A stretch of 64,000 nt of DNA from Planctomycetota bacterium. GTDB lineage: Bacteria; Planctomycetota; GCA-002687715; CAIWVZ01. Below, one piece after another: positions 1 through 64,000 of this stretch. The notes below the pieces were generated by a model. That model had not been told where the DNA came from and did no database searches. It saw nothing but the letters and a program-made list of their open reading frames with translations. Location of the stretch: assembly GCA_044222185.1 (NCBI GenBank), contig JBGANV010000001.1:192001-256000 (forward strand), written 5' to 3'. Each line of letters opens with the position of its first letter. Position 1 is the stretch's first letter. A program made the translations under genes and the position numbers.

Positions 1-288
1 ATAACGGGACGCAGCCGCGCGCTCCCGATGGAATGAGTTACGCAGCGTTTGAAACGATTGCGGGCCGCGCGACGCGCCAGGTGCCCCGATCCCACGCAGC
101 GATGGCGACGAGCCTCGTCCGCTACGACGATCAACGGAATCGGCCCGCGATTCGCTGACCGTAGAAGGACCCGACGCCCGAGCGGCGCGGGCCGCATCCC
201 CGCAAGGCGGCTGTGCGGCGGAGCGACTTCGAATCCCCGACCTCCAGCCGCGGCCCCGTGACTCGAACTCCTCTCCGGAGGGAAACCC

Positions 289-1518
289 ATGCGACGCGCA
301 CTCTCCATCTCCTTCATCCTGGCACTCCTGGCGCTCCCGGTCCTCGCGCAGGCCTCGCCCGGCGACTGGCTGCTCGCGAGCAACGGTTACCCCACGTCTG
401 GGCTCTTCCGGATGCATCCGCTGACCGGCAGCCTCTCGCCGTTCACGAGCCTGCCCGGCTATGCGCCTTCCACTCTCTACATGGCGCCGAACAACGTGGA
501 CGTCGTCGCGGTCGACTCGCTCGGATACACGGTCGACACGTTGCACCCGAACGGATCGCTCGCGGCGAGCTTCATGATCCAATCGCTCACCGGTCTGCCC
601 GGCCAGCTGACGCTGGACCAGGACGGAACGTACGTCGAGGCGACGGAATGGAGCGGCCTGCTTCGATTCGACGTCGCGTCGCAGCTCGAGGGCTACGTGT
701 TCCAGCAGGTCCATTTCACCGAGTTCGGCGTGTGCGTCGACGGCGACACGGGTGACTACATCATCTCCGGGGTGTTCTACGGGCTCGACGGCCGCCTCAT
801 CCGCGTGAATCGCGTCACTCACGCCGCGTCGATCATCATCAACGGGAGCATCCTCCTGCAACCCGGAACCGTGGACTTCGATCCGCTGACCGGCGACTTC
901 CTCGTGGCGACGGGCGATGCGTTCTCGCCGCTCCTGCGCGTGCACAGAAACGGCACGGCTGCCTCCATGGGCATGTTCGTGCCGTCGGGCGCAATGGCCG
1001 CTCGCGTCGACCAGGAGACCGGCAACATCCTGGTGGCGGGAACGTCCTCCGTCGCGTTGCTCGGGCCCACGGGCAATCAGATCCGCTCGTTCGCCATCCC
1101 CACGGGCATGGCGGTCGGTGGCCTCGAGGTGTTCGGCGCGCGAAAGATCACGGGCTCGGGTCCGGCGACCGCGAACAGCACGTACACGATCCGCATCTCG
1201 TTTCCCGGTCTTGGTGGACGCTCCTACCTGGGCGCACTGTCGAATGCCATGCGCCCCGGGATCGCGCTGAGCGACGGCACGGGCCGCGTCATCAGCCTTG
1301 CGCCTGACGGCCTCTTCTCCGCGTCGCTCGGGGGGGTGCCGGGTCACACGACTGGTTTCTCGGGTGTCCTCGACTCCAGCGGGCACGCCACGGCGACCGT
1401 GCACATTCCGCCGGGGCTTCCCGCCGGAACGCGGGTGTTCTTCAGCGCCGTTGCGTTCGACCCGGCGCAGCCGTCGGGCTTCGCGACGGCGAACACGATC
1501 GGCTTCTCGATCAACTGA
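289..1518 (+). CDS. Secreted beta-rich (propeller-like) protein with ~120-aa C-terminal domain shared with CDS 56072-57709
   Basis: RBS GGAGG upstream; signal peptide MRRALSISFILALLALPVLAQA; repeated D/NxxTGD-type strand motifs; C-terminal PGIALSDG..GVLDSSGHATATVHIP segment. Confidence 0.75.
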   Translation: MRRALSISFILALLALPVLAQASPGDWLLASNGYPTSGLFRMHPLTGSLSPFTSLPGYAPSTLYMAPNNVDVVAVDSLGYTVDTLHPNGSLAASFMIQSLTGLPGQLTLDQDGTYVEATEWSGLLRFDVASQLEGYVFQQVHFTEFGVCVDGDTGDYIISGVFYGLDGRLIRVNRVTHAASIIINGSILLQPGTVDFDPLTGDFLVATGDAFSPLLRVHRNGTAASMGMFVPSGAMAARVDQETGNILVAGTSSVALLGPTGNQIRSFAIPTGMAVGGLEVFGARKITGSGPATANSTYTIRISFPGLGGRSYLGALSNAMRPGIALSDGTGRVISLAPDGLFSASLGGVPGHTTGFSGVLDSSGHATATVHIPPGLPAGTRVFFSAVAFDPAQPSGFATANTIGFSIN

Positions 1519-1536
1519 GCGCGCGCGCCGCGCTCA
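1516..1536. terminator. 8-bp inverted repeat between convergent genes, possible bidirectional hairpin
   Basis: TGAGCGCG (1516-1523) / CGCGCTCA (1529-1536) includes both stop codons; no U-tract. Confidence 0.3.
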
Positions 1537-3081
1537 TCGGCCGATCGACACGTACTTCCCGCCGCTCTCCTTGGCGAGGCGGCGCATGAGGTTGACGTCG
1601 TGCGTGCGGCCCAGCCCGACCGTGTTGATCTGAACGCGAAGGTCCCGGTTCCGGCGTGCGATCTCGTCCGCGATCGCACCGCCGTTCAGGATTCGACCCG
1701 ATGAGGCCTGTCCGTCGGAGAGGAAGAAGACCGTGTCGATGGGCTGCTGCCGGGATGGCGTCGTACCGGCGGCGGCCGCGCCGAAGGCCCGCTCGAGCGC
1801 ATCGATGATGTTGGTCGAGCCCCGGACGGCGATGGCCTGAACGAACGCATGCGCGTCGCGCCGCGTCGCGTCGGTCAGTTCGATGGGCGCCTTCATGAAC
1901 GGTCGCGGCGCATCGGAGAACACGATGATGTTGAAGAGGGCGCCCACGGGCAGCCCGTCGAGCGTCCGATCCAGTTCACGCTTCGCCCGCGCGAGCTTCG
2001 TCTCTTCCGGCGGTCCACCCGAGCTCTGGCCCGTCCGCGTCGTTGGCGAGACCTTCTCGGCCATGCTGCCGGACGCGTCGATGACGAAGCAGATGCGCGT
2101 GGAATGCGTCGTGATGCCGTAGAAGCTCACGCCTCCGCCGTTCCTGGGCCTCGTGTCCGTGGAGGGAGGCGGCGGCCCCTTCCACCCCGTGCGGTTGCTC
2201 ACCCACCAATCACGCCAGAGCGTCTGGTTGTCGTGGAAGTTCTGGCCCGTGAGCTCGACGAGCGCCGCGATCACGTCGCCCTGGAGTCTTCCCGTCTGCT
2301 TCGGCAGTTCGACGATGAACGCCTCGATCGTCTCCGGGTCCTTGTGCTTCCGCAGGGCGTCGATGGCTGCCGACCGCACCAGGAAGAACTCGTCCGCGAG
2401 GGCGTGGGCCAGGAACGTGACGTTGGCTACGTCGGGGCGCGCGCCGAGCGCGAGCGCCGCCTCCGATCGGACTCGAGGATCGTTCGACCCGGCGAGCAGA
2501 CTGCGGATCGCCGTGCGCGCCTCGGGCACCTCGAGCTTGGCGATGGTTCGAAGCAGCTCGCGCTTCCGCTCGTCGCTGGTCGTCGTCTGGAGCGCGCCGA
2601 GGATCCGTGCGGCCTGCTGCGACCGGTGGGGCTCGGGTAGGAGGGATATGTTCGTGCCGACGGCCGCGCGCAGCTCGTCCTCCAGCGCCAGGCTCCCCGC
2701 GACGCGCTCGGATACCGAGGCGAGTTCCTTCTGGAGGTCGGCGACCGCCTGGTCCGCCCGCTGTCGCGCCGAGGTGCCAGGCACGCCGGCCTTCGCCAGG
2801 TCGGCGCGCGCGGCGATGATGGTCTCCTGAAGCTTGGCCGTGCGCTTTCGGATCTCCTCGACCGACTTCTGGTATTCGGCAAGTGTCGCGAGGAGCTGAT
2901 CGGGAACGCGGGCGTCCGGGAGCTCGGAGAAGATCCTCAGCGCCTGCGTCTGCTCCGCGCGGGTTCCGCTGCGGAAGGCGGCCACGAGCCGATCGCGGGC
3001 ATCGGCGAACGTGTCCTGCGCGGGAAGGCCGAGTGTGACGAGGAGGACGAGGAGGTTGGTGCGGGCCGTGGTCAGGAACAT
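1534..3081 (-). CDS. Exported HEAT-repeat + von Willebrand factor A (VWA) domain protein
   Basis: Signal peptide; coiled coil; HEAT-like repeats (DPRVRSEAALALG, FLVRSAAIDAL); MIDAS motif FVIDASGSM...TN...FLSDG. Confidence 0.85.
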   Translation of the reverse strand: MFLTTARTNLLVLLVTLGLPAQDTFADARDRLVAAFRSGTRAEQTQALRIFSELPDARVPDQLLATLAEYQKSVEEIRKRTAKLQETIIAARADLAKAGVPGTSARQRADQAVADLQKELASVSERVAGSLALEDELRAAVGTNISLLPEPHRSQQAARILGALQTTTSDERKRELLRTIAKLEVPEARTAIRSLLAGSNDPRVRSEAALALGARPDVANVTFLAHALADEFFLVRSAAIDALRKHKDPETIEAFIVELPKQTGRLQGDVIAALVELTGQNFHDNQTLWRDWWVSNRTGWKGPPPPSTDTRPRNGGGVSFYGITTHSTRICFVIDASGSMAEKVSPTTRTGQSSGGPPEETKLARAKRELDRTLDGLPVGALFNIIVFSDAPRPFMKAPIELTDATRRDAHAFVQAIAVRGSTNIIDALERAFGAAAAGTTPSRQQPIDTVFFLSDGQASSGRILNGGAIADEIARRNRDLRVQINTVGLGRTHDVNLMRRLAKESGGKYVSIGR

Positions 3082-3286
3082 CGCCGATTTGCCACCGTGG
3101 ATCGCATCATCGCTGCCGGGTCAGGTGGGGGAGAGGGTACCAGGTCCGATGAACAAAGTGGGCCGTGAACGAGGCTTTTCTCGTCGCGGGCTCGGCCGGC
3201 TCGGCGCTCCATCTTTTCCTTCCCCCGGACGATAGTTCACCCTGGCGGAAACCGGCGACGGCCGGGAGCAGAAGGTCCGCCACGTC

Positions 3287-6200
3287 ATGACAAGGCAGCC
3301 GGGCTCAGGTCGTTTCCAGGTGGTCCGACCACTCTGGACGGGGTCGCACGCGACCGCCGAACTCGCGCGCGACGCGTTTCGGGGCGATCGCCTCGTGACG
3401 CTCAAGACGATTGCGCCCGGACGCCTTCCTCCTCGCGTGATGGCTCGGCTCCAGCGAGAGTTCACCATCCGCCGGCGGCTGAAGCACGCGGGGATCGCCG
3501 AACTGCTCGACTTCGAGTTCGACGACGCGGGCGCCTGCCGAATCGTCCGCGAGTACGTGGACGGAACGGACTTCGTCACGTGGTGCGAGGGTCGGGACGT
3601 CTCCGCGATCGCGGACGTGACCGTTCAGGTCCTGCAGGCGCTCGCCTACCTCCACGATTGCGGCCTCGTCCACGGGTCGATCCGCCCGTCGAACGTCGTC
3701 GTGGTCGGTGGAGATCGGCCGTACGCGCGCCTCCTCGATTTCGATCCGGTCGGCGACGTCGTCTCCGGCCGCGATCCCGTCGACCGGCTCCACTACGCGG
3801 CGCCGGAGGTGCTTCGCGCGCAGGTCCCCGACGGTCGCAGCGACCTCTACTCGCTCGGCGTGCTCCTGCTCTACGGCCTCCAGGGGCGACTGCCATTCGA
3901 GGATCAGAACCAGCCCGCCGCCGTGGTGGCCTGGCACCTGTCGCCCAGTGCCGAGCGCGTTCCGAAGGGGTGCCGCCTCGCACGGACGATCGAGCGTCTC
4001 CTCGAGGTCGCGCCCGAGCGCCGCTTCTCCGAGGCGCCGGAGGTCGTCCGCGCCATTGGTACCGAGGTCGGCCGGCGGTTCCGAAGTCGCGTGATCCGGG
4101 AGAGCGAGCAGCTCCTCGTCACCGGGCGGTTCGTCGGCCGCGAACGCGAGCTCCGCAAGATCGAGGAGGTCGCGCGGCGGGTCTTCAACGGATCGGGTGG
4201 CCGGTTCTTCCTCGTCGCCGGTCCGCGGGGGATCGGCAAGTCCCGCCTCTTGGACGAGGCCCGAGTCCTCGCTCACATCTCGGGCATTCGAGTGATCGCG
4301 GCGCGGTGCGGGCGCGAGGGCTGTCCGCCGCTCGGCGTCTTGCGGGACGTCCTGAGGCAACTCGTGACGCACATGGGCGTCGAACACCCCGTCGTGGAGC
4401 AGCACCGGGCCGTGCTGACCACCGTGCTCCCCGAGATCTTCGAGGCCGTGTCGGCGCGCTCGACGGATGCGGATCTCGGCGCCGCCGACGCGTGGTTGCG
4501 GGTGAAGAACGGGATCACGGACTTCCTCGCGGGCGCGGCAGACGTCCGCCCGCTCCTGATCCTGTTGGACGACCTCCAGGCGATGGACGAACCGAGCCTC
4601 GCCGTCTTGCGCTGGCTTTCGAACACCTTCCGAGGTGGTCCGTTCATGATCGTCGCGAGCCTGCGAGACGACCCCGTTCCCGCCGGCACCCAGCCCGCCA
4701 ATGCGCTCCTCGTCGACGAGGAACACGAGGTCCTGCGGCTGCGACCGCTCCAGCCGTCCGAAATCGAGATGATGCTGAGTTCCGTGCTCGCGCTGTCGGG
4801 CACGCTCCGCGAACTCACCGATCTCATCATGAGGCTCACGGGCGGCGTGCCGCTCTTCATCGAAGAGCTCATCCGCTCGTTGATCGATGGCGATCTGACC
4901 AGCGTGCTCGGCGACGCCACGCCCGTGCGACTGGCCGGAGACGGCGACGCGAATCGGGTCGCGGCCCGCGCGCTCGCCCTCGCGGTCGCCCGCATGCGTC
5001 GCCTGGGTGACGATGCCCAGCGGCTGCTGGGCATGCTTTCGGCGTTCGAAGGGCCAGTGCCACTCTCCGAACTCCAGGTCGTCGCCGCGCTCGAGCCCGT
5101 GGCCGAGGCCGCGGCGCTCCAATCGCTCGACGCCGCCGAAGTGGTGTCCATCGAGCCTCGCGCACAGGGAAGCACCATCTCGTGGCGCAGCGATCTGTTC
5201 CGTGAGGCGGCGCGATCGCTCGTGAGCCCGGAGGTCATCACCGGCGTCCACGACCAGGTCGTCGATCATCTCTCGGCCCGGAACGACGGGAGCGTCGATC
5301 ACGTCGCGCGTGTGGCGTTCCACGCCCTGCGCGGTTCTCGGCGTGAGACCGCGTTGAAGGTCTGCATCGCGGCCGCGCGCCACGGGCTCCTTCTTCACGC
5401 CGGCGGATCGGCGCGGCCCTGGCTCGAGCGCGCGCGGCAGATGGCCCACGAGACCGGCGACCAGGAAGCCAGACGGGAGGCCTTGAACCTCCTCTCGGAA
5501 GCCTGCGAGCGCGCCGGCGATCTGGACGGCGCGCGCGCGGCCTACGAGGAACTCCGGGAACTTCCGGCGGCAGATCCGGACACGGGCGTGAACGCGCTGC
5601 TGCGCATCGGTGACATCGAAAGCTCCAGTGGACGACAGCAGGCGGCGGACCGCACGTTCAGTACGGCCGGGCAAGAGGCGGAGCGGATCGGTGACGCACG
5701 CCTGATCAGTCGGGTCGAGAGGGCTGCCGCCCGCCAGCTCATGCGACGCGAGCTCTATCGTGACGCCCGCGACCGGCTCGATCGTGCGCTCTCGCTTCTC
5801 GGGGAGTTCGCGACGCCGGCCGAGCTGGGCGGCATTCTCGGAGAGATCGGGCTCGCCGACTGGCACCTGGGCGACCTGGGCTCTGCACGGCTGCACCAGC
5901 GGCGGAGCCTCCAATGCGCGTTGCGTGCTCGCGACTGGGTCCTCGTCACCACGGCGCACCTCCACCTGGGTCTCGTCGACTGGAAGTCAGGTCGCACGAA
6001 GGCTGCGCTCGGCAGACTGACCCGTGCGGAGGCGCTCTCGCGGCGGCTCGGCCATTACCCGCTGCGCGCTGCGGCCCTGCAGAATCGCGGAGCCATCGAA
6101 CTCGAGCTGGGCCGCCTGGCTCAGGCCGTTCAGACGCTCACGCAGAGTCTCGCCGTGCGTCGCCGGCTGGACGACGATCCAGGCGTCGTCGAAACCCTGG

Positions 6201-6979
6201 CGATCCTGGCGACGGCGCAACACCGTGGCGGTCGCCATGACGTCGCGCGGCGCCTGCTCGACGACGCCATCGCTCGCGCCTCGAACCGAGGCGACGTCCT
6301 GCGCGCCACGCGCGCGCGGGTCGCGCTCGGTCGCGTGCTGTTGACCGTCGGGGCGCTCGACGCAGCGGAGACGCTGCTGCGCTCCGTCGCCCAGTCGCCC
6401 GGGTGCGAGGGTGATCGGGCCACTGCCGCCGGTGCGTGGCTCGGGCTGCACGAGATCGCCCGAGAGCGTCTGCACGACGGGAACGAGGAGCTGGATCGGG
6501 CGGTGGCCCTGGCTTCGGGACACGTGGCGCGCGTCGACGCCGAGGTGGCGCTGGCAGCCGCCAGGCGCGCCGTGGAGACGCGCCGAACGGGCGACGCCCG
6601 GAAACACGTCGCGGCCGGCCTGCGGGCCGCGCGCGCACTCCGTGATACCGAGCTGTGCATCCGAGCGCGCTGGATCGCAGGACTCGTGCGCACGGAAGCG
6701 GACCGGATCGTTTCATTCAACGCGGCCGTTCGGGGAGCCGAACGGTGCGGCATGGCCGAACTCGGGTGGCGTGTCCACAGAGATCGTGGTGCAGCCCTCC
6801 TCGAACTCGGGCGCGGCGAGGCCGCCCAGCTTGGGCTTCGGGACGGGATGCGGATGCTCCGTGCCATCCACGACGCGTTGCCCGCCTCGCAACGGCCGGC
6901 GTACCTGTCGAGCCCCGGGCGGCAGGCGTTGCGTGCCCTCTTCCGCCAATCGTTGTCGACGGGGGTCGGGGTGCGATGA
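3287..6979 (+). CDS. Ser/Thr kinase-like (probable pseudokinase) + STAND/AAA ATPase + TPR-like protein
   Basis: Kinase fold motifs VTLK, REF, HGSIRPSN, DFD, YAAPE, SDLYSLG; Walker A GPRGIGKS; Walker B LILLDD; long Ala/Leu/Arg-rich helical repeats. Confidence 0.85.
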   Translation: MTRQPGSGRFQVVRPLWTGSHATAELARDAFRGDRLVTLKTIAPGRLPPRVMARLQREFTIRRRLKHAGIAELLDFEFDDAGACRIVREYVDGTDFVTWCEGRDVSAIADVTVQVLQALAYLHDCGLVHGSIRPSNVVVVGGDRPYARLLDFDPVGDVVSGRDPVDRLHYAAPEVLRAQVPDGRSDLYSLGVLLLYGLQGRLPFEDQNQPAAVVAWHLSPSAERVPKGCRLARTIERLLEVAPERRFSEAPEVVRAIGTEVGRRFRSRVIRESEQLLVTGRFVGRERELRKIEEVARRVFNGSGGRFFLVAGPRGIGKSRLLDEARVLAHISGIRVIAARCGREGCPPLGVLRDVLRQLVTHMGVEHPVVEQHRAVLTTVLPEIFEAVSARSTDADLGAADAWLRVKNGITDFLAGAADVRPLLILLDDLQAMDEPSLAVLRWLSNTFRGGPFMIVASLRDDPVPAGTQPANALLVDEEHEVLRLRPLQPSEIEMMLSSVLALSGTLRELTDLIMRLTGGVPLFIEELIRSLIDGDLTSVLGDATPVRLAGDGDANRVAARALALAVARMRRLGDDAQRLLGMLSAFEGPVPLSELQVVAALEPVAEAAALQSLDAAEVVSIEPRAQGSTISWRSDLFREAARSLVSPEVITGVHDQVVDHLSARNDGSVDHVARVAFHALRGSRRETALKVCIAAARHGLLLHAGGSARPWLERARQMAHETGDQEARREALNLLSEACERAGDLDGARAAYEELRELPAADPDTGVNALLRIGDIESSSGRQQAADRTFSTAGQEAERIGDARLISRVERAAARQLMRRELYRDARDRLDRALSLLGEFATPAELGGILGEIGLADWHLGDLGSARLHQRRSLQCALRARDWVLVTTAHLHLGLVDWKSGRTKAALGRLTRAEALSRRLGHYPLRAAALQNRGAIELELGRLAQAVQTLTQSLAVRRRLDDDPGVVETLAILATAQHRGGRHDVARRLLDDAIARASNRGDVLRATRARVALGRVLLTVGALDAAETLLRSVAQSPGCEGDRATAAGAWLGLHEIARERLHDGNEELDRAVALASGHVARVDAEVALAAARRAVETRRTGDARKHVAAGLRAARALRDTELCIRARWIAGLVRTEADRIVSFNAAVRGAERCGMAELGWRVHRDRGAALLELGRGEAAQLGLRDGMRMLRAIHDALPASQRPAYLSSPGRQALRALFRQSLSTGVGVR

Positions 6980-9177
6980 ACGACTTCTTCCGCGACCTCG
7001 AGATGTTCGAGAACGCCGAGCCGCAGGCGGAGAAGCCACGCTCCATGTCGGCGGAGCACCTGAGCCTGCTGGCCGATTTCGCGCGCGAGCTTTCGGCGGT
7101 GGTCGACGTGGACGACCTGGCGCGAGTCGTCCTGCGGCGCGTCCTCTCGCTCACCGGCGCCGATCGGGCCCTGATCTACCTGAGCCGAGGCCAGGAACGG
7201 TGCCGGCCCTTGTTGGGCCTGGACCGCGACCAGCAACGCCTCATCGGTGAGCGCAGCCGGGTGGGACAGGAGATCGTGGAGGCCGTCGTGGAGACCGGCG
7301 AGCCGGTCCTCTCCAATACGGTGATGCGTCACGAAACGGCCGCGGGGCCGGACGACTCGATCGCGCTCGGCGTGGGAACCTGCATCTGTGTCCCGCTCGA
7401 GTCCTACCGCGGTCGCATCGGGGCGCTCTACCTCGACAGCCCGGTCGGTTCGCACGAACTCGACGAGGAGGATCTGATCGTCGCGCGCCTCGTCGCGGTC
7501 CAGGCGTCGCAGGCATTGGAACTGCTGCGATTCGAGACGCAGAAGCGCGAGGCTGAACGCGTCCGTCTCGAGAACGACTACCTTCGCCAGCTCTCCAAGA
7601 AGACCGCGGACGAAGCGCGTGTCATCGAGAACCTGAACAACGAGTTGAAAGGGCGCACGGAGAAGCTGACGCAGACGTCTGCCTTCCTCTCCAGCGTCCT
7701 CGAGAGCAGCACCGAGCACGCGATCATCGCGACGGATCGCGACGGGCTCATCAGTACGTTCAACGCCGGAGCCGTTCGCGTCTACGGTCACTCGCCCAGC
7801 GAAGTCGTCGGGCGCGCGCGGCTCGACGTTCTCTTCCGCGGGACGGACCGCGAACGGGGCGTGCCGCGGGAGATCATCAATGCTGCGGCTGGACCGACCG
7901 GGCGTGCCGAGGGCGAGGCACGACGGGTTCGGAAGGATGGTCGAGAGATCGCCGTGCACGCGGCGACGACGGCGATACGCGACTCGGACGGGCACCTCAC
8001 CGGCTACGTGGACGTGTCGCGCGACATCACCCGTGAAGTGGAGATGCGCCGGCAGATGCTCATGTCCGAGAAGATGGCCGCGCTCGGTACGCTCGCCGCC
8101 GGCGTCTCGCACGAGTTCAACAACCTGCTGACGGGGATCATCGGCTTCCTCGAACACGCCGAACTCGCCCCAGACGCCGAAAGCCGCGCTCGGGCGATCT
8201 CGATCGCGCTGAATGGCGCGCAACGCGCGGCGTCGCTCACGCGGCAACTCCAGTCGGTTGCGCGCCCCGCCGTCACGAAACAGGTCGCGACGCCGCTCTC
8301 CGATCTTGCGAACGAGGCCGTCGCCCTCGTGGAGAAGAGCTTCGCCTCGGAGGGCGTCGAGTTACTGACGGAGCACAAGCCCGCGGGCATGGCGGTCCTC
8401 GATCGCTCTCGGTTGTTCCAGGTGTTGATCAACCTCCTGACGAACGCGCGTCACGCCGTGGAGAAGTCGGCGGAGAAGAGGGTCGTCGTCACCACGAGCC
8501 AGGAGGGCAGCTGGTGCGTGCTCGCGGTGCGGGATTCCGGCTGCGGAATGACGCCCGAGGTCCAACGCCGGATCTTCGAGCCGTTCTTCACGACGAAGGG
8601 CGCGCTGGGCGGCGACGTCCACGACGGCAAGATCCACGGCACGGGCCTGGGGCTCGCCATTTCGCACGGAATCGTGGCCGAGCATGGCGGGCGGATCGAG
8701 GTCGTGAGCGAGGTTGGGGTCGGCTCCACGTTCCGCGTTCTCTTGCCGATGGCGCCCGCTGGCGTGGAGGCCAACGCGCCGTCCGCCGGCTCCGCGCACA
8801 GGGGTGGCCACGCCGTCAAGAAACTCGACGTGCTCGTGGTGGATGACGAGGCGTCGATTCGCGATCTGCTGAAAGCCGTCCTCGGCCTGCGCGGGCACGC
8901 CGTGACATGCGCCGGCGACGGGGAGTCCGGTCTGAAGGCTGCCCTGGCCGCGAAGTTCGACGTGATCATCGCGGACTTCCAGATGCCCAAGCTCACGGGC
9001 GGGAAGTTCTTCGCGAAGCTCGCCGAGTGCGCCAAGGGACCTCTGCCACGACGGATCCTCATCACGGGGCTCCCGCCGTCCGAGCTGGACCTCCCGGCGG
9101 GCCTGGACGTGGTCCTCGAGAAGCCCTACAGCGTCCAGGACATGATCCGCGCCGTGGAGCAGCCGGGACCGGCGTGA
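6976..9177 (+). CDS. Hybrid sensor histidine kinase (GAF-PAS-HisKA-HATPase-REC)
   Basis: ATG at 6976 overlaps upstream stop (ATGA); GAF (CICVPL..IGALYLD); PAS (AIIATDRDG..FN); H-box SHEFNN; NLLTNA; DSGCG; FFTTK; GTGLGL; REC VVDDE..IADFQMP. Confidence 0.9.
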   Translation: MNDFFRDLEMFENAEPQAEKPRSMSAEHLSLLADFARELSAVVDVDDLARVVLRRVLSLTGADRALIYLSRGQERCRPLLGLDRDQQRLIGERSRVGQEIVEAVVETGEPVLSNTVMRHETAAGPDDSIALGVGTCICVPLESYRGRIGALYLDSPVGSHELDEEDLIVARLVAVQASQALELLRFETQKREAERVRLENDYLRQLSKKTADEARVIENLNNELKGRTEKLTQTSAFLSSVLESSTEHAIIATDRDGLISTFNAGAVRVYGHSPSEVVGRARLDVLFRGTDRERGVPREIINAAAGPTGRAEGEARRVRKDGREIAVHAATTAIRDSDGHLTGYVDVSRDITREVEMRRQMLMSEKMAALGTLAAGVSHEFNNLLTGIIGFLEHAELAPDAESRARAISIALNGAQRAASLTRQLQSVARPAVTKQVATPLSDLANEAVALVEKSFASEGVELLTEHKPAGMAVLDRSRLFQVLINLLTNARHAVEKSAEKRVVVTTSQEGSWCVLAVRDSGCGMTPEVQRRIFEPFFTTKGALGGDVHDGKIHGTGLGLAISHGIVAEHGGRIEVVSEVGVGSTFRVLLPMAPAGVEANAPSAGSAHRGGHAVKKLDVLVVDDEASIRDLLKAVLGLRGHAVTCAGDGESGLKAALAAKFDVIIADFQMPKLTGGKFFAKLAECAKGPLPRRILITGLPPSELDLPAGLDVVLEKPYSVQDMIRAVEQPGPA

Positions 9178-9220
9178 CGAAGGTTGGCCTGGCGCACCGA
9201 TTCGCGCGCGCCGCGGGGCG

Positions 9221-11005
9221 TCACCGCAGTTCGAGTTCGAGAGTCTGCTTCAGCTCCTGCGGTGGCAGGCAGGACCGCGCGTCGCAGACGATGGCGGTCA
9301 CGGTCACGTCGATCGCCTGCTTGCCCGCGACGGCCTCCGGGCGCCTGCGAAAGTCCTGGCGGAACGTCACGGTCCCCGAGAATTGCGCCTCGTCACCTTC
9401 CGCGGTCTTGTGGGTCGTCGTGGGGGCGGGGACGACGAGCTTGCCGGCGGCCAGGAGGTCTCGGCCCGGTCCGATCACGACCTCCATCGGGTACCCCGCC
9501 GTCGTCGACGGCGAGTATCCGTGCCAGCCCTCGTCGAACGTGACGTCGATGCGGACCGTGACCACCCCCTTGGCCGCGTCGGTCGTCGCCCGGGTGCGCA
9601 CGTCGACGTGTTTTCCGTGGGTCGTCGATTCGGTCGATGTGGCCTTTGCCGGGGCGGGATCGGCTCCGTGGCCCGTGGAGGGCTGCGTGTTCACGAACCA
9701 CCGGTAGCCACCGAAGTCGCTGAAGTACAGGCGCGAGCGGTTGGCATCGAACCAGGTTCGCAGGGCGGCGGCGCCGTTCGAGGGTGCCTCGGGCGCGTAG
9801 CGCGCAAGGAGCCGTTGGGCGAGTGCATCGCTCGGGTCCTTCTCCAAACGCGCAACGATCTGCGCGAAGAACTCCGGTTTGCGGTTGGAGCCACCGAGCG
9901 CCACGACGTCCTCGTCGACGACGTGGACGTTGCGGTCGCCCGAGCCCTTCGTCGCATGCACGGCCTCCATGTGATCGAGGAACCACCGCTTCAGATTCGG
10001 GTAACTCCCCGAGGCGTGCTCGACGGTCGCGGCGCCGAAGTACCTCGTCGCGGACTTGGCGTCGAACGTCGCGACGGCGGTCTCGCTACCGAGGATCGCC
10101 GGAGTCTTGTCGTTCATCTGGGAGGCGACCCACAGCTCCACGATCACCCACTCGCGCGGACTCGCGACCTTCTTCTGGATCGGGTGCTGCCCGTCGAATT
10201 GCCTCATCCAGCAGATGGCGTTCGTCAGCACGTCCTTCGCCGATTCGGTCATGATCTGGGGTGAGCACGCGAATCCCCAAAGGAAGTAGTTGGCCTGACG
10301 ACCGAGGGCGAGGGAGTCGGGGCCCTTGGAGTTGATCCCGCTGGAAATCCACTCGCAGTCCGGCGAGTCCTCGAAGCCGAATCCGTCCGAGACCATTCCC
10401 ACGTTGTCCAGGGGGCGTCGCGAGTCGGATCCCTTGGAGTCCGTCGCGGGTCTGGGCGGCTGCTCGAAGACCTTCCAGGCACGGAGGGATGGGGGCACTG
10501 CGCGCGGCGCGTAGTGGGAGTAGTGCTCGGGGACCGAGAGGTCCTCGAGCGTGATGGCGGCCTTGAGAGGTGTGTTGAAGATCGGGTGGTCGAGGCGCAT
10601 CCCGTGCGCCATCTCATCGAGGCACAGTCAAAGCCAGCCGATCTTGCTCGACTTGTCTGCGGCCTTTCCCGCGGATGCGATCAGCACGGTCGGGCGTGAC
10701 CAGGACTCCGGGAAGCTGATGCTCTTGGTGCAGCCACTCATCTTCAGCCGGTTGCCAGGCGCCTCTTCCACGGTGCCGTCCGCGACGATGACGTCGAAGC
10801 CGGCCCCATTCGATTTCAGGAGTTCCTCCGGGGTCGTCGTGCCCACCTTCTCGAAGCGGCCTCGGAGGAAGTCCACGTAGGCCTTCTCGCGTGGCGTCCC
10901 GGGCTCTCCGGCATAGAGCACGGAAACCGGGTGGCGCGGCGGAGGTGCGGGGGAATCCTGCGGCGCGAGCGCCAGCAGGGGGAGGAGGGAGAGAGTGGCG
11001 AGCAC
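9221..11005 (-). CDS. Candidate exported selenoprotein (UxC motif) with C-terminal DsbD N-terminal-like domain; 594 aa if TGA at 10628-10630 is read as Sec
   Basis: ORFs 10628-11005 and 9221-10612 are in the same frame, separated by TGA + CTG TGC CTC GAT GAG; signal peptide only in the upstream part; C-terminal GWHGYS and CDARSCLPP motifs; hairpin just after the TGA. Confidence 0.7.
10592..10630 (-). promoter_or_regulatory. Putative bacterial SECIS element
   Basis: mRNA UGA, then 23 nt to the apical loop: GA-U(bulge)-GGCGCA-[CGGGA]-UGCGCC-UC; G at second loop position. Confidence 0.6.
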
Positions 11006-11080
11006 GGGAACCCCTTTCGTCGGCGGACAGGCGGCGTCCGCGGCGGATCTTAGTCCGGAAAGGGGGCGCTGGGGCGCGGC

Positions 11081-11218
11081 TCAGCCCTTCGGGGTCGTCT
11101 GGCGGCCGATTCGGCGGTGGCGCTTGATCACCTTCTTTCCGCCTTTCGTCTTCATGCGGGTCCGGAAGCCGACCTTCTTGAGCCACTTCTGCTTGCTGCG
11201 ACGGGTGTTGATTTTCAT
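11081..11218 (-). CDS. rpmH: 50S ribosomal protein L34 (bL34)
   Basis: 45-aa basic peptide MKINTRRSKQKWLKKVGFRTRMKTKGGKKVIKRHRRIGR with the L34 GFRxRMxTxxG signature. Confidence 0.85.
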   Translation of the reverse strand: MKINTRRSKQKWLKKVGFRTRMKTKGGKKVIKRHRRIGRQTTPKG

Positions 11219-11286
11219 CGGTTTGCTCGGGTCGGGTGGGGGGATTGGCGGGCGATGGCCGCGATCTCCGACCCGAAAGAGGCGGC

Positions 11287-11316
11287 TTAATAGCAGCGAC
11301 CGAACGACAGGGTCAA
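11287..11316 (-). promoter_or_regulatory. Putative sigma70 promoter of rpmH
   Basis: Minus strand TTGACC-18 nt-TATTAA with TGn extended -10, in an otherwise very GC-rich spacer. Confidence 0.5.
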
Positions 11317-11547
11317 GCTTCGAGCCGCCCTCTTCCCGCGCTTCGGGGGGTGGCGGGGGGGGCGCGACTCGCGCGCGGCGGCAGGGTGCGCGGCGGCTCG
11401 CTCTCGCGCGACGCCGTCGTCCGTGCCCGCGGCGCCGCGGCGAAACGCCGGGAAACATGGCTTGACCTCGGGGTGGGGGCGGCGGGTAGGGTCTTGTTAC
11501 CCCGCCTTCCGACCTGCGTCCTGCATCGCGGAGGGCTCGACCCAGTG

Positions 11548-12117
11548 ATGGAGTGGCAAACATCCGAAACCGGTGATCCGCTCGTGGAGTCGCGGCAGGT
11601 TCACCAGCCGTCCGCCGAGGAAGCCCTCGTCGCACTGGCACCCGAGGTCGTCAACTTCCTCGAACATCACGTGGGCGATCCGGTCCTCGCGGCCGACATC
11701 GCCCAGGACACGCTCGCCCAGGCCTTTCAACTGCTTGGGACGCTGCGCGACATCCGGGCCCTGCGGGCGTGGGTGTTCCGCATCGCCGTCAACCGGTTCA
11801 ACGACCATCTGCGGCGCGTTCGGCGCGCACCTGCGGTCGAGGAACTCCAGGACGTCGTGGAGCGCCCCGATCACGACCGCCCCGAGCACTCGGTCATGCG
11901 GCGCGAATTGGACGACGTGATCCGGAGCTCCGTCGCACAACTCCCGGAGCGCCAACGGACGGTGTTCCTCCTCCACGACGCGAAGGGCATGTCCCACCCG
12001 GAGATTGCGGCTCTTCTCAACATCACTACCGATGCGGTGAAGACGAGCCTGTTCCACGCGCGCGAGAAGCTGCGCGAGCGACTGAACCGTTACCTCGGCC
12101 GACGCGGAAACGACTGA
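11548..12117 (+). CDS. ECF RNA polymerase sigma-70 factor
   Basis: Region 2 AADIAQDT..WVFRIAVN..DHLRR; region 4 LPERQRTVFLL..GMSHPEIA..VKTSLFHAREKL; start chosen at ATG 11548. Confidence 0.9.
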   Translation: MEWQTSETGDPLVESRQVHQPSAEEALVALAPEVVNFLEHHVGDPVLAADIAQDTLAQAFQLLGTLRDIRALRAWVFRIAVNRFNDHLRRVRRAPAVEELQDVVERPDHDRPEHSVMRRELDDVIRSSVAQLPERQRTVFLLHDAKGMSHPEIAALLNITTDAVKTSLFHAREKLRERLNRYLGRRGND

Positions 12118-12126
12118 GCGTCAACG

Positions 12127-13773
12127 ATGAAGGAACCCTGCCCACCGAAGACCCTCTTGCACGAGTACGTCGACGCTGCCCTCGACGGCCCGCGCCGCAG
12201 CGACTTCGAGGCGCACCTCATTCGATGCTCCGAGTGCCGCGACGCAGTTCGGCTCCTCCGCCGCATCTTCACCTTCGCGCGCGCCGTCGAGCACAGGCCT
12301 GTCCTCGACGTCTCGGCCATCGTCGCACGGGCCCGGGAGCAGGCCGCGCCGGAGATCGTGCGGCAGGCCGTCCCCGCGCCTTCGCGCTTCGGGCTCCTGC
12401 GGAGGGTCGCGCCCGTGTTGGCCGTCGCATCGTTGCTCATGGTCGTCGGCGTTGCGTCCTGGACTGCCGGCGAACATTCGATCCGTGACGGAGCTCCTGA
12501 GACGTCGCCTGCGCCCGTCGAGGCCCGACCCGTAGCCTGGACGTGGCCACCGTCCACGCTTCCGCTGGCCGAGCAGGTCCAGCGCGTCTTCGACGGCTCC
12601 GGTGCGCGCCAGGTCGCGATCCAACGCGCCGAGGAACTGCTTCGCCGGCGTCCATTCTCCGACCCGGAGCTCGTGAGCGGCTTGATGATCCTGGCTCAGC
12701 TCGGCGGGCCGGAGGCCCAGCCGTCGGTCACCCGGATCGTTCGCGCCCGCGAACTCACGCCAGAACCCTCCGCGAGCGCACTGGCGGCCACGCGGCACCC
12801 GCGGGTCGCCGCAACCATCGCCGAGCTCCTGCGCGAATCGCCGAGCGGGCTGCGGCAGCAACTCCTGGCGTCGGTGCCGGGCGAGGATGCGACGCGCTTC
12901 CTGCTCGACGAGTGGATCCGCGTGGGCCTCATCGACGGCCTGGAGCCGACGTTCCTCGAGCGAGAAGGCCTGATCACGCTGGCACGCCGCCGGGCCGTGG
13001 TCGCCTCGCGCGAAACCCGGATCCGGCTCTGGACTCTCGTGGGGCGGCTCGGCGGAGACGATGCCGTCGGCGCCCTCGAGAACGTCTGGCGGGAAGGCGG
13101 GACTCCGTCGGAGGTGATCGAGAGCCTCGCGGTGATCGGTTCGACCAAGGCCTTCGAGGCGCTCGCGCGGCGGCTGCCGAAGGTCGACGACATCGAAGAA
13201 TGGCCGCTGGATCCGGAGGTCGAGCTGATCGAGGGCGCCCTGCGCCAGCACGCGACCGTCGCCGGGCCGTGGCTCGCGCACGTCATGCGCGGGCTCGACA
13301 GCGTGTCGGACCGTCGCCGTCTGTTGATCGCCGCCGGCCTCACCCGCAGCCCGCGGGTGCTTCCAGAACTGCGGCGCGCGCTCGGCCGGTCTCAAGACCG
13401 TCGTGCCGCGATCCTGGCTCTCGCCCTCGCGGAGGACGGGGACAGCGTCCCGCACCTCGAGGCTCTCACGATGATGGAGGATCTGGGTACCCGCCGCCGT
13501 GCCGTCCGCGCGCTCGGCGCGATCGGGACCGACGACGCCGTGAAGGCCCTGGCGGGCCTGCTGCCGAAGGATCGAGAGCGGCGTCTCGTCGTCGACCTCC
13601 TGGCGAAGAGCCAGAAACCTGCCGCGACGATCGGATTGATCGACGGCCTGCGCTTCGAAGACACCCGGGAGCGCGCCGTTGCCGCCCTCAAGCTGCGAGC
13701 CGGGCCCGACGCGCCCGCGACCGCGAGTCCGGCGGCCTGGTACGCCTATTTCCGCCGATCGCCGGGGGAATGA
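12127..13773 (+). CDS. Zinc-binding anti-sigma factor (zf-HC2) with TM helix and HEAT repeats
   Basis: HLIRCSEC (HxxxCxxC); TM helix VAPVLAVASLLMVVGVASW; HEAT-like repeats (RRAVRALGAIG); directly after the ECF sigma. Confidence 0.85.
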   Translation: MKEPCPPKTLLHEYVDAALDGPRRSDFEAHLIRCSECRDAVRLLRRIFTFARAVEHRPVLDVSAIVARAREQAAPEIVRQAVPAPSRFGLLRRVAPVLAVASLLMVVGVASWTAGEHSIRDGAPETSPAPVEARPVAWTWPPSTLPLAEQVQRVFDGSGARQVAIQRAEELLRRRPFSDPELVSGLMILAQLGGPEAQPSVTRIVRARELTPEPSASALAATRHPRVAATIAELLRESPSGLRQQLLASVPGEDATRFLLDEWIRVGLIDGLEPTFLEREGLITLARRRAVVASRETRIRLWTLVGRLGGDDAVGALENVWREGGTPSEVIESLAVIGSTKAFEALARRLPKVDDIEEWPLDPEVELIEGALRQHATVAGPWLAHVMRGLDSVSDRRRLLIAAGLTRSPRVLPELRRALGRSQDRRAAILALALAEDGDSVPHLEALTMMEDLGTRRRAVRALGAIGTDDAVKALAGLLPKDRERRLVVDLLAKSQKPAATIGLIDGLRFEDTRERAVAALKLRAGPDAPATASPAAWYAYFRRSPGE

Positions 13774-13878
13774 GGGCCAGCCTCCGCGGCGCGGCGCACG
13801 GGCCGGCCGCTTCCGTCGCCCTCGCCTCGTCCGCCCTGCCACTCGGCCTGACGGAGCAACCCGGTATGCTTGTCCGTC

Positions 13879-15096
13879 ATGAGAGGCATGATGTCGAGCA
13901 AGGTGATGCTGTTGGTGGCCCTCATTCCGGCCTGCGTCCGGGCACAGGCGGAGGCTGACGCCGCCTCCCGACCCCAGACCTCCGCGACGCGCCCCGCGGA
14001 CGGCGCGCCCGGTACGGCCGCGGGCGGCTGGAGGCAATGGCGCGGTGACCCGCTGAATTCGGCTTTCTCCCGCGGGAAGGCGCCCGAGTTCAAGGGGATC
14101 AAGTGGCGCTTCATCGCCGACAGCGAGATCGTGAACTCGCCCGTCTACGCGGACGGCGTGGTCTACGTGGGATCGCGTGGTGGGATGCTGCACGCCATCG
14201 ACGCGGCGGCTGGAAAGCGCGTCTGGAGCGTCCGGCACATCCCGGCGGTCGAAGGAGCCCAAACGCCCGGGTTCACCTTCAGTGCCCCACTCGTCTTCGA
14301 GGACCGGATCTGCATCGGCGCCGAGGACGGTAACGTCCACTGCGTGGCGCGCAGCGACGGACACTCGCTGTGGAAGGTCAGCCTCGGAGGCGAGGGCGAC
14401 ACCGCCAGAGTGTGGTCATCGCCGAAGACGGACGGCAAGCTCGTCTTCGTCGGATCGCTCTCCGGCTACGTCTATGCGATCGACCCGATGAAGGGCGACG
14501 TGCGATGGAAGGTGGCTCTCGGTGATTCGATCGCCGGCAGCCTCGCGATCGTGGGCGGGAAGCAGGGCATCGTTCCGGGGAAGGACAAGCGCCTTCACGT
14601 GATCGATCTGGAGAAGGGCGTCGAATCGTGGCGATGTGACGTCCCCGGGTGGTCCATGGCGGCGCCGTCGGTCGCCCTCGGCTACGCATTCATGCAGACG
14701 CGCGGCAACCATTTCATCGCCGTCGACCTCGTGGCGCGGAAGGTCGCGTGGGACTACGACGAGATGCCATCGAACACGTACTTCCAGCCTTCGCCGTGCT
14801 GCGACGGCGACCGTTGCTACGTGACGAACGGCGCGAACGTGGTCGCCATCGACACGCAAACCGGTGCGCGAGCCTGGATCTTCAAGGGGCGCGGCCCCTA
14901 CGATTGTTCGCCGACCATGGTCGGGGACTTCATCGTGTTCGGAGGGAACGATCAGGCTCTGACGGCATTGGACAAGAAGACCGGTGACGTCGCGAAGCAG
15001 GTGTTCCTGGGGGAGAAGATCCTCTCCACACCCTGCATCGTCGACGGCATCGCGTACGTGGCCGGGAACTCGGGCACCGTGTTCGCGGTGGAGTGA
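13879..15096 (+). CDS. PQQ-like beta-propeller repeat protein (BamB-like), exported
   Basis: Signal peptide; WRQWRG motif; repeated SSP..dG.vyvGs..G.lyAiD..tG...W blades; start uncertain (13870/13879/13888). Confidence 0.85.
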   Translation: MRGMMSSKVMLLVALIPACVRAQAEADAASRPQTSATRPADGAPGTAAGGWRQWRGDPLNSAFSRGKAPEFKGIKWRFIADSEIVNSPVYADGVVYVGSRGGMLHAIDAAAGKRVWSVRHIPAVEGAQTPGFTFSAPLVFEDRICIGAEDGNVHCVARSDGHSLWKVSLGGEGDTARVWSSPKTDGKLVFVGSLSGYVYAIDPMKGDVRWKVALGDSIAGSLAIVGGKQGIVPGKDKRLHVIDLEKGVESWRCDVPGWSMAAPSVALGYAFMQTRGNHFIAVDLVARKVAWDYDEMPSNTYFQPSPCCDGDRCYVTNGANVVAIDTQTGARAWIFKGRGPYDCSPTMVGDFIVFGGNDQALTALDKKTGDVAKQVFLGEKILSTPCIVDGIAYVAGNSGTVFAVE

Positions 15097-15105
15097 GACC
15101 GGCTC

Positions 15106-15414
15106 ATGACGATCGGTGCTCGTTCGCGCGGAATCGATGAGATCGCGGTGCAGTTCCTCGTTTTCGGACGGGTCCAAGGCGTCGGCTTCCGGGAATCGAC
15201 GCTCCGCCAGGCGCTGGCCATCGGAGAAGTGCGTGGATTCGTGAGAAACCGGCGGGATGGCACCGTCGAGGTCCAGGCGGTCGGACCCGCCGATTGCCTC
15301 GCGAGGCTCAGGGCCTTTCTCGCCGTGGGGCCCCCGATCGCACGCGTCGACCGGCTGTTCGAGGAGCCGCTGGCCGACCCGCCCGCCGAAAACACCTTCC
15401 GCATCATGCGCTGA
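15106..15414 (+). CDS. acyP: Acylphosphatase
   Basis: GRVQGVGFR and GFVRNRRDGTVEV...G motifs with catalytic Arg/Asn; GPPIARV. Confidence 0.9.
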   Translation: MTIGARSRGIDEIAVQFLVFGRVQGVGFRESTLRQALAIGEVRGFVRNRRDGTVEVQAVGPADCLARLRAFLAVGPPIARVDRLFEEPLADPPAENTFRIMR

Positions 15415-15540
15415 GGTCGACCTGCAAGAGGGCCGGATGGAGCGTTGATCGTCACCAGTTGCGCAATAGATTGCTTCACTTTTCGCGGGGCAGATCCCAT
15501 GGGAATCGCCTCGCGTCGTCGGAGAGCTCGAGTGGAAAAC

Positions 15541-16482
15541 ATGATTGAGGTGCGGGACCTGTGGAAGAGCTACGGCTCGTTCCATGCCCTGCTCGGAATC
15601 TCCTTCAACGTCCGACGTGGGGAGATCTTGGGATTCCTGGGGCCGAACGGTGCTGGCAAGTCGACGGCCATGAAGATCCTCACGGGGTTCATGTATCCGT
15701 CACGAGGCACCGTGACCGTGGGCGGCCTGGACGTCGTGGAGAAGTCCATCGAGACCCGCCGTCTCATCGGCTATCTGCCGGAGCACACCCCGCTCTATCC
15801 GGACATGTCCGTCCGCGAGTACCTGCGTTTTTGCGCGCAGCTTCGGGGCATGCCGTCCGCGCGGGCCCGTTCCCGCATCGACGAGGTCGTCCAGCTGACG
15901 ACGCTCACGCCCAAGTGGAAGGCGGGGATCAAGACGCTCAGCAAGGGGTACCGGCAGCGCGTCGGCATCGCCCAGGCGCTCCTGCACGAGCCGGACGTGC
16001 TGATCCTGGACGAGCCCACCGTCGGGCTCGACCCCAACCAGGTGGTCCCGGTTCGCCAGATCATTCGGGACGTCGGGCGCGATCGCACGGTCATCCTGTG
16101 CAGCCACATCCTCTCCGAGGTCGAGGCCGTCTGCGGGCGCGTCGTCATCATCAACGAGGGCACGATCGTCGGTGACGGAACGCCGCGCGAACTCGCCGAG
16201 AAGCTCTCGAGCAGTCGCATCTTCGAGGTCCGCGGCAAGGGCGATGCGGAGGCTGCGCGCGCTGCGCTCGCAAGCGTGCCGGGCGTCGTGTCCGTCGACA
16301 TGCTCCCCACGGGCGGCGATGCCGTCGCCGCGCGCGTCACGGTGGATGCGGGTGCGCAGCCCGGCCGTGACATCGCCCGTGCGTTCGACCAGAGGGACGT
16401 CGCGCTGACCGAGATCGCGTCGCGATCCGCCGGGCTCGAAGACGTCTTCCGCCAACTGACCGCCAGCACCGGAGTCCACTGA
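15541..16482 (+). CDS. ABC transporter ATP-binding protein (GldA-like)
   Basis: GPNGAGKS, LSKGYRQRVGIAQAL, ILDEPTVGLDPNQ, SHILSEV. Confidence 0.9.
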   Translation: MIEVRDLWKSYGSFHALLGISFNVRRGEILGFLGPNGAGKSTAMKILTGFMYPSRGTVTVGGLDVVEKSIETRRLIGYLPEHTPLYPDMSVREYLRFCAQLRGMPSARARSRIDEVVQLTTLTPKWKAGIKTLSKGYRQRVGIAQALLHEPDVLILDEPTVGLDPNQVVPVRQIIRDVGRDRTVILCSHILSEVEAVCGRVVIINEGTIVGDGTPRELAEKLSSSRIFEVRGKGDAEAARAALASVPGVVSVDMLPTGGDAVAARVTVDAGAQPGRDIARAFDQRDVALTEIASRSAGLEDVFRQLTASTGVH

Positions 16483-17234
16483 TGGGCACCACGACTGCGA
16501 TCTTCTGGAAAGAGTTCCGCGGCTTCATCAATGCGCCGCTGGCCTACATCTTCCTCACGCTCTTCCTGATCTTCCTTGGCTTCCTGTACTTCTACGGCAG
16601 CCTCACGGGGCAGGGGTTCACGAGCCTCCAGGTCAAGGAGGCGAGCCTCGAGCCGTTCTTCATGAACCTTCCGTGGGCGTTCGTGATCATCGTGCCCGCG
16701 CTGGCGATGAAGCTGTGGCCGGACGAGCTGAAGCTCGGAACCATCGAACTGTTGATGTCGTACCCGGTGCGTCCTGCGCAGGTGGTGTTCGGCAAGTTCC
16801 TCGCGGGATCGTTGCTGATCTTCGTCGCTCTCGCGCTGACCCTCGTGACGCCGTTGACCGTGTCCTCGTACGCGTTGCACGCGGGCGGACTCGACTGGGG
16901 GCCAGTCTGGGGTTCGTATGCGGCGGCCATGCTTCTCGGGGCGGCATTCCTTTCCGTCGGACTCTTCGCCGGCGCACTCTGCCGCGAGCAGGTGACGGCG
17001 TTCATCGTCGCGCTCTTCATCTGCGGCGTGCTCGTGCTGGTCGGCCAGCAGCAGGTCCTCCTGAAGCTCGGCGGGACCTTCGCGGACATCGCCCAACTGG
17101 TCTCGTTCCAGACGCGATTCGAAAGCATGGCTCGCGGGGTGATCGAGCTTCGGGACGTGATCTACTACGGAAGCTTCACTGGCTTGTTCCTCGGCCTGAA
17201 CGTCGTTGTGCTCGAGTGCCGCAAGGCCAAGTGA
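16482..17234 (+). CDS. ABC-2 type permease (GldF-like)
   Basis: KEFRGFINAPLAY, PALAMKLW.DE..GTIELL, GKFLA; about six TM helices. Confidence 0.85.
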   Translation: MGTTTAIFWKEFRGFINAPLAYIFLTLFLIFLGFLYFYGSLTGQGFTSLQVKEASLEPFFMNLPWAFVIIVPALAMKLWPDELKLGTIELLMSYPVRPAQVVFGKFLAGSLLIFVALALTLVTPLTVSSYALHAGGLDWGPVWGSYAAAMLLGAAFLSVGLFAGALCREQVTAFIVALFICGVLVLVGQQQVLLKLGGTFADIAQLVSFQTRFESMARGVIELRDVIYYGSFTGLFLGLNVVVLECRKAK

Positions 17235-17244
17235 GGACGCATCC

Positions 17245-19155
17245 ATGAACGAAAACAAATCTCGATTCTGGATCCCTGTTCTCCTCGGAGTCCTCGGGAT
17301 CGGCATTGCGGCGTCGCTGAACGGACTGTTCCTCCACTCCGGAGCGCAGATCGACCTGACGCAGGACAAGCGCTTCACCGTCTCGCCGGCGCTGGAGCGA
17401 ATCGCAGGCACGTTGACGGAGACGTGCCGGGTCACCTGCTACATCTCCGAGTCGCTGCCCCGCTACATCCAACACGTGCCTCGCAGTCTGCGCACGGTGC
17501 TGGACGCCGTGCGCCGCGCCTCCAGCGATCATCTCGAGTACGAGTTCGTCGACCCGAAGGACGACATCGACCTGGGGCAGAAGCTCAAGCAGAAGAAGAT
17601 CGAGCCACTGCCGCTGCAGGACATCAAGGACGACCAGATCACCCAGGGCAGCTACTACCTGACGGTCGTGTTCCGATACGGCGATCAGGAAGAGGTCCTG
17701 AACCTCGTCGACATGGGGTACGACCTCGCGAAGGAGGAGAAGACGCTCTCGGCGTTGCCTGCGTTCGTCGCGTCGCGCCTGGTGAAGGTGTCGCAGCCGG
17801 AGGCCGTCGTCGGCATCGCCAGCGACAAGAAGATGGTCCCCCAGCAGGGCCAGCAGCAGCCGGAGGCGACGGATGGGATGGAGCAGCTCCGCACCCGCCT
17901 CAAGTCGCACTGCAAGGTCAAGGACGTCACGTTGAAGAACGGCATCGCCGTTCCCGACGACATCAAGTGCCTCATCGTCCACAAACCGGAGAAGCTCGCT
18001 CCGGCCGACGTCTATCAGCTCGACCAGTTCATGATGCGCGGTGGGCGCGTCGTGCTTCTCCTCGAGAACGCATCCGCCCTCGACCTCGACCGCCTGCAGG
18101 CCATCGGCACTCAGATGCAGCAGGACAACTACTCCCTGCGTGCGATCGACTCGGGGTTGAACGACTGGCTCGCTCACTACGGCATCGTCGTGAGCCCGGG
18201 CCTCGTCATGGACCGGAAGAATCACAAGCTCGCGCGCATCCGCCAGGTCACCGATCCGAGGACGGGGATGCCGACGATGCAGATCAAGCAGGAGGTCAAC
18301 GACCTCCCCGGCGTCCTCGACGTTCGTCAGTTGGACGAGAAGCGTGAAGAGACGGGCCAGATGGAGGCGTCGGAAACCACCGTCGCCGGCATCGGCGCCT
18401 TGGCGTTCATGCTTCCCACGCCCATGCAGCTCGACGTGGAGGGTTTCGCAAAGCGTCACTCCGCCGCCACGCTGCCCAAACCCCAGGCGCGCATCGAGTC
18501 GCTCGTGCGTTCGTCGAAAGAGGCGTGGGTCGTGAAGGACTTCAAGGACACGCTCTCGATGGTCAACTCGACTCCGCCACCTCGGGAGGAGTGGGGGAGC
18601 TGGGTCCTCGTCGCGCGCGCGTCCGGCATGCTGAAGTCCTTCTTCGCCGGCAAGGACGTCCCGGCTGGTGTCGCCGGCATGCAGGACCAGGCCGAGTCGC
18701 GCTCGACGCGGACCGAGTCGAATCCCAAGGACGGATCCCAGCTGTGGGTCATCGCCGATTCGGACTTCGCCTCGGACGTGTGGGTCAACAGCTTCGGGCG
18801 CATGGGCGCCATGGGACTCGCCAAGGGCCTGCAGATCAGCTCGGCCATGCTCACCAACGTCGTCGACGTGGCGAGCGGCGGATCGGACCTCGTCGAGATG
18901 CGGCGCGCACGCCTCATCGACCGATCGATCAACGAGACCCAGGTCAAGGAAGACCGCACGAAGATCACCTTCCTGAATCTCTTCATGATGCCGATCGCCT
19001 TGATCGCGTTCGGCCTCGTCTGGTGGATGGTCCGCGCCGCCCAGACGTTCGTGGCGTCACCGCGCCAGCCGGTGACCGTCGCATCCAACTCGCAACCACC
19101 GGCTCCCGCGCCTGAACCCGCAGGCGCCGGGGCGCACGGAGCGGAGGGCCACTGA
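17245..19155 (+). CDS. GldG-family ABC auxiliary component
   Basis: IDLTQDKRFTVS, YEFVDP, LDQFMMRGG, VIADSDF; N- and C-terminal TM helices. Confidence 0.85.
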   Translation: MNENKSRFWIPVLLGVLGIGIAASLNGLFLHSGAQIDLTQDKRFTVSPALERIAGTLTETCRVTCYISESLPRYIQHVPRSLRTVLDAVRRASSDHLEYEFVDPKDDIDLGQKLKQKKIEPLPLQDIKDDQITQGSYYLTVVFRYGDQEEVLNLVDMGYDLAKEEKTLSALPAFVASRLVKVSQPEAVVGIASDKKMVPQQGQQQPEATDGMEQLRTRLKSHCKVKDVTLKNGIAVPDDIKCLIVHKPEKLAPADVYQLDQFMMRGGRVVLLLENASALDLDRLQAIGTQMQQDNYSLRAIDSGLNDWLAHYGIVVSPGLVMDRKNHKLARIRQVTDPRTGMPTMQIKQEVNDLPGVLDVRQLDEKREETGQMEASETTVAGIGALAFMLPTPMQLDVEGFAKRHSAATLPKPQARIESLVRSSKEAWVVKDFKDTLSMVNSTPPPREEWGSWVLVARASGMLKSFFAGKDVPAGVAGMQDQAESRSTRTESNPKDGSQLWVIADSDFASDVWVNSFGRMGAMGLAKGLQISSAMLTNVVDVASGGSDLVEMRRARLIDRSINETQVKEDRTKITFLNLFMMPIALIAFGLVWWMVRAAQTFVASPRQPVTVASNSQPPAPAPEPAGAGAHGAEGH

Positions 19156-20426
19156 TGAACAAGGTCTACGTGATGCTCGGCCTCTTCGTCGTCCTGGCGC
19201 TGGCGGCCTTCATCGTCAACTACGATTCTTCCGGCAAGGGCGTCGATCGTACGAGCAAGGTCCGTGAGAACGTTCCGAAGCTCCCCGCCATCGACCAGAA
19301 CCGGATCATGGGACTGGAGCTCTCCGACGGAACCGGGACCATCAAGGTCCAGCGCGTCGGCGACGGCTGGGTGATGCCCGACAAGTTCAACGCGCCCGTC
19401 CAGGCGACGAAGGTGAACGACCTGCTGAAGGCACTCACCGACCTGGACAAGGCAGACCGCGTCGCCGACACACGCTCGATGGATTCGCGGTACGGCTTGG
19501 GGAACGACAAGGGCAAGCGCGTGAAGCTCTTCGACGAGACCAAGAAACTCGTCGTCGACCTGTGGATCGGCAAGGCCGACACGTCGTCGGATCGCACGAT
19601 CCAGACGGCGGGCAACTACGTGCGCATGGAGGGCTCGGACGTCGTCTACTCCCACGGGAAGCGACTCGAGCACCTCACTGCCACCATGCTTCTCCAATGG
19701 ATGGAGGCACGTCTGTTCGCCGTGGATCCAAAGGACATCAACGACCTCGTCACCAAGGCCGAGAAGGTGACGCTCGAGTTCGACGACATCCCGCCACCTC
19801 CGCCTCAGATCCCGGACTCCCAACCGTCGACCGAACCGACCGACGCGGAGAAGAACGCTCCCCGGATCCGAGTCATGCTCACGGGCAAGGAGGTCGAGGT
19901 CCCGGTGGAGTCGACGCCCGGCGCCGACGTCGGACCATCCGCCAACGCCAAGCCCCCGGAGACCAAGCCCACGACGAAGAAGGAGAAACAGTGGACGCTC
20001 GTCGAGCCGGCCGATCCCGCGATCAAGCCGTACTCGGCGTTCGTGGAGCAGATCGTCCGGACGATGCTCTACGGCCGTTTCGACGACGTCGTCGGTTCGG
20101 ATCCCTCGCTGAAGGAGTACGGCTTCGACAAGCCGACCGCCGATCTCACGGTGACGTTCGCGGACGGAAGTTCGCGGCAGCTGAAGGTCGGGAAGAAGGC
20201 GCCGCCGCCCTCCGACCCGGCCCGCAAGATGGGGCAGTACCGCTTCGCCTACGTCGAGGGGACGTCGCGCGTCGTCCTCCTGAACGAGTACACCGTCGTG
20301 GCACTGCGCAAGAAGCCAGTGGATCTGAAGGCGCCCGAGATGCCCAAGCCGGGAGCCACGGGCCCCGCTCCGATCGAGATCCCCAAGGACGAGCCGGAGT
20401 CCAAGCCCGCGAAGAATGGCGACTGA
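19155..20426 (+). CDS. DUF4340 domain protein
   Basis: N-terminal TM anchor; two repeats with W..P....A..V..LL..L and YGL/YGFDKP..LxVG patterns; typical position after GldG. Confidence 0.7.
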   Translation: MNKVYVMLGLFVVLALAAFIVNYDSSGKGVDRTSKVRENVPKLPAIDQNRIMGLELSDGTGTIKVQRVGDGWVMPDKFNAPVQATKVNDLLKALTDLDKADRVADTRSMDSRYGLGNDKGKRVKLFDETKKLVVDLWIGKADTSSDRTIQTAGNYVRMEGSDVVYSHGKRLEHLTATMLLQWMEARLFAVDPKDINDLVTKAEKVTLEFDDIPPPPPQIPDSQPSTEPTDAEKNAPRIRVMLTGKEVEVPVESTPGADVGPSANAKPPETKPTTKKEKQWTLVEPADPAIKPYSAFVEQIVRTMLYGRFDDVVGSDPSLKEYGFDKPTADLTVTFADGSSRQLKVGKKAPPPSDPARKMGQYRFAYVEGTSRVVLLNEYTVVALRKKPVDLKAPEMPKPGATGPAPIEIPKDEPESKPAKNGD

Positions 20427-21336
20427 GCCCGCACTCTCCGTTCACGGGGGAGCGTGGGACATCCCCACGCCGGAGCGCGATGCGCACCGGCGTGGATGCC
20501 TTCAGGCGGCGCGGGAAGGCGGCCGCAGGCTCACCGAGGGCGCATCCGCGCTCGACGCCGTCGTCGCGGCCGTTCGCGCCTTGGAAGCGGACGGGACGTT
20601 CGATGCGGGCGTCGGCTCCGTCCTGACGCGGGAGGGCGCGGTCGAGGTCGACGCCGGTTTGATGGATGGCGAGAGCCTGCGGGTCGGTGCGGTCGGCGCC
20701 GCACCGTGTCTCGCTCACCCGATCCTCGTCGCACGCCTCCTCCTCGAAGAGCCCGAACTGAGTTTCCTCGTGGGCGCCGCAGCAACTCGATTCGGCGAGG
20801 AGCACGGGGTCCCTCCGACGTCGGCCGCGGCGCTCGTGTCTCCGCGCGAGCGGGCCCGGTGGGAGGCGCTCGCCCGACACCGTGCGACCGTCCGAAGCGC
20901 GTTCTCGGGCACGGATTCGACGCCGCCCGCGCCACGCGGGACCGTCGGCGCGGTGGCGCGCGATCGCCGAGGGCATCTGGCCGCCGCGGTCTCGACTGGG
21001 GGCACGCCCTTCAAGCCGTCGGGGCGCGTTGGCGACACGCCCGTGGTTGGGTGTGGGTTCTTCGCCGACGATGGTCTTGGCGCCGTTTCGTGCACGGGCT
21101 TCGGCGAGACGATTCTGCGCGTGCAACTCGCGCATCTGGCCGCGCGCATGCTCCCCGACGCGAGCGGGGCCGATGACGCTGCTCGTCGGGCGTTGGAGCT
21201 GCTCTCGACACGAGCCGCCGGCCTTGGTGGAATGGTCATCCTCGGGGCGCGCGGCGCCGCGGCTGCGCGATGGAATACGCCCACCATGGCGTTCGCGCAT
21301 TGGACGCCCGAGGGTGTGACGGCCGACTGCCCCTGA
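20416..21336 (+). CDS. iaaA: Isoaspartyl peptidase / L-asparaginase (Ntn hydrolase)
   Basis: HGGAW, FDAGVGS, E.DAGLMDG, nucleophile GTVGAVA, STGG, GRVGDTP, CTGFGE. Confidence 0.9.
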   Translation: MATEPALSVHGGAWDIPTPERDAHRRGCLQAAREGGRRLTEGASALDAVVAAVRALEADGTFDAGVGSVLTREGAVEVDAGLMDGESLRVGAVGAAPCLAHPILVARLLLEEPELSFLVGAAATRFGEEHGVPPTSAAALVSPRERARWEALARHRATVRSAFSGTDSTPPAPRGTVGAVARDRRGHLAAAVSTGGTPFKPSGRVGDTPVVGCGFFADDGLGAVSCTGFGETILRVQLAHLAARMLPDASGADDAARRALELLSTRAAGLGGMVILGARGAAAARWNTPTMAFAHWTPEGVTADCP

Positions 21337-21342
21337 CCGAAG

Positions 21343-21636
21343 ATGAGACCGACCATGACTGGCGACGAACCCACCAAGTGCCCCGAATGTGAAACCCCGC
21401 TCGCGCTCGGCGGGACGTACTGCCGTCAATGCGGCTGGGACTCGGAACTCGCCGGGACGGAGGATGCGTATCTGGATGGAGTGGACGTTCCCCAGGGCTA
21501 CTCGGCGGAGGATGAGGGCCCGCTCCCGACGAATCCGCCACCGACCCGGTCGGTCAAGATCGTCACGTGGATCGTCGTCGTCGGCCTCCTCGGCATCTTC
21601 GCCTTCGGGATCTACGCGTCGGTCAAGGGGCGATGA
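21343..21636 (+). CDS. Small zinc-ribbon protein with C-terminal TM helix
   Basis: CPEC..CRQC; acidic linker; hydrophobic IVTWIVVVGLLGIFAFGIY. Confidence 0.7.
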   Translation: MRPTMTGDEPTKCPECETPLALGGTYCRQCGWDSELAGTEDAYLDGVDVPQGYSAEDEGPLPTNPPPTRSVKIVTWIVVVGLLGIFAFGIYASVKGR

Positions 21637-24545
21637 GTGGCGGGGTCGAGCCGGCGCGGGAGTCGTCGGACGACCGTTCCGAGGATGCCGGACGTGGGTT
21701 CGAGGAGACGGCTCGCTCCGATACGAACTCGGAAATCACCCAGCCGGACACTGAGCGCGCTGACCTCGCTCCAGCGCAGGAGGCCGTCGCCGCGAAGTTC
21801 GCGAAGTTCCTCCATGCGCTTGGCGGCGCGCCGCCCGATGAAGGCCCCGAGCAAGACGAACTGGCCTCCGGCACGGTGCTGGCCCATTACCGCATCGTGA
21901 GGAAGCTTGGCGCTGGCGGGCAGGCGACGGTCTACCTGGCGAACGACCTGGACCTCCCGCGGCAAGTCGCTCTGAAGGTCGCGGGCGACCGCCATTCGAT
22001 GACCGCCGCGCGCCGATCCCGGCTGCGTCGGGAGGCCGAGATGCTCGCGCGCCTCGATGACCCGTGCGTATGCCGCGTACTCGACACGGGCGTCGATCAC
22101 GGCACCTGGTGGATCGCCATGAGCTACGTGCAGGGGATCACGCTCGACCGCGTGATCCGTGCACACCACGAGCGCGGCGCGAAGTCCACCGTCGCGGACG
22201 AGGGCGCGGACGGCGCGTCCGTGACGCCGAGTACACTCCCGAGCGATCCTCTCGCGACGCTGCGGGTCCTCGCTCGCGTGGCGCGCGCCGTCCAGCGCGC
22301 CCACGCCGTCGGCGTGATTCACCGGGACATCAAACCGTCGAACATCATGGTTCGGCCCGACGGCGAACCCGTCGTGTTGGACTTCGGCCTGGCTCGTCCG
22401 ACGGACCTTGCGATGACCGTCACGGTGAAAGGGCAGGTCTGCGGCACGTTGCCGTACCTGTCCCCCGAGACGATCGCGGGAGCAGAGCCGACTCCCGCTG
22501 CCGACGTCTGGGCCATGGGCGTGACGCTCTACGAGGCGGCGACCGGCGAGTGGCCGTTCCACGGGATTTCCCGGTCCGGGTGGGAGCAGGCGATCACGAA
22601 AGATGAGCCCGTGCGCCCGCGTCGGCTCAACCGGCGGATCCCGCCTGATCTGGAGACGGTGATCCTCACGAGCCTCTGCAAGGTTCCCTCGGGCCGATAC
22701 TCCACCATGGAGTTCCTCGCCGACGACTTGGAGAACGCTCTCGCGAGTCGCCCCATTCGCGCACGCCCGACGGGGCTGGTGGTGCGATTCCACCGATGGA
22801 TGCGCCGTGAGCCGCGGCTCGCGACGGCCCTCGTCGGAACGCTCGCTTCGCTCGTCGTCGCGCTGGCGGCGGCGGTTTGGGCCCTTCAGTCGAGCAACGA
22901 GCGGGTGGCGGCCGAGTCGGAGCGACGGCGGCAGACGGAGATCGCGGAGCACGAGGGCCGAAGCCGGCAGGCCGACGCCCACATGGCTGCCGCGAGGTTC
23001 GCCTCGCAACGTGGCGAATGGACCGTTGCGTTGGAGCGCCTCGGCCACGCGGAGGCCGCGGGCTACCCGGACCTTCCGTCTGTCGTGATCGGCCGCGTCG
23101 AAGCGCTCGAGGTGTTGTTCCGTAGCGAGGAGGCCGCTGCCGAACTCCAACGCCTGGACACGCTTCCCGGGGCGACCGCGCGAAAGGCTGACCGCTTGCT
23201 CTGGGAGGCCGATCTGAGCATCGCCGGCGGAGACTCGACCACGGCAGCGGACGCGCTCATCCGCCAGGCGCTCGAGCTGAAGACGTTGAGACCAGCCGAC
23301 GAGGCGTACGCCCGAGCCTTGTTGAGCGCGCGCATAGGCGACATGCGCGACGGGCTCGAGTCCGCGCTGAAGGCCGAGCCGTTCCACCACCGCGCGAACG
23401 GCTTCTACGGCCTCGTTCTCGCCTGGATGGGCGACGCTGACGGGGCCATGCTTCAGGCCCAGAGGATGCGCTCCCGCTTCCCGAACGACTGGGAGCCGCT
23501 GGTCATCGAGATGTTCGCCCGGCACCTCCTCAAGGACGACCAGGCCCGAGGCAAGGATCCGGCCCGCGCCGAGCTCAAGTCGCGCATCTCGCCCCAGACG
23601 TTCTCGTGGATTCGTTACGCCACGGACTGTGGGACCCTCGTGTTCGACATCGGCGACACCCTGGCGAGTCAGGTGATGGTCGAGGACGACGCGGACGAGC
23701 GAACGGACCGGCTTCAGAAGGGCGCGATCCGCCTCGTTCTCGGCGCGCCGAACGCACCCGCCGGGTCGATCTTCATCGGACGCGTGACGCGGATCCTCTC
23801 CACCATCGTCCTGCCGGCCGTTCGGGACGTCCCTCGGCTCGCATTCAGATCGAATGGGCCAGCCGTGGATCGCAAGTCGGCGGCAGAGCTTGCTGCGCTG
23901 GCGGACCGCTGGCCGTCAGCGACCGCGAGGCTCGGGGTCGCGGCCACCTACCTGATGCAGGAACGGTGGGAGGATCTCGTCCCCATCGTCGACGGGCTGT
24001 TGCAGGTCCCGCGAAGCCGGCTCGTCACCCGCGCGTCCGAGCTGTTTGGCGCCATCGCGGAGTACAAGCTCTTCGAGCGCGAGGCCCGCGCCGCTGGAAG
24101 CACGACGGTGAAGTCAGACCACCTCGTTCGCGCGGAAGCACACTTGCGTCGCGCCGTCGCCGTGGGCCCGATCAGTCGGAGGTGGTTGGGAGTGTTCTCG
24201 GGGTGGGCCGGGCGGACGGCGGGGCCCCTCGGCGAGGACCTGTTCGCGTCGTGGCGGCGGTGGTGGCCCGACGATCCTGCCGGATGGCTGGAGTCGGCCC
24301 ACTTCGAGTTCCGGTGTGGCCACTATTCCACGGCGCTCCAGTTCGTGGACCGCTCGGCTGATCTGAATGCGACGCCGGAGGCCGCGCGGCTCCGGGAAGC
24401 GGTGGTCTCGAATCTGCATCGGGTCGGACCGCCCGGCTCCGAGATGTCGTTCGAAGACTACGACGCTGCGCGCCAACGACGCAGCGAGACCCGGCGGGCA
24501 GCGACTCGGGCGGCCGAGTCCGCACCGACGACTCGACCGAGATGA
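21633..24545 (+). CDS. Membrane Ser/Thr protein kinase with C-terminal helical (TPR-like) region
   Basis: ATGA overlap; LGAGGQATVY, VALK, HRDIKPSN, DFG, GTLPYLSPE, DVWAMG; TM helix after RREPR. Confidence 0.9.
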   Translation: MSGGVEPARESSDDRSEDAGRGFEETARSDTNSEITQPDTERADLAPAQEAVAAKFAKFLHALGGAPPDEGPEQDELASGTVLAHYRIVRKLGAGGQATVYLANDLDLPRQVALKVAGDRHSMTAARRSRLRREAEMLARLDDPCVCRVLDTGVDHGTWWIAMSYVQGITLDRVIRAHHERGAKSTVADEGADGASVTPSTLPSDPLATLRVLARVARAVQRAHAVGVIHRDIKPSNIMVRPDGEPVVLDFGLARPTDLAMTVTVKGQVCGTLPYLSPETIAGAEPTPAADVWAMGVTLYEAATGEWPFHGISRSGWEQAITKDEPVRPRRLNRRIPPDLETVILTSLCKVPSGRYSTMEFLADDLENALASRPIRARPTGLVVRFHRWMRREPRLATALVGTLASLVVALAAAVWALQSSNERVAAESERRRQTEIAEHEGRSRQADAHMAAARFASQRGEWTVALERLGHAEAAGYPDLPSVVIGRVEALEVLFRSEEAAAELQRLDTLPGATARKADRLLWEADLSIAGGDSTTAADALIRQALELKTLRPADEAYARALLSARIGDMRDGLESALKAEPFHHRANGFYGLVLAWMGDADGAMLQAQRMRSRFPNDWEPLVIEMFARHLLKDDQARGKDPARAELKSRISPQTFSWIRYATDCGTLVFDIGDTLASQVMVEDDADERTDRLQKGAIRLVLGAPNAPAGSIFIGRVTRILSTIVLPAVRDVPRLAFRSNGPAVDRKSAAELAALADRWPSATARLGVAATYLMQERWEDLVPIVDGLLQVPRSRLVTRASELFGAIAEYKLFEREARAAGSTTVKSDHLVRAEAHLRRAVAVGPISRRWLGVFSGWAGRTAGPLGEDLFASWRRWWPDDPAGWLESAHFEFRCGHYSTALQFVDRSADLNATPEAARLREAVVSNLHRVGPPGSEMSFEDYDAARQRRSETRRAATRAAESAPTTRPR

Positions 24546-24573
24546 GCGTGTCGGGGCCCTCCGCCGTTCGCCG

Positions 24574-25173
24574 TCACGCCCCGCCCTTGAGGGACTCCCG
24601 GATCAGTGCGTCGATCGGCGCATCGGCGCCGAGGCGCTTGCGCGCCCCCTGCGCCGCCTTCAACGCCGCGACGTCCGAGTACCCGAGGACGACGAGAGCC
24701 TCGACGACGTCGTCCGCACCCGACGCGCCATCGCCGGTGCCTTGCGTGTCGCGGCCCGCGCCGGCGCGCTTCTGCGCCTCGTCCTTCAACTCGACCACGA
24801 GGCGTTGCGCGATCTTCGGGCCGATCCCCTTGGAGGACATGAGCTTCTTCTGATCACCGTCACGGAGTGCCGCCCAGATCTGGTCGGGGTCGAACGCGGA
24901 AAGGAGCGCAAGCGCGTGCGACGGTCCGACGCCCGCGATCTTAAGGAGGTTCCGGAAGAGGTCTCGCTCCGTGTCGTCGGCGAAGCCGAACAGCCGCGGT
25001 TTGTCGTCGGCCTCGCTCTGTCGCATCTGGACGAGGACCGTGGCCTCGGCACCCTGACGCATCGAGGAACTCGTGCGAACGCTCGTCTCCAGGAGGTATC
25101 CGACCCCGCCGACGTCCAGGATCACGGACGTGGGAGTCTTTCGGGCGACGCGACCTCGGAAGTAGTCGTACAT
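24574..25173 (-). CDS. ruvA: Holliday junction branch migration protein RuvA
   Basis: MYDYFRG, LDVGGVGY, LFGF, F..LLKIAGVGP, GIGPKIAQRLVVELK, ALVVLGY. Confidence 0.95.
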   Translation of the reverse strand: MYDYFRGRVARKTPTSVILDVGGVGYLLETSVRTSSSMRQGAEATVLVQMRQSEADDKPRLFGFADDTERDLFRNLLKIAGVGPSHALALLSAFDPDQIWAALRDGDQKKLMSSKGIGPKIAQRLVVELKDEAQKRAGAGRDTQGTGDGASGADDVVEALVVLGYSDVAALKAAQGARKRLGADAPIDALIRESLKGGA

Positions 25174-25210
25174 CGAGAACCCTCGCAGATGCAGCGCGTT
25201 CGGTCCGCCA

Positions 25211-25247
25211 ACGAAAACGGGCCGCAGCCCAAGGGAGCGCGGCCCGT
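25211..25247 (-). terminator. Rho-independent terminator after the TPR/alpha-CTD gene
   Basis: Minus strand ACGGGCCGC...GCGGCCCGT stem followed by TTTCGT. Confidence 0.6.
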
Positions 25248-25263
25248 CGTCGACGGAGAGGGA

Positions 25264-26685
25264 TCAGGAGTTCTTCAGGCTGACGCCGAACTCCGCGAGC
25301 TTGGCCTTGAGCTCGTTCAGACTCGTGAGACCGAAGTTCTTCAGCGCGAGCAGCTCCGCCTCCGTGTGGGTGAGGAGATCACCGACCGTGTTGGCCTTGA
25401 GCGCGGCCAGGGCCTTGCGGCACCGGACGGAGAGCTCGATGTCCGAGAGCACGATGCTCAGCACCTTGGGGTCGATGCCTTCCGGGATCGGCACCGGGCC
25501 GTGGGCCGGGGCGTCGTCCTCGGGTTCGTCGAGCATCGGCATGGGAGCCGCCATCATCGCCGAGGCGGCGCCGTCGCCGACGCGCATGCCGAGGCGCAGC
25601 CCCTTCTGCGTGAGAAGGCTGCGGATCTCCTGGAGCGTCGTCTCTCCGAAGTTCTTGTAGGAGAGCAGCTCCGCCTCCGTGCGGCTGACGAGGTCGCCCA
25701 GCGTCTGGATGTTCATCTTCGCGAGGCAGTTTCGAGCGCGCACGGAAAGCTCGAAGTCGGCGATCGGCACGCGCAGCATGGCGCTATTGCGATCGTGGCG
25801 ACGGTCGTGGTCGTCGTCGAAGACCATGCCGATCGACGCTTCCGCGTCCCGAAGGTATTGCCGTGCGCGACGGTGATTCGGGAAGTTGACGATGACCGTG
25901 CGGTAGCAGGCGACGGCGTCGTTGTATCGGCCTTGATCCTCGTACAGCACGCCGAGGTTCAAGAGCGCGTGCGTGTTGAGCGGCTTCATGCGGGAGAGCT
26001 GCTCGTAGTAGCCGATGGCGCGAGCGTCTTCGCCCATGACGTCGCAGCAGAACGCGAGACGGAACATCGCGTTGCGGTGCGTCGGCTCCTGCTCGAGAGC
26101 TTGCTCGTACAGCGCAGCGGCAGCAGCGGGATCGCCCTCGAACTCGACGAGCCGGCCCTGGTAGTACTTGGCGTGCGCCGTGTTCTTGGCGGCGGCAGGC
26201 ATCTTCCCGAGTGCTTCCGCGAAGCCGTCGCGGTTCTCGTCGAAGAGGAGCGCGTCGAGGTAGAGCGTCCAGACGCGCGGATCGCTCCACAGCGCCTCGT
26301 GCTTCGCGAGCGTCTTCACCGCGAGGTCGGGGCGGCGCATGGGGCGCGGCGTCCCTTCCGACACTTCGGCGCGCAGGCAGCACTCGGCCAGCAGGAACTG
26401 CATCGTCGCGTTGTTGCCGCCGGCGGACTTCAGGAGGGGATAGGCTCGGTGATACTGCGCGAGCATCCACCGGGCGATCCCTCCGTTGCGTGCGTCCGCA
26501 CCGGACTCGCCGAGACCATCGAGCTTGCGCTCGAGCGCGTTCTTCGCGGACCGGTTGAGGAGGACTGCATCCTTGATCGAAAGGAGTTGGTCGAGCGTCG
26601 GGTTCTTCTCTGCGGCGAAGCTCCAAACGTCAATGGACGGCGCCTCCGCACTCATTGCAGGGGCACCAGAGTCCGCATTCATCAT
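25264..26685 (-). CDS. TPR protein with two tandem RNA polymerase alpha C-terminal domains
   Basis: TPRs (AMFRLAF, ALLNLGVLYEDQG); two copies of ELSVR..L....i.TlGDL...TEAELL..KNFG.T.L.E; no alpha N-terminal domain. Confidence 0.9.
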   Translation of the reverse strand: MMNADSGAPAMSAEAPSIDVWSFAAEKNPTLDQLLSIKDAVLLNRSAKNALERKLDGLGESGADARNGGIARWMLAQYHRAYPLLKSAGGNNATMQFLLAECCLRAEVSEGTPRPMRRPDLAVKTLAKHEALWSDPRVWTLYLDALLFDENRDGFAEALGKMPAAAKNTAHAKYYQGRLVEFEGDPAAAAALYEQALEQEPTHRNAMFRLAFCCDVMGEDARAIGYYEQLSRMKPLNTHALLNLGVLYEDQGRYNDAVACYRTVIVNFPNHRRARQYLRDAEASIGMVFDDDHDRRHDRNSAMLRVPIADFELSVRARNCLAKMNIQTLGDLVSRTEAELLSYKNFGETTLQEIRSLLTQKGLRLGMRVGDGAASAMMAAPMPMLDEPEDDAPAHGPVPIPEGIDPKVLSIVLSDIELSVRCRKALAALKANTVGDLLTHTEAELLALKNFGLTSLNELKAKLAEFGVSLKNS

Positions 26686-26925
26686 GAGGCGCTCCGGGAG
26701 GTGTGAAGCAGGGATCGGGTCAGAGCTGGGGTCAGCACTGAAGCGGTACGGAAAACCCTTCCCCGCGACGGTTAAGGGCGAAAAGTCTATCGGGGGACGC
26801 CAGCAAAGAAAAGGTTCGGGCGCCGCGCGGCGATCCCGTGTTCGCGTCTTTGGGGCGTCTGGGGCTCAAGTTACAGTCCCCGCCCTCGGCGGCGGACGCC
26901 CCCGACTCGGCGTCCGCGACACGGC

Positions 26926-28389
26926 ATGTTCGACTCCCTCTCCAAAGGCTTCCAGAGCTTCCTCCAGAAGTTCTCGGGTACGACCAAGATCACCGAAGAG
27001 AACGTCAAGGACGCTCTCCGGGAGGTCCGCGTCGCGCTGCTGGAAGCCGACGTAAACCTGGCGGTCGCCCGCGAATTCATCGAGAAAGTCCGCACCAAGG
27101 CGCTGGGCGCGGACGTGCTCACCGGGGTCAACCCGGGTCAGATGATCATCAAGATCATCCACGACGAGCTGACGGCGCTCATGGGGCCGGAGGCGGCCCA
27201 GATCCAGTTCGCGACGCCGGGGCCGACGGTCATTCTCATGGCCGGTCTCCAGGGGTCGGGCAAGACGACGACCTGCGGCAAGCTCGCCCACTTCCTCAAG
27301 AACAAGTCGAAGAAGTCCGTGATGCTGGTCGCAGCGGACCTCCAGCGTCCGGCGGCCGTCGAACAGCTCAAGGTTCTGGGGCAGGACCTGGGCGTTCCGG
27401 TGTTCGCCGAGACCGGCTTCAAGCCGCCCATCGTCTGCGAGCATGCGCTCGCGCAGGCACGTGCGAACCGCGTCGACGTCCTGATCCTGGACACGGCCGG
27501 GCGCCTCCACATCGACGACGCGTTGATGGACGAGGTCGCGGACGTCGCCCGCCGCACGGCACCGCACGAGATCTTCCTCGTGTGCGACGCCATGACCGGC
27601 CAGGACGCGGTGAATTCGGCCAAGGCGTTCAACGACCGGCTGCCGCTCACGGGAGTCATCCTCACGAAGCTCGACGGCGACGCGCGCGGTGGTGCCGCGC
27701 TTTCGGTCAAGACCGTCACGGGAAAGCCCATCAAGTTCGTCGGTCTGGGGGAGAAGCTCGACAAGCTCGATGCGTTCTACCCCAACCGGATGGCCGAGCG
27801 GATCCTCGGCATGGGCGACGTCGTCTCGCTGGTGGAGAAGGCCCAGGAGGCCATCACCCAGGAGGAGGCGAAGGCGCAGGCGGAGAAGATCTTCCTCGGG
27901 TCGTTCGATCTGGCGGACTTCCTCAGCCTCCTTCAACGCTTGAAGAAGATGGGCCCCCTGAAGGACGTCCTGGGAATGCTCCCGGGAATCGGCGCCCAGC
28001 TTCAGAACATGCCGATCGACGAGAAGGAATTCCCGCGATCGGAAGCGATCATCCTCTCCATGACCCCTCTCGAGCGGCACCACCCGGAGGTGCTCAACAC
28101 GAGCCGCCGCGAGCGAATCGCCAAGGGCGCCGGCGTCAGCCTCGAGCAAGTCAACGAAGTCATGCGCGGCTTCAAGGAACTCAAGAAGCAGTTCGCCGAG
28201 CTCAAGAAGATGGGTATCCTCGGCAGCCTGTTCGACCCGACGCGCAAGCTTCGCAAGGAAAAAGAGAAGGAACTCGTCCGCATGCAGCGCGCCGGGGTGA
28301 ACCTGTTCGACATGGATCAGGTTCGAGCGTACCGGCAATATTCGGAGCGCCAGGCGCGTGCCGAGGCGCGAAAAAAGAAACGAAAATAG
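26926..28389 (+). CDS. ffh: Signal recognition particle protein Ffh
   Basis: MFDSL, ALLEADV, GLQGSGKTT, RPAA, DTAGR, TKLDGDARGG, RILGMGD, M domain SMT..ER. Confidence 0.97.
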   Translation: MFDSLSKGFQSFLQKFSGTTKITEENVKDALREVRVALLEADVNLAVAREFIEKVRTKALGADVLTGVNPGQMIIKIIHDELTALMGPEAAQIQFATPGPTVILMAGLQGSGKTTTCGKLAHFLKNKSKKSVMLVAADLQRPAAVEQLKVLGQDLGVPVFAETGFKPPIVCEHALAQARANRVDVLILDTAGRLHIDDALMDEVADVARRTAPHEIFLVCDAMTGQDAVNSAKAFNDRLPLTGVILTKLDGDARGGAALSVKTVTGKPIKFVGLGEKLDKLDAFYPNRMAERILGMGDVVSLVEKAQEAITQEEAKAQAEKIFLGSFDLADFLSLLQRLKKMGPLKDVLGMLPGIGAQLQNMPIDEKEFPRSEAIILSMTPLERHHPEVLNTSRRERIAKGAGVSLEQVNEVMRGFKELKKQFAELKKMGILGSLFDPTRKLRKEKEKELVRMQRAGVNLFDMDQVRAYRQYSERQARAEARKKKRK

Positions 28390-28398
28390 GAAGACCTC

Positions 28399-28842
28399 AT
28401 GGCAGTCCGCATTCGTCTGACCCGCACGGGTCGCTTGAACCGTCCGTTCTATCGCATCGGTGTGTACGACTCGCGCACGCGCCGCGATGGTCGGATCATC
28501 GAGCAGCTGGGCTACTACGACCCCATGCTCTCGACCGGCACCGAGTGGAAGCTCGACGTCGATCGCCTCCAGTACTGGATCGGCAAGGGCGCCAAGCCGT
28601 CCGAGATCATCACGGCGTACCTGCAAGGCGAGAAGGTCCGCTTCTACGACCGCAAGAAGATCGAGAAGCGGAACGACACGCACAGCGTCCAGCGCAAGGC
28701 GGCACGCCGGCGCACGGGCCGCACGGTGGAGGCCACGGCGAAGCCGCTGATGCCCAAGAAGCCGGGCGGGTCCGCGAAGCCGCCCGCGAAGAAGAAGGCG
28801 GCCAAGCCCGCCGCGCCGAAGAAGGAAGAGCCGAAGGCCTGA
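28399..28842 (+). CDS. rpsP: 30S ribosomal protein S16 with Lys/Ala/Pro-rich C-terminal extension
   Basis: MAVRIRL.R.G...RPFYRI...DSR..RDG..IE.LGYYDP..WIGKGA.PS; follows ffh. Confidence 0.95.
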   Translation: MAVRIRLTRTGRLNRPFYRIGVYDSRTRRDGRIIEQLGYYDPMLSTGTEWKLDVDRLQYWIGKGAKPSEIITAYLQGEKVRFYDRKKIEKRNDTHSVQRKAARRRTGRTVEATAKPLMPKKPGGSAKPPAKKKAAKPAAPKKEEPKA

Positions 28843-28857
28843 TCGCAATAGCCACTC

Positions 28858-29700
28858 GTGGACGCCAAGGCCTTCATCGCTGAAATCATCGCCGTACTCG
28901 AACCGAGGATCGGCGGTCCGCGTGAACTCGACGAGCCGCGTCCACTGGAGCAGCTGATCCTGCTGCTCCTCGCCCGGGGCTCGAACACCAAGAAGGCCCG
29001 CCAGGTCCTCAAGCGCCTGCAGACCGACTACGTCGACTGGAACGACGTCCGGGTGACGCCGATCCGCGAGATCGCGGCGAAGGTCAACTCGGTCGGGGAC
29101 AAGCACGCACTCCAGAAGGCGGAACAGATCGTCGACCTCCTGTCGATGATCTACCTGAAGTTCAACCGATTGAACCTGGACTTCCTCGCCGATCCGCATG
29201 GTGGGGACGACGCTGCGAAGAAGAAGAACAGGCTCTTCCAGTACCTCTCCGAGCGGTCGTTCGCCTACCCGGCGATGCTCACGCTTCACCGCGCGCCGAA
29301 GCCCGACGTCATCGTCGACGGCGGCCTCCCGCGGATCCTCGCACGGCTCGGACTCGTCGAGCCCAAGTCGGCGTCCACGGCGATCCGACAGCGGTTCCTC
29401 GAGTTCACGCCCGAGGCCGACGTGATCGTCGCGCAGTTCCTCCTGTACGTCCTGTCCGAGGAGTCGTGTCACGCGAAGGCTCCGGCCTGCGACGGGTGCG
29501 CGTTGAACGAGATGTGCCCGACGGGAAAACAGGAGGTCGAGCGGTCGCGCGACCGCGCCGAGGCGGCCGCCGCAGCTGAGGCCAAGGCTGCGAAGAAGCA
29601 GGCCATCGCCGACAAGAAGAAGGCCGCGGCCGCGAAGGCACAGGCGAAGTCGAAAGCCGCCAGGCCTGCTCCCAAGGTCAAGCCAAAAGCCCGCAAGTGA
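28858..29700 (+). CDS. Endonuclease III / HhH-GPD-like [4Fe-4S] protein, degenerate, with basic tail
   Basis: PLEQLILLLL, DWNDVR, IVD...RI..RLG, C-x6-C-x2-C-x5-C (CHAKAPACDGCALNEMC); no LPGVGxK HhH motif. Confidence 0.75.
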   Translation: MDAKAFIAEIIAVLEPRIGGPRELDEPRPLEQLILLLLARGSNTKKARQVLKRLQTDYVDWNDVRVTPIREIAAKVNSVGDKHALQKAEQIVDLLSMIYLKFNRLNLDFLADPHGGDDAAKKKNRLFQYLSERSFAYPAMLTLHRAPKPDVIVDGGLPRILARLGLVEPKSASTAIRQRFLEFTPEADVIVAQFLLYVLSEESCHAKAPACDGCALNEMCPTGKQEVERSRDRAEAAAAAEAKAAKKQAIADKKKAAAAKAQAKSKAARPAPKVKPKARK

Positions 29701-29810
29701 ACCGTTCCGTGCGCGACGACGTCGGCGCGCTCTCGTTCAGGTGGGTCATGCCGATCGACTCGGCCATGCGCGCGCGGGCAGGAATCGCAAACTCCTCTAA
29801 GATGGGTGAG

Positions 29811-30440
29811 ATGAACCAGCTCACGGCTCCTGGGCGCGCGAGCGATCAACGCCTCGTTCTCGCTTCCACGTCGCCCCGGCGACGCCAGCTATTGGGCGAG
29901 CGTGGGTTCACGTTCGAGGTCTTCGATCCTGCGGTGGACGAGGAGTCGGTCGTGATCCCGGATCCCGCCGAGCTGGCGGCCCACCTTGCGCGGGAGAAGG
30001 CCCGCGCCGTCGCGGCGTCCTGCGGACCGGCCTTCGTCGTCGGCGCAGACACGGTCGTCGCGGTGGACGACGAAAGCCTCGGCAAGGCCGAGGACGACGA
30101 GCACGCGCGCGAGATCCTCCGCAGACTCTCCGGCCGCACGCACCTCGTGGTCACCGGGCACTGCGTGGTGCGGACAGCCGACGGCGCCGAGATTGGCGGG
30201 GTCACGCGGACGCTCGTTTCCATGAGAGAACTGCCGGACTCGGAGATCGACGAGTACGTCGCCAGCGAGGAGTGGCTCGGAAAGGCCGGCGCCTATGGCA
30301 TCCAGGGGGCGGCACGTCGATTCATCTCCGGGTTGGACGGGCCCTTCGACAACGTGGTGGGCCTCCACGTGGATGCGATCGTCCGCGCGTTGCAGGACCT
30401 GGGATTCGAGGCGGCTCGAACGAGCGGAAGGCCGCGATGA
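29811..30440 (+). CDS. maf: Maf/YhdE nucleoside triphosphate pyrophosphatase
   Basis: LASTSPRRRQLL, GADTVV, LGK, LSGRTH, GKAGAYGIQG, NVVGL; start uncertain (29802/29811). Confidence 0.9.
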   Translation: MNQLTAPGRASDQRLVLASTSPRRRQLLGERGFTFEVFDPAVDEESVVIPDPAELAAHLAREKARAVAASCGPAFVVGADTVVAVDDESLGKAEDDEHAREILRRLSGRTHLVVTGHCVVRTADGAEIGGVTRTLVSMRELPDSEIDEYVASEEWLGKAGAYGIQGAARRFISGLDGPFDNVVGLHVDAIVRALQDLGFEAARTSGRPR

Positions 30441-31099
30441 CCGCCGATGATCGGTTCGTGCTTCTCCTCGCAGGCCTCTTGGCGATCGCCGTGTGCGTGA
30501 CCGGCGCCCAGTTGCGGGAGCGCGGTGAGCCGGGGCTTGCCGATCGGCCGCGGATCGGACGCTCGATCGACGAGGTCACCGCCGGTCCCGATCCGGAGTT
30601 CCCGCGCCTGCAAGGATCGAGCGCGCGCCGCGCCGCCGAGTCGCGCCGCGAGGCGATGTCCCGCGTCGAAGCATTCATCGGCACTGGCAACTGGCCCATC
30701 TTCGCCAAGGCGATCGTCTTCCATCCCATCGTGGGCGACGAGCTCCCGCAATCGGATCTGGAGGAGGGGCCGCCGTTCCACGTGGTGATCTTTCCGGACG
30801 GTCGGTCGGAGTGGACGCCGCGCGGCCGTCGGAGCGCGCTCGCGTCACCCCCGGGAATACCGACCGCGGAGGCGGCGCGTGCCCTTCACGTGGTGATCCT
30901 CTCTGCGTCCTCGCCAAGCCGTGCGCGCGATGCGACCGTGCGGGCCTGGTGGTTCGTCGCGGCCGCCCGCGCCAAGAGCTCCCGCAACGCCGCTCTGTTC
31001 GCCGATGAGGTGCCCGGCTCGACTGCCGCCGTTCCGACGACTTTCGATCGGGCGAACTGCGTTCCGACTGCCGCCGAACTGGAGGAGATCCTCAAGTGA
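30437..31099 (+). CDS. Membrane-anchored hypothetical protein, possibly degenerate Amidase_2/PGRP-like fold
   Basis: ATGA/GTGA overlaps on both sides; N-terminal hydrophobic helix; AIVFH...FHVVIFPDG..R pattern. Confidence 0.6.
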   Translation: MTADDRFVLLLAGLLAIAVCVTGAQLRERGEPGLADRPRIGRSIDEVTAGPDPEFPRLQGSSARRAAESRREAMSRVEAFIGTGNWPIFAKAIVFHPIVGDELPQSDLEEGPPFHVVIFPDGRSEWTPRGRRSALASPPGIPTAEAARALHVVILSASSPSRARDATVRAWWFVAAARAKSSRNAALFADEVPGSTAAVPTTFDRANCVPTAAELEEILK

Positions 31100-31722
31100 A
31101 ACGGATGATGGTCTGGTTGTCGCTGGCACTTCTCGCGTGCTCGCACGCCGAGCCGGCGGACACGCACGGCGCCGGTACGGCCACCGCCGCGCCGTCGAAC
31201 TCGCCGGCGAAGGTCGACGAGCCGCGCGTGAGCGAGCTTCCGGCCGACCGTCGCGCAGGCACGACGCCACCGTCCACGGCGCCCGAAACGAAACCGGTGC
31301 CCCGTCCCGTCTCGAACGTCGTCGACATCGGGTTCGGGGACGTGACCGTACACTCGGGTCTTGCGCTGCGCTCGGCGGATCGCTCGCGCGGGCTCGGAGG
31401 TCGGACGAGCCTCGCGCCGAACGAGGGCCTGCTCTTCGTGTATCGCAACGCGGACACACACGAGTACTGGATGAAGGACTGCCTCATGGCGATCGACATC
31501 CTGTTCGTCGCCGACGACGGGAGCGTCATCGCCATGCGCACGATGGATCCGCCGAAGCCCGGCGCGAAGGACGACGAGTTGGAACGCTTCTCGAGCGGGA
31601 AGCCCTGCAGGCTCGTCCTCGAGGTGGCACCCGGATTCTCGGCCAAACATGGAATCAAGGTCGGGAGCCGACTGCTCCTCCCGTCCGACATGGCCGCGCT
31701 GTACGGAGCCGCGGACCCGTGA
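31096..31722 (+). CDS. DUF192 family lipoprotein
   Basis: Lipobox LLAC; RGL..R..L..EGLLFVY, YWMKD...IDILFV..DG, VLEV..G...GIKVG. Confidence 0.85.
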   Translation: MKRMMVWLSLALLACSHAEPADTHGAGTATAAPSNSPAKVDEPRVSELPADRRAGTTPPSTAPETKPVPRPVSNVVDIGFGDVTVHSGLALRSADRSRGLGGRTSLAPNEGLLFVYRNADTHEYWMKDCLMAIDILFVADDGSVIAMRTMDPPKPGAKDDELERFSSGKPCRLVLEVAPGFSAKHGIKVGSRLLLPSDMAALYGAADP

Positions 31723-33035
31723 GCGAGCTGCGGGCGTGGATCCTCCTCGGCGTGACCACACTCCTCCTCGTCGTGTCGGTCGCGTTCTTCATCCACGTGG
31801 TGTCGTCCCGCATGGACGGCCGGCGTGCGGAGGCGGTGCCGGGCGACGCTCTCTACCGTGAGGTGATGAGTCGGATCGATCACGACTACGTGACCGAAGT
31901 GGATCACGAGAAGCTCGTGTACGCCGCGGTGAAGAGCCTGGTAGGCGAGCTGGACCCGCACTCCCGGCTCTACGTGCCGGGCGAGTGGGAGGACTTCCAG
32001 CAGGAGACGCGCGGCGAGATGCTCGGCATCGGCGTCGACATGAGCGCCATCGGCGAAGCGCTCGTGATCGGCTACGTCGTACCCGGGAGCCCCGCGGCCG
32101 AGGTCGGTTTGCGGGCCGGGGAGCGCCTGGTGACGATCGCCGGCAAGCCCGTCGACGCCGCGAAGCGCTTCGACGAAGCCGCGCGCGATCTGCGTGGTCC
32201 CGCAGGTACGCGAGTCGCCGTCACGGTGGCGGCTCGCAACGGAGGCTCACCGCGCGACGTCACGATCCGCCGCGACACGTTCGACACGCCCACCGTCCAC
32301 GCGCGAATGCTGCCCGGAGAGGACGGCGTCGCCCACGTCCGGATCACGGCCTTCCGGACCAACACGGCGCAGGCGTTCAATCGGTCGATCGCCGACCTGC
32401 GGCGACGCGGTCTGAAACGGTTGGTTCTGGACCTTCGCTTCAACCGGGGCGGGACGTTCGACTCCGCGGTCGAGATTGCCGACGAGTGGATCACGGACGG
32501 CGTCATCGTCCGGACGCGGGGCCGCGCGCGATACTCCGAGAACCGCGCCACTCCCGCGGCGCCGCTCCACGAACTGCCCACCGTGGTCCTCGTCAACAAT
32601 CAGACGGCCTCGGCGGCCGAGATCCTCACCGGCGCGCTCCAGGACATGCACGTCGCGGCGATCGCCGGCGAGCGGACCTACGGGAAGGGTGTCGTGCAGG
32701 AAGTGCAGGCGTTCCAGTCGTGGGCTGGCGGCATGAAGATCACGACGGCTCATTACTACACTCCGGCAGAGCGGTGCATCGAGCGGCAGGTCGCGCCGCG
32801 GCCCGACCGCCAGGAAACCTACGGCATACTCCCGGATGTGGTCGTTCGCGTGGACGACGCGGCTCGTGAACGCATCACGCGCGCCATCGAGGTCCTTCAT
32901 TACGATCCGGAGGTTCGGCGTGAGGTCCTGGCGCGTGCGTCCCTCACAGGCGAGCCGTCGGAAGACCCGCAGCTGTCGGCGGGTCTCCACCTCCTCCACG
33001 GCGAGGTCGTCGATACATCGGTCGCGAAGCGGTGA
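31719..33035 (+). CDS. S41 family C-terminal processing peptidase (PDZ)
   Basis: GTG start overlapping upstream stop; LDPHS, GIG, PGSPA, LDLRFNRGG, TASAAEI (Ser), TYGKG (Lys), GILPD. Confidence 0.92.
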   Translation: MSELRAWILLGVTTLLLVVSVAFFIHVVSSRMDGRRAEAVPGDALYREVMSRIDHDYVTEVDHEKLVYAAVKSLVGELDPHSRLYVPGEWEDFQQETRGEMLGIGVDMSAIGEALVIGYVVPGSPAAEVGLRAGERLVTIAGKPVDAAKRFDEAARDLRGPAGTRVAVTVAARNGGSPRDVTIRRDTFDTPTVHARMLPGEDGVAHVRITAFRTNTAQAFNRSIADLRRRGLKRLVLDLRFNRGGTFDSAVEIADEWITDGVIVRTRGRARYSENRATPAAPLHELPTVVLVNNQTASAAEILTGALQDMHVAAIAGERTYGKGVVQEVQAFQSWAGGMKITTAHYYTPAERCIERQVAPRPDRQETYGILPDVVVRVDDAARERITRAIEVLHYDPEVRREVLARASLTGEPSEDPQLSAGLHLLHGEVVDTSVAKR

Positions 33036-34105
33036 ACATGCTCACACTCGGAATCGAGACATCCTGCGACGAGACGGCGGCGTCCGTCGTGCTGGACGGC
33101 CGGCGGGTTCTCTCGTCGGTCGTGTCGAGCCAGGTCGCGCGCCACAAGCGCTGGGGCGGAGTCGTGCCCGAGATCGCCGCGCGCGAACACACCCTGGGAA
33201 TTCTCCCGGTGCTCGACGCCGCGATAGGCGACGCGGGCGTGACGCTCGCGCAGATCGGCCTCATCGCCGTCACGTGCGAGCCGGGTCTCGTGGGCTCGTT
33301 GCTGCTCGGCGTCGCCGCCGCAGAGGGGTTGGCGCAGTCGTCGGGAATCCCCATCGTCGGGGTCAATCACGTCGAGGCACACCTGTGCGCGCCGTTCCTC
33401 ATCGAGGGCGAGGCCATCGACTACCCGCTGATCTCCCTCGTCGTCAGCGGCGGCCACACGCACATCTTCCGCTCGAGGAACGCCTGTGAACACGAGCTTC
33501 TGGGCGCCACGTTGGACGACGCCGCGGGAGAGGCGTTCGACAAGGTGGCCGCGGCCTTGGGGCTCGGATACCCCGGCGGCCCCGCCGTGGAGAAGGTCGC
33601 TCGCGACGGCGATCCGCGGGCGTTTCCATTCAAGCGGCCCCTGCTCGATCCGGATGCGCTCGACGTCTCGTTCTCGGGCCTGAAGACCGCCGTCAAGTAT
33701 CGCTGCTTCGGGCAGAACGCCGACGGGCGCGCCAGGACCGAGCTCCTTCCTGGAGTGACCGTCGCCGACGTGGCCGCGTCGTTCCAGGCTGCCGTCGTCG
33801 ACACGTTGGTGGCGAAGGTGTCGCGGGCGGTCCAGATGACCGGGATCCGCCGCGTCGCCGTCGGCGGGGGAGTGGCGTGCAACGGACCGTTGCGGCTCGC
33901 GCTGACCGAACGCGGCCGCAAGGAGGGGTTCGCGGTCCACCTGACGCCGCCGTCTCTTTGCACGGACAACGCCGCGATGGTCGCTGCCCAGGGGTTCTTC
34001 ACGTTTCATCAACGGGGAGCTGACACGCTTCCCCTGCGCGTCCGTGTTCGGGGCGAGTGGGTGCGGTCGGATCCGGCACGTTGCACCCGGCCTGCGAGCG
34101 GTTAG
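33032..34105 (+). CDS. tsaD: tRNA t6A threonylcarbamoyltransferase TsaD
   Basis: LGIETSCDET, GGVVPEIA, NHVEAH, VSGGHT, DDAAGEAFDK, FSGLKTA, CTDNAAM. Confidence 0.95.
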   Translation: MNMLTLGIETSCDETAASVVLDGRRVLSSVVSSQVARHKRWGGVVPEIAAREHTLGILPVLDAAIGDAGVTLAQIGLIAVTCEPGLVGSLLLGVAAAEGLAQSSGIPIVGVNHVEAHLCAPFLIEGEAIDYPLISLVVSGGHTHIFRSRNACEHELLGATLDDAAGEAFDKVAAALGLGYPGGPAVEKVARDGDPRAFPFKRPLLDPDALDVSFSGLKTAVKYRCFGQNADGRARTELLPGVTVADVAASFQAAVVDTLVAKVSRAVQMTGIRRVAVGGGVACNGPLRLALTERGRKEGFAVHLTPPSLCTDNAAMVAAQGFFTFHQRGADTLPLRVRVRGEWVRSDPARCTRPASG

Positions 34106-34220
34106 AACGGGCGCCCGGGGAACCCCCCGGGGAGCGCGGCGCCTGCCGTGTTCTGTCGCCCCGGGTCAGCGGCGCCACCGTGCGCGCGCACCCTCCCGGC
34201 CGAAGCCATCGCCGGGTCCC

Positions 34221-35000
34221 ATGGAGCGCGCCCGGATGCGTGACGATGCGTCGCTGCTCGATGTCCTTGCCGACGTTGCAAGTGGCCGGCTCACACCCGG
34301 TCAGGCTGCGCATCGACTTCAGCCCGAATCGCCGCTCGGCTTCGCCCGTGTCGACCTGGACCGGGAGCGCCGCTGTGGGTTTCCCGAGGTGATCTTCGGA
34401 CCCGGCAAGACGGTCGGGCAGATCGCGGCAATCGCCGCGCGCATTTTCGAGCACTCAGGACGGGTGCTCGCAACGCGCGTGACTCGGGACCAGGCACTGG
34501 CGATCCAGTCTGAGATCCCCTCGGCGGAGCACCACGAGACGGCCGCGGTCGTCCACGCCGATCGGGCCCCGCGCAAACCCGTCGGCCGGGTGGTGGTCGT
34601 CTCCGCGGGGACTGCCGATCTACCGGTGGCTGAGGAGGCTGCGGTGACGGCGACCGCCCTCGGCGCGGCCGTCGAGCGCGTCCATGACGTGGGAGTGGCC
34701 GGCATCCACCGGTTGCTCTCGCAACTGGAACTCCTGCGCACGGCGCGCGTGGTGGTCGTCGCGGCGGGCATGGAGGGGGCACTCGCCAGCGTGGTCGGCG
34801 GCCTCGTCGCCTGCCCGGTGATCGCCGTCCCGACGAGCGTCGGATACGGGGCGTCGTTGCGAGGGCTCGCGGCGTTGCTCACCATGCTGAACAGTTGCGC
34901 GCCCAACGTCTCGGTCGTCAACATCGACAACGGATTTGGTGCGGGCTACTCTGCGGCGCTCGTCAATCGAACGACCCAGACTTCGGAGGAGAACGGATGA
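34221..35000 (+). CDS. larB: Nickel-pincer cofactor biosynthesis protein LarB (PurE-like)
   Basis: D..R..RCGFPEVIF..GKT, AGTAD, DVGVAGIHR, AGMEGAL.SVV, VPTSVGYG, MLNSC, VVNIDNGFGA; start 34221 or 34236. Confidence 0.92.
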   Translation: MERARMRDDASLLDVLADVASGRLTPGQAAHRLQPESPLGFARVDLDRERRCGFPEVIFGPGKTVGQIAAIAARIFEHSGRVLATRVTRDQALAIQSEIPSAEHHETAAVVHADRAPRKPVGRVVVVSAGTADLPVAEEAAVTATALGAAVERVHDVGVAGIHRLLSQLELLRTARVVVVAAGMEGALASVVGGLVACPVIAVPTSVGYGASLRGLAALLTMLNSCAPNVSVVNIDNGFGAGYSAALVNRTTQTSEENG

Positions 35001-36145
35001 CGGCGCGATTCGACGCGCGATTGGTGCTCGAGGACGGAACGATCTTCTCGGGACGTGCGTTCGGCGCACGCGGTGAGGCCAGCGGCGAGATCGTGTTCAA
35101 CACGAGTCTCACGGGCTACCAGGAGGTTCTCACCGATCCGTCGTACCGCGGCCAGATCGTCGTGATGACCTCCCCGCTCATCGGAAACACGGGGATCACG
35201 CTGGAGGACGACGAGTCCGAGCGCCCGTGGCTCTCGGGGTTCGTGGTCCGCGAGTTGTCGGCGATCGCGAGCAACTATCGATCGAGGGAGTCGCTCTCGG
35301 ACTGGCTCGCGCGCAACCACATCCTCGGGATCGAAGGGCTCGACACGCGCCGGCTCACGCGGAAGATCCGCGACCAGGGCGCGATGACGGCGCTGATCTC
35401 GACCGAGGTGACCGACCCGGACGAGCTGATCCGTCGCGTGAAGGCTGCGCCACCGCTCGTGGGGCGCGACCTCGTCAAGGAGGTGACCCGCGGCAAGCGG
35501 TTCACCTGGAGCGAGGCCTACGACCGCGAGATGCAGCCCGCCCTCGCACCGGCGGGAGCGACCGGCCGCCGCCCCAAGGTCGTCGCGATCGATTACGGCG
35601 CGAAGGAGAACATCTTCCGTTCGCTCGTGGACGTGGGATTCGACGTCGTGGTCCTTCCCAGTACGGCGAGTTGCAAGGACGTGCTCGCGGAGAGTCCCGA
35701 CGGGGTGTTCCTCTCCAACGGACCTGGCGACCCGAGCGTCCTCGCGAACGAGGTCCAGACGATCCGCGACCTCCTGGGGAAGAAGCCGATCTTCGGCATC
35801 TGCCTCGGGCATCAGCTCCTTGGCCAGGCGATCGGAGCGAAGACGTTCAAACTCAAGTTCGGGCACCACGGCTCGAACCAGCCCGTGAAGAACCTGCGGA
35901 CGGGCCAGGTGGAAATCACGGCACAGAACCACGGATTCGCCGTGGACCCCGCGTCGGTTCCCCAGCCGCGAGCCAAGGTGACACACATCAATCTGAACGA
36001 CGGCACGTGCGAAGGCCTGGAGTTGCCCGGGGAGTCGGCGTTCAGCGTCCAATATCACCCGGAAGCGGCGCCCGGTCCTCACGATTCGCTGTACCTGTTC
36101 CGCCAGTTCAAGGCTCTCGTCGACGCCAGCCAGGGAGCGGCCTGA
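34997..36145 (+). CDS. carA: Carbamoyl-phosphate synthase small subunit
   Basis: LEDG, GEIVFNT, GYQEVLTDPSY, SNGPGDP, GICLGHQ, QNHGF, QYHPEA. Confidence 0.97.
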   Translation: MTARFDARLVLEDGTIFSGRAFGARGEASGEIVFNTSLTGYQEVLTDPSYRGQIVVMTSPLIGNTGITLEDDESERPWLSGFVVRELSAIASNYRSRESLSDWLARNHILGIEGLDTRRLTRKIRDQGAMTALISTEVTDPDELIRRVKAAPPLVGRDLVKEVTRGKRFTWSEAYDREMQPALAPAGATGRRPKVVAIDYGAKENIFRSLVDVGFDVVVLPSTASCKDVLAESPDGVFLSNGPGDPSVLANEVQTIRDLLGKKPIFGICLGHQLLGQAIGAKTFKLKFGHHGSNQPVKNLRTGQVEITAQNHGFAVDPASVPQPRAKVTHINLNDGTCEGLELPGESAFSVQYHPEAAPGPHDSLYLFRQFKALVDASQGAA

Positions 36146-37422
36146 TGCCCGTCAGTGCGTTGGTCGGACTCCAATGGGGTGACGAGGGCAAGGGCAAGGT
36201 CGTCGACGCGCTCTCGTCTCGTGTGGACATGGTCGTCCGCTGTCAGGGCGGAGCGAACGCCGGCCACACCGTCATCGTCGGGACGCAGAAGCGGGTGCTG
36301 CACCTCGTTCCGAGTGGGATCCTCTATCAGCACGTCACGGGCGTCATCGGCAACGGTGTCGTCATCGACCCGCTGCAACTCGTCGACGAGATCACGTCGC
36401 TGGAGGCGGCGGGATACACGTTGACGGACCGGCTGTTCATCTCGGACCGCGCGCACATGGTGCTGCCGTGGCACAAGGAGATCGACAAGCTCGGCGAAGA
36501 CCTGCGCGGCGCCGCGAAGATCGGGACGACGGGGCGAGGCATCGGCCCGACCTACGCCGACAAGGCTTCGCGGACCGGGATCGTCGCCGGCGATTTCATT
36601 CGTGAAGACCGCTTCGTCGCGCTGTTCGATCAGCAGCTCGATGCGAAGAACCGACTCCTCGCTGCCTACGGGCGCAAACCGCTCGAGCGCGATGCGCTTC
36701 TCTCTCCCATGCTCGCGGCGGCGCGGCGCCTCGCGCCGCTCGTGACCGACACGGTCGAGCGCGTCCACGCGGCGATCCGCGATCGTCGCGAGGTCTACCT
36801 GGAGGGTGCGCAGGGGACGATGCTCGACATCGATCACGGCACCTACCCCTACGTGACGTCCAGCAACACGTACGTCGCGGGCTTGCTCCTCGGATGCGGT
36901 GTGGCGCCCAAACAGCTCGACCGCGTGATCGCGATCGCCAAGGCCTATTGCACGCGCGTGGGTGCCGGGCCGTTCCCGAGCGAGGAGATCAGCCCGGTCG
37001 GCGACCTCATCCGCACCCGCGGAAAGGAGTTCGGCGCGACGACGGGTCGACCGCGGCGTTGCGGTTGGTTCGACGCCGTCGCCGCCCGCTACGCCATTCA
37101 GGCGAACGGCGTGGACGAGATCACGTTGACGAAGGCCGACGTTCTCTGTGGCGTCGACGAGATCAAGGTTTGCGTGGCCTACCGCACGGGCAACTCGGAG
37201 TCGACGAGGTTTCCGTCCAGCTCGGACCTCGTGGGGGTGGAGCCGGCCTATCGTGTCTTCCCAGGATGGAAGGAAGAGTTCGCGGACGTTCGCCGATACG
37301 AGGACCTTCCGCTGAACCTCCGCAGGTACATCGAGTTCCTCGAGTCGTGCCTGAACGTCCCGATCACCGCCGTCTCGACGGGCCCGGAGCGCGGTCAGCT
37401 CGTTCGGAGGGACGGCCGGTGA
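36145..37422 (+). CDS. purA: Adenylosuccinate synthetase
   Basis: QWGDEGKGK, GGANAGHT, GTTGRGIGP, EGAQG, GTYPYVTSS, GATTGRPRRCGW. Confidence 0.97.
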   Translation: MPVSALVGLQWGDEGKGKVVDALSSRVDMVVRCQGGANAGHTVIVGTQKRVLHLVPSGILYQHVTGVIGNGVVIDPLQLVDEITSLEAAGYTLTDRLFISDRAHMVLPWHKEIDKLGEDLRGAAKIGTTGRGIGPTYADKASRTGIVAGDFIREDRFVALFDQQLDAKNRLLAAYGRKPLERDALLSPMLAAARRLAPLVTDTVERVHAAIRDRREVYLEGAQGTMLDIDHGTYPYVTSSNTYVAGLLLGCGVAPKQLDRVIAIAKAYCTRVGAGPFPSEEISPVGDLIRTRGKEFGATTGRPRRCGWFDAVAARYAIQANGVDEITLTKADVLCGVDEIKVCVAYRTGNSESTRFPSSSDLVGVEPAYRVFPGWKEEFADVRRYEDLPLNLRRYIEFLESCLNVPITAVSTGPERGQLVRRDGR

Positions 37423-38144
37423 ACCTCTACGGGGCGCGCCACGTCGCGGTGATCATGGACGGCAACGGCCGTTGGGCGCGTGAACGCGGGTGGCCGCGCA
37501 CGCGCGGACATCGCGAAGGCGTGACCTCCGTGCGCGATTGCGTGACGGCGTGCGCCCAGGCGCACCTCGGCTGGCTCACGCTCTACGCGCTCTCGACGGA
37601 AAACTACCGGACGCGTCCGCGAACCGAGATCCGCTACCTGATGGTCCTCCTCAAGCGATTCCTGATCGCCGAGCGTCCGACGATCATGGAGAACAACATC
37701 CGCCTGCGCAGTTGCGGGCGGATCGACGAACTCCCGGACAAGGTCGTGAAGGAGCTGCGCAAGACCGAGCAGATGTCGGCGAGGAACACCGGCATGTCCC
37801 TCGTGCTCGCGCTGAACTACGGCGGCCGTGCCGAGATCGTCGACGCCGCGCAGTCGCTCATCGACGACGTCCGCGCCGGCCGTCTCGCCCAGAAGGACGT
37901 CGACGAGGCCGCGCTGGCGTCACGTCTCTACCTGCCAGAGATGCCCGACGTGGACCTGCTCATCCGGACCGCCGGCGAGTATCGGATCAGCAACTTCCTC
38001 ATGTGGCAGGTGTCGTACGCCGAGATCTTCACCACGCGCAAGTGCTGGCCCGACTTCCGACGCGAGCAGCTCGCGGAAGCGCTCGCGGACTTCGGGCGCC
38101 GCCGGCGGAAGTTCGGCGGCCTGCTCAAGGAAGAGCTCGTGTGA
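37419..38144 (+). CDS. uppS: Undecaprenyl diphosphate synthase (cis-prenyltransferase)
   Basis: HVAVIMDGNGRW, GH..G, STEN, ALNYGGRAEI, DLLIRTAGEYRISNF, WPDF. Confidence 0.95.
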   Translation: MNLYGARHVAVIMDGNGRWARERGWPRTRGHREGVTSVRDCVTACAQAHLGWLTLYALSTENYRTRPRTEIRYLMVLLKRFLIAERPTIMENNIRLRSCGRIDELPDKVVKELRKTEQMSARNTGMSLVLALNYGGRAEIVDAAQSLIDDVRAGRLAQKDVDEAALASRLYLPEMPDVDLLIRTAGEYRISNFLMWQVSYAEIFTTRKCWPDFRREQLAEALADFGRRRRKFGGLLKEELV

Positions 38145-39079
38145 GCCAGCGCCGCCTCGGTGTCCGGATCTCCATCGGTTCGCTGCTCGTCGCCGTCGTG
38201 GTTGGAATCACGCTCGCCGATGCGCGGGACGGAGCCTTCCGTTTCGCCCCCCTCGTTGCGGGCGCGGTCGGACTCGTCGCCCTCCTCGAGTACCTGAAGA
38301 TCTGCGCGCGGGCGATCACACCCAAGATGCGGTGGTCCGTGATCGTGGCCGGGTCGATCCTGATGTTCTGGCGGTCCGCCGCCGAACTCGCCGGGATCGA
38401 ACGGGTTTCGGGCGACGTCTTCGAAGTGATCCTCGGCATGTGCGGGGCCATCCCGCTCGTCGTCACGGTGCTGGCGCGTCGTACCTCCGCGGTCGAGCCC
38501 CTCGACTTCGAGTCGGTGGCGGCCGCCACGTTCGGGCTCTTTCTCGTCGCCTACCCGATGGCGGCCCTGAACGAGATCTGCTTCATCGGGGAGACGGTCA
38601 GATACCCTCTCGGCCGGACCTGGGTCCTTCTTGGGTTCTCGGGGTTCACGCCCGGTACCGGCATCGGTTCGTGGCTGCTCGTCGTCACGCTGCTGGCGTC
38701 CAAGCTGAACGACATCGGTGGGTACCTCGTCGGGAGTGCGCTCGGGCGCCACAAGCTCGCGCCAGGGGTTAGCCCCAACAAGAGCGTCGAGGGAGCGCTC
38801 GCCGGCCTCTTTTTGGGCACGCTCTGGTCGTATGCGGCTTTTTCCTGGTTCGGACCCGTGCGCGGAATGCTCACGCCGGGCCACGCCGCCGTATTTGGTG
38901 TCGTGATCGCAGTCACGACTCAACTCGGGGATCTGGCCGAATCGATGATCAAGAGAGCGGTCGGTGTCAAGGACTCGGCCGCCGTGCTTCCGGCATTCGG
39001 CGGAATGCTGGACCTTGTCGATAGCTTCATCCTTTCTGCGCCCACCGGGTACACTTTGCTCCTGTTCTGGTTGCGCTGA
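38141..39079 (+). CDS. cdsA: Phosphatidate cytidylyltransferase
   Basis: Multiple TM helices; DIGGYLVG..LGRHK, SPNKSVEG, GDLAESMIKR..GVKDS, GGMLD; follows uppS. Confidence 0.92.
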   Translation: MSQRRLGVRISIGSLLVAVVVGITLADARDGAFRFAPLVAGAVGLVALLEYLKICARAITPKMRWSVIVAGSILMFWRSAAELAGIERVSGDVFEVILGMCGAIPLVVTVLARRTSAVEPLDFESVAAATFGLFLVAYPMAALNEICFIGETVRYPLGRTWVLLGFSGFTPGTGIGSWLLVVTLLASKLNDIGGYLVGSALGRHKLAPGVSPNKSVEGALAGLFLGTLWSYAAFSWFGPVRGMLTPGHAAVFGVVIAVTTQLGDLAESMIKRAVGVKDSAAVLPAFGGMLDLVDSFILSAPTGYTLLLFWLR

Positions 39080-39110
39080 CGAGGCGTAGCCCCGACCCAA
39101 GGAGAGCCGG

Positions 39111-40283
39111 TTGATCGAACGGACCATCGCGCTGCGGGATCTCGAAGAGGAACGCTTCCTTTACGGCCACCTGGACCGCAACCTCCACCTCCTGCGGCGC
39201 CTGCTCGGGGTCGAGGCCATCAGCCGGGGTGGACAGTTGCGGCTGAAAGGCAACGCCGCCGCGATCGACGAGGCTCTCCGGACGGTGGAACACGCGCTGA
39301 CGCTCTTCCGTGACGGCGGGCAGACGGACCCCGCGACGGTGGAGAAGCTCTTTCGCGAACGACATGCCAACGGCCGCGACGACGATCACCACGGGCATGC
39401 CCACGATCACGGCGGCAACGGGAACGGCAACGGGCACGGACACGCGAACGGCGATGGGCGCGAGCGGCTCACGGTGTCGGCGCGCAGTCGGAACCAACAG
39501 CTCTACCTCGACGCCATCGCAGCAAACACGATCACGTTCGGGGTGGGCCCGGCCGGAACCGGCAAGTCCTACCTGGCGGTCGCGTCGGCGGTGCGGTTCC
39601 TCCGCGCGGCGCAGTACCGGAAGATCGTCCTGTGCCGGCCTGCGATCGAGGCGGGCGAGAGCCTGGGTTTCCTCCCGGGTGACCTCCAGGCGAAGATCAA
39701 CCCGTACCTGCGCCCGCTGTACGACGCCCTGAACGACCTCTTGCCGCGGGGTCAGCTCAAGCGATACGTCGAGGAGGAGATCATCGAGATCCTGCCCCTG
39801 GCGTACATGCGCGGCCGAACCCTCGACCACGCCGTCATCATCCTGGACGAAGCGCAAAACTCGACGATCGCCCAGATGAAGATGTTCCTGACGCGCCTCG
39901 GCGAGCGGTCGAAGATGATCGTCACCGGGGACGTCACGCAGGTCGACCTGCCCGCGCACAAGACGTCCGGGCTCATTCACGCCCACCGGATTCTCGAGGG
40001 CATCGCCGGCGTGTCCTTCATCCACTTCGCCAAGGGCGACATCGTCCGCCATCCGGTCGTCCAGGACGTGCTCAAGGCCTACGCGCAGGACGAGGAGGGG
40101 ATCGGTCCCCCCGAGTTCGAGGACGAGCCGCGGAGCCATCGCCGTGAGTCCGACCGCGACCGCCACCATGGGGCCGACGACGCCCCTGATTCGCGACACC
40201 GATCGGCAACCTCACCCTCCCAGGGCAACTCGGCCCGTGACGGTCGGGGCGGTCGGTCCGAGCGCCCGCGCCGCACCCACTGA
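39111..40283 (+). CDS. phoH: PhoH family ATPase (YbeZ-like) with His/Asn/Gly-rich insert
   Basis: GPAGTGKS, RPAIEAGESLGFLPGD, PYLRPLYDAL, YMRGRT, DEAQN, GDVTQ.D, RH..V. Confidence 0.92.
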   Translation: MIERTIALRDLEEERFLYGHLDRNLHLLRRLLGVEAISRGGQLRLKGNAAAIDEALRTVEHALTLFRDGGQTDPATVEKLFRERHANGRDDDHHGHAHDHGGNGNGNGHGHANGDGRERLTVSARSRNQQLYLDAIAANTITFGVGPAGTGKSYLAVASAVRFLRAAQYRKIVLCRPAIEAGESLGFLPGDLQAKINPYLRPLYDALNDLLPRGQLKRYVEEEIIEILPLAYMRGRTLDHAVIILDEAQNSTIAQMKMFLTRLGERSKMIVTGDVTQVDLPAHKTSGLIHAHRILEGIAGVSFIHFAKGDIVRHPVVQDVLKAYAQDEEGIGPPEFEDEPRSHRRESDRDRHHGADDAPDSRHRSATSPSQGNSARDGRGGRSERPRRTH

Positions 40284-40294
40284 CGGGACCTTCG

Positions 40295-40723
40295 ATGATC
40301 GAGGTGGTCTACGACGATCGCCGGATGACGATGGATCCGGCGATCCTCGCACGGCTGCTGCACCTCGTGGAAACCGGCGAGGATCGACGTCTTCAGCTCT
40401 GCGTTCGCGTCGTGGATGACGCCGCGATCCACGAGGCCAACCGGGAGCACCTGGGGCACGACTGGGCGACGGACGTGATCACGTTCGACCTCAGCGATGA
40501 AGGCGACCCGGACACCGCGGGTGACATCCTGATCTCTGCCGAGTTCGCCGAACACGAGGCCCACGAACGTGGGCATGAGCCCCTGGCCGAGCTGTACTTC
40601 TACGTGTGCCACGGGATGCTGCACCTGTGCGGTTACGATGACGCCGATCCCGACGCCCGTCGCGCCATGCTCGAGCGGCAGCGCGACTACCTGCGGAGCG
40701 TGGGGATTCACGTCAACCTCTGA
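40295..40723 (+). CDS. ybeY: rRNA maturation endoribonuclease YbeY
   Basis: N..HLGHD.ATDVITF, GDILIS, HGMLHLCGYD; follows phoH. Confidence 0.9.
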   Translation: MIEVVYDDRRMTMDPAILARLLHLVETGEDRRLQLCVRVVDDAAIHEANREHLGHDWATDVITFDLSDEGDPDTAGDILISAEFAEHEAHERGHEPLAELYFYVCHGMLHLCGYDDADPDARRAMLERQRDYLRSVGIHVNL

Positions 40724-40744
40724 ACGCGATCCAGACGACCTCGC

Positions 40745-41869
40745 ATGACAGCAGAAATCGAGAATCTCCCGAGCGACGACGAACTGTTCCTGCGCGCTGC
40801 ACGCCGTGAGGGTTGGGTGAACGACCAGAAGGTCGCGTCCGCGCGCGAACTGCAGGTCAAGATGCGGGACCTGGGACTCGTTCCGAAGCCACTCGCCGCC
40901 ATCCTGCAGGAAACGGGTGTGCTGACGGACGATCAGTTCAAGAAGCTCAACGAGACGGTTCAGCGCGTGAAGGACGCGTTCCGCATCCCGGGTTACAAGC
41001 TCCTCGAGCGACTGGGCCGAGGCTCCATGGGAACGGTCTACAAGGCGCGGCAGCTGAACCTCGATCGGATCGTCGCCATCAAGATCCTCGCGCCATTCCT
41101 CTCGAACAATCAGCCCTACGTCCGGCGCTTCATGAAGGAGGCGCGCGTGATCGGACGACTCAACCACCCGAACGTGGTTCAGGGCTTCGACGCGGGCGAG
41201 GCCGGCGGCGTCTACTACTTCGCCATGGAGTATTGCGAGGGGCCGACGCTCCTGCAGATCCTCAAGCGCGGCGGCGCGATGGACGAGGACCGCGCCATCA
41301 ACATCGTCACGCAGGTGGCCCACGCACTCGAGCATGCACACGAGCAAGGACTGGTCCACCGTGACGTGAAGCCGGACAACGTGATGATCGTTGAGGGCGG
41401 CGTCGCCAAGCTCTGCGATCTGGGCCTGGCGAAGGACGTGGCCATCGAGAGCGGCAGCACGGAGCGCGGGTCGACGGTCGGCACGCCCAACTACATCTCG
41501 CCGGAACAGGCGCGCGGCGAGGGCGGGATCGACATCCGCAGTGACATCTACTCGTTGGGCGCGACGTTCTATCACCTGCTCACAGGCGTGCCGCCGTTCG
41601 ACGGACAGAACCCGGCGGTCATCATGGTAAAGCACCTGAACGAGGATCCGACGCCGCTCCGGGAACGCATGCCCACCGTGCATCCGCTGACGGAGCGCGT
41701 CGTATTGAAGATGCTCGCCAAGCATCCGCGCGATCGCTATCAGACGCCGACGGAGCTTCTGGCCGACCTCGACGCGCTGAGGACGCGGGACACGGATCCC
41801 TTGCCCCCGATCAAGCCCGGCAGCGGGCTCTTCAAGAAGCGTCCGCGTCGCATGCGACGCAGCTACTGA
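40745..41869 (+). CDS. Soluble Ser/Thr protein kinase
   Basis: LGRGSMGTVY, VAIK, HPNVV, HRDVKPDN, DLG, GTPNYISPEQ, SDIYSLG; short helical N-terminal domain; no TM. Confidence 0.93.
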   Translation: MTAEIENLPSDDELFLRAARREGWVNDQKVASARELQVKMRDLGLVPKPLAAILQETGVLTDDQFKKLNETVQRVKDAFRIPGYKLLERLGRGSMGTVYKARQLNLDRIVAIKILAPFLSNNQPYVRRFMKEARVIGRLNHPNVVQGFDAGEAGGVYYFAMEYCEGPTLLQILKRGGAMDEDRAINIVTQVAHALEHAHEQGLVHRDVKPDNVMIVEGGVAKLCDLGLAKDVAIESGSTERGSTVGTPNYISPEQARGEGGIDIRSDIYSLGATFYHLLTGVPPFDGQNPAVIMVKHLNEDPTPLRERMPTVHPLTERVVLKMLAKHPRDRYQTPTELLADLDALRTRDTDPLPPIKPGSGLFKKRPRRMRRSY

Positions 41870-41902
41870 CGACGCGTCGACCTGACTCCCGGATCCCGAG
41901 GT

Positions 41903-42064
41903 GCTCAGACGAGCGGCGGGTGAAGATCAGCGGGGCGCGACGCCTTGGAGGAGCGACCGGTACGACCGGCGCATCCGATTGAGGGGGTCCCACTGTAGAG
42001 GTATCGAGCCAGGGACGTCGCGCCCCACCAGGCATTCCTACGGCCCTGCCGGTGCGGCGTGAGC
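41903..42064. ncRNA. Candidate structured non-coding RNA (unassigned)
   Basis: Nested helices in the gap between convergent genes, including perfect 11-bp GGGGCGCGACG/CGTCGCGCCCC; see findings. Confidence 0.4.
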
Positions 42065-42161
42065 GGGGCGCAATTTTCCGCCGGCTGGCGTGCCGTGACG
42101 ACGGGGACCGCGCCGCGGCGCGCTCGCATCGCCGCTTGGAATCGCGCGCGAGGTCGGGGTC

Positions 42162-43634
42162 TCAGTCGGCCGTCCCCGTCGCGAGCCGGAGGATCGCCAT
42201 CTCGGTGAGGTCCGGGCTGCACACTTCGCCGCAGATGCGACCGCGACGCATGACGAGGACGCGATCGCAAAGCTGGATCAGCTCGGGGAGATCGGAGCTT
42301 GCGACGAGGACCGCGGAACCGCTGACCGCCGCCTCGCGAATGAGCCCGTGGATCTCTGCCTTGGCTCCGATGTCGACTCCGCGCGTGGGTTCGTCCAGGA
42401 GGAGGATCGGCGGGTCGCAGAGCAGGCACCTCGCCAGCAGGACCTTCTGTTGATTGCCACCGGAAAGCTCGCTGGGCAAAGACTGTGGGCGAGGGGCTTT
42501 CACCCGACATCGCTCGAGCTGGCGGGCGGCAAGCTCGCGGGCCGCCGGGTCGGTGGCGAGCCGCGCATTGGGCAGGAGGACGTTCTCCGTGATCGAAACG
42601 GTCGGGAGGAGCCCCGTCGCCGCGCGCTCCTCAGACAGGAGCACGATCCCCGCGCGCCGCATCGATGTGGGGCCGCATGGCCCGATCGGGCGTCCGTCGA
42701 CGCGCATGGTTCCGCGGGTTGGGATGACGCCCGCGACCGCGAGAACGAGCGACGATCGCCCCGAGCCTGCAAGGCCCGCGAGTCCCACGATCTCACCGGC
42801 ATCGACGTTCAGGGTCACGCCGGTGATGCGCCCCGGCGAGGTCAGGTCGGTGACGGCGAGGCGGGGGACGGGTGCCGCCTGGACTGCTGGCCGCGGCACG
42901 GACGCGGGAATCTCCCTCCCGATCATGGCCTCGAGGATTCCGTGCCGCGTCGCCTCAGGCGCGGCCCGATCCATGACGACCTGGCCATCGCGCAAGACGA
43001 CGATGCGATCGGCGGCAGCCGCCACTTCCTCCAGACTGTGAGAGACGAAGATCACCGTGTGGCCTTCGTCGCGGAGGCATCGCACGAGGCCGAGCACGGC
43101 GCGTGCTTGCGTTGGTCCGAGTCCCGCCGTGGGTTCGTCGAAGACGATCACGCCTCGATCTCCAGCCTGCTCGAGGGCGAGGAGACCGGCCGCGATTTGA
43201 ACGAGTCGCTGATCCGAGGGCGAGAGATCGCCCACGAGCGACGCCGGGTCGACCGTCGAACCCAAACGCGTGAGGACGCGCCGTGCCGTCGACGCGCAGT
43301 CGGTTGCATCGAAGCGACGAAACAGCCCCATCGCTCCCCGCAGGACGATGTTCTCGGCGACCGTGAGGTGGGGCCACTGCGCGAGTTCCTGGTGGACGAG
43401 GCAAGCGCGCGCGCGTACGCGCGACGCCCCCGCACCGCTCAGCGGCGTCCCGCGGAACTCGACGCGTCCCGCAGTGGGCGACGCCTCTCCCGCGATCACG
43501 CGCGCGAGCGTGCTCTTTCCGGCGCCGTTCTCACCGAGGAGCGCATGGACCGTGCCGGGGTGGAACCGGAGAGTCACGTCGTCGAGCGCGACCGTGGGGC
43601 CGAATCGGATCGATACGTGGTCGACCGTCAGCAT
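42162..43634 (-). CDS. Sugar ABC transporter ATP-binding protein (RbsA-like, tandem NBDs)
   Basis: GENGAGKSTL, HQEL, DEPT, VSH; second half LSGGNQQKV, DEPTRGVDIGAK, SSDLPEL. Confidence 0.93.
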   Translation of the reverse strand: MLTVDHVSIRFGPTVALDDVTLRFHPGTVHALLGENGAGKSTLARVIAGEASPTAGRVEFRGTPLSGAGASRVRARACLVHQELAQWPHLTVAENIVLRGAMGLFRRFDATDCASTARRVLTRLGSTVDPASLVGDLSPSDQRLVQIAAGLLALEQAGDRGVIVFDEPTAGLGPTQARAVLGLVRCLRDEGHTVIFVSHSLEEVAAAADRIVVLRDGQVVMDRAAPEATRHGILEAMIGREIPASVPRPAVQAAPVPRLAVTDLTSPGRITGVTLNVDAGEIVGLAGLAGSGRSSLVLAVAGVIPTRGTMRVDGRPIGPCGPTSMRRAGIVLLSEERAATGLLPTVSITENVLLPNARLATDPAARELAARQLERCRVKAPRPQSLPSELSGGNQQKVLLARCLLCDPPILLLDEPTRGVDIGAKAEIHGLIREAAVSGSAVLVASSDLPELIQLCDRVLVMRRGRICGEVCSPDLTEMAILRLATGTAD

Positions 43635-43656
43635 GATCGGCGGCCAGGCGCCGATC

Positions 43657-44619
43657 TCATCGGCCGAGCCATTGTTTCCACTGGGCCGCCACGTCGTCGA
43701 CGTTCATCCTCGTGACGCGAACGAGGTCGTAGGAGAGGAACGGCTTCGGCGGATCCTTCTTGCGGTGGAGCTTGTCCATGAGCAGGCGCACCGATTGGAC
43801 GCCCCACTCGAAGCACGGCTGCCCCAACAGGACCTCGACCTCGCCCGTCCGCACGTACTCGAGCTCGGGCGGGAGCATGTCGACGGCCACGACCTTGGCT
43901 CGACCGCGGACGGCGTCCAATGCGTGCGCAGTGAAGAGCGGCCAGCCGCCGATCATCGCCCAGCCAGTGATCGACGGATCGACTTGCTGGATCTCGGCGA
44001 CCTTCGCCGCGGCGTCCTGCGGCGTTTCCTTGTGGTAGTAGACGCCAGCGAGTGCGATCCCTGCATGTCGTGCCAGTTCCTCCTTCACTCCCGCGACGCG
44101 TTTCTGGAGGTTCGGAGCGTTCTGATTGCCGGCGAGGATCGCGACCTTGCCCTTCTCACCCATCAGCGTCGCCAGTTCGCGCATGACGGCCTGGCCGCAC
44201 GGGACGTCGTCGGTTCCATAGAAGCAGAACCGCTTGCTGGCTGGCGCGTCCGAGTCGAAGCACATCACGGGGACGCCCTTTGCGACGGCTCCGTCGATGG
44301 CGCCGGTGAGGACTTCGGCATTGCTGCACGAGACGGTGATCCCCTGCGCGCCTTGCCGCACGAGCTGCTCGATCGCCTGCGCCTGGGCCTGCGCGTCCTC
44401 GTCGGCCGGGGTGCGCACGACCACCTCGATGGCAACCCCGAGTTCCTGAGAGAGGCGGGCCGCTTCGGCCTCGGCCCCACGTCGCGCCGTCACGAACACC
44501 TCGTTCGATTGCGCCTTTCCGATGAAGCCGATGGTGTATCCCGCCTTCTTGTGGTCCCCGCACGACGACGAGGCCACGAGCCACACGGCGCACACGATCC
44601 AGAAGCGGGACATGCTCAT
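43657..44619 (-). CDS. Sugar ABC transporter substrate-binding lipoprotein (RbsB-like)
   Basis: Signal with SSSC; K..SN.VF, GVPVMCFDSD, YGTD, N...R..G, Q...WG. Confidence 0.9.
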   Translation of the reverse strand: MSMSRFWIVCAVWLVASSSCGDHKKAGYTIGFIGKAQSNEVFVTARRGAEAEAARLSQELGVAIEVVVRTPADEDAQAQAQAIEQLVRQGAQGITVSCSNAEVLTGAIDGAVAKGVPVMCFDSDAPASKRFCFYGTDDVPCGQAVMRELATLMGEKGKVAILAGNQNAPNLQKRVAGVKEELARHAGIALAGVYYHKETPQDAAAKVAEIQQVDPSITGWAMIGGWPLFTAHALDAVRGRAKVVAVDMLPPELEYVRTGEVEVLLGQPCFEWGVQSVRLLMDKLHRKKDPPKPFLSYDLVRVTRMNVDDVAAQWKQWLGR

Positions 44620-44688
44620 GCGACGAACCCCCGCGCCCCCTGGCGCGCCCGGATTACAACCGAACGGCCCGCGATGCGCCAGCCGCGA

Positions 44689-45726
44689 TCACGTCCGTCC
44701 CCCCACCGACGTTCGGATCCGATCGAGGAGCGTTGCGAGCACGATCGCGCCACCGACGACGACGCGACTCCAGTTCTGGTCGATGGCGAGGATCGAGATG
44801 CCATTCTCGATGAGCGCGATGAGGATGGCGCCGAGAACCGAACCGACGACGCTCCCAGTTCCGCCGGCGAGCGACGTCCCACCGATCACGGCGGCGGCGA
44901 TGGCGTTCAATTCGTAGCCCCGGCCGGCGTCCGACCCGGCTGCGCTGTAGTAGCCGACCATCATGGCGCCCGAGAGGCCGGCGCAGACCCCGCAGGCCGT
45001 GTAGGCGAGGATCTTCACCCGGGCGACGGGGAGTGCCGCATGGATCGCTGCGCGTTCGTTTCCCCCGATGGCGTGGATGTAGCGACCGACGAGCGTTCGT
45101 CTCTGGATCCACGCGACGGCGATGGCGACGGCGATCATGGCCAGCATGGGAACGGGATGAACACCGAATGCGCTCACCTTGATCCCGCCGGCGACGAACG
45201 AGGATGGCACGGGGCTGATCGTCTCGCCGTTCGTGGCCACGAAGGTGAGGCCTCGGAAAATCTCCATGGTTCCGAGCGTGACGATGAACGGATGGACGCG
45301 CAGCATGGTCACGAGCGAACCGTTCACGGCACCGCAGGCCGCGCCGACGAGTCCGGCGATCGCGACCCCGCAGGGAAGGGTGGTCCAGCCGCTCGCCGTC
45401 GGTCCCATGGAGCGAAGGGCGACGGCCGTGGTCACAGCCGACGCGGCGTAGATGGCGCCGATCGAGAGGTCGATCCCGCCCAGGACGATGACGAGCGTGA
45501 CGCCGATCGCGAGCAGCGCGATGAAGCTCGCGTCCTTCGCGACGCCGACGAGGTTGTCGGCCTGAAGGAATCGGTTGGCGGTTCCCTCGACGGTTCCGTC
45601 GGTACCGCGCACGTCGACGTCGCCGCCGATCAGCGCGAGCGCCGCCGCGATGAACACGATCACGAGCGCGAGGCCCGAGCGCTGGATGAGTGAACGGGCG
45701 CGATCGGATCGAGCGGCTGGCGGCAT
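44689..45726 (-). CDS. Sugar ABC transporter permease (RbsC-like)
   Basis: GGIDLSIG, PFIVTLG, GRYIHAIGGN..AA, GYELNAIAAAVIGGTSLAGG.G. Confidence 0.93.
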   Translation of the reverse strand: MPPAARSDRARSLIQRSGLALVIVFIAAALALIGGDVDVRGTDGTVEGTANRFLQADNLVGVAKDASFIALLAIGVTLVIVLGGIDLSIGAIYAASAVTTAVALRSMGPTASGWTTLPCGVAIAGLVGAACGAVNGSLVTMLRVHPFIVTLGTMEIFRGLTFVATNGETISPVPSSFVAGGIKVSAFGVHPVPMLAMIAVAIAVAWIQRRTLVGRYIHAIGGNERAAIHAALPVARVKILAYTACGVCAGLSGAMMVGYYSAAGSDAGRGYELNAIAAAVIGGTSLAGGTGSVVGSVLGAILIALIENGISILAIDQNWSRVVVGGAIVLATLLDRIRTSVGGRT

Positions 45727-45791
45727 CAGGGGGATCGCCGGGCGGGGCAGGTGTCAGTTACAAAATGTAAAGTGCGCTATGAAAATGATGC

Positions 45792-45817
45792 CATGACAGT
45801 TGCATCATGACAGTTGC
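45792..45817. repeat. Perfect 12-bp direct repeat CATGACAGTTGC x2 (period 14 bp)
   Basis: Copies at 45792-45803 and 45806-45817; weaker copy GTGTCAGTTAC at 45751-45761. Confidence 0.85.
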
Positions 45818-45827
45818 GGTGTATAAC
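45800..45827 (+). promoter_or_regulatory. Putative sigma70 promoter of the MerR-like gene, overlapped by the direct repeat
   Basis: TTGCAT (45800-45805)-16 nt-TATAAC (45822-45827) in an AT-rich divergent spacer. Confidence 0.5.
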
Positions 45828-45865
45828 AGCCGCCGTCGACCCCACCCATAGGGACGAGGATCCTG

Positions 45866-46120
45866 GTGCCTCCCAAGCCACAGAAGCTCTTCAAGATTGG
45901 TGAGTTGATGGAGTACTCGGGCCTTTCCCGACAAACCATCCACAACTACACGATGCTCGGCCTGATCAAGTCGGCCAAGCGCACAGGGGCCGGCCACCGT
46001 CTCTACGACGAATCCGTGTTCGAACTGCTGGAGCGCATCAAGTCGCTGCGGTCGTCGCACACGCTGGAGGAGATCCGAACGATGCTCGGCCAGGACGCCG
46101 GGGTCAAAGCCAAGACATGA
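45866..46120 (+). CDS. Minimal MerR-family HTH protein (no effector domain)
   Basis: FKIGEL...SGLSRQTIHNY...GLI....RT..GHRLY...L..I..L....LEEI; only 84 aa. Confidence 0.85.
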   Translation: MPPKPQKLFKIGELMEYSGLSRQTIHNYTMLGLIKSAKRTGAGHRLYDESVFELLERIKSLRSSHTLEEIRTMLGQDAGVKAKT

Positions 46121-46128
46121 CCGAAAAC

Positions 46129-46265
46129 GCTCCTCTGTCATGGGGAGCCGGGCGGCGTTTCCGTACGGGACCTTTCGCCGCCCGCCCAACTCGCTTCAGG
46201 GGGATCTTCGACCCGAGGTCCGTGGGACCTCGGTGAAGCCATCACTCGATACCCGATACCTTCTA
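46129..46265 (+). ncRNA. Candidate structured 3' UTR / small RNA
   Basis: Three consecutive hairpins (7, 9 and 9+6 bp) between the MerR-like stop and the terminator. Confidence 0.35.
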
Positions 46266-46280
46266 TCTCTCTGAGGCGGG

Positions 46281-46314
46281 GGCGAGGTCGCGCAAGCGGC
46301 CTCGCCTTTTTTTT
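46281..46314 (+). terminator. Rho-independent terminator
   Basis: GGCGAGGTCGC-GCAA-GCGGCCTCGCC followed by T8. Confidence 0.9.
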
Positions 46315-46475
46315 CGGGGCCCGCATGAAGACGGGATGCGGGCAGCCCTCGGGGCCGCGATCGTCGCGTGCCGGGTACACTCCGGCCTCGGGATCCCCGT
46401 TCGTCGACCGTGTGAGGGCTCCGCTGCGGATCTCGAACCGGGTTGGAATCGACCGGGCTCTGGAGGCCACCGACG

Positions 46476-48503
46476 GTGTCCGCATTCCGCACAGCCCTTC
46501 TCAGCTTGCTGGTTGCCACGGCGCTCGACGCCCAGGCGGCGGTGCCGATCGCCACGGAGGCCGCAGCGGACCTGAAGACCGTCGAGACGCTCAAGGCCTT
46601 CGAACCCAAGGGCGGGGGACCGAAGCGACTTCGCCCGTCCCTCGGGATCCGATTCGGCGCGTACCGCTCGGCCGGCGCGGAGATCCAAGCCCTCGATCCG
46701 GGCTCACCGGCAGCGGCGGAAGGGCTCCTTCCAGGCGACGTCGTTCGCGTCATCGGCAACGTGAGGATCGTCGACGCGGAGGACCTCGAGATTGCGTTAG
46801 GTGCCTTACGGATCGGAGTCCCGATCACCCTCACGGTGCGGCGACCGGCCGTGAAGCGCGACGCGGTGGTCGAGCCGACACCGGCCGACAAGGCTGGCGA
46901 TCCGGGGTTCGACTATCGACACGCGCAGGGCCGCTTCGTCGTGAGCGCGGTCAGGGCCGGAACGGGCGCGGCACGCGCCGGCCTGAAGGTGGGCGACACC
47001 TTCACGCAGGTGAACGGTGCCGTGTACTCGGGAGTGACGTCGCTCCGGCGCGCCCTTTCGAACATGTCGCGTTTCACGGTCTCCGTGCAGCGCGACCAGG
47101 CAACACTACAGCCCGTGATGAAGCCGGCGGGCGCGAAGGAGGAGGAGGTCCTCGACTGGAAGGGCAAATCGTTCAACCTCGCCGTCCTCCTCGTCGAGTT
47201 CCCGGATCGAAAGCACAACGCCAGTTACGTGAGCAAGGACTTCGAGCGGCTCATGTTCTCCGTCGGTGAGTACGCGAAGGCTCCGGATGGGCGAGCCGTG
47301 TACGGGAGCCTCCGCGACTACTACAAGGAGATCTCCGTCGGTACCTTCGACGTCCACGGGAAGGTTCTCGACTGGGTTTGCGTGCCCGAGAAGTGGGCCT
47401 ACTACGACGCGCAGGATCTCGGCGGCGGGGAGGCGGGGCCCCGGACCGTCTTCCACGACGCGCTGAAAGCGGCGCGCGACAAACACGGTGCATCGGCGCT
47501 CGACGGCTTCGACGGGATCGTCTTCCTGTATGCCGGGCCGCGCGACAGTCTGCGGGGAAGCCAGCTTTGGCCACACCGCGCGTCCGTCCAGGTCGGGTCG
47601 AAGGCAATCCCGTACTACATCATCGAGGAAGGCGGGGAGACGTTCACGTCCATCGGAGTCCATTGCCACGAGTTCGGCCACATGCTCGGGCTGCCGGACT
47701 TCTACGGCTATGGGCACCGGACGGGAGTCGGCCGGTTCTGCGTGATGGCGATCGGTCATCTCGGAGGCGGCGCGTCGGGCGCGGATCGGCCTTTCCACAT
47801 GTGTGCCTGGTGCAAGATCAAGCTCGGGTGGTTGACCGCGCGCACGATCCTGCCGTCCGATCGGCAACACCTCGCGTTGCGCGGCGTCGAGGGTCGGACG
47901 ACGGAGGCGTTGAAGATCCCGCTTTCGCCGACGGGCGAGGAGTACTACCTCCTCGAAGTTCGCGACCGCGTCGGATTCGACGCTGATTTCTTCCGCGACG
48001 GCCTCGTGATCTGGCACGTCGGCGACGACGGTGCGCGCGAGCGGGGTCAGATCAGCGTCCCCATCGACCTCGTCGAGGCTCACGGGAAGAGGTTCTTCGA
48101 TGCGTCCCTCCGCGAGGAGAGCGAGATCCTCTTTCCGAACACGCGCCTGGCGGCGTTCACCCCGTTCACCGTGCCGAGCAGTCGGAGCAACCTCGCGGGC
48201 GGGTACGACGTGATGCTGACGGGCCTTCAGGTCTACGTCCCGGCGACCATGGAGAAGGACGCGAAGATCACCCCTGGCGCCGTGTTCTTCTGGGTCGGCG
48301 ACCGCGACCGTGTGACCACGACGAAGGGTGCGGAGCCAGAGCAGCCGACCTATCCCGATGGGAAACCCGTGATGGCGCTGGACCCGATCACGAAGCTCCC
48401 CGTGCCGTTCACCGTCGACAAGAATGGCGTCGCCGCGCCCGGGCCCGCGATCATGCCGAGGAAGAAGCCGGGGGAGGAGCCGCCGAACTCAGGGAAGCCG
48501 TGA
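46476..48503 (+). CDS. Exported M6 (immune inhibitor A-like) metallopeptidase with two N-terminal PDZ domains
   Basis: GGAGG RBS then GTG; signal peptide; PDZ motifs GSPAAAEGL.PGDVV and GAARAGLKVGD; LLVEFPD, GSLRDYY.EIS.G, WPH, HEFGHMLGLPDFY, K.KLGW, EYYLLE.R. Confidence 0.88.
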   Translation: MSAFRTALLSLLVATALDAQAAVPIATEAAADLKTVETLKAFEPKGGGPKRLRPSLGIRFGAYRSAGAEIQALDPGSPAAAEGLLPGDVVRVIGNVRIVDAEDLEIALGALRIGVPITLTVRRPAVKRDAVVEPTPADKAGDPGFDYRHAQGRFVVSAVRAGTGAARAGLKVGDTFTQVNGAVYSGVTSLRRALSNMSRFTVSVQRDQATLQPVMKPAGAKEEEVLDWKGKSFNLAVLLVEFPDRKHNASYVSKDFERLMFSVGEYAKAPDGRAVYGSLRDYYKEISVGTFDVHGKVLDWVCVPEKWAYYDAQDLGGGEAGPRTVFHDALKAARDKHGASALDGFDGIVFLYAGPRDSLRGSQLWPHRASVQVGSKAIPYYIIEEGGETFTSIGVHCHEFGHMLGLPDFYGYGHRTGVGRFCVMAIGHLGGGASGADRPFHMCAWCKIKLGWLTARTILPSDRQHLALRGVEGRTTEALKIPLSPTGEEYYLLEVRDRVGFDADFFRDGLVIWHVGDDGARERGQISVPIDLVEAHGKRFFDASLREESEILFPNTRLAAFTPFTVPSSRSNLAGGYDVMLTGLQVYVPATMEKDAKITPGAVFFWVGDRDRVTTTKGAEPEQPTYPDGKPVMALDPITKLPVPFTVDKNGVAAPGPAIMPRKKPGEEPPNSGKP

Positions 48504-48612
48504 GCCGATTGGGTCGCGCTGCGACAGCGTCGGTATCGACGGCCGTCGGGCACGGTGGGGCGGTCCCCTCGCGGAAGCGCGTCGTCCCGACTGCGCATGG
48601 CGCGGCGCGAGT

Positions 48613-50235
48613 TCAGGCCGAAGGACCTTCTCGTCCGTCCGTCCGGGGCGAGTCGTCGAGCACGGCCCGAACGATCGACCTGAGGCCACGAGTGGCGAAG
48701 GGCTTCTCGATCCGCTGATTCGACACTTGGTCGAGAAAAGCTCGGGATCGGGGCGTGAACGCGCCGCCGGTCATGAACACCATCCGCTCGGCCTGGGACA
48801 CGGAGATGGCCTTCACGGCGTCGTACACGTCGATCCCGGTCATTTCGGGCATCATGAGGTCGCAAAGGATGACGTCGAAGCGATCACCGCGTGAGATCAA
48901 CTCGACTGCGCTCCGGCCACGGTCGGCCCGCGTGACGTCGTGTTCGGATCCGAGGATCCGGTCGATGAGTTGCAACAGCACCGCTTCGTCGTCGATCACG
49001 AGGACGCGGCCACGGCGGGCCGGGGGCGTTGCTCCTGTCGAATCCGCGCTCGACGCCCTGGTGCTCTGGGGCTGGAAGGCCTGGGGGATCTCCACCGTGA
49101 AGCGGCTTCCTCTCCCGACGGTACTCTCGAAGGCGATCCGGCCCCCGAGCGATCGGACGATCTGATGGCTGATGGCCAGGCCCAGCCCCGTTCCAGCCCC
49201 TGGGGGCTTGGTCGTGAAGAACGGCGTGAAGATGCGCTTCTGCGCGTCGGGCGCGATCCCGCAGCCCGTGTCCGTGACGTCGACGGCAACCCAGCCCTCG
49301 GCCGTCACGCGTGTCGTGACGCGGATCTCGTTTTCGGAGGCTCTGCCCTCCGGAATCGCGTGCGCCGCGTTGACGATCAGGTTCAAGAAGACCTGACTGA
49401 GCCGCGACTGGTTGACCTCGACGAGCGAGACCTGCCCGTAATCCTTGATGAGTCGGGCGCGGTGGCGGACCTCGTTCCAGACCATGCGGACGACGGGGTC
49501 CAGGATCTGGTGGATGTCGAACGTCCCTCGCGTGTCCTCCTCGGTCCGTGAGAAGACGCGCAGGTCACGGACGATCTGGCGGATCCGCTCGCTCGCCTCC
49601 CGTGCGTCCGACAGGCAGTTACGGAGTGCCTTCATCGCGTCGGCGTTCGACTTCGCTCCATCCATCTCGGCGAACGCAAGCTCGATGTTCCCGAGGACGG
49701 CGCCGAGCGGGTTGTTGATCTCGTGCGCGAGTCCGGCGGACAACGATCCGAGCGCTGCGAGACGATCCGACATCATGAGCTGCATCTCGAACCTCTTCCG
49801 CTCGGTGACGTCTCGGATGGAGGCCAGGACGGAGCGCTCGCCGTCCCATTCGCATTCGACGACGCGCATCTCGCCGACGCGTTCGCCCTCGGGCGTCGTG
49901 AAGTTGCGTTCGACGCTGCGTCCCGCCGGTTCCAAGATGGGGAGGCGCTCGCCATCGAGGTCTTCTCTCCGTCGCCCAAACAGAGAGAGGGCATTCGAGT
50001 TCACGAGCTTGATGGAGCCCTCCCGGTCCGTGATCACGACCGAGTCCGAGCTGGCTTCGAGCAGGTGGTGGCACAAGCGCTCGCGTTCCTGTCGCCGCGC
50101 ACGCTCCAGTGCGAGTGCAATCGTCGTCGCTGCGAGTTGGATGCCCGTGGGGTCGCTGGCCACCACGGCGGCTGCCCCTGAGCCGGTCAGGGCTGCATGG
50201 GTCGTTTCCAATGGCGGAGGCGCGACGACGATCAC
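48613..50235 (-). CDS. Hybrid histidine kinase (PAS-HisKA-HATPase-REC); N-terminal receiver cut off by an upstream in-frame TAG
   Basis: AHEINNPL, QVFLNLIVNA, DTGCGI, FFTTK, GTGLGL; REC VIDDE..CDLMMP..MTGG..KPF; true start uncertain. Confidence 0.85.
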   Translation of the reverse strand: MIVVAPPPLETTHAALTGSGAAAVVASDPTGIQLAATTIALALERARRQERERLCHHLLEASSDSVVITDREGSIKLVNSNALSLFGRRREDLDGERLPILEPAGRSVERNFTTPEGERVGEMRVVECEWDGERSVLASIRDVTERKRFEMQLMMSDRLAALGSLSAGLAHEINNPLGAVLGNIELAFAEMDGAKSNADAMKALRNCLSDAREASERIRQIVRDLRVFSRTEEDTRGTFDIHQILDPVVRMVWNEVRHRARLIKDYGQVSLVEVNQSRLSQVFLNLIVNAAHAIPEGRASENEIRVTTRVTAEGWVAVDVTDTGCGIAPDAQKRIFTPFFTTKPPGAGTGLGLAISHQIVRSLGGRIAFESTVGRGSRFTVEIPQAFQPQSTRASSADSTGATPPARRGRVLVIDDEAVLLQLIDRILGSEHDVTRADRGRSAVELISRGDRFDVILCDLMMPEMTGIDVYDAVKAISVSQAERMVFMTGGAFTPRSRAFLDQVSNQRIEKPFATRGLRSIVRAVLDDSPRTDGREGPSA

Positions 50236-50565
50236 TGGCGTCGCGCCGGCGGCGGCGACGACATTCGAGACGGTCGCTTCGGCGGTTGCGGCTGGCTAGC
50301 AGAGACCGAGAAGGATCCCGTCGCAGCTTCGCCGTGCGAGCCACTCGGACACATCGGCGACGCCGACCCTCGCAACGACCTCGAAGCCCGGTGCCGCTGG
50401 TATCGATGTCTCGTGCGATGGCGGGATCGCCGCGTCGTCACTCGCGATGACGGCCAGCATACGCGGCGTCGGCCCGCTCGAGATGCCTCCTTCTCTCGCG
50501 CCACGATCGTGGCGTGCCGCGGCGTGGTGACTGCCGGAAGCCTGCCCGCGATCGAACATCCCCAT
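50236..50565 (-). pseudogene. N-terminal degenerate receiver-domain fragment in frame with the kinase, interrupted by TAG at 50296-50298
   Basis: Reads ..FEVVARVGVADVSEWLARRSCDGILLGLC*PAATAEATV..TPVIVV.., matching the REC pattern D.ILLDL.LPD...PIIV. Confidence 0.6.
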
Positions 50566-51819
50566 GCTCTCGCGGCCGCCGTCATCGGCGCCATGGAACC
50601 CCGGATTCGGTTGGGGCATGTGTCTACCTCTCGGATCGGCTGGCGCGCCGATCTCGCCTTCACCGGCACCCGTGCATTTCAGGTGATGCTATCGGGAGTC
50701 CGCAGGCTCCGTTGGTTTCGTCGCACACGCTTCGAGGAGTGAAACGGTCGGTCAGACGTGTGCTTTCATTCACTGGAGTTCATCTCTGAGGCTCCCACGG
50801 GAATGTCGCGGACCGCATGCGACGGTGCCATCAGGTCTCCTGCGATCATCGACGCCGGAATCCTGGCCGGCATTGTCGCGAAACGCCCTGTGCAGCTTCA
50901 ACGAGGTCTGATGGCGGCACCTGTCTGTGGCAGGCGACACTCCGTACGCGGAACGTCGAGCGCGTGAGCGTGGAGAGGCGGGGCACGCCGCGGGCTCGCG
51001 GCCCGTGCAGTCCGACGTCGTATCGGTGAACGCTCCGGTGCCGTCCCACGGCTGGATCGCGGTGGCACGAGAGAGCACGAACTCTCGGATCGACCTGTGG
51101 TTCGGAACACGCCCGAATCCAGCAACGACGACGAGGGGGACACGCCTGGGTGGCAGGGCGAGGACGCATCGTGTTCGCGCGAAACGATGCCGATCAGGCG
51201 CAGCTCCTTCAGGAAACGGCGACTGAATCTGAGGACGGAGCCGCGCTCAGCCTGTCCGTCGACTTCGCGATGTGCGGCGGTGCTCGAGCTGAGCTGAGTG
51301 GCTCGTCTCCTCCGTTGATGACGTTGCGCCTTCGGCGTCTTCGGCGGCGGCCTTGCCGGCCTGGTCCGCGAGCCCGACGTCGTGTTGCCCGGCGTCGTGA
51401 AACCGAGACTGGTCGAGCCTCGGTTCACTCCAACGAGGCGCAACCGGTCGCGCGCGGGAATCTCGGAAGCGGGCCTGACGTTCCACGATCGCGATTCGAC
51501 CTTCCAAGAGGACGGCTGCGGTTCGGTGGTCCGCTCCGTCGGCTCGATCGTGGTCGAATTCTCGCGCTCGTGGGGCTCGCTCGGCGCGGCTGAACGTCCT
51601 CGCTGATTCAGCGCGCCCTGGCTCCGTCCGGGCAGTTTGCAGCGGAGATCACCTCGTCGTCCACGAACCCTTGCGCGCCGCACCGACTGCCGCCGTCATC
51701 AGCGGCCCGCTTTCTCGCGGCGGCGGCCTCGCTGCCGTGCGCGTCCCGCCCTCGATGCGGTGGTGCCGTGATCCGAGCCCGCGACGTGAATCCCAAACCG
51801 TCGCGCGCTGGCCACGCGA

Positions 51820-53319
51820 TCACCTGGGCGGCTGGCGCTCGCGGAGACGGATCGAATCGAGGCCCAGGTAACGGCCCGTCGAGACGGCGTTCTTGCCTGC
51901 GAGCTCGAAGCGGAGAACGTGCTTGCCGGGTTTCGGCGCGAACGTCCCCAGCGAGATCTCCTCCACGTGGGTCTCGGCGGCGTAGAGGTCGAGCGCGTCC
52001 ACCTTCACCTCTCCGTCCAGCTTGATGCGCCAGATCCCGAAGTCGTAGCTGCGTGTGAGCGGCAGGACGACGGCGCGCCGATCCGTCGGCGTCCACTCGA
52101 AGGTCACGTCGACCGCGGCGGTGTCCGACTCGGTCTTCACGAAGAGCTGACCCGGGGGAGTCCAGTCGTAGCCGGCCTGGAGACTCGGAGTCGCGTTCGT
52201 GGCCGTGGCGCCTGCGAGCAGCGCCGCGCCGTCCACGATGACGTCGATCACTGGTGGGACTCGCGCTGGCGCCGGCGGAAGGGAAGCAAACCGCTTGGGT
52301 TGTCCCAACTGGTACCAGAACGCGACGGTCGCGAAGTCGTCGAACCGTTCCGTGTGCCCGTGGATCTTGCCGTCGGGCTTCTCGTCGCCCGGCACCCAGC
52401 CTTTGTGCTCGACGGTGACGCGAAGCGACTTCTGGAATCGCACGGGGTCGTTCAGATGCCAGCGATACGCACTGGTGATCTGGCCGATGTGTCCCCATCC
52501 ACCTTCGAGCAGCGTCGTGCCGCTGTACGGGAAACTGTTCAGCTTCAGCCCCCAAGCCGAAAGGAAGTAGTCCTCAGTCCCCGTGCCTCGGATCGAGGGC
52601 TTCTCCTCACCGTCGATGTAGAAGCAGTCGTCGCCTTCACCGAACCACTCGGGGGACCGCGAGCGCACGGAGAGGACGCAGCCGACGTAGTGCCCGCGAC
52701 CGACGGCGTCCAGGATGAGGTAATCGCGTCCGGCCACCGCGGGGAACTCCTGCCGATACTGGGCGCAGAAGTACGGGGCGTCGTCGGCGACCGCGACCGC
52801 CTCCCAATCGAGGTGGAAGTACGTCGAGTTCAGCGGCTTCTGGCTCTCGTTCGTCAGCGTCACCTTCGCGGACTTGCGAAATGGCATGGGCCAGAAGGCG
52901 TTGTAGGAGTCGCCGTCCTCCACTTGGACGGGGACCGACCGCACCTCGCGGCGCCGCCCGAACCCGACGGCGAAGAAATCACCGACCGGCGATTCCACGG
53001 CCGGTTCGGTGGAGTCGTCCCAGTAGAAGCGGATGACGATCTCGTCGGGGCGCGCACCGCCGTCCTTCGCGAGCCAGGACGGTCGTGCCTCGGGGAACGT
53101 GAGCCAGAGGTGGCGGATGATGCCCGGCCCCGTGAGCTCGGCGAGGACGCGTGTTTCACCGGGCTTGACGCGCAGGTTGTCCCCGTTGCTGTTTGGATCC
53201 GGCGACGCGGACGACACGCGGTGTGTGCGGCCGTCGCCGAGTTTCAGGAGGCCGTCGAGGCCCGCATTCTGGGAAAGTGCAGAGACGAGGCACGCCGCGG
53301 CGATGAGGAGCGTTCGCAT
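51820..53319 (-). CDS. Exported DUF2961 / glycoside hydrolase family 172 protein
   Basis: Signal peptide; RVSS.....NGD, GPGII.H.W, YWD...PAVE.PVGDFF, N.FWPMPF, WFGEGD, GTGTEDYF, YRWH..DP..F; extra C-terminal beta domain. Confidence 0.88.
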   Translation of the reverse strand: MRTLLIAAACLVSALSQNAGLDGLLKLGDGRTHRVSSASPDPNSNGDNLRVKPGETRVLAELTGPGIIRHLWLTFPEARPSWLAKDGGARPDEIVIRFYWDDSTEPAVESPVGDFFAVGFGRRREVRSVPVQVEDGDSYNAFWPMPFRKSAKVTLTNESQKPLNSTYFHLDWEAVAVADDAPYFCAQYRQEFPAVAGRDYLILDAVGRGHYVGCVLSVRSRSPEWFGEGDDCFYIDGEEKPSIRGTGTEDYFLSAWGLKLNSFPYSGTTLLEGGWGHIGQITSAYRWHLNDPVRFQKSLRVTVEHKGWVPGDEKPDGKIHGHTERFDDFATVAFWYQLGQPKRFASLPPAPARVPPVIDVIVDGAALLAGATATNATPSLQAGYDWTPPGQLFVKTESDTAAVDVTFEWTPTDRRAVVLPLTRSYDFGIWRIKLDGEVKVDALDLYAAETHVEEISLGTFAPKPGKHVLRFELAGKNAVSTGRYLGLDSIRLRERQPPR

Positions 53320-53516
53320 GGCGGCGCATCTTGGGCCGAAATGCCGCTGGTGTGAAGCCCTCGACCGGCTTGCGGGCTCCCATGGGGGCGTTTTCAATGA
53401 AGCCCTTCGCAGATCGGCCCATGAGAGGTCGGCCTGGACTCGACGACGATGTGTGCGCAGCGACCCGCATCCGCAACACTCGGTGCCGGGCCGATCCGGC
53501 GCGCAGGAGGTTCGCC

Positions 53517-55913
53517 ATGACGCAGACGACTTCCGGCTACGTCCTCCCGTTCGATCGCATCGACCTCGACGATCTGCCCCGCGTCGGAGGCAAGAACGCC
53601 TCGCTCGGGGAAATGGTTCGCGCGTTGAAGCCGGTCGGTGTCCAGGTGCCCGACGGGTTCGCGATCACCGTCGAAGCCTACCGCGATCAGATCCGAGGCG
53701 CCGGGCTCGAGCACGAGATCTCACGGCGCCTGGGTGCGTTGGACGTCACCGACGTCGGCGCGCTGAGCGAGACGGCGGCCTGGATCCGCGCCCGCGTCGC
53801 CGGCACTCGGCTGTCGAAGCCCATGGCCGATGCGATTCGGGGCGCCTACACGGATCTGTCGCAACGCTACGGCGAGGATGCGACCGACGTTGCCGTTCGG
53901 TCGTCAGCGACGGCGGAGGACCTGCCGACGGCGTCGTTCGCAGGACAACAGGAGACCTACCTGAACGTCCGCGGATTCGAGGCGCTGGATCGCGCGGTTC
54001 GCGATTGCATGGCGTCCTTGTTCACGGATCGGGCCATCGTCTACCGCGTGCAGAATGGGATCGCCCACGCCCAGGTGATGTTGTCGGTCGGGGTCCAGAA
54101 GATGGTCCGCAGCGACCTGGGCGCGGCCGGCGTCATCTTCACCCTCGACACGGAAAGCGGATTCCCGGGCGTCGTCCTCGTCACCGGCGCGTGGGGACTG
54201 GGCGAGGTCGTGGTGCAGGGCCGCGTCAACCCCGACGAGTTCTGGGTTCACAAGCAGACGCTGCGCGACGGGTTCCGTCCGATCGTGCGACGGGAGCTGG
54301 GTGACAAGGCGATCCGGCTCGTCTACGCCGACGGGGGGTCGCGGTCGGTGCGCGAGGAGCGCGTTCCGCGTGAGATGCGCTCCCGCGCGGTGCTGACCGA
54401 CGACGACGTTCTGCAACTCGCGCGATGGTCGCTCGTCATCGAGGATCATTACTCGCGACGCGCGGGCCATCCCACACCCATGGACATCGAATGGGCGAAG
54501 GACGGTCGCTCCGGTGCGTTGTTCGTCGTGCAGGCGCGGCCCGAGACCGTTCACGGGCGCGCGGGCACCCGCCTCGAACTGTTCAAGATGGCGGGACACG
54601 GGACGATCCTCGCGCGGGGCAAGAGCGTGGGAGCGCGCGTGGGCGTGGGTCGGGTCCGGCGCATCCGCGCGACTTCGGAGCTCAAGGACTTCCAACCGGG
54701 CGACGTTCTCGTCGCCGAGATGACCGATCCCGATTGGGAGCCCGTCCTCGCAAGGGCCTCGGCCGTCGTCACGGATCAGGGGGGCCGTACGTGTCACGCG
54801 GCGATCGTCTGCCGCGAGGCGCGGATCCCGTGCGTCGTGGGAACCGGCAACGCCACGTCGAGCCTGCCCGAAGGCGCGGACGTCACCGTCTCCTGCGCGG
54901 AGGGGGAGGTCGGCCGCGTCTATTCCGGGCGCGTGCCGTTCACACGCGAAGAGATCGACCCGGCGGGTCTGCCGACTCCGCCCGTCCCGCTCATGATGAA
55001 CGTGGCCGACCCCGACCAGGCGTTCCATCTTGCGTCGATCCCCGCGTCTGGGGTCGGCCTGTTGCGGATCGAGTTCCTCGTCTCCAATTGGATCGGCATC
55101 CATCCCATGGCGCTCGTCCATCCTGAACGCGTGGCGGACGACCCGACGCGGACCGAGATCGCGCGCCGGATCGGTGGTGCTTCGGATCCCGCAGGCTTCT
55201 TCGTGGACCGGATGGCGTCCGGCGTGGCCGTGATTGCGGCGGCGTTCCACCCCAGGCCCGTCATCGTCCGCTTCTCGGACTTCAAGACGAACGAGTACGC
55301 GCACTTGCTCGGCGGAGCGGCCTTCGAACCCGCCGAGGAGAACCCCATGATCGGGTTCCGGGGTGCGAGCCGTTACTACGACGATCGCTATCGCGAGGGG
55401 TTCGCTCTCGAGTGTCGCGCGCTGCGCAAGGTCCGCGACGAGATGGGGCTTCGCAACGTGAAGACCATGATCCCATTCTGCCGCACGCTCGAGGAAGGGC
55501 GGCGCGTCGTCGAGGAGATGCGCGTGAACGGGCTCGTGCGCGGCAAGGACGGGCTCGAAGTCTGGGTCATGTGCGAGATCCCGAACAACGTGATCCTCGC
55601 CGACGGGTTCAGCGAGCTCTTCGACGGCTTCTCCATCGGGAGCAACGATCTGACCCAGTTGACCCTGGGCGTGGACCGTGACAGCGAGATCCTCGCGCAC
55701 CTCTTCCAGGAGAACGACCCTGGGGTGAAGCGCATGATCGAGATGGTGATCACGACCGCGCACGAGAAGGGACGGAGGGTGGGGATCTGCGGACAGGCGC
55801 CCAGTGACGATCCCGAGTTCGCGGCCTGGCTGGTGTCGGTCGGGATCGACTCCATGTCGCTCACTCCTGATTCGATCGCGAACGTGGCTCGGCGGCTGGC
55901 CGTGCGCGCCTGA
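53517..55913 (+). CDS. ppsA: Phosphoenolpyruvate synthase (pyruvate, water dikinase)
   Basis: AGGAGG RBS; GGKNASLGEM, VRSSATAEDLP, SFAGQ, DIEWA, QARPET, GGRTCHAAI, SIGSNDLTQ, CGQAPSD. Confidence 0.97.
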   Translation: MTQTTSGYVLPFDRIDLDDLPRVGGKNASLGEMVRALKPVGVQVPDGFAITVEAYRDQIRGAGLEHEISRRLGALDVTDVGALSETAAWIRARVAGTRLSKPMADAIRGAYTDLSQRYGEDATDVAVRSSATAEDLPTASFAGQQETYLNVRGFEALDRAVRDCMASLFTDRAIVYRVQNGIAHAQVMLSVGVQKMVRSDLGAAGVIFTLDTESGFPGVVLVTGAWGLGEVVVQGRVNPDEFWVHKQTLRDGFRPIVRRELGDKAIRLVYADGGSRSVREERVPREMRSRAVLTDDDVLQLARWSLVIEDHYSRRAGHPTPMDIEWAKDGRSGALFVVQARPETVHGRAGTRLELFKMAGHGTILARGKSVGARVGVGRVRRIRATSELKDFQPGDVLVAEMTDPDWEPVLARASAVVTDQGGRTCHAAIVCREARIPCVVGTGNATSSLPEGADVTVSCAEGEVGRVYSGRVPFTREEIDPAGLPTPPVPLMMNVADPDQAFHLASIPASGVGLLRIEFLVSNWIGIHPMALVHPERVADDPTRTEIARRIGGASDPAGFFVDRMASGVAVIAAAFHPRPVIVRFSDFKTNEYAHLLGGAAFEPAEENPMIGFRGASRYYDDRYREGFALECRALRKVRDEMGLRNVKTMIPFCRTLEEGRRVVEEMRVNGLVRGKDGLEVWVMCEIPNNVILADGFSELFDGFSIGSNDLTQLTLGVDRDSEILAHLFQENDPGVKRMIEMVITTAHEKGRRVGICGQAPSDDPEFAAWLVSVGIDSMSLTPDSIANVARRLAVRA

Positions 55914-56071
55914 TTGTGCTCGCGACGGCCACGGGGAGCGCGGACGGACCGGAGATCGTGCCCCCACCGAAGCAATTCGACTCCCGGCACGGGTGCGCGG
56001 AGTCGTGGTACGCTCTGCCCTCGGTCTTGCAACCGGGTCCGTTTCGCAGTCAATCCTCGGGAGAGCTTCGC

Positions 56072-57709
56072 ATGAAGATCAGTACGGCACGGGTCGCATG
56101 GGTCCTGGCGCTCGGAGTGGCGTCGGTTTGCGGGCAGACGATCCTTCATTCCGGCCCGTTCGCGTTCTCCGGCACGACGAGCAAGAACGTCGTTCGGGCC
56201 GCGTCCGGCACGCTGTACGCCGTGTCCATCGCCGGCACCGGAACGTCGAACCCGGTGATCCTGCAGAGCTCCATCGACGGCGGTCAGACCTGGGCGACGG
56301 ACCCCTTCGTCTTCAACGACGCGACGTCGGGACTCAGCGGCCTGTCGACGACGTTGACGAACACGTGCACGGTCGCCATCGACGATCAGGACACGTTGCA
56401 CGTGACGTGGGCGGCGATCTACTACCCGAGCTACTACGCCCAGTACTACCGCAACTACAACCCGCTCACGTCCATCGCGTCAGCGATCCTCAACGTGGCG
56501 ACCGTGACCGGGGCGACGACGGGCACGGCAACGTTCGCGACGGACATCATCGTCGACCAATCGAACGTCGTCTGGATGGCGGCCAAGGGAACCTCGGCGT
56601 GGACCGAGCGCCTCATCCACAGCACGAACCCGTATGCGGCCGGCAACCTCTTCACCGACGTGGGACCCATCAGTCCGACGGCGTCTGCTCAGGTCAGCCG
56701 CCTCGCGATCGATGCCGCCGGCAACGTCCACTGCACGTTCTACCGGAACGTGGGTGCGGGGAACTACGAGCACCGCGTCTACACGCCCGGCATCGGGTGG
56801 GGGACGTCGATCGTCATCGGCAACACGACGCCGACGAACGACTACTACGGCAACATCGCCGCGGATGCGCTCGGCAACGTTCACGCGATCATCGCCAAGG
56901 ACACGTACACCACGAGCACGTGGCAGTTTCGCTACCGCCGTTGGGACGCGACTTTCGGGTGGGGACCCGAGGTGACGCTGTTCGACGCGACGCCGGCGCA
57001 ATACACCGGGATCGCGAACTACTACATCTTCGCTCTGGGGTGCGAGGAGTCCACCGGACTGGTGTCCGTCGTCTACCGCGACCTCACGTCGGGCGGTGCG
57101 CTGCGCGTCGTGCAGAAGGGGCTCACCGACGTCGCGTTCACCGCGCCCGCGGACATCACGACGCCTGCGGCAACGGCGCACGCCTACTACATGCCCACCA
57201 TCCGTGGCACGTTGTTCCCGGTCACGAACCGCACCGGTTTCGACCTGGACCTGACGTGGCAGGCGCGTCCGGCGGGGACGCCTACGCCGCCGTTCGAGTT
57301 CTGGTTCCGTCGGCTGACGGGCGGCTCGCCCGCGTCGATCACGCTGGGAACTCCGGCCGCGATCGGCACGACCGCCCAGGTGAACCTCTCGAGCCCGTTG
57401 GACCCCACCTCGGTCTACATCTGCGGGTTCTCCTTTGGGAATTCTCCGGGGATCCTCCTGCCTGATTTCCGCGTGATTCCGTTGAACCTGGACGACCTGC
57501 TCACGCTCTCGCTCACCGTCGGGAATCCGATCTTCCTCAACACGATTGGAGCCTTGTCGGCCTCCGGCACGGCGTCCGCCCAGATCGTGATCCCGCCGTA
57601 TCCTCCGATCATCGGAGCGACGATCTACGCTGCGTTCGTCGTGCCGAACCCGTCGACGACCTCCGGAATCGGAACGATCTCGCCCTCGCTCGCCATCACG
57701 TTCCAGTGA
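56072..57709 (+). CDS. Secreted beta-rich (BNR/Asp-box-like) protein with C-terminal domain shared with CDS 289-1518
   Basis: Signal peptide MKISTARVAWVLALGVASVCG; SIDGGQTW Asp-box; repeated aiD..GnvH blades; C-terminal PGILLPD.RVIPL..GALSASGTASAQIVIP. Confidence 0.8.
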   Translation: MKISTARVAWVLALGVASVCGQTILHSGPFAFSGTTSKNVVRAASGTLYAVSIAGTGTSNPVILQSSIDGGQTWATDPFVFNDATSGLSGLSTTLTNTCTVAIDDQDTLHVTWAAIYYPSYYAQYYRNYNPLTSIASAILNVATVTGATTGTATFATDIIVDQSNVVWMAAKGTSAWTERLIHSTNPYAAGNLFTDVGPISPTASAQVSRLAIDAAGNVHCTFYRNVGAGNYEHRVYTPGIGWGTSIVIGNTTPTNDYYGNIAADALGNVHAIIAKDTYTTSTWQFRYRRWDATFGWGPEVTLFDATPAQYTGIANYYIFALGCEESTGLVSVVYRDLTSGGALRVVQKGLTDVAFTAPADITTPAATAHAYYMPTIRGTLFPVTNRTGFDLDLTWQARPAGTPTPPFEFWFRRLTGGSPASITLGTPAAIGTTAQVNLSSPLDPTSVYICGFSFGNSPGILLPDFRVIPLNLDDLLTLSLTVGNPIFLNTIGALSASGTASAQIVIPPYPPIIGATIYAAFVVPNPSTTSGIGTISPSLAITFQ

Positions 57710-57847
57710 GCGCGCGCCGGGGGGCCTGCGCGTCCCCGAGTGCGTGAATGCGAGTCTCATGCGCGACGCGTCTTCGCGTCGCGCGAATCCCGCTGGCCGC
57801 GTCGCGGCGGCACAGCCACAATCCGGCATCCTTCGCGGAGCCCAGCC

Positions 57848-58843
57848 ATGGAATGTCCCGGTGTATCTTCCGACGCACGGCACGAGACGTTGGTGCCCTG
57901 CCCACGCGCGACGCCTACGTGCCTCACGACCTCGGGCGTGCTCGACTCCATCGGGAACACACCTCTCATGCTCATGCGCCGCGCGAGCGCCGATACGGGG
58001 TGCGCGATCTACGCGAAGGCGGAGTACCTGAACCCCGGCGGAAGCATCAAGGATCGCATCGCGCGCTTCATCATCGAGGAGGCGGAGAAACGCGGCGAGC
58101 TGCGCAAGGGCTCCACGATCCTCGAGGTGACGAGCGGGAACACGGGAATCGGGTTCTCCATGATGGGAGCGATCAAGGGCTACCGCGTCGTGATCATGAT
58201 GCCGAAGACCGTGAGCGAGGAACGTCGCCACATGATCCAGTCGTTCGGGGCCGAGCTTCACCTCCTGGAGGAACTGAACCGCATCCAGTCCGCGGTGAAA
58301 CGGACCATCGAGATCGCACGGGAAGATGCATCGATCTTCCTCCCGAGCCAGTTCGCCAATCCGGACAACCCGCGCTGCCACGAACTCACCACGGGTCCGG
58401 AGATCATCCAGCAGACCGGCGGGAAGTTCGACGCGTTCGTCATGGGCGTCGGCACGGGCGGAACGTTGATGGGTGTGGGACGGGCGATCCGTCACGCGAA
58501 GGTCGCCGCGCGCGTCGTCGCCGTCGAGCCCGACGAGTCGGCGGTGCTGTCGGGGGACCGCCCGGGGCACCACGGAATCCAAGGCCTGGCCGACGGGTTC
58601 ATCCCAGAGATCGTGCGCCAGAACGAGATCGACGAGGTGATCCGCATCCGCACCGAGGACGCCAAGGCCGAGTCCTTGCGGCTCGGTCGGGAAGAGGGTT
58701 TGCTCGTGGGCATCTCCGCGGGTGCCAACGTACTCGCTGCCACGCGGCTCGCGCGGCGCATGGGCCCTGGGCACACGATCGTGACCGTCCTTCCGGATCG
58801 GGGCGAGCGCTACCTCAGCCTGAAGACCGCGACGCCGCTCTGA
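57848..58843 (+). CDS. cysK: Cysteine synthase (O-acetylserine sulfhydrylase)
   Basis: IGNTPL, KAEYLNPGGSIKDR, TSGNTG, QFANP.N, GVGTGGT, HGIQG, GISAGAN, PDRGERYLS; start uncertain. Confidence 0.9.
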   Translation: MECPGVSSDARHETLVPCPRATPTCLTTSGVLDSIGNTPLMLMRRASADTGCAIYAKAEYLNPGGSIKDRIARFIIEEAEKRGELRKGSTILEVTSGNTGIGFSMMGAIKGYRVVIMMPKTVSEERRHMIQSFGAELHLLEELNRIQSAVKRTIEIAREDASIFLPSQFANPDNPRCHELTTGPEIIQQTGGKFDAFVMGVGTGGTLMGVGRAIRHAKVAARVVAVEPDESAVLSGDRPGHHGIQGLADGFIPEIVRQNEIDEVIRIRTEDAKAESLRLGREEGLLVGISAGANVLAATRLARRMGPGHTIVTVLPDRGERYLSLKTATPL

Positions 58844-58858
58844 GGGCCTGCGACGCCA

Positions 58859-60559
58859 TCATGGACGCACGACCCGCAGGAAGCGGTTCACAGCGACCCG
58901 CGTGAGGTTCGTCAGCGTGCCGTCGGGCCACCTCACGACGACCTCATCTGCGATCGTCGCCGCACCGATGCCGAAGTGGAGTCGCGGGTCGGGCGCACTG
59001 AGGTACGAGTCGCTGCTGAGAACCTCCCGCCGCTGGCGGCGTCCGCCAGCCACGACCTCGACCACCGTGCCCACAGGTGGGGCTTTTCCTTCGGCCGCGC
59101 AGACGATCGTCAGCCACGCGCCGTGCGGTGAGTCGTTCCGAAGCAGCGTCGGTGGCGCGTCGAGGTTCGAGATCGCGACGTCCAGGTCGCCGTCGTTGTC
59201 GTAGTCGCCGGCGGCGAGTCCGCGGCTGCAGCGCGCGACCCGGAACCCGGGTCCAGCGCGGGAGGACGCATCCGCGAATTTCCCCGAGCCGTCGTTTTCG
59301 AGCAGCGTTGGCGGCTGGAGGTACGTCGCTCCCTTGTCCGGATGCAGGTCGACCTGGGGGTAGATGTGCCCGTTCGCGACGACGAGGTCCAGATCGGCGT
59401 CGCAGTCGAAGTCGGCGAACGTCGTGCCCCAGGACATGGGGTGGAACGTCGCGGCAGCGATCCCCACTGCCGCGCTCACGTCCTCGAAGAAACCCTTGCC
59501 CGTGCCCCGGTAGAGCGTCGATGCATCGTCCGCGAAATTGGTGACGAAGACGTCGACGATCCCGTCGCCATCGGCGTCGCCGAACGTGAGTCCCATGCCT
59601 GCCTGCGCGGCGCCGTTGTGATCGAGCGCCGCCCCCGTCCACAATCCCACCTCTTCGAACGTCCCACCGCCCCGGTTGCGGAAGAGGTAATTCGGGTCGG
59701 AGTCGTTCGCCACGTAGAGGTCGACGTCGCCATCCTGATCCAGGTCCGTTGCGCCGGCGGCGAACCCAAAAGCCAGTGCCGCGTCCGTGAATCCCTGCGC
59801 CTTCGTGCGATCGGAGAACCGACCGTCGCCGTCGTTGTGAAGGAAGTGATCTGGCGCGCCGGCCAGTCCGAACGGGCCCACGGCCACCTTCTCGACGCCC
59901 TTCCAATCGAGCGTTCGTTGGGCGGAGAGGACGCTCTCGAGGGTGCAGTCGATGTAGGCGGCGACGTACAGATCGAGTCGACCGTCGCCGTCCGCATCGA
60001 AGAAGACCGCGCCAGTGTTCCAACGTGGAATCGTCACCCCCGCGCGCTCGGCCACGTCCTCGAAGGTGCCATCGCCTCGGTTGCGATAGAGGAGGTTGGC
60101 GCCGAACGTGGTCACGAACAGGTCTGGCCGACCGTCCCCGTCGAAGTCGCCGACGGCCACGCCGTTGCACCAGCGGCCTTCGCCGCCGACGTGCGCCTGC
60201 TCCGTCACGTCCTCGAACGTGCCGTCCCTCCGGTTGCGATAAAGCGTGTTGCGGCCGCGCTCGGAAACCGCGCCGGCCTGGATCGACCAGCCGTCGAGCA
60301 CGTAGAGGTCGATCCAACCGTCGCCGTCGAAGTCGATCCACGCGAGACCACACCCTGCCGAGTCCAGCAGGTGATCCTTGCCAGGCCGGCCCGCGTGACT
60401 GGCGCGGGTGATGCCGGCAGCAGCCGCCACGTCGACGAACGCGAACCCGACGGCCGCCGTCGCCGCTGCGGGCGCGGCCGTTTGCGGTGGAGAGCACCCC
60501 GTACCGAGGGCTGCGACGAACCAAACCCCCGCAACGGCGATGCGGGCCGCGCGCGTCAC
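58859..60559 (-). CDS. CRTAC1-family FG-GAP repeat lipoprotein with ASPIC/UnbV domain
   Basis: GTG overlapping upstream stop; lipobox-like LGTGC; repeated D.DGDG..DL and N.LYRN.G.G.FEDV; C-terminal SYLS..D.RLHFGIG, VRWP.G. Confidence 0.9.
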   Translation of the reverse strand: MTRAARIAVAGVWFVAALGTGCSPPQTAAPAAATAAVGFAFVDVAAAAGITRASHAGRPGKDHLLDSAGCGLAWIDFDGDGWIDLYVLDGWSIQAGAVSERGRNTLYRNRRDGTFEDVTEQAHVGGEGRWCNGVAVGDFDGDGRPDLFVTTFGANLLYRNRGDGTFEDVAERAGVTIPRWNTGAVFFDADGDGRLDLYVAAYIDCTLESVLSAQRTLDWKGVEKVAVGPFGLAGAPDHFLHNDGDGRFSDRTKAQGFTDAALAFGFAAGATDLDQDGDVDLYVANDSDPNYLFRNRGGGTFEEVGLWTGAALDHNGAAQAGMGLTFGDADGDGIVDVFVTNFADDASTLYRGTGKGFFEDVSAAVGIAAATFHPMSWGTTFADFDCDADLDLVVANGHIYPQVDLHPDKGATYLQPPTLLENDGSGKFADASSRAGPGFRVARCSRGLAAGDYDNDGDLDVAISNLDAPPTLLRNDSPHGAWLTIVCAAEGKAPPVGTVVEVVAGGRRQRREVLSSDSYLSAPDPRLHFGIGAATIADEVVVRWPDGTLTNLTRVAVNRFLRVVRP

Positions 60560-61101
60560 CGTGCGGATATTCCGAGCAACTCCCATTGCGCCGCGACGCG
60601 GCTGAACGCCGCGGAGAGTTGATCGGTCGTGCCGCCATCCGCGGCCTTGCCGATCGTCGTCGCGACATCGAGCAACGCTTTCTTCGCGGCTCGCGTGACG
60701 ATCACGTATCCCTCGTCGTACAGACCCTGCGCCTCGGCATTCGCGTGGTGGTGATGGCCGCCGTCGATGAGCCGTTTGCGAATTCCCCCGACGGCGTTGT
60801 CGCCCTCGTTGCCCAGTTCGGCGACCAATGCCGCGAGCGATTCGATCTCCACCTTCGCGGGTTGTCCGGCCTTGAGCTTGGCATTCGCCTGTTCGAAGGT
60901 GCTCCGAGCGCGCTCGTAGGTCTCGGCGAGGATCGCGCGCACGATGTTCGACTCCGTCTTGTTCAACGCGAGGATCCCGTCGGCGAGGCTGCTGTACGTC
61001 GCGACGAGATCTTTGGGCGTTGCTCGCGGGGCTTCGGCGCGGTGGAAATAGCCCAGACATCCAACTGCGACGCAGGCGACGATGCAGGACGTTGTCTTCA
61101 C
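60556..61101 (-). CDS. Exported helical hypothetical protein with GGHHHH motif
   Basis: Signal-like N-terminus; coding-like composition; GNEGD..IRKRL..GGHHHH; coupled to the CRTAC1 gene. Confidence 0.7.
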   Translation of the reverse strand: MKTTSCIVACVAVGCLGYFHRAEAPRATPKDLVATYSSLADGILALNKTESNIVRAILAETYERARSTFEQANAKLKAGQPAKVEIESLAALVAELGNEGDNAVGGIRKRLIDGGHHHHANAEAQGLYDEGYVIVTRAAKKALLDVATTIGKAADGGTTDQLSAAFSRVAAQWELLGISAR

Positions 61102-61314
61102 GGGTTCGGCTCCTCAGATTCTCCGGCGGGCCCACCGTCGTTCGGCGGGCCCGCCACCCTGGGCGCGTCGATCGCGGAATACGATCGTGGGCGAATTGTC
61201 CCACGCGGGCCGCGCGCGCGCGAGCGTTCCCATGACGTGGCCCCTCGCAGTTCACGGCATCGACGACCGAGAGCCGGGGAGGTGCCCGCGGCTTCGTGCG
61301 ATCGCGACGCCGCC

Positions 61315-61974
61315 TCACCGGCCCGGAAGGACGCTGCGCTCGGCCAGGATCTCCACGACCTCATGGTCGTCCACCTGCCGGAAGTCGTCGTAGTAGTCAC
61401 CGATGGCGACCAGATCGGTCGGGGCCGTGAGCGTGCAGATGCCGTGGACGTCGGCTGCGAAGGAACGGATGGACGACGCCGCCGCGACCGGGACGGCCAG
61501 GATGATCCGTCGTGCACCTCGTTCGCGGGCCAGCATGACGGCAACCCGCGCGGTCGCCCCGGTCGCCAGGCCGTCGTCCACGATCACGACGTCCTTCCCG
61601 CGAATCACCGGGCGTGTCCGATCGGCGACGAAGCGGCCGATTCGGCGTGCGAGCTCGCTCTGAGCCGTCTCGACGGCCTTGTCGACGGCATCGAGGTCGA
61701 GCCCTGCGGCGTCGACGGCGTCATGGTCGATGTACTCGACTCCATCCTCGGCGACCGCTCCTACGGCGTACTCGGGGTTGTCCGCCGGCGTGACCTTGCG
61801 AACGACGAAGACATCCAGGGGAGCGCCGAGCTGTCGTGCCACGGCGTCCGCGACGACGACACCTCCGCGAGGAAGGCCGATCACGATCGGTGAGATCCCT
61901 GGAAACGAAGTGAGAACGCTTCGGCCCAGGAGTTCGCCCGCTTCCCGGCGATCGCGGAAGATTGGCGCGTCCAT
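61315..61974 (-). CDS. Type I phosphoribosyltransferase family protein
   Basis: FRDRREAG..L, GLPRGG, VRK..P...E.AVGA, PRPP loop VDDGLATGAT, AIG.YY.DF.QV.D.EV. Confidence 0.9.
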   Translation of the reverse strand: MDAPIFRDRREAGELLGRSVLTSFPGISPIVIGLPRGGVVVADAVARQLGAPLDVFVVRKVTPADNPEYAVGAVAEDGVEYIDHDAVDAAGLDLDAVDKAVETAQSELARRIGRFVADRTRPVIRGKDVVIVDDGLATGATARVAVMLARERGARRIILAVPVAAASSIRSFAADVHGICTLTAPTDLVAIGDYYDDFRQVDDHEVVEILAERSVLPGR

Positions 61975-62072
61975 GGTCGACCTCCGATGTCGCGGAATGT
62001 ACAGCGGAGGCTCGTCATCAACCGACAGGTCTTGTGCGTAGCCGCAAAGTGCGAAGCGACGGCCGCGCGCGA

Positions 62073-63785
62073 TCACTGCGCGCGATAGGGTCGGTACACC
62101 GGTTCCCACATCACGGCATCGACCCGCGCATCGATCTCGGCCTCCGTGAAATCGCGACTCGCGCGGGCTTCCACGATGGCGCGTCCCACGGCACGGGCGA
62201 CGTCGCCGGAGACGGCGCGCAGCGACTCGATCGGCGGGAAGATCGGATCTTCGCGCTTCGTGAGCGTGCTGCTGTACTCGGCGACGGCTTGGCTTGCAGC
62301 CAGGAATACCGAGTCCGGCAACCAGCGGGCGCCGACGGCGATCGCGCCGAGACCGACGCCTGGGAAGATCAGCGCATTGTTTCCCTGTCCGACGGCGATC
62401 TTCGCGCCCTGATAGTCGACGGGCGGGAACGGGCTGCCGGTGCCGATCGTCGCGGCGCCGTCGGTCCAGCGGATGATGTTCTCGGGAGTCGCCTCGATCT
62501 TCTTCGTCGGGTTGCTGAGCGCGAGGATGATCGGCCGCGGGCATCCGGCGTGGATCGCGCGCACGATGTCCTCGGTGAACGCGCCGGGCTGTCCGGAGCA
62601 TCCGACGACGATCGTCGGCTTGAAGCCACGCACGACGTCCATGAGTCCGAGGGGGCCGGAGCCTGCCGGCCGGAAGCTCTGGACGAGGGAGGTGGGGGCC
62701 GCGAGCGCCGCCTTGTGGCCTGAAAGACCAGGGCGGTCTGCGACGATGAGGCCACGCGAATCGAGAAGCACGACGCGGTCACGAATTGCGGCGTCGTTCA
62801 AGCCCGCGGCGGCCATGAGCCCGCGGACGGACATGGCGCACCCGCCGCCGGAAGCCCCGGCGCCGTAGAAGACGACGCGTTCGTCGCGGATGGAACGGCC
62901 GAGGCGGTGCAGCGCCGTCTCGATGCCGGCCGCGACGATGGCGCCCGTCCCCTGGATGTCGTCGTTGAAGCAGGCGATCCGCGTCCGGTACCGCTCGAGG
63001 ATCGCGAACGCGTTGTCGTTGGAGAAGTCCTCCCACTGAACGACCACGCCGGGGAGCACCGCGGCGATCGCCTCGACGAGCTCGTCGAGGAGTTCGAAAT
63101 ACGGAGCCCCGCGCAGGCGCTTGTGCCGGACGCCCAGGTAGAGCGGGTCCGCCAGCAGCGCTTCGTTGTCCGTGCCCACGTCGAAGTCGATGGGGAGGCA
63201 CGCAGCCGGATGGATCCCGGCACCTGCGGTGTAGAGCGCGAGCTTGCCGATGGGGATTCCCATCCCGCCCACGCCGAGATCGCCGAGCCCCAGGATTCCC
63301 TCGTTGTCGGTGAGGACGATGATCCGCGCTTCCTCACGCCGTGCCGCGCGGAGGACGTCGATCATGCGTCCCTTGTCGCGCGTGGAGATGTAGATGCCGC
63401 GGGGTCGCCGGAAGATGTGGCTGTACTCTTCGCACACACGTCCCACGGTCGGCGTGTAGATGATCGGCGCCATCTCTTCGATGTGGTCGATGACGAGCCG
63501 ATAGAAGAGCGTTTCGTTCCTGTCCTGCAGGGCCGAGAGGAACAGGTATTTCGCGACGTCGTCCTTGCTGCGCTGGTAGTTCTCGTAGGCGCGGAGCTGC
63601 TGCTCCTCGAACGTCGAGATGGCCGGTGGGAGGAGACCCTCGAGCCCGAGGGCCCGTCGCTCCTCCGCCGTGAAACAGGTTCCCTTGTTCAGGAGGGGGT
63701 CGTTCAGAAGCGCCTGGCCGCGCTTCGTCACTCCCAGTCCCATCTCGATCGAAAACGAACCGGCCCTGGTGTCTCCGCGACTCAT
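62073..63785 (-). CDS. maeA: NAD-dependent malic enzyme
   Basis: P.LNKGT.F, NETLFY, IYTPTVG, ILGLGD.G, GKL.LY, QWEDF, FNDDIQGT, GAGA.G, LSNPT, Q.NN..IFPG. Confidence 0.92.
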   Translation of the reverse strand: MSRGDTRAGSFSIEMGLGVTKRGQALLNDPLLNKGTCFTAEERRALGLEGLLPPAISTFEEQQLRAYENYQRSKDDVAKYLFLSALQDRNETLFYRLVIDHIEEMAPIIYTPTVGRVCEEYSHIFRRPRGIYISTRDKGRMIDVLRAARREEARIIVLTDNEGILGLGDLGVGGMGIPIGKLALYTAGAGIHPAACLPIDFDVGTDNEALLADPLYLGVRHKRLRGAPYFELLDELVEAIAAVLPGVVVQWEDFSNDNAFAILERYRTRIACFNDDIQGTGAIVAAGIETALHRLGRSIRDERVVFYGAGASGGGCAMSVRGLMAAAGLNDAAIRDRVVLLDSRGLIVADRPGLSGHKAALAAPTSLVQSFRPAGSGPLGLMDVVRGFKPTIVVGCSGQPGAFTEDIVRAIHAGCPRPIILALSNPTKKIEATPENIIRWTDGAATIGTGSPFPPVDYQGAKIAVGQGNNALIFPGVGLGAIAVGARWLPDSVFLAASQAVAEYSSTLTKREDPIFPPIESLRAVSGDVARAVGRAIVEARASRDFTEAEIDARVDAVMWEPVYRPYRAQ

Positions 63786-63803
63786 TGGCTCATACCCCTC
63801 AGA

Positions 63804-64000
63804 CTACTTCCGGTCCTCGATCCGCACGTACCGGCGCAGCCCGGGGCCGGTGTAGACCTGGCGCGGCCGGCTGATGCGGAAGTCGGGATCCCGGCGCATC
63901 TCACTCCAGTGAGCGATCCACCCGGGCAGCCGTCCGAGGGCGAACATCACGGTGAACATGTTCACCGGGATCCCGAGCGCCTTGTAGATGACGCCCGAGT
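63804..64000 (-). CDS. gltA: Citrate synthase, 3' end only (truncated by window edge)
   Basis: Not in ORF track; manual translation [53 protein letters not shown]. Confidence 0.92.

Follow-up and report, generated by a model that had tools for sequence, protein, structure and literature searches.

An in-frame UGA that very probably encodes selenocysteine in a planctomycetal protein with a DsbD-alpha-like domain

Within the 64,000-nucleotide stretch of planctomycetal DNA analyzed here (hereafter the window), we found a single gene of 594 codons in which the in-frame TGA at codon 126 very probably encodes selenocysteine (Sec). The gene is recorded as two open reading frames, and TGA-free homologues carry cysteine at the aligned position. 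The explanation that accounts for all parts of the locus, namely one Sec gene whose decoding is directed by a hairpin and whose exported product has its Sec centre served by its own DsbD-alpha-like domain, appears likely as a whole.

A single gene across an in-frame TGA

The gene occupies positions 9221..11005 of the minus strand (594 codons and a TGA stop), with a GTG start codon at 11003-11005 and the stop codon at 9221-9223. The list of open reading frames splits the locus into one of 125 aa (10628..11005, minus strand) and one of 463 aa (9221..10612, minus strand), which an earlier note on this DNA had placed in a shared frame. Translation of the minus strand from 11005 to 9224 in this single frame yielded 594 residues interrupted by exactly one TGA, codon 126 at 10628..10630, in the claimed context K-I-G-W-L-[TGA]-L-C-L-D-E-M; the split reading frames are thus one gene. 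The read-through product contains the proposed Sec126-x-Cys128 motif (Cys128 at 10622-10624) as well as a C-terminal cysteine pair, which we located at C574 and C579. As anticipated, gene callers miss this product, and the corresponding database protein (P0002) is a truncated piece of 459 aa starting from M136. The TGA is not an assembly artefact, as the same codon is present in contigs from two other studies, and five of the seven variant sites among these contigs are synonymous and lie on both sides of the TGA. A look through the listed sequencing runs turned up no RNA data set.

Upstream of the GTG start, an RBS-like AAAGGGG was found by eye at a distance of 5 nt. The N-terminus (about aa 1-17; 10955..11005, minus strand) is signal-like and comprises, again judged by eye, a stretch of 13 hydrophobic residues followed by A-P-Q-D, with no basic residue ahead of the hydrophobic stretch. 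It aligns with the signal-like N-termini of homologues, and the periplasm is the most likely destination of the product.

Evidence for decoding of UGA as selenocysteine

In order to assess the residue at the site, homologues covering both halves were compared, as the earlier note had proposed; they carry either Cys or TGA at position 126. Column 126 of the alignment is Cys in 14/14 full-length homologues, so that the motif WYCLCL, which the earlier note had given for Bacteroidota, is real; the consensus in Bacteroidota/Opitutaceae reads DWYCLCLD. Among the best 150 representatives, 82 span the site, with Cys in 78 of them, while 58 start just past codon 126 and one stops at codon 125. These late starts and the early end are typical of gene calls interrupted at a Sec codon and indicate that the whole family is wrongly recorded in public data.

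Within a sample of 401 Planctomycetota genomes, an in-frame TGA was present in all 38 matches spanning residue 126, which derive from 31 genomes. At the level of loci, 28/29 showed a TGA within a UxC motif at or beside the site (23 at the exact column and five more with the UxC shifted by 2-5 alignment residues), and a scan of species genomes returned 58 Cys, 24 TGA and one Ser in 83 matches. Since the TGA is kept in dozens of relatives at only 30-57% protein identity, the site lies far beyond chance. The locus therefore shows what characterizes a selenoprotein gene, an in-frame UGA flanked on either side by conserved coding sequence.

The machinery for Sec insertion, for which a genome search had been suggested, is present with selA, selB, selD and tRNA-Sec. 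The tRNA-Sec gene (74.7 bits, anticodon TCA) adjoins selA (487 bits), selB scored 330 bits, and selD (371 bits) itself contains an in-frame TGA at its known GGU-ACK site. selA is encoded in each of the 31 genomes that have the gene in its TGA form, compared to 285/401 genomes above the cut-off in the whole sample, which points to Planctomycetota as a phylum with common Sec use.

Bacterial SECIS elements are stem-loops located soon after the UGA with a G in the apical loop, and the hairpin predicted in the window (10592..10613, minus strand) shows both features. It consists of a 6-bp stem (GGCGCA/UGCGCC) with the loop CGGGA and two more pairs beneath a bulged U, and the stem begins 17 nt past the last base of the TGA (20 nt past the first). 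Hairpins of the Sec forms share the loop CGGGN, start about 17-20 nt past the TGA and contain compensatory changes. Allowing for a bulge of 0-2 nt, at least seven of eight stem pairs were formed in 39/44 Sec forms versus 0/59 Cys forms, and this contrast holds among the 24 Cys forms with a GC content of at least 0.60, which average 4.4 pairs. Counted in strict register, pairing occurs in 81.1% of cells versus 62.7% after shuffling (0/500 shuffles reach 81.1%), the covariation score is 0.416 versus 0.142 in shuffled data, and slid-register controls pair at only 24-49%. The conserved peptide A-H-G-M/L-R yields part of the stem for free.

With six of eight register pairs, the hairpin in the window itself ranks among the weaker examples. 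When folded without constraints, the 73 nt 3' of the UGA did no better than shuffles (z -0.5), so that the hairpin is visible only in the register-aware comparison. An Rfam scan of positions 10400-10800 gave three matches at chance-level E-values and no SECIS family. A covariance model (R1) trained on 43 Sec-form sequences assigned 59.6 bits to the window sequence and failed to separate the two classes (13.7-44.9 bits for Sec forms held out of training, as much as 35.8 bits for Cys forms), because the coding sequence that both share drives the model. Based on position, covariation and restriction to the TGA forms, the hairpin may direct decoding of the UGA by SelB and tRNA-Sec.

These data also bear on two readings without Sec. 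Near-cognate read-through or another way of decoding the TGA, or termination with the downstream part made from Met136, would agree with gene callers yielding exactly such a downstream protein (P0002) and with the same mRNA also ending in TGA. We regard this as very improbable, given that homologues without the TGA have Cys, and not Trp or Arg, aligned with it, that the hairpin after the codon is specific to TGA forms and that selA accompanies all carriers; moreover, the downstream piece alone would have no signal-like N-terminus and would miss the four N-terminal strands of the domain to which it belongs. A nonsense mutation or assembly error, leaving a pseudogene or two unrelated genes, finds nothing in its favour except the split reading frames. 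Retention of the TGA in nearly all phylum loci and in the 24 further scan matches, its recurrence in contigs from two other studies, the synonymous variation on either side and the alignment of both halves to single proteins elsewhere, which confirms that they belong together as originally claimed, reduce its probability to close to nil, and the pseudogene or two-gene reading was dropped.

Domain architecture and a predicted internal redox relay

A structure model (m86f7119d5727, pLDDT 89.2) places both residues of the U126-x-C128 motif on the same side of a beta strand within a predicted alpha/beta domain (aa 25-272; 10190..10933, minus strand). This domain shares its fold with ThuA-like and class I glutamine-amidotransferase (GATase) proteins, the fold matches being 4jqs_A (Z 12.0, rmsd 3.5, 185 aligned residues), 1t0b_A (Z 12.0, rmsd 3.4, 183 aligned) and 4gud_B (Z 11.8, rmsd 3.0, 170 aligned); a Foldseek search was also run on the domain, and 3rht is among its structural relatives. 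However, sequence identity to the structural matches is only 8-15%, and no ThuA or GATase family model in Pfam matched at E <= 1. Amidotransferases use a catalytic triad of Cys-His-Glu, with the cysteine at the nucleophile elbow. In the model, strand 4 is followed by a helix and then by the strand that bears the U/C-x-C, and the place of the amidotransferase nucleophile is presumably about 15 residues before this motif. The residues after strand 4, assigned by secondary structure alone, read S-A-G and include no Cys. A mostly helical domain follows (aa 286-445; 9671..10150, minus strand) with a conserved D364 and an R-Y-T motif; it gave no fold match, and the listed matches span model residues 4-251.

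The C-terminus (aa 473-588; 9242..9589, minus strand) had been described as a DsbD N-terminal-like domain, and this assignment held: Pfam DsbD_N (PF11412) matched with an E-value of 5.6e-8 and 33.3 bits (cut-off 25), including the CDARSCLPP stretch with Cys574 (9284-9286) and Cys579 (9269-9271). Foldseek recovered 1l6p, 3pfu and 1jpe at E-values of about 1e-6 (1l6p: 1.4e-6), and in a profile alignment both family cysteines land on two cysteines of the 1l6p chain. A single-sequence PDB search with the C-terminal 139 residues returned nothing relevant; only profiles reach DsbD. The fold of these 116 residues is thus common to DsbD-alpha (PF11412, 1l6p) and the N-terminal domain of ScsB (6c29). 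In contrast to the full three-domain DsbD reductase, the protein contains neither the transmembrane domain (DsbD_TM) nor the C-terminal thioredoxin-like gamma domain, PF11412 being the only such domain in 594 residues; here, the domain is the last one of a soluble protein, and docking onto a partner domain within the same polypeptide is predicted for it. A gene of the DsbD transmembrane family (DsbD_TM) is located elsewhere in the genome.

This docking was predicted for a natural Cys homologue (P0014, 28% identity), which we split on the basis of our alignment into two chains, the N-module and the DsbD-like domain, and it represents a prediction on the homologue rather than a measurement. The complex scored 0.69, a mark attained by 58/80 solved complexes and 2/110 mismatched pairs, while the best control reached 0.02. 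The runs had at least 52% of contacts in common, with a partner pLDDT of at least 82. In the predicted interface, residues 150-155 (D-W-Y-C-L-C) face residues 625-631, and Cys153, the equivalent of Sec, touches Cys629. The proposal of two redox centres thereby gains in silico support from their predicted contact in the Cys homologue. Both motifs were retained in 108 of the 109 distinct sequences that combine the two domains; one had lost both and none had lost only one. Most Planctomycetota relatives are without the DsbD-like domain, so that a relay would account for the family only in part.

On balance, we favour an internal redox relay between the Sec126 site and the DsbD-type cysteine pair, albeit with considerable reserve. 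SelB and tRNA-Sec would decode UGA 126 as Sec, guided by the mRNA hairpin 17 nt downstream, and the exported protein would present Sec126 and Cys128 side by side on a beta strand as a selenol/thiol redox centre. Its own DsbD-alpha-like domain would fold back onto the U-x-C strand, allowing the Cys574/Cys579 pair to exchange electrons with this centre, and the pair in turn would be served by the periplasmic thioredoxin-like/DsbD system of the cell. Export, the chemistry of the selenosulfide and the direction in which electrons flow are our inferences.

Alternatively, Sec may be real but U126 and C128, perhaps together with His140, could bind a soft metal or chalcogen, with the DsbD-like domain keeping the site reduced. 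Compared with CxxC, a UxC whose two residues share one side of a beta strand is a rarer arrangement in redox pairs. All 15 sequences of alignment A1 have His140, as do at least 90% of those in A2/A4, and ScsB and CrdA, whose entry titles link them to copper, are among the structural neighbours found for the C-terminal domain. Furthermore, one of the two UxC entries in a recent table of prokaryotic selenoproteins (PMC13188914) is a Cu/Zn efflux transporter. However, no metal-binding family model matches the protein, and Asp130 and His134 vary across the family in the homologue alignments and the scan. Thiol exchange fits both the thioredoxin-like neighbours described below and the prediction that the Cys in place of Sec touches a Cys of the DsbD type, though these observations would be compatible with a metal site as well. 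Overall, we consider metal or chalcogen binding unlikely.

Family distribution and relevance

Cys homologues of Bacteroidota adjoin thioredoxin-like genes of the TlpA/AhpC-TSA type in 29 loci, and those of gut Bacteroidota adjoin SusC/SusD as well as thioredoxin-like genes. No conserved neighbour gene was found within flanks of 1.5-3 kb among the Planctomycetota Sec loci. A protein atlas queried with P0014 returned only clusters titled ‘hypothetical’ or ‘DsbD N-terminal domain-containing’. NCBIfam gave no families at E <= 1 and Pfam PF11412 alone; in line with the earlier note, the protein falls outside known selenoprotein families, as no Pfam or NCBIfam selenoprotein model fits.

A 2026 review lists 119 families of prokaryotic selenoproteins (Table 1, PMC13188914). 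As far as its entries carry Pfam or NCBIfam identifiers, none is hit by the protein, and the family described here is absent from this table, as are PF11412, the motif W-L-U-L-C-L and the domain order. The table contains exported thiol:disulfide proteins, two UxC entries, TsoB (rhodanese/DsbD fusion-like) and a single entry of the amidotransferase type whose motif is GxUxG, and the main text makes no mention of Planctomycetota. The listed selenoproteins follow the same pattern as the gene in the window: an in-frame UGA, a downstream hairpin, Cys homologues and a Cys-paired motif. We found no paper on the family in a literature search that stopped short of the supplements behind this table and of table S9 of PMC4807772, which lists selenoprotein candidates of two Planctomycetes.

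Somewhat short of an even chance, we tentatively propose an unlisted, Planctomycetota-wide selenoprotein family, in which Sec resides on a ThuA/amidotransferase-like scaffold and a DsbD-alpha domain within the one polypeptide recycles it, while the Cys version serves SusC/SusD-type uptake loci of Bacteroidota. If true, this would represent a periplasmic selenoenzyme wired directly into the DsbD-type reducing pathway with no thioredoxin fold at Sec. The gene, which standard gene callers split in two, would extend the prokaryotic selenoproteome by a family whose fold is unusual and whose centre is a UxC. The contact predicted to join the Sec site to the DsbD-type cysteine pair offers a concrete and testable electron path, and the Cys homologues of gut Bacteroidota may provide a tractable route to the substrate.

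Reading frame and selenocysteine machinery

Two minus-strand ORFs, 10628..11005 (125 aa) and 9221..10612 (463 aa), lie in the same frame according to the ORF list. Read-through from 11005 to 9224 yields 594 residues; its sole TGA is codon 126 (10628-10630 in the window), flanked as K-I-G-W-L-U-L-C-L-D-E-M; the terminal stop of the 594-codon gene (11005..9221) is TGA, too. An earlier note had described split ORFs sharing one frame with a TGA within W-L-U-L-C-L, and had claimed a hidden exported selenoprotein. Based on the ORF list and translation, the description is accurate, and the selenoprotein inference proved right in its essentials: the finding is real.

The TGA was confirmed outside its own assembly, being unchanged in contigs from two sequencing runs of other studies. 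The contig of run X2 (1033 nt) spans 10309-11005 with three differences, none of them at 10628-10630, and that of run X8 (253 nt) spans 10584-10836 without any difference. As these contigs carry the site unchanged, an assembly error is ruled out. Of the seven variant sites, five are silent changes at third codon positions, two on the 5' side of the TGA (codons 33 and 75) and three beyond it (166, 278 and 453), and the other two alter residues of the C-terminal DsbD-like domain (G512E, R577Q).

The genome of the window (7.08 Mb, 16 contigs, 93.8% complete) was checked for the selenocysteine (Sec) machinery, and all four components are present: tRNA-Sec (74.7 bits, anticodon TCA), selA directly upstream of it (487 bits), selB (330 bits) and selD (371 bits, one in-frame TGA within the match). 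The TGA of selD (contig C14, 427704-428624) is located within G-G-U-A-C-K, the position known to hold Sec or Cys in SelD proteins, and about 27 nt behind it lies a GC-rich hairpin. The SelD of this genome is thus a selenoprotein too, and the organism therefore already makes at least one. Across the phylum, selA was detected at E <= 1e-40 in all 31 genomes with a TGA form of the family, and 285 members of the 401-genome Planctomycetota sample score above its curated cut-off; since related genomes are not independent, this co-occurrence serves as a consistency check and not as a statistical test. Sec use looks common in Planctomycetota, a name that does not occur in the main text of a 2026 review (PMC13188914).

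Conservation of the site and the downstream hairpin

A word-indexed search returned 30 relatives, all source-named ones belonging to Bacteroidota. Aligned to the read-through protein, column 126 was Cys in 14 of 14 aligned relatives, within D-W-Y/F/L/H-C-L/E-C-L-D, which bears out the WYCLCL given for Bacteroidota in the earlier note. When 1.84 billion representatives were searched exhaustively, 862 relatives emerged at E <= 1e-3 (174 at E <= 1e-30), and the best 150 of these were compared with the query at the site. Codon 126 is spanned by 82 of these 150 (78 Cys, two Ser, one Arg, one Val). A further 58 start a few residues past codon 126, P0143 (68% identical) terminates exactly at residue 125, and nine are other fragments. 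Gene calls that pile up in this way, starting or ending at a single codon, are the effect expected of a Sec codon on gene callers.

A sample of 401 genomes of the window's phylum was read through at the DNA level. Among the matches listed, 38 span residue 126, from 31 genomes with the window's own included, and all 38 carry an in-frame TGA; the remaining matches are mostly DsbD_N-only, i.e. other proteins. Among 29 fetched loci, the TGA falls exactly at column 126 in 23 and is shifted by 2-5 residues in the alignment, with the same UxC motif, in five; a single locus (L040) lacks it. The nearest relative, a Planctomycetota MAG (56-57% identity), likewise has TGA. A species scan, with one genome per species, gave 80 loci and 83 alignments (58 Cys, 24 TGA, one Ser), counts biased towards Cys forms because the peptide patterns used for searching contained Cys. 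TGA forms came from Planctomycetota or unassigned titles, and Cys forms from Bacteroidota, Opitutaceae, five Planctomycetota loci and four other loci with record titles naming Bacillota (L071, L073, L098) or lacking a taxon (L112). A tree built quickly with FastTree from 96 N-terminal modules (N-modules; 53 Cys, 41 Sec, two unlabelled), which has no reliable root, requires at least three Sec/Cys changes. It places Bacteroidota, Opitutaceae and these four other loci in a single Cys clade of 49, and two small Cys clades nested inside Planctomycetota Sec clades. Two loci, L052 (about 2270 and 3703) and L056 (about 1768 and 3785), hold two family paralogues in tandem, one of G-G-S-G-U-T-C type and one of W-L-U-L-C type, each with its own in-frame TGA and hairpin.

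Downstream of the TGA, 43 distinct Sec-form sequences align without gaps, and columns 19-26 pair with 32-39 (column 1 being the U of UGA) around a loop that is CGGGN in 35 and CGGUG in seven of 44 sequences. Pairing cells reach 81.1% compared to 62.7% after shuffling (0/500 shuffles attain the observed value), the covariation score is 0.416 versus 0.142, and pairing falls to 24-49% when the partner is slid by 1-3 columns. Both sides change in five of the eight stem pairs, and in two subgroups a bulge of one or two nucleotides preserves the lower stem. Part of the pairing comes at no cost from the conserved peptide A-H-G-M/L-R, whose codons the stem overlaps; Cys forms with similar peptides are therefore the fair control. 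Allowing bulges of 0-2 nt, at least seven of eight pairs form in 39/44 Sec forms (mean 7.3), whereas none of 59 Cys forms reaches this number (mean 4.1; 4.4 in the 24 with GC >= 0.60). Mean folding energies over nt 13-48 are -11.1 kcal/mol for Sec and -6.3 kcal/mol for Cys forms. The window's own hairpin (10592-10613, minus strand) stands at the weak end with six of eight register pairs: a 6-bp stem GGCGCA/UGCGCC, a CGGGA loop and two further pairs under a bulged U. Neither a plain fold behind the UGA (z -0.5) nor the Rfam scan supported a hairpin, and a covariance model did not tell the two forms apart, with Cys forms scoring up to 35.8 bits versus 13.7-44.9 bits for held-out Sec forms. One Planctomycetota Cys form inside a Sec clade (L057) still forms a stable hairpin (-18.3 kcal/mol) near the SECIS position, perhaps left over from a change of Sec to Cys in the recent past.

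Domains and proposed coupling of the two putative redox centres

The only Pfam match is PF11412 (DsbD_N) at aa 473-588 (33.3 bits, cut-off 25, E 5.6e-8), in agreement with the DsbD-N-like C-terminus claimed earlier; the NCBIfam scan of the 594-aa protein gave no match at E <= 1. The full-length AlphaFold model has a mean pLDDT of 85.8, and that of aa 22-445 a pLDDT of 89.2 and a pTM of 0.91. The C-terminal domain resembles the DsbD-alpha structures 1l6p, 3pfu and 1jpe (E about 1e-6) and ScsB 6c29, and in a profile alignment the two Cys of 1l6p coincide with the family's pair, here C574 and C579. Residues 25-272 adopt a ThuA-like/class I amidotransferase-like fold in the predicted model (4jqs_A, Z 12.0, rmsd 3.5, 185 aligned; 1t0b_A, Z 12.0, rmsd 3.4, 183 aligned; HisH 4gud_B, Z 11.8, rmsd 3.0, 170 aligned; the GATase1-like protein 3rht_A of Planctomyces limnophilus, Z 10.9). 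Foldseek concurs (E about 6e-5), while no ThuA or class I amidotransferase model matched in the Pfam scan. The model places U126 and C128 on a beta strand (126-129) after the helix following the fourth strand and thus probably not at the amidotransferase nucleophile position. The mostly helical aa 286-445 gave no separate fold match. The N-terminus is hydrophobic, homologues start with typical signal-like sequences, and several from Bacteroidota have a lipoprotein-like Cys behind a hydrophobic stretch.

Contact between the two centres was modelled for P0014, a natural Cys homologue (28% identical), pairing its N-module (22-500) with its DsbD-like domain (518-642), both given alignments of database proteins. 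The median score came to 0.69, against 0.02 for the best of three controls, and this mark was reached by 58/80 solved complexes and 2/110 mismatched pairs; the runs had at least 52% of contacts in common and partner pLDDT of at least 82, and one of the three scored just 0.27. The confident predicted interface joins residues 150-155 (D-W-Y-C-L-C) to 625-631, which contain the second Cys of the DsbD-like pair, and would bring Cys153, the equivalent of Sec126, into contact with Cys629. We know of no similar complex, and recall of a solved structure is therefore an unlikely cause of this result.

Both motifs are kept in 108 of 109 distinct two-domain sequences, and in none is only one lost. In the exception, P0034 (742 aa, 38% identical), Ser and Thr stand where U/C126 and C128 would be, and the Cys pair of its DsbD-like domain is gone together with the CxC; as a single event, this co-loss is weak evidence for coupling. 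Most Planctomycetota members have no DsbD-like domain.

In Bacteroidota, the gene adjoins thioredoxin-like TlpA/AhpC-TSA genes with DUF4369 (29 loci), SusD-like genes (37 loci) and TonB-dependent SusC-type receptors with an STN/FecR_C extension (27 loci); ECF sigma and FecR-type anti-sigma genes also occur nearby. This neighbourhood, like the joint retention of both motifs, fits a coupled pair of centres. Cys homologues of L068-L128 sit in a recurrent SusC/SusD cassette with DUF4369/thioredoxin-like proteins and FecR/ECF regulators, for which we know of no assigned function. No conserved neighbour was found among Planctomycetota loci. An rpmH-like short ORF (11082-11219, minus strand) lies 76 nt upstream of the window gene; a sub-threshold L34 match (E 1.7e-4, 21.9 bits, cut-off 25) falls on the longer ORF 11081-11641, and the 46-aa ORF on its own has no Pfam match. 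A divergent ECF sigma factor with a zf-HC2/HEAT-repeat anti-sigma candidate (11236-13773, plus strand) and a convergent GAF-PAS hybrid histidine kinase (6655-9177, plus strand) are further neighbours. ECF sigma/anti-sigma pairs flank the window gene and Bacteroidota homologues alike, possibly by coincidence. The genome's one DsbD transmembrane-family gene lies elsewhere.

Proposed mechanism and novelty

Beside the observed gene structure, conservation, hairpin, machinery and folds, we infer export, redox chemistry, a direction of electron flow and partner proteins. The hairpin would assist SelB in decoding UGA126 as Sec, and the protein would be exported. Sec126/Cys128 would alternate between selenol/thiol and selenosulfide while acting on a periplasmic substrate; the C-terminal domain would then swing onto the site and reset it by thiol exchange via C579/C574, which in turn may exchange with periplasmic thioredoxin-like proteins supplied by a DsbD-family membrane protein. 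The main rival, in which the U126/C128 site binds a metal or chalcogen species, appears rather unlikely to us.

Among the 119 prokaryotic selenoprotein families that the 2026 review lists with domain identifiers, none has PF11412, W-L-U-L-C-L or the architecture of the 594-aa protein (PMC13188914). The comparison by domain scan extended to the NF/TIGR identifiers of this list, through the NCBIfam scan without matches, and to its PF identifiers, through the Pfam scan. The nearest listed families are exported thiol:disulfide proteins, two UxC families (one thioredoxin-like, one a Cu/Zn efflux transporter), a rhodanese/DsbD fusion-like family and an amidotransferase-type family with GxUxG (PMC13188914). 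The literature searches run for this analysis found no paper on the family. From its absence in the table, domain scans and these searches, we therefore assign the 594-aa protein to an apparently new selenoprotein family within a kind of system already known. The novelty is threefold: the family itself, the fold it brings to selenoproteins, and a DsbD-type partner built into the chain.
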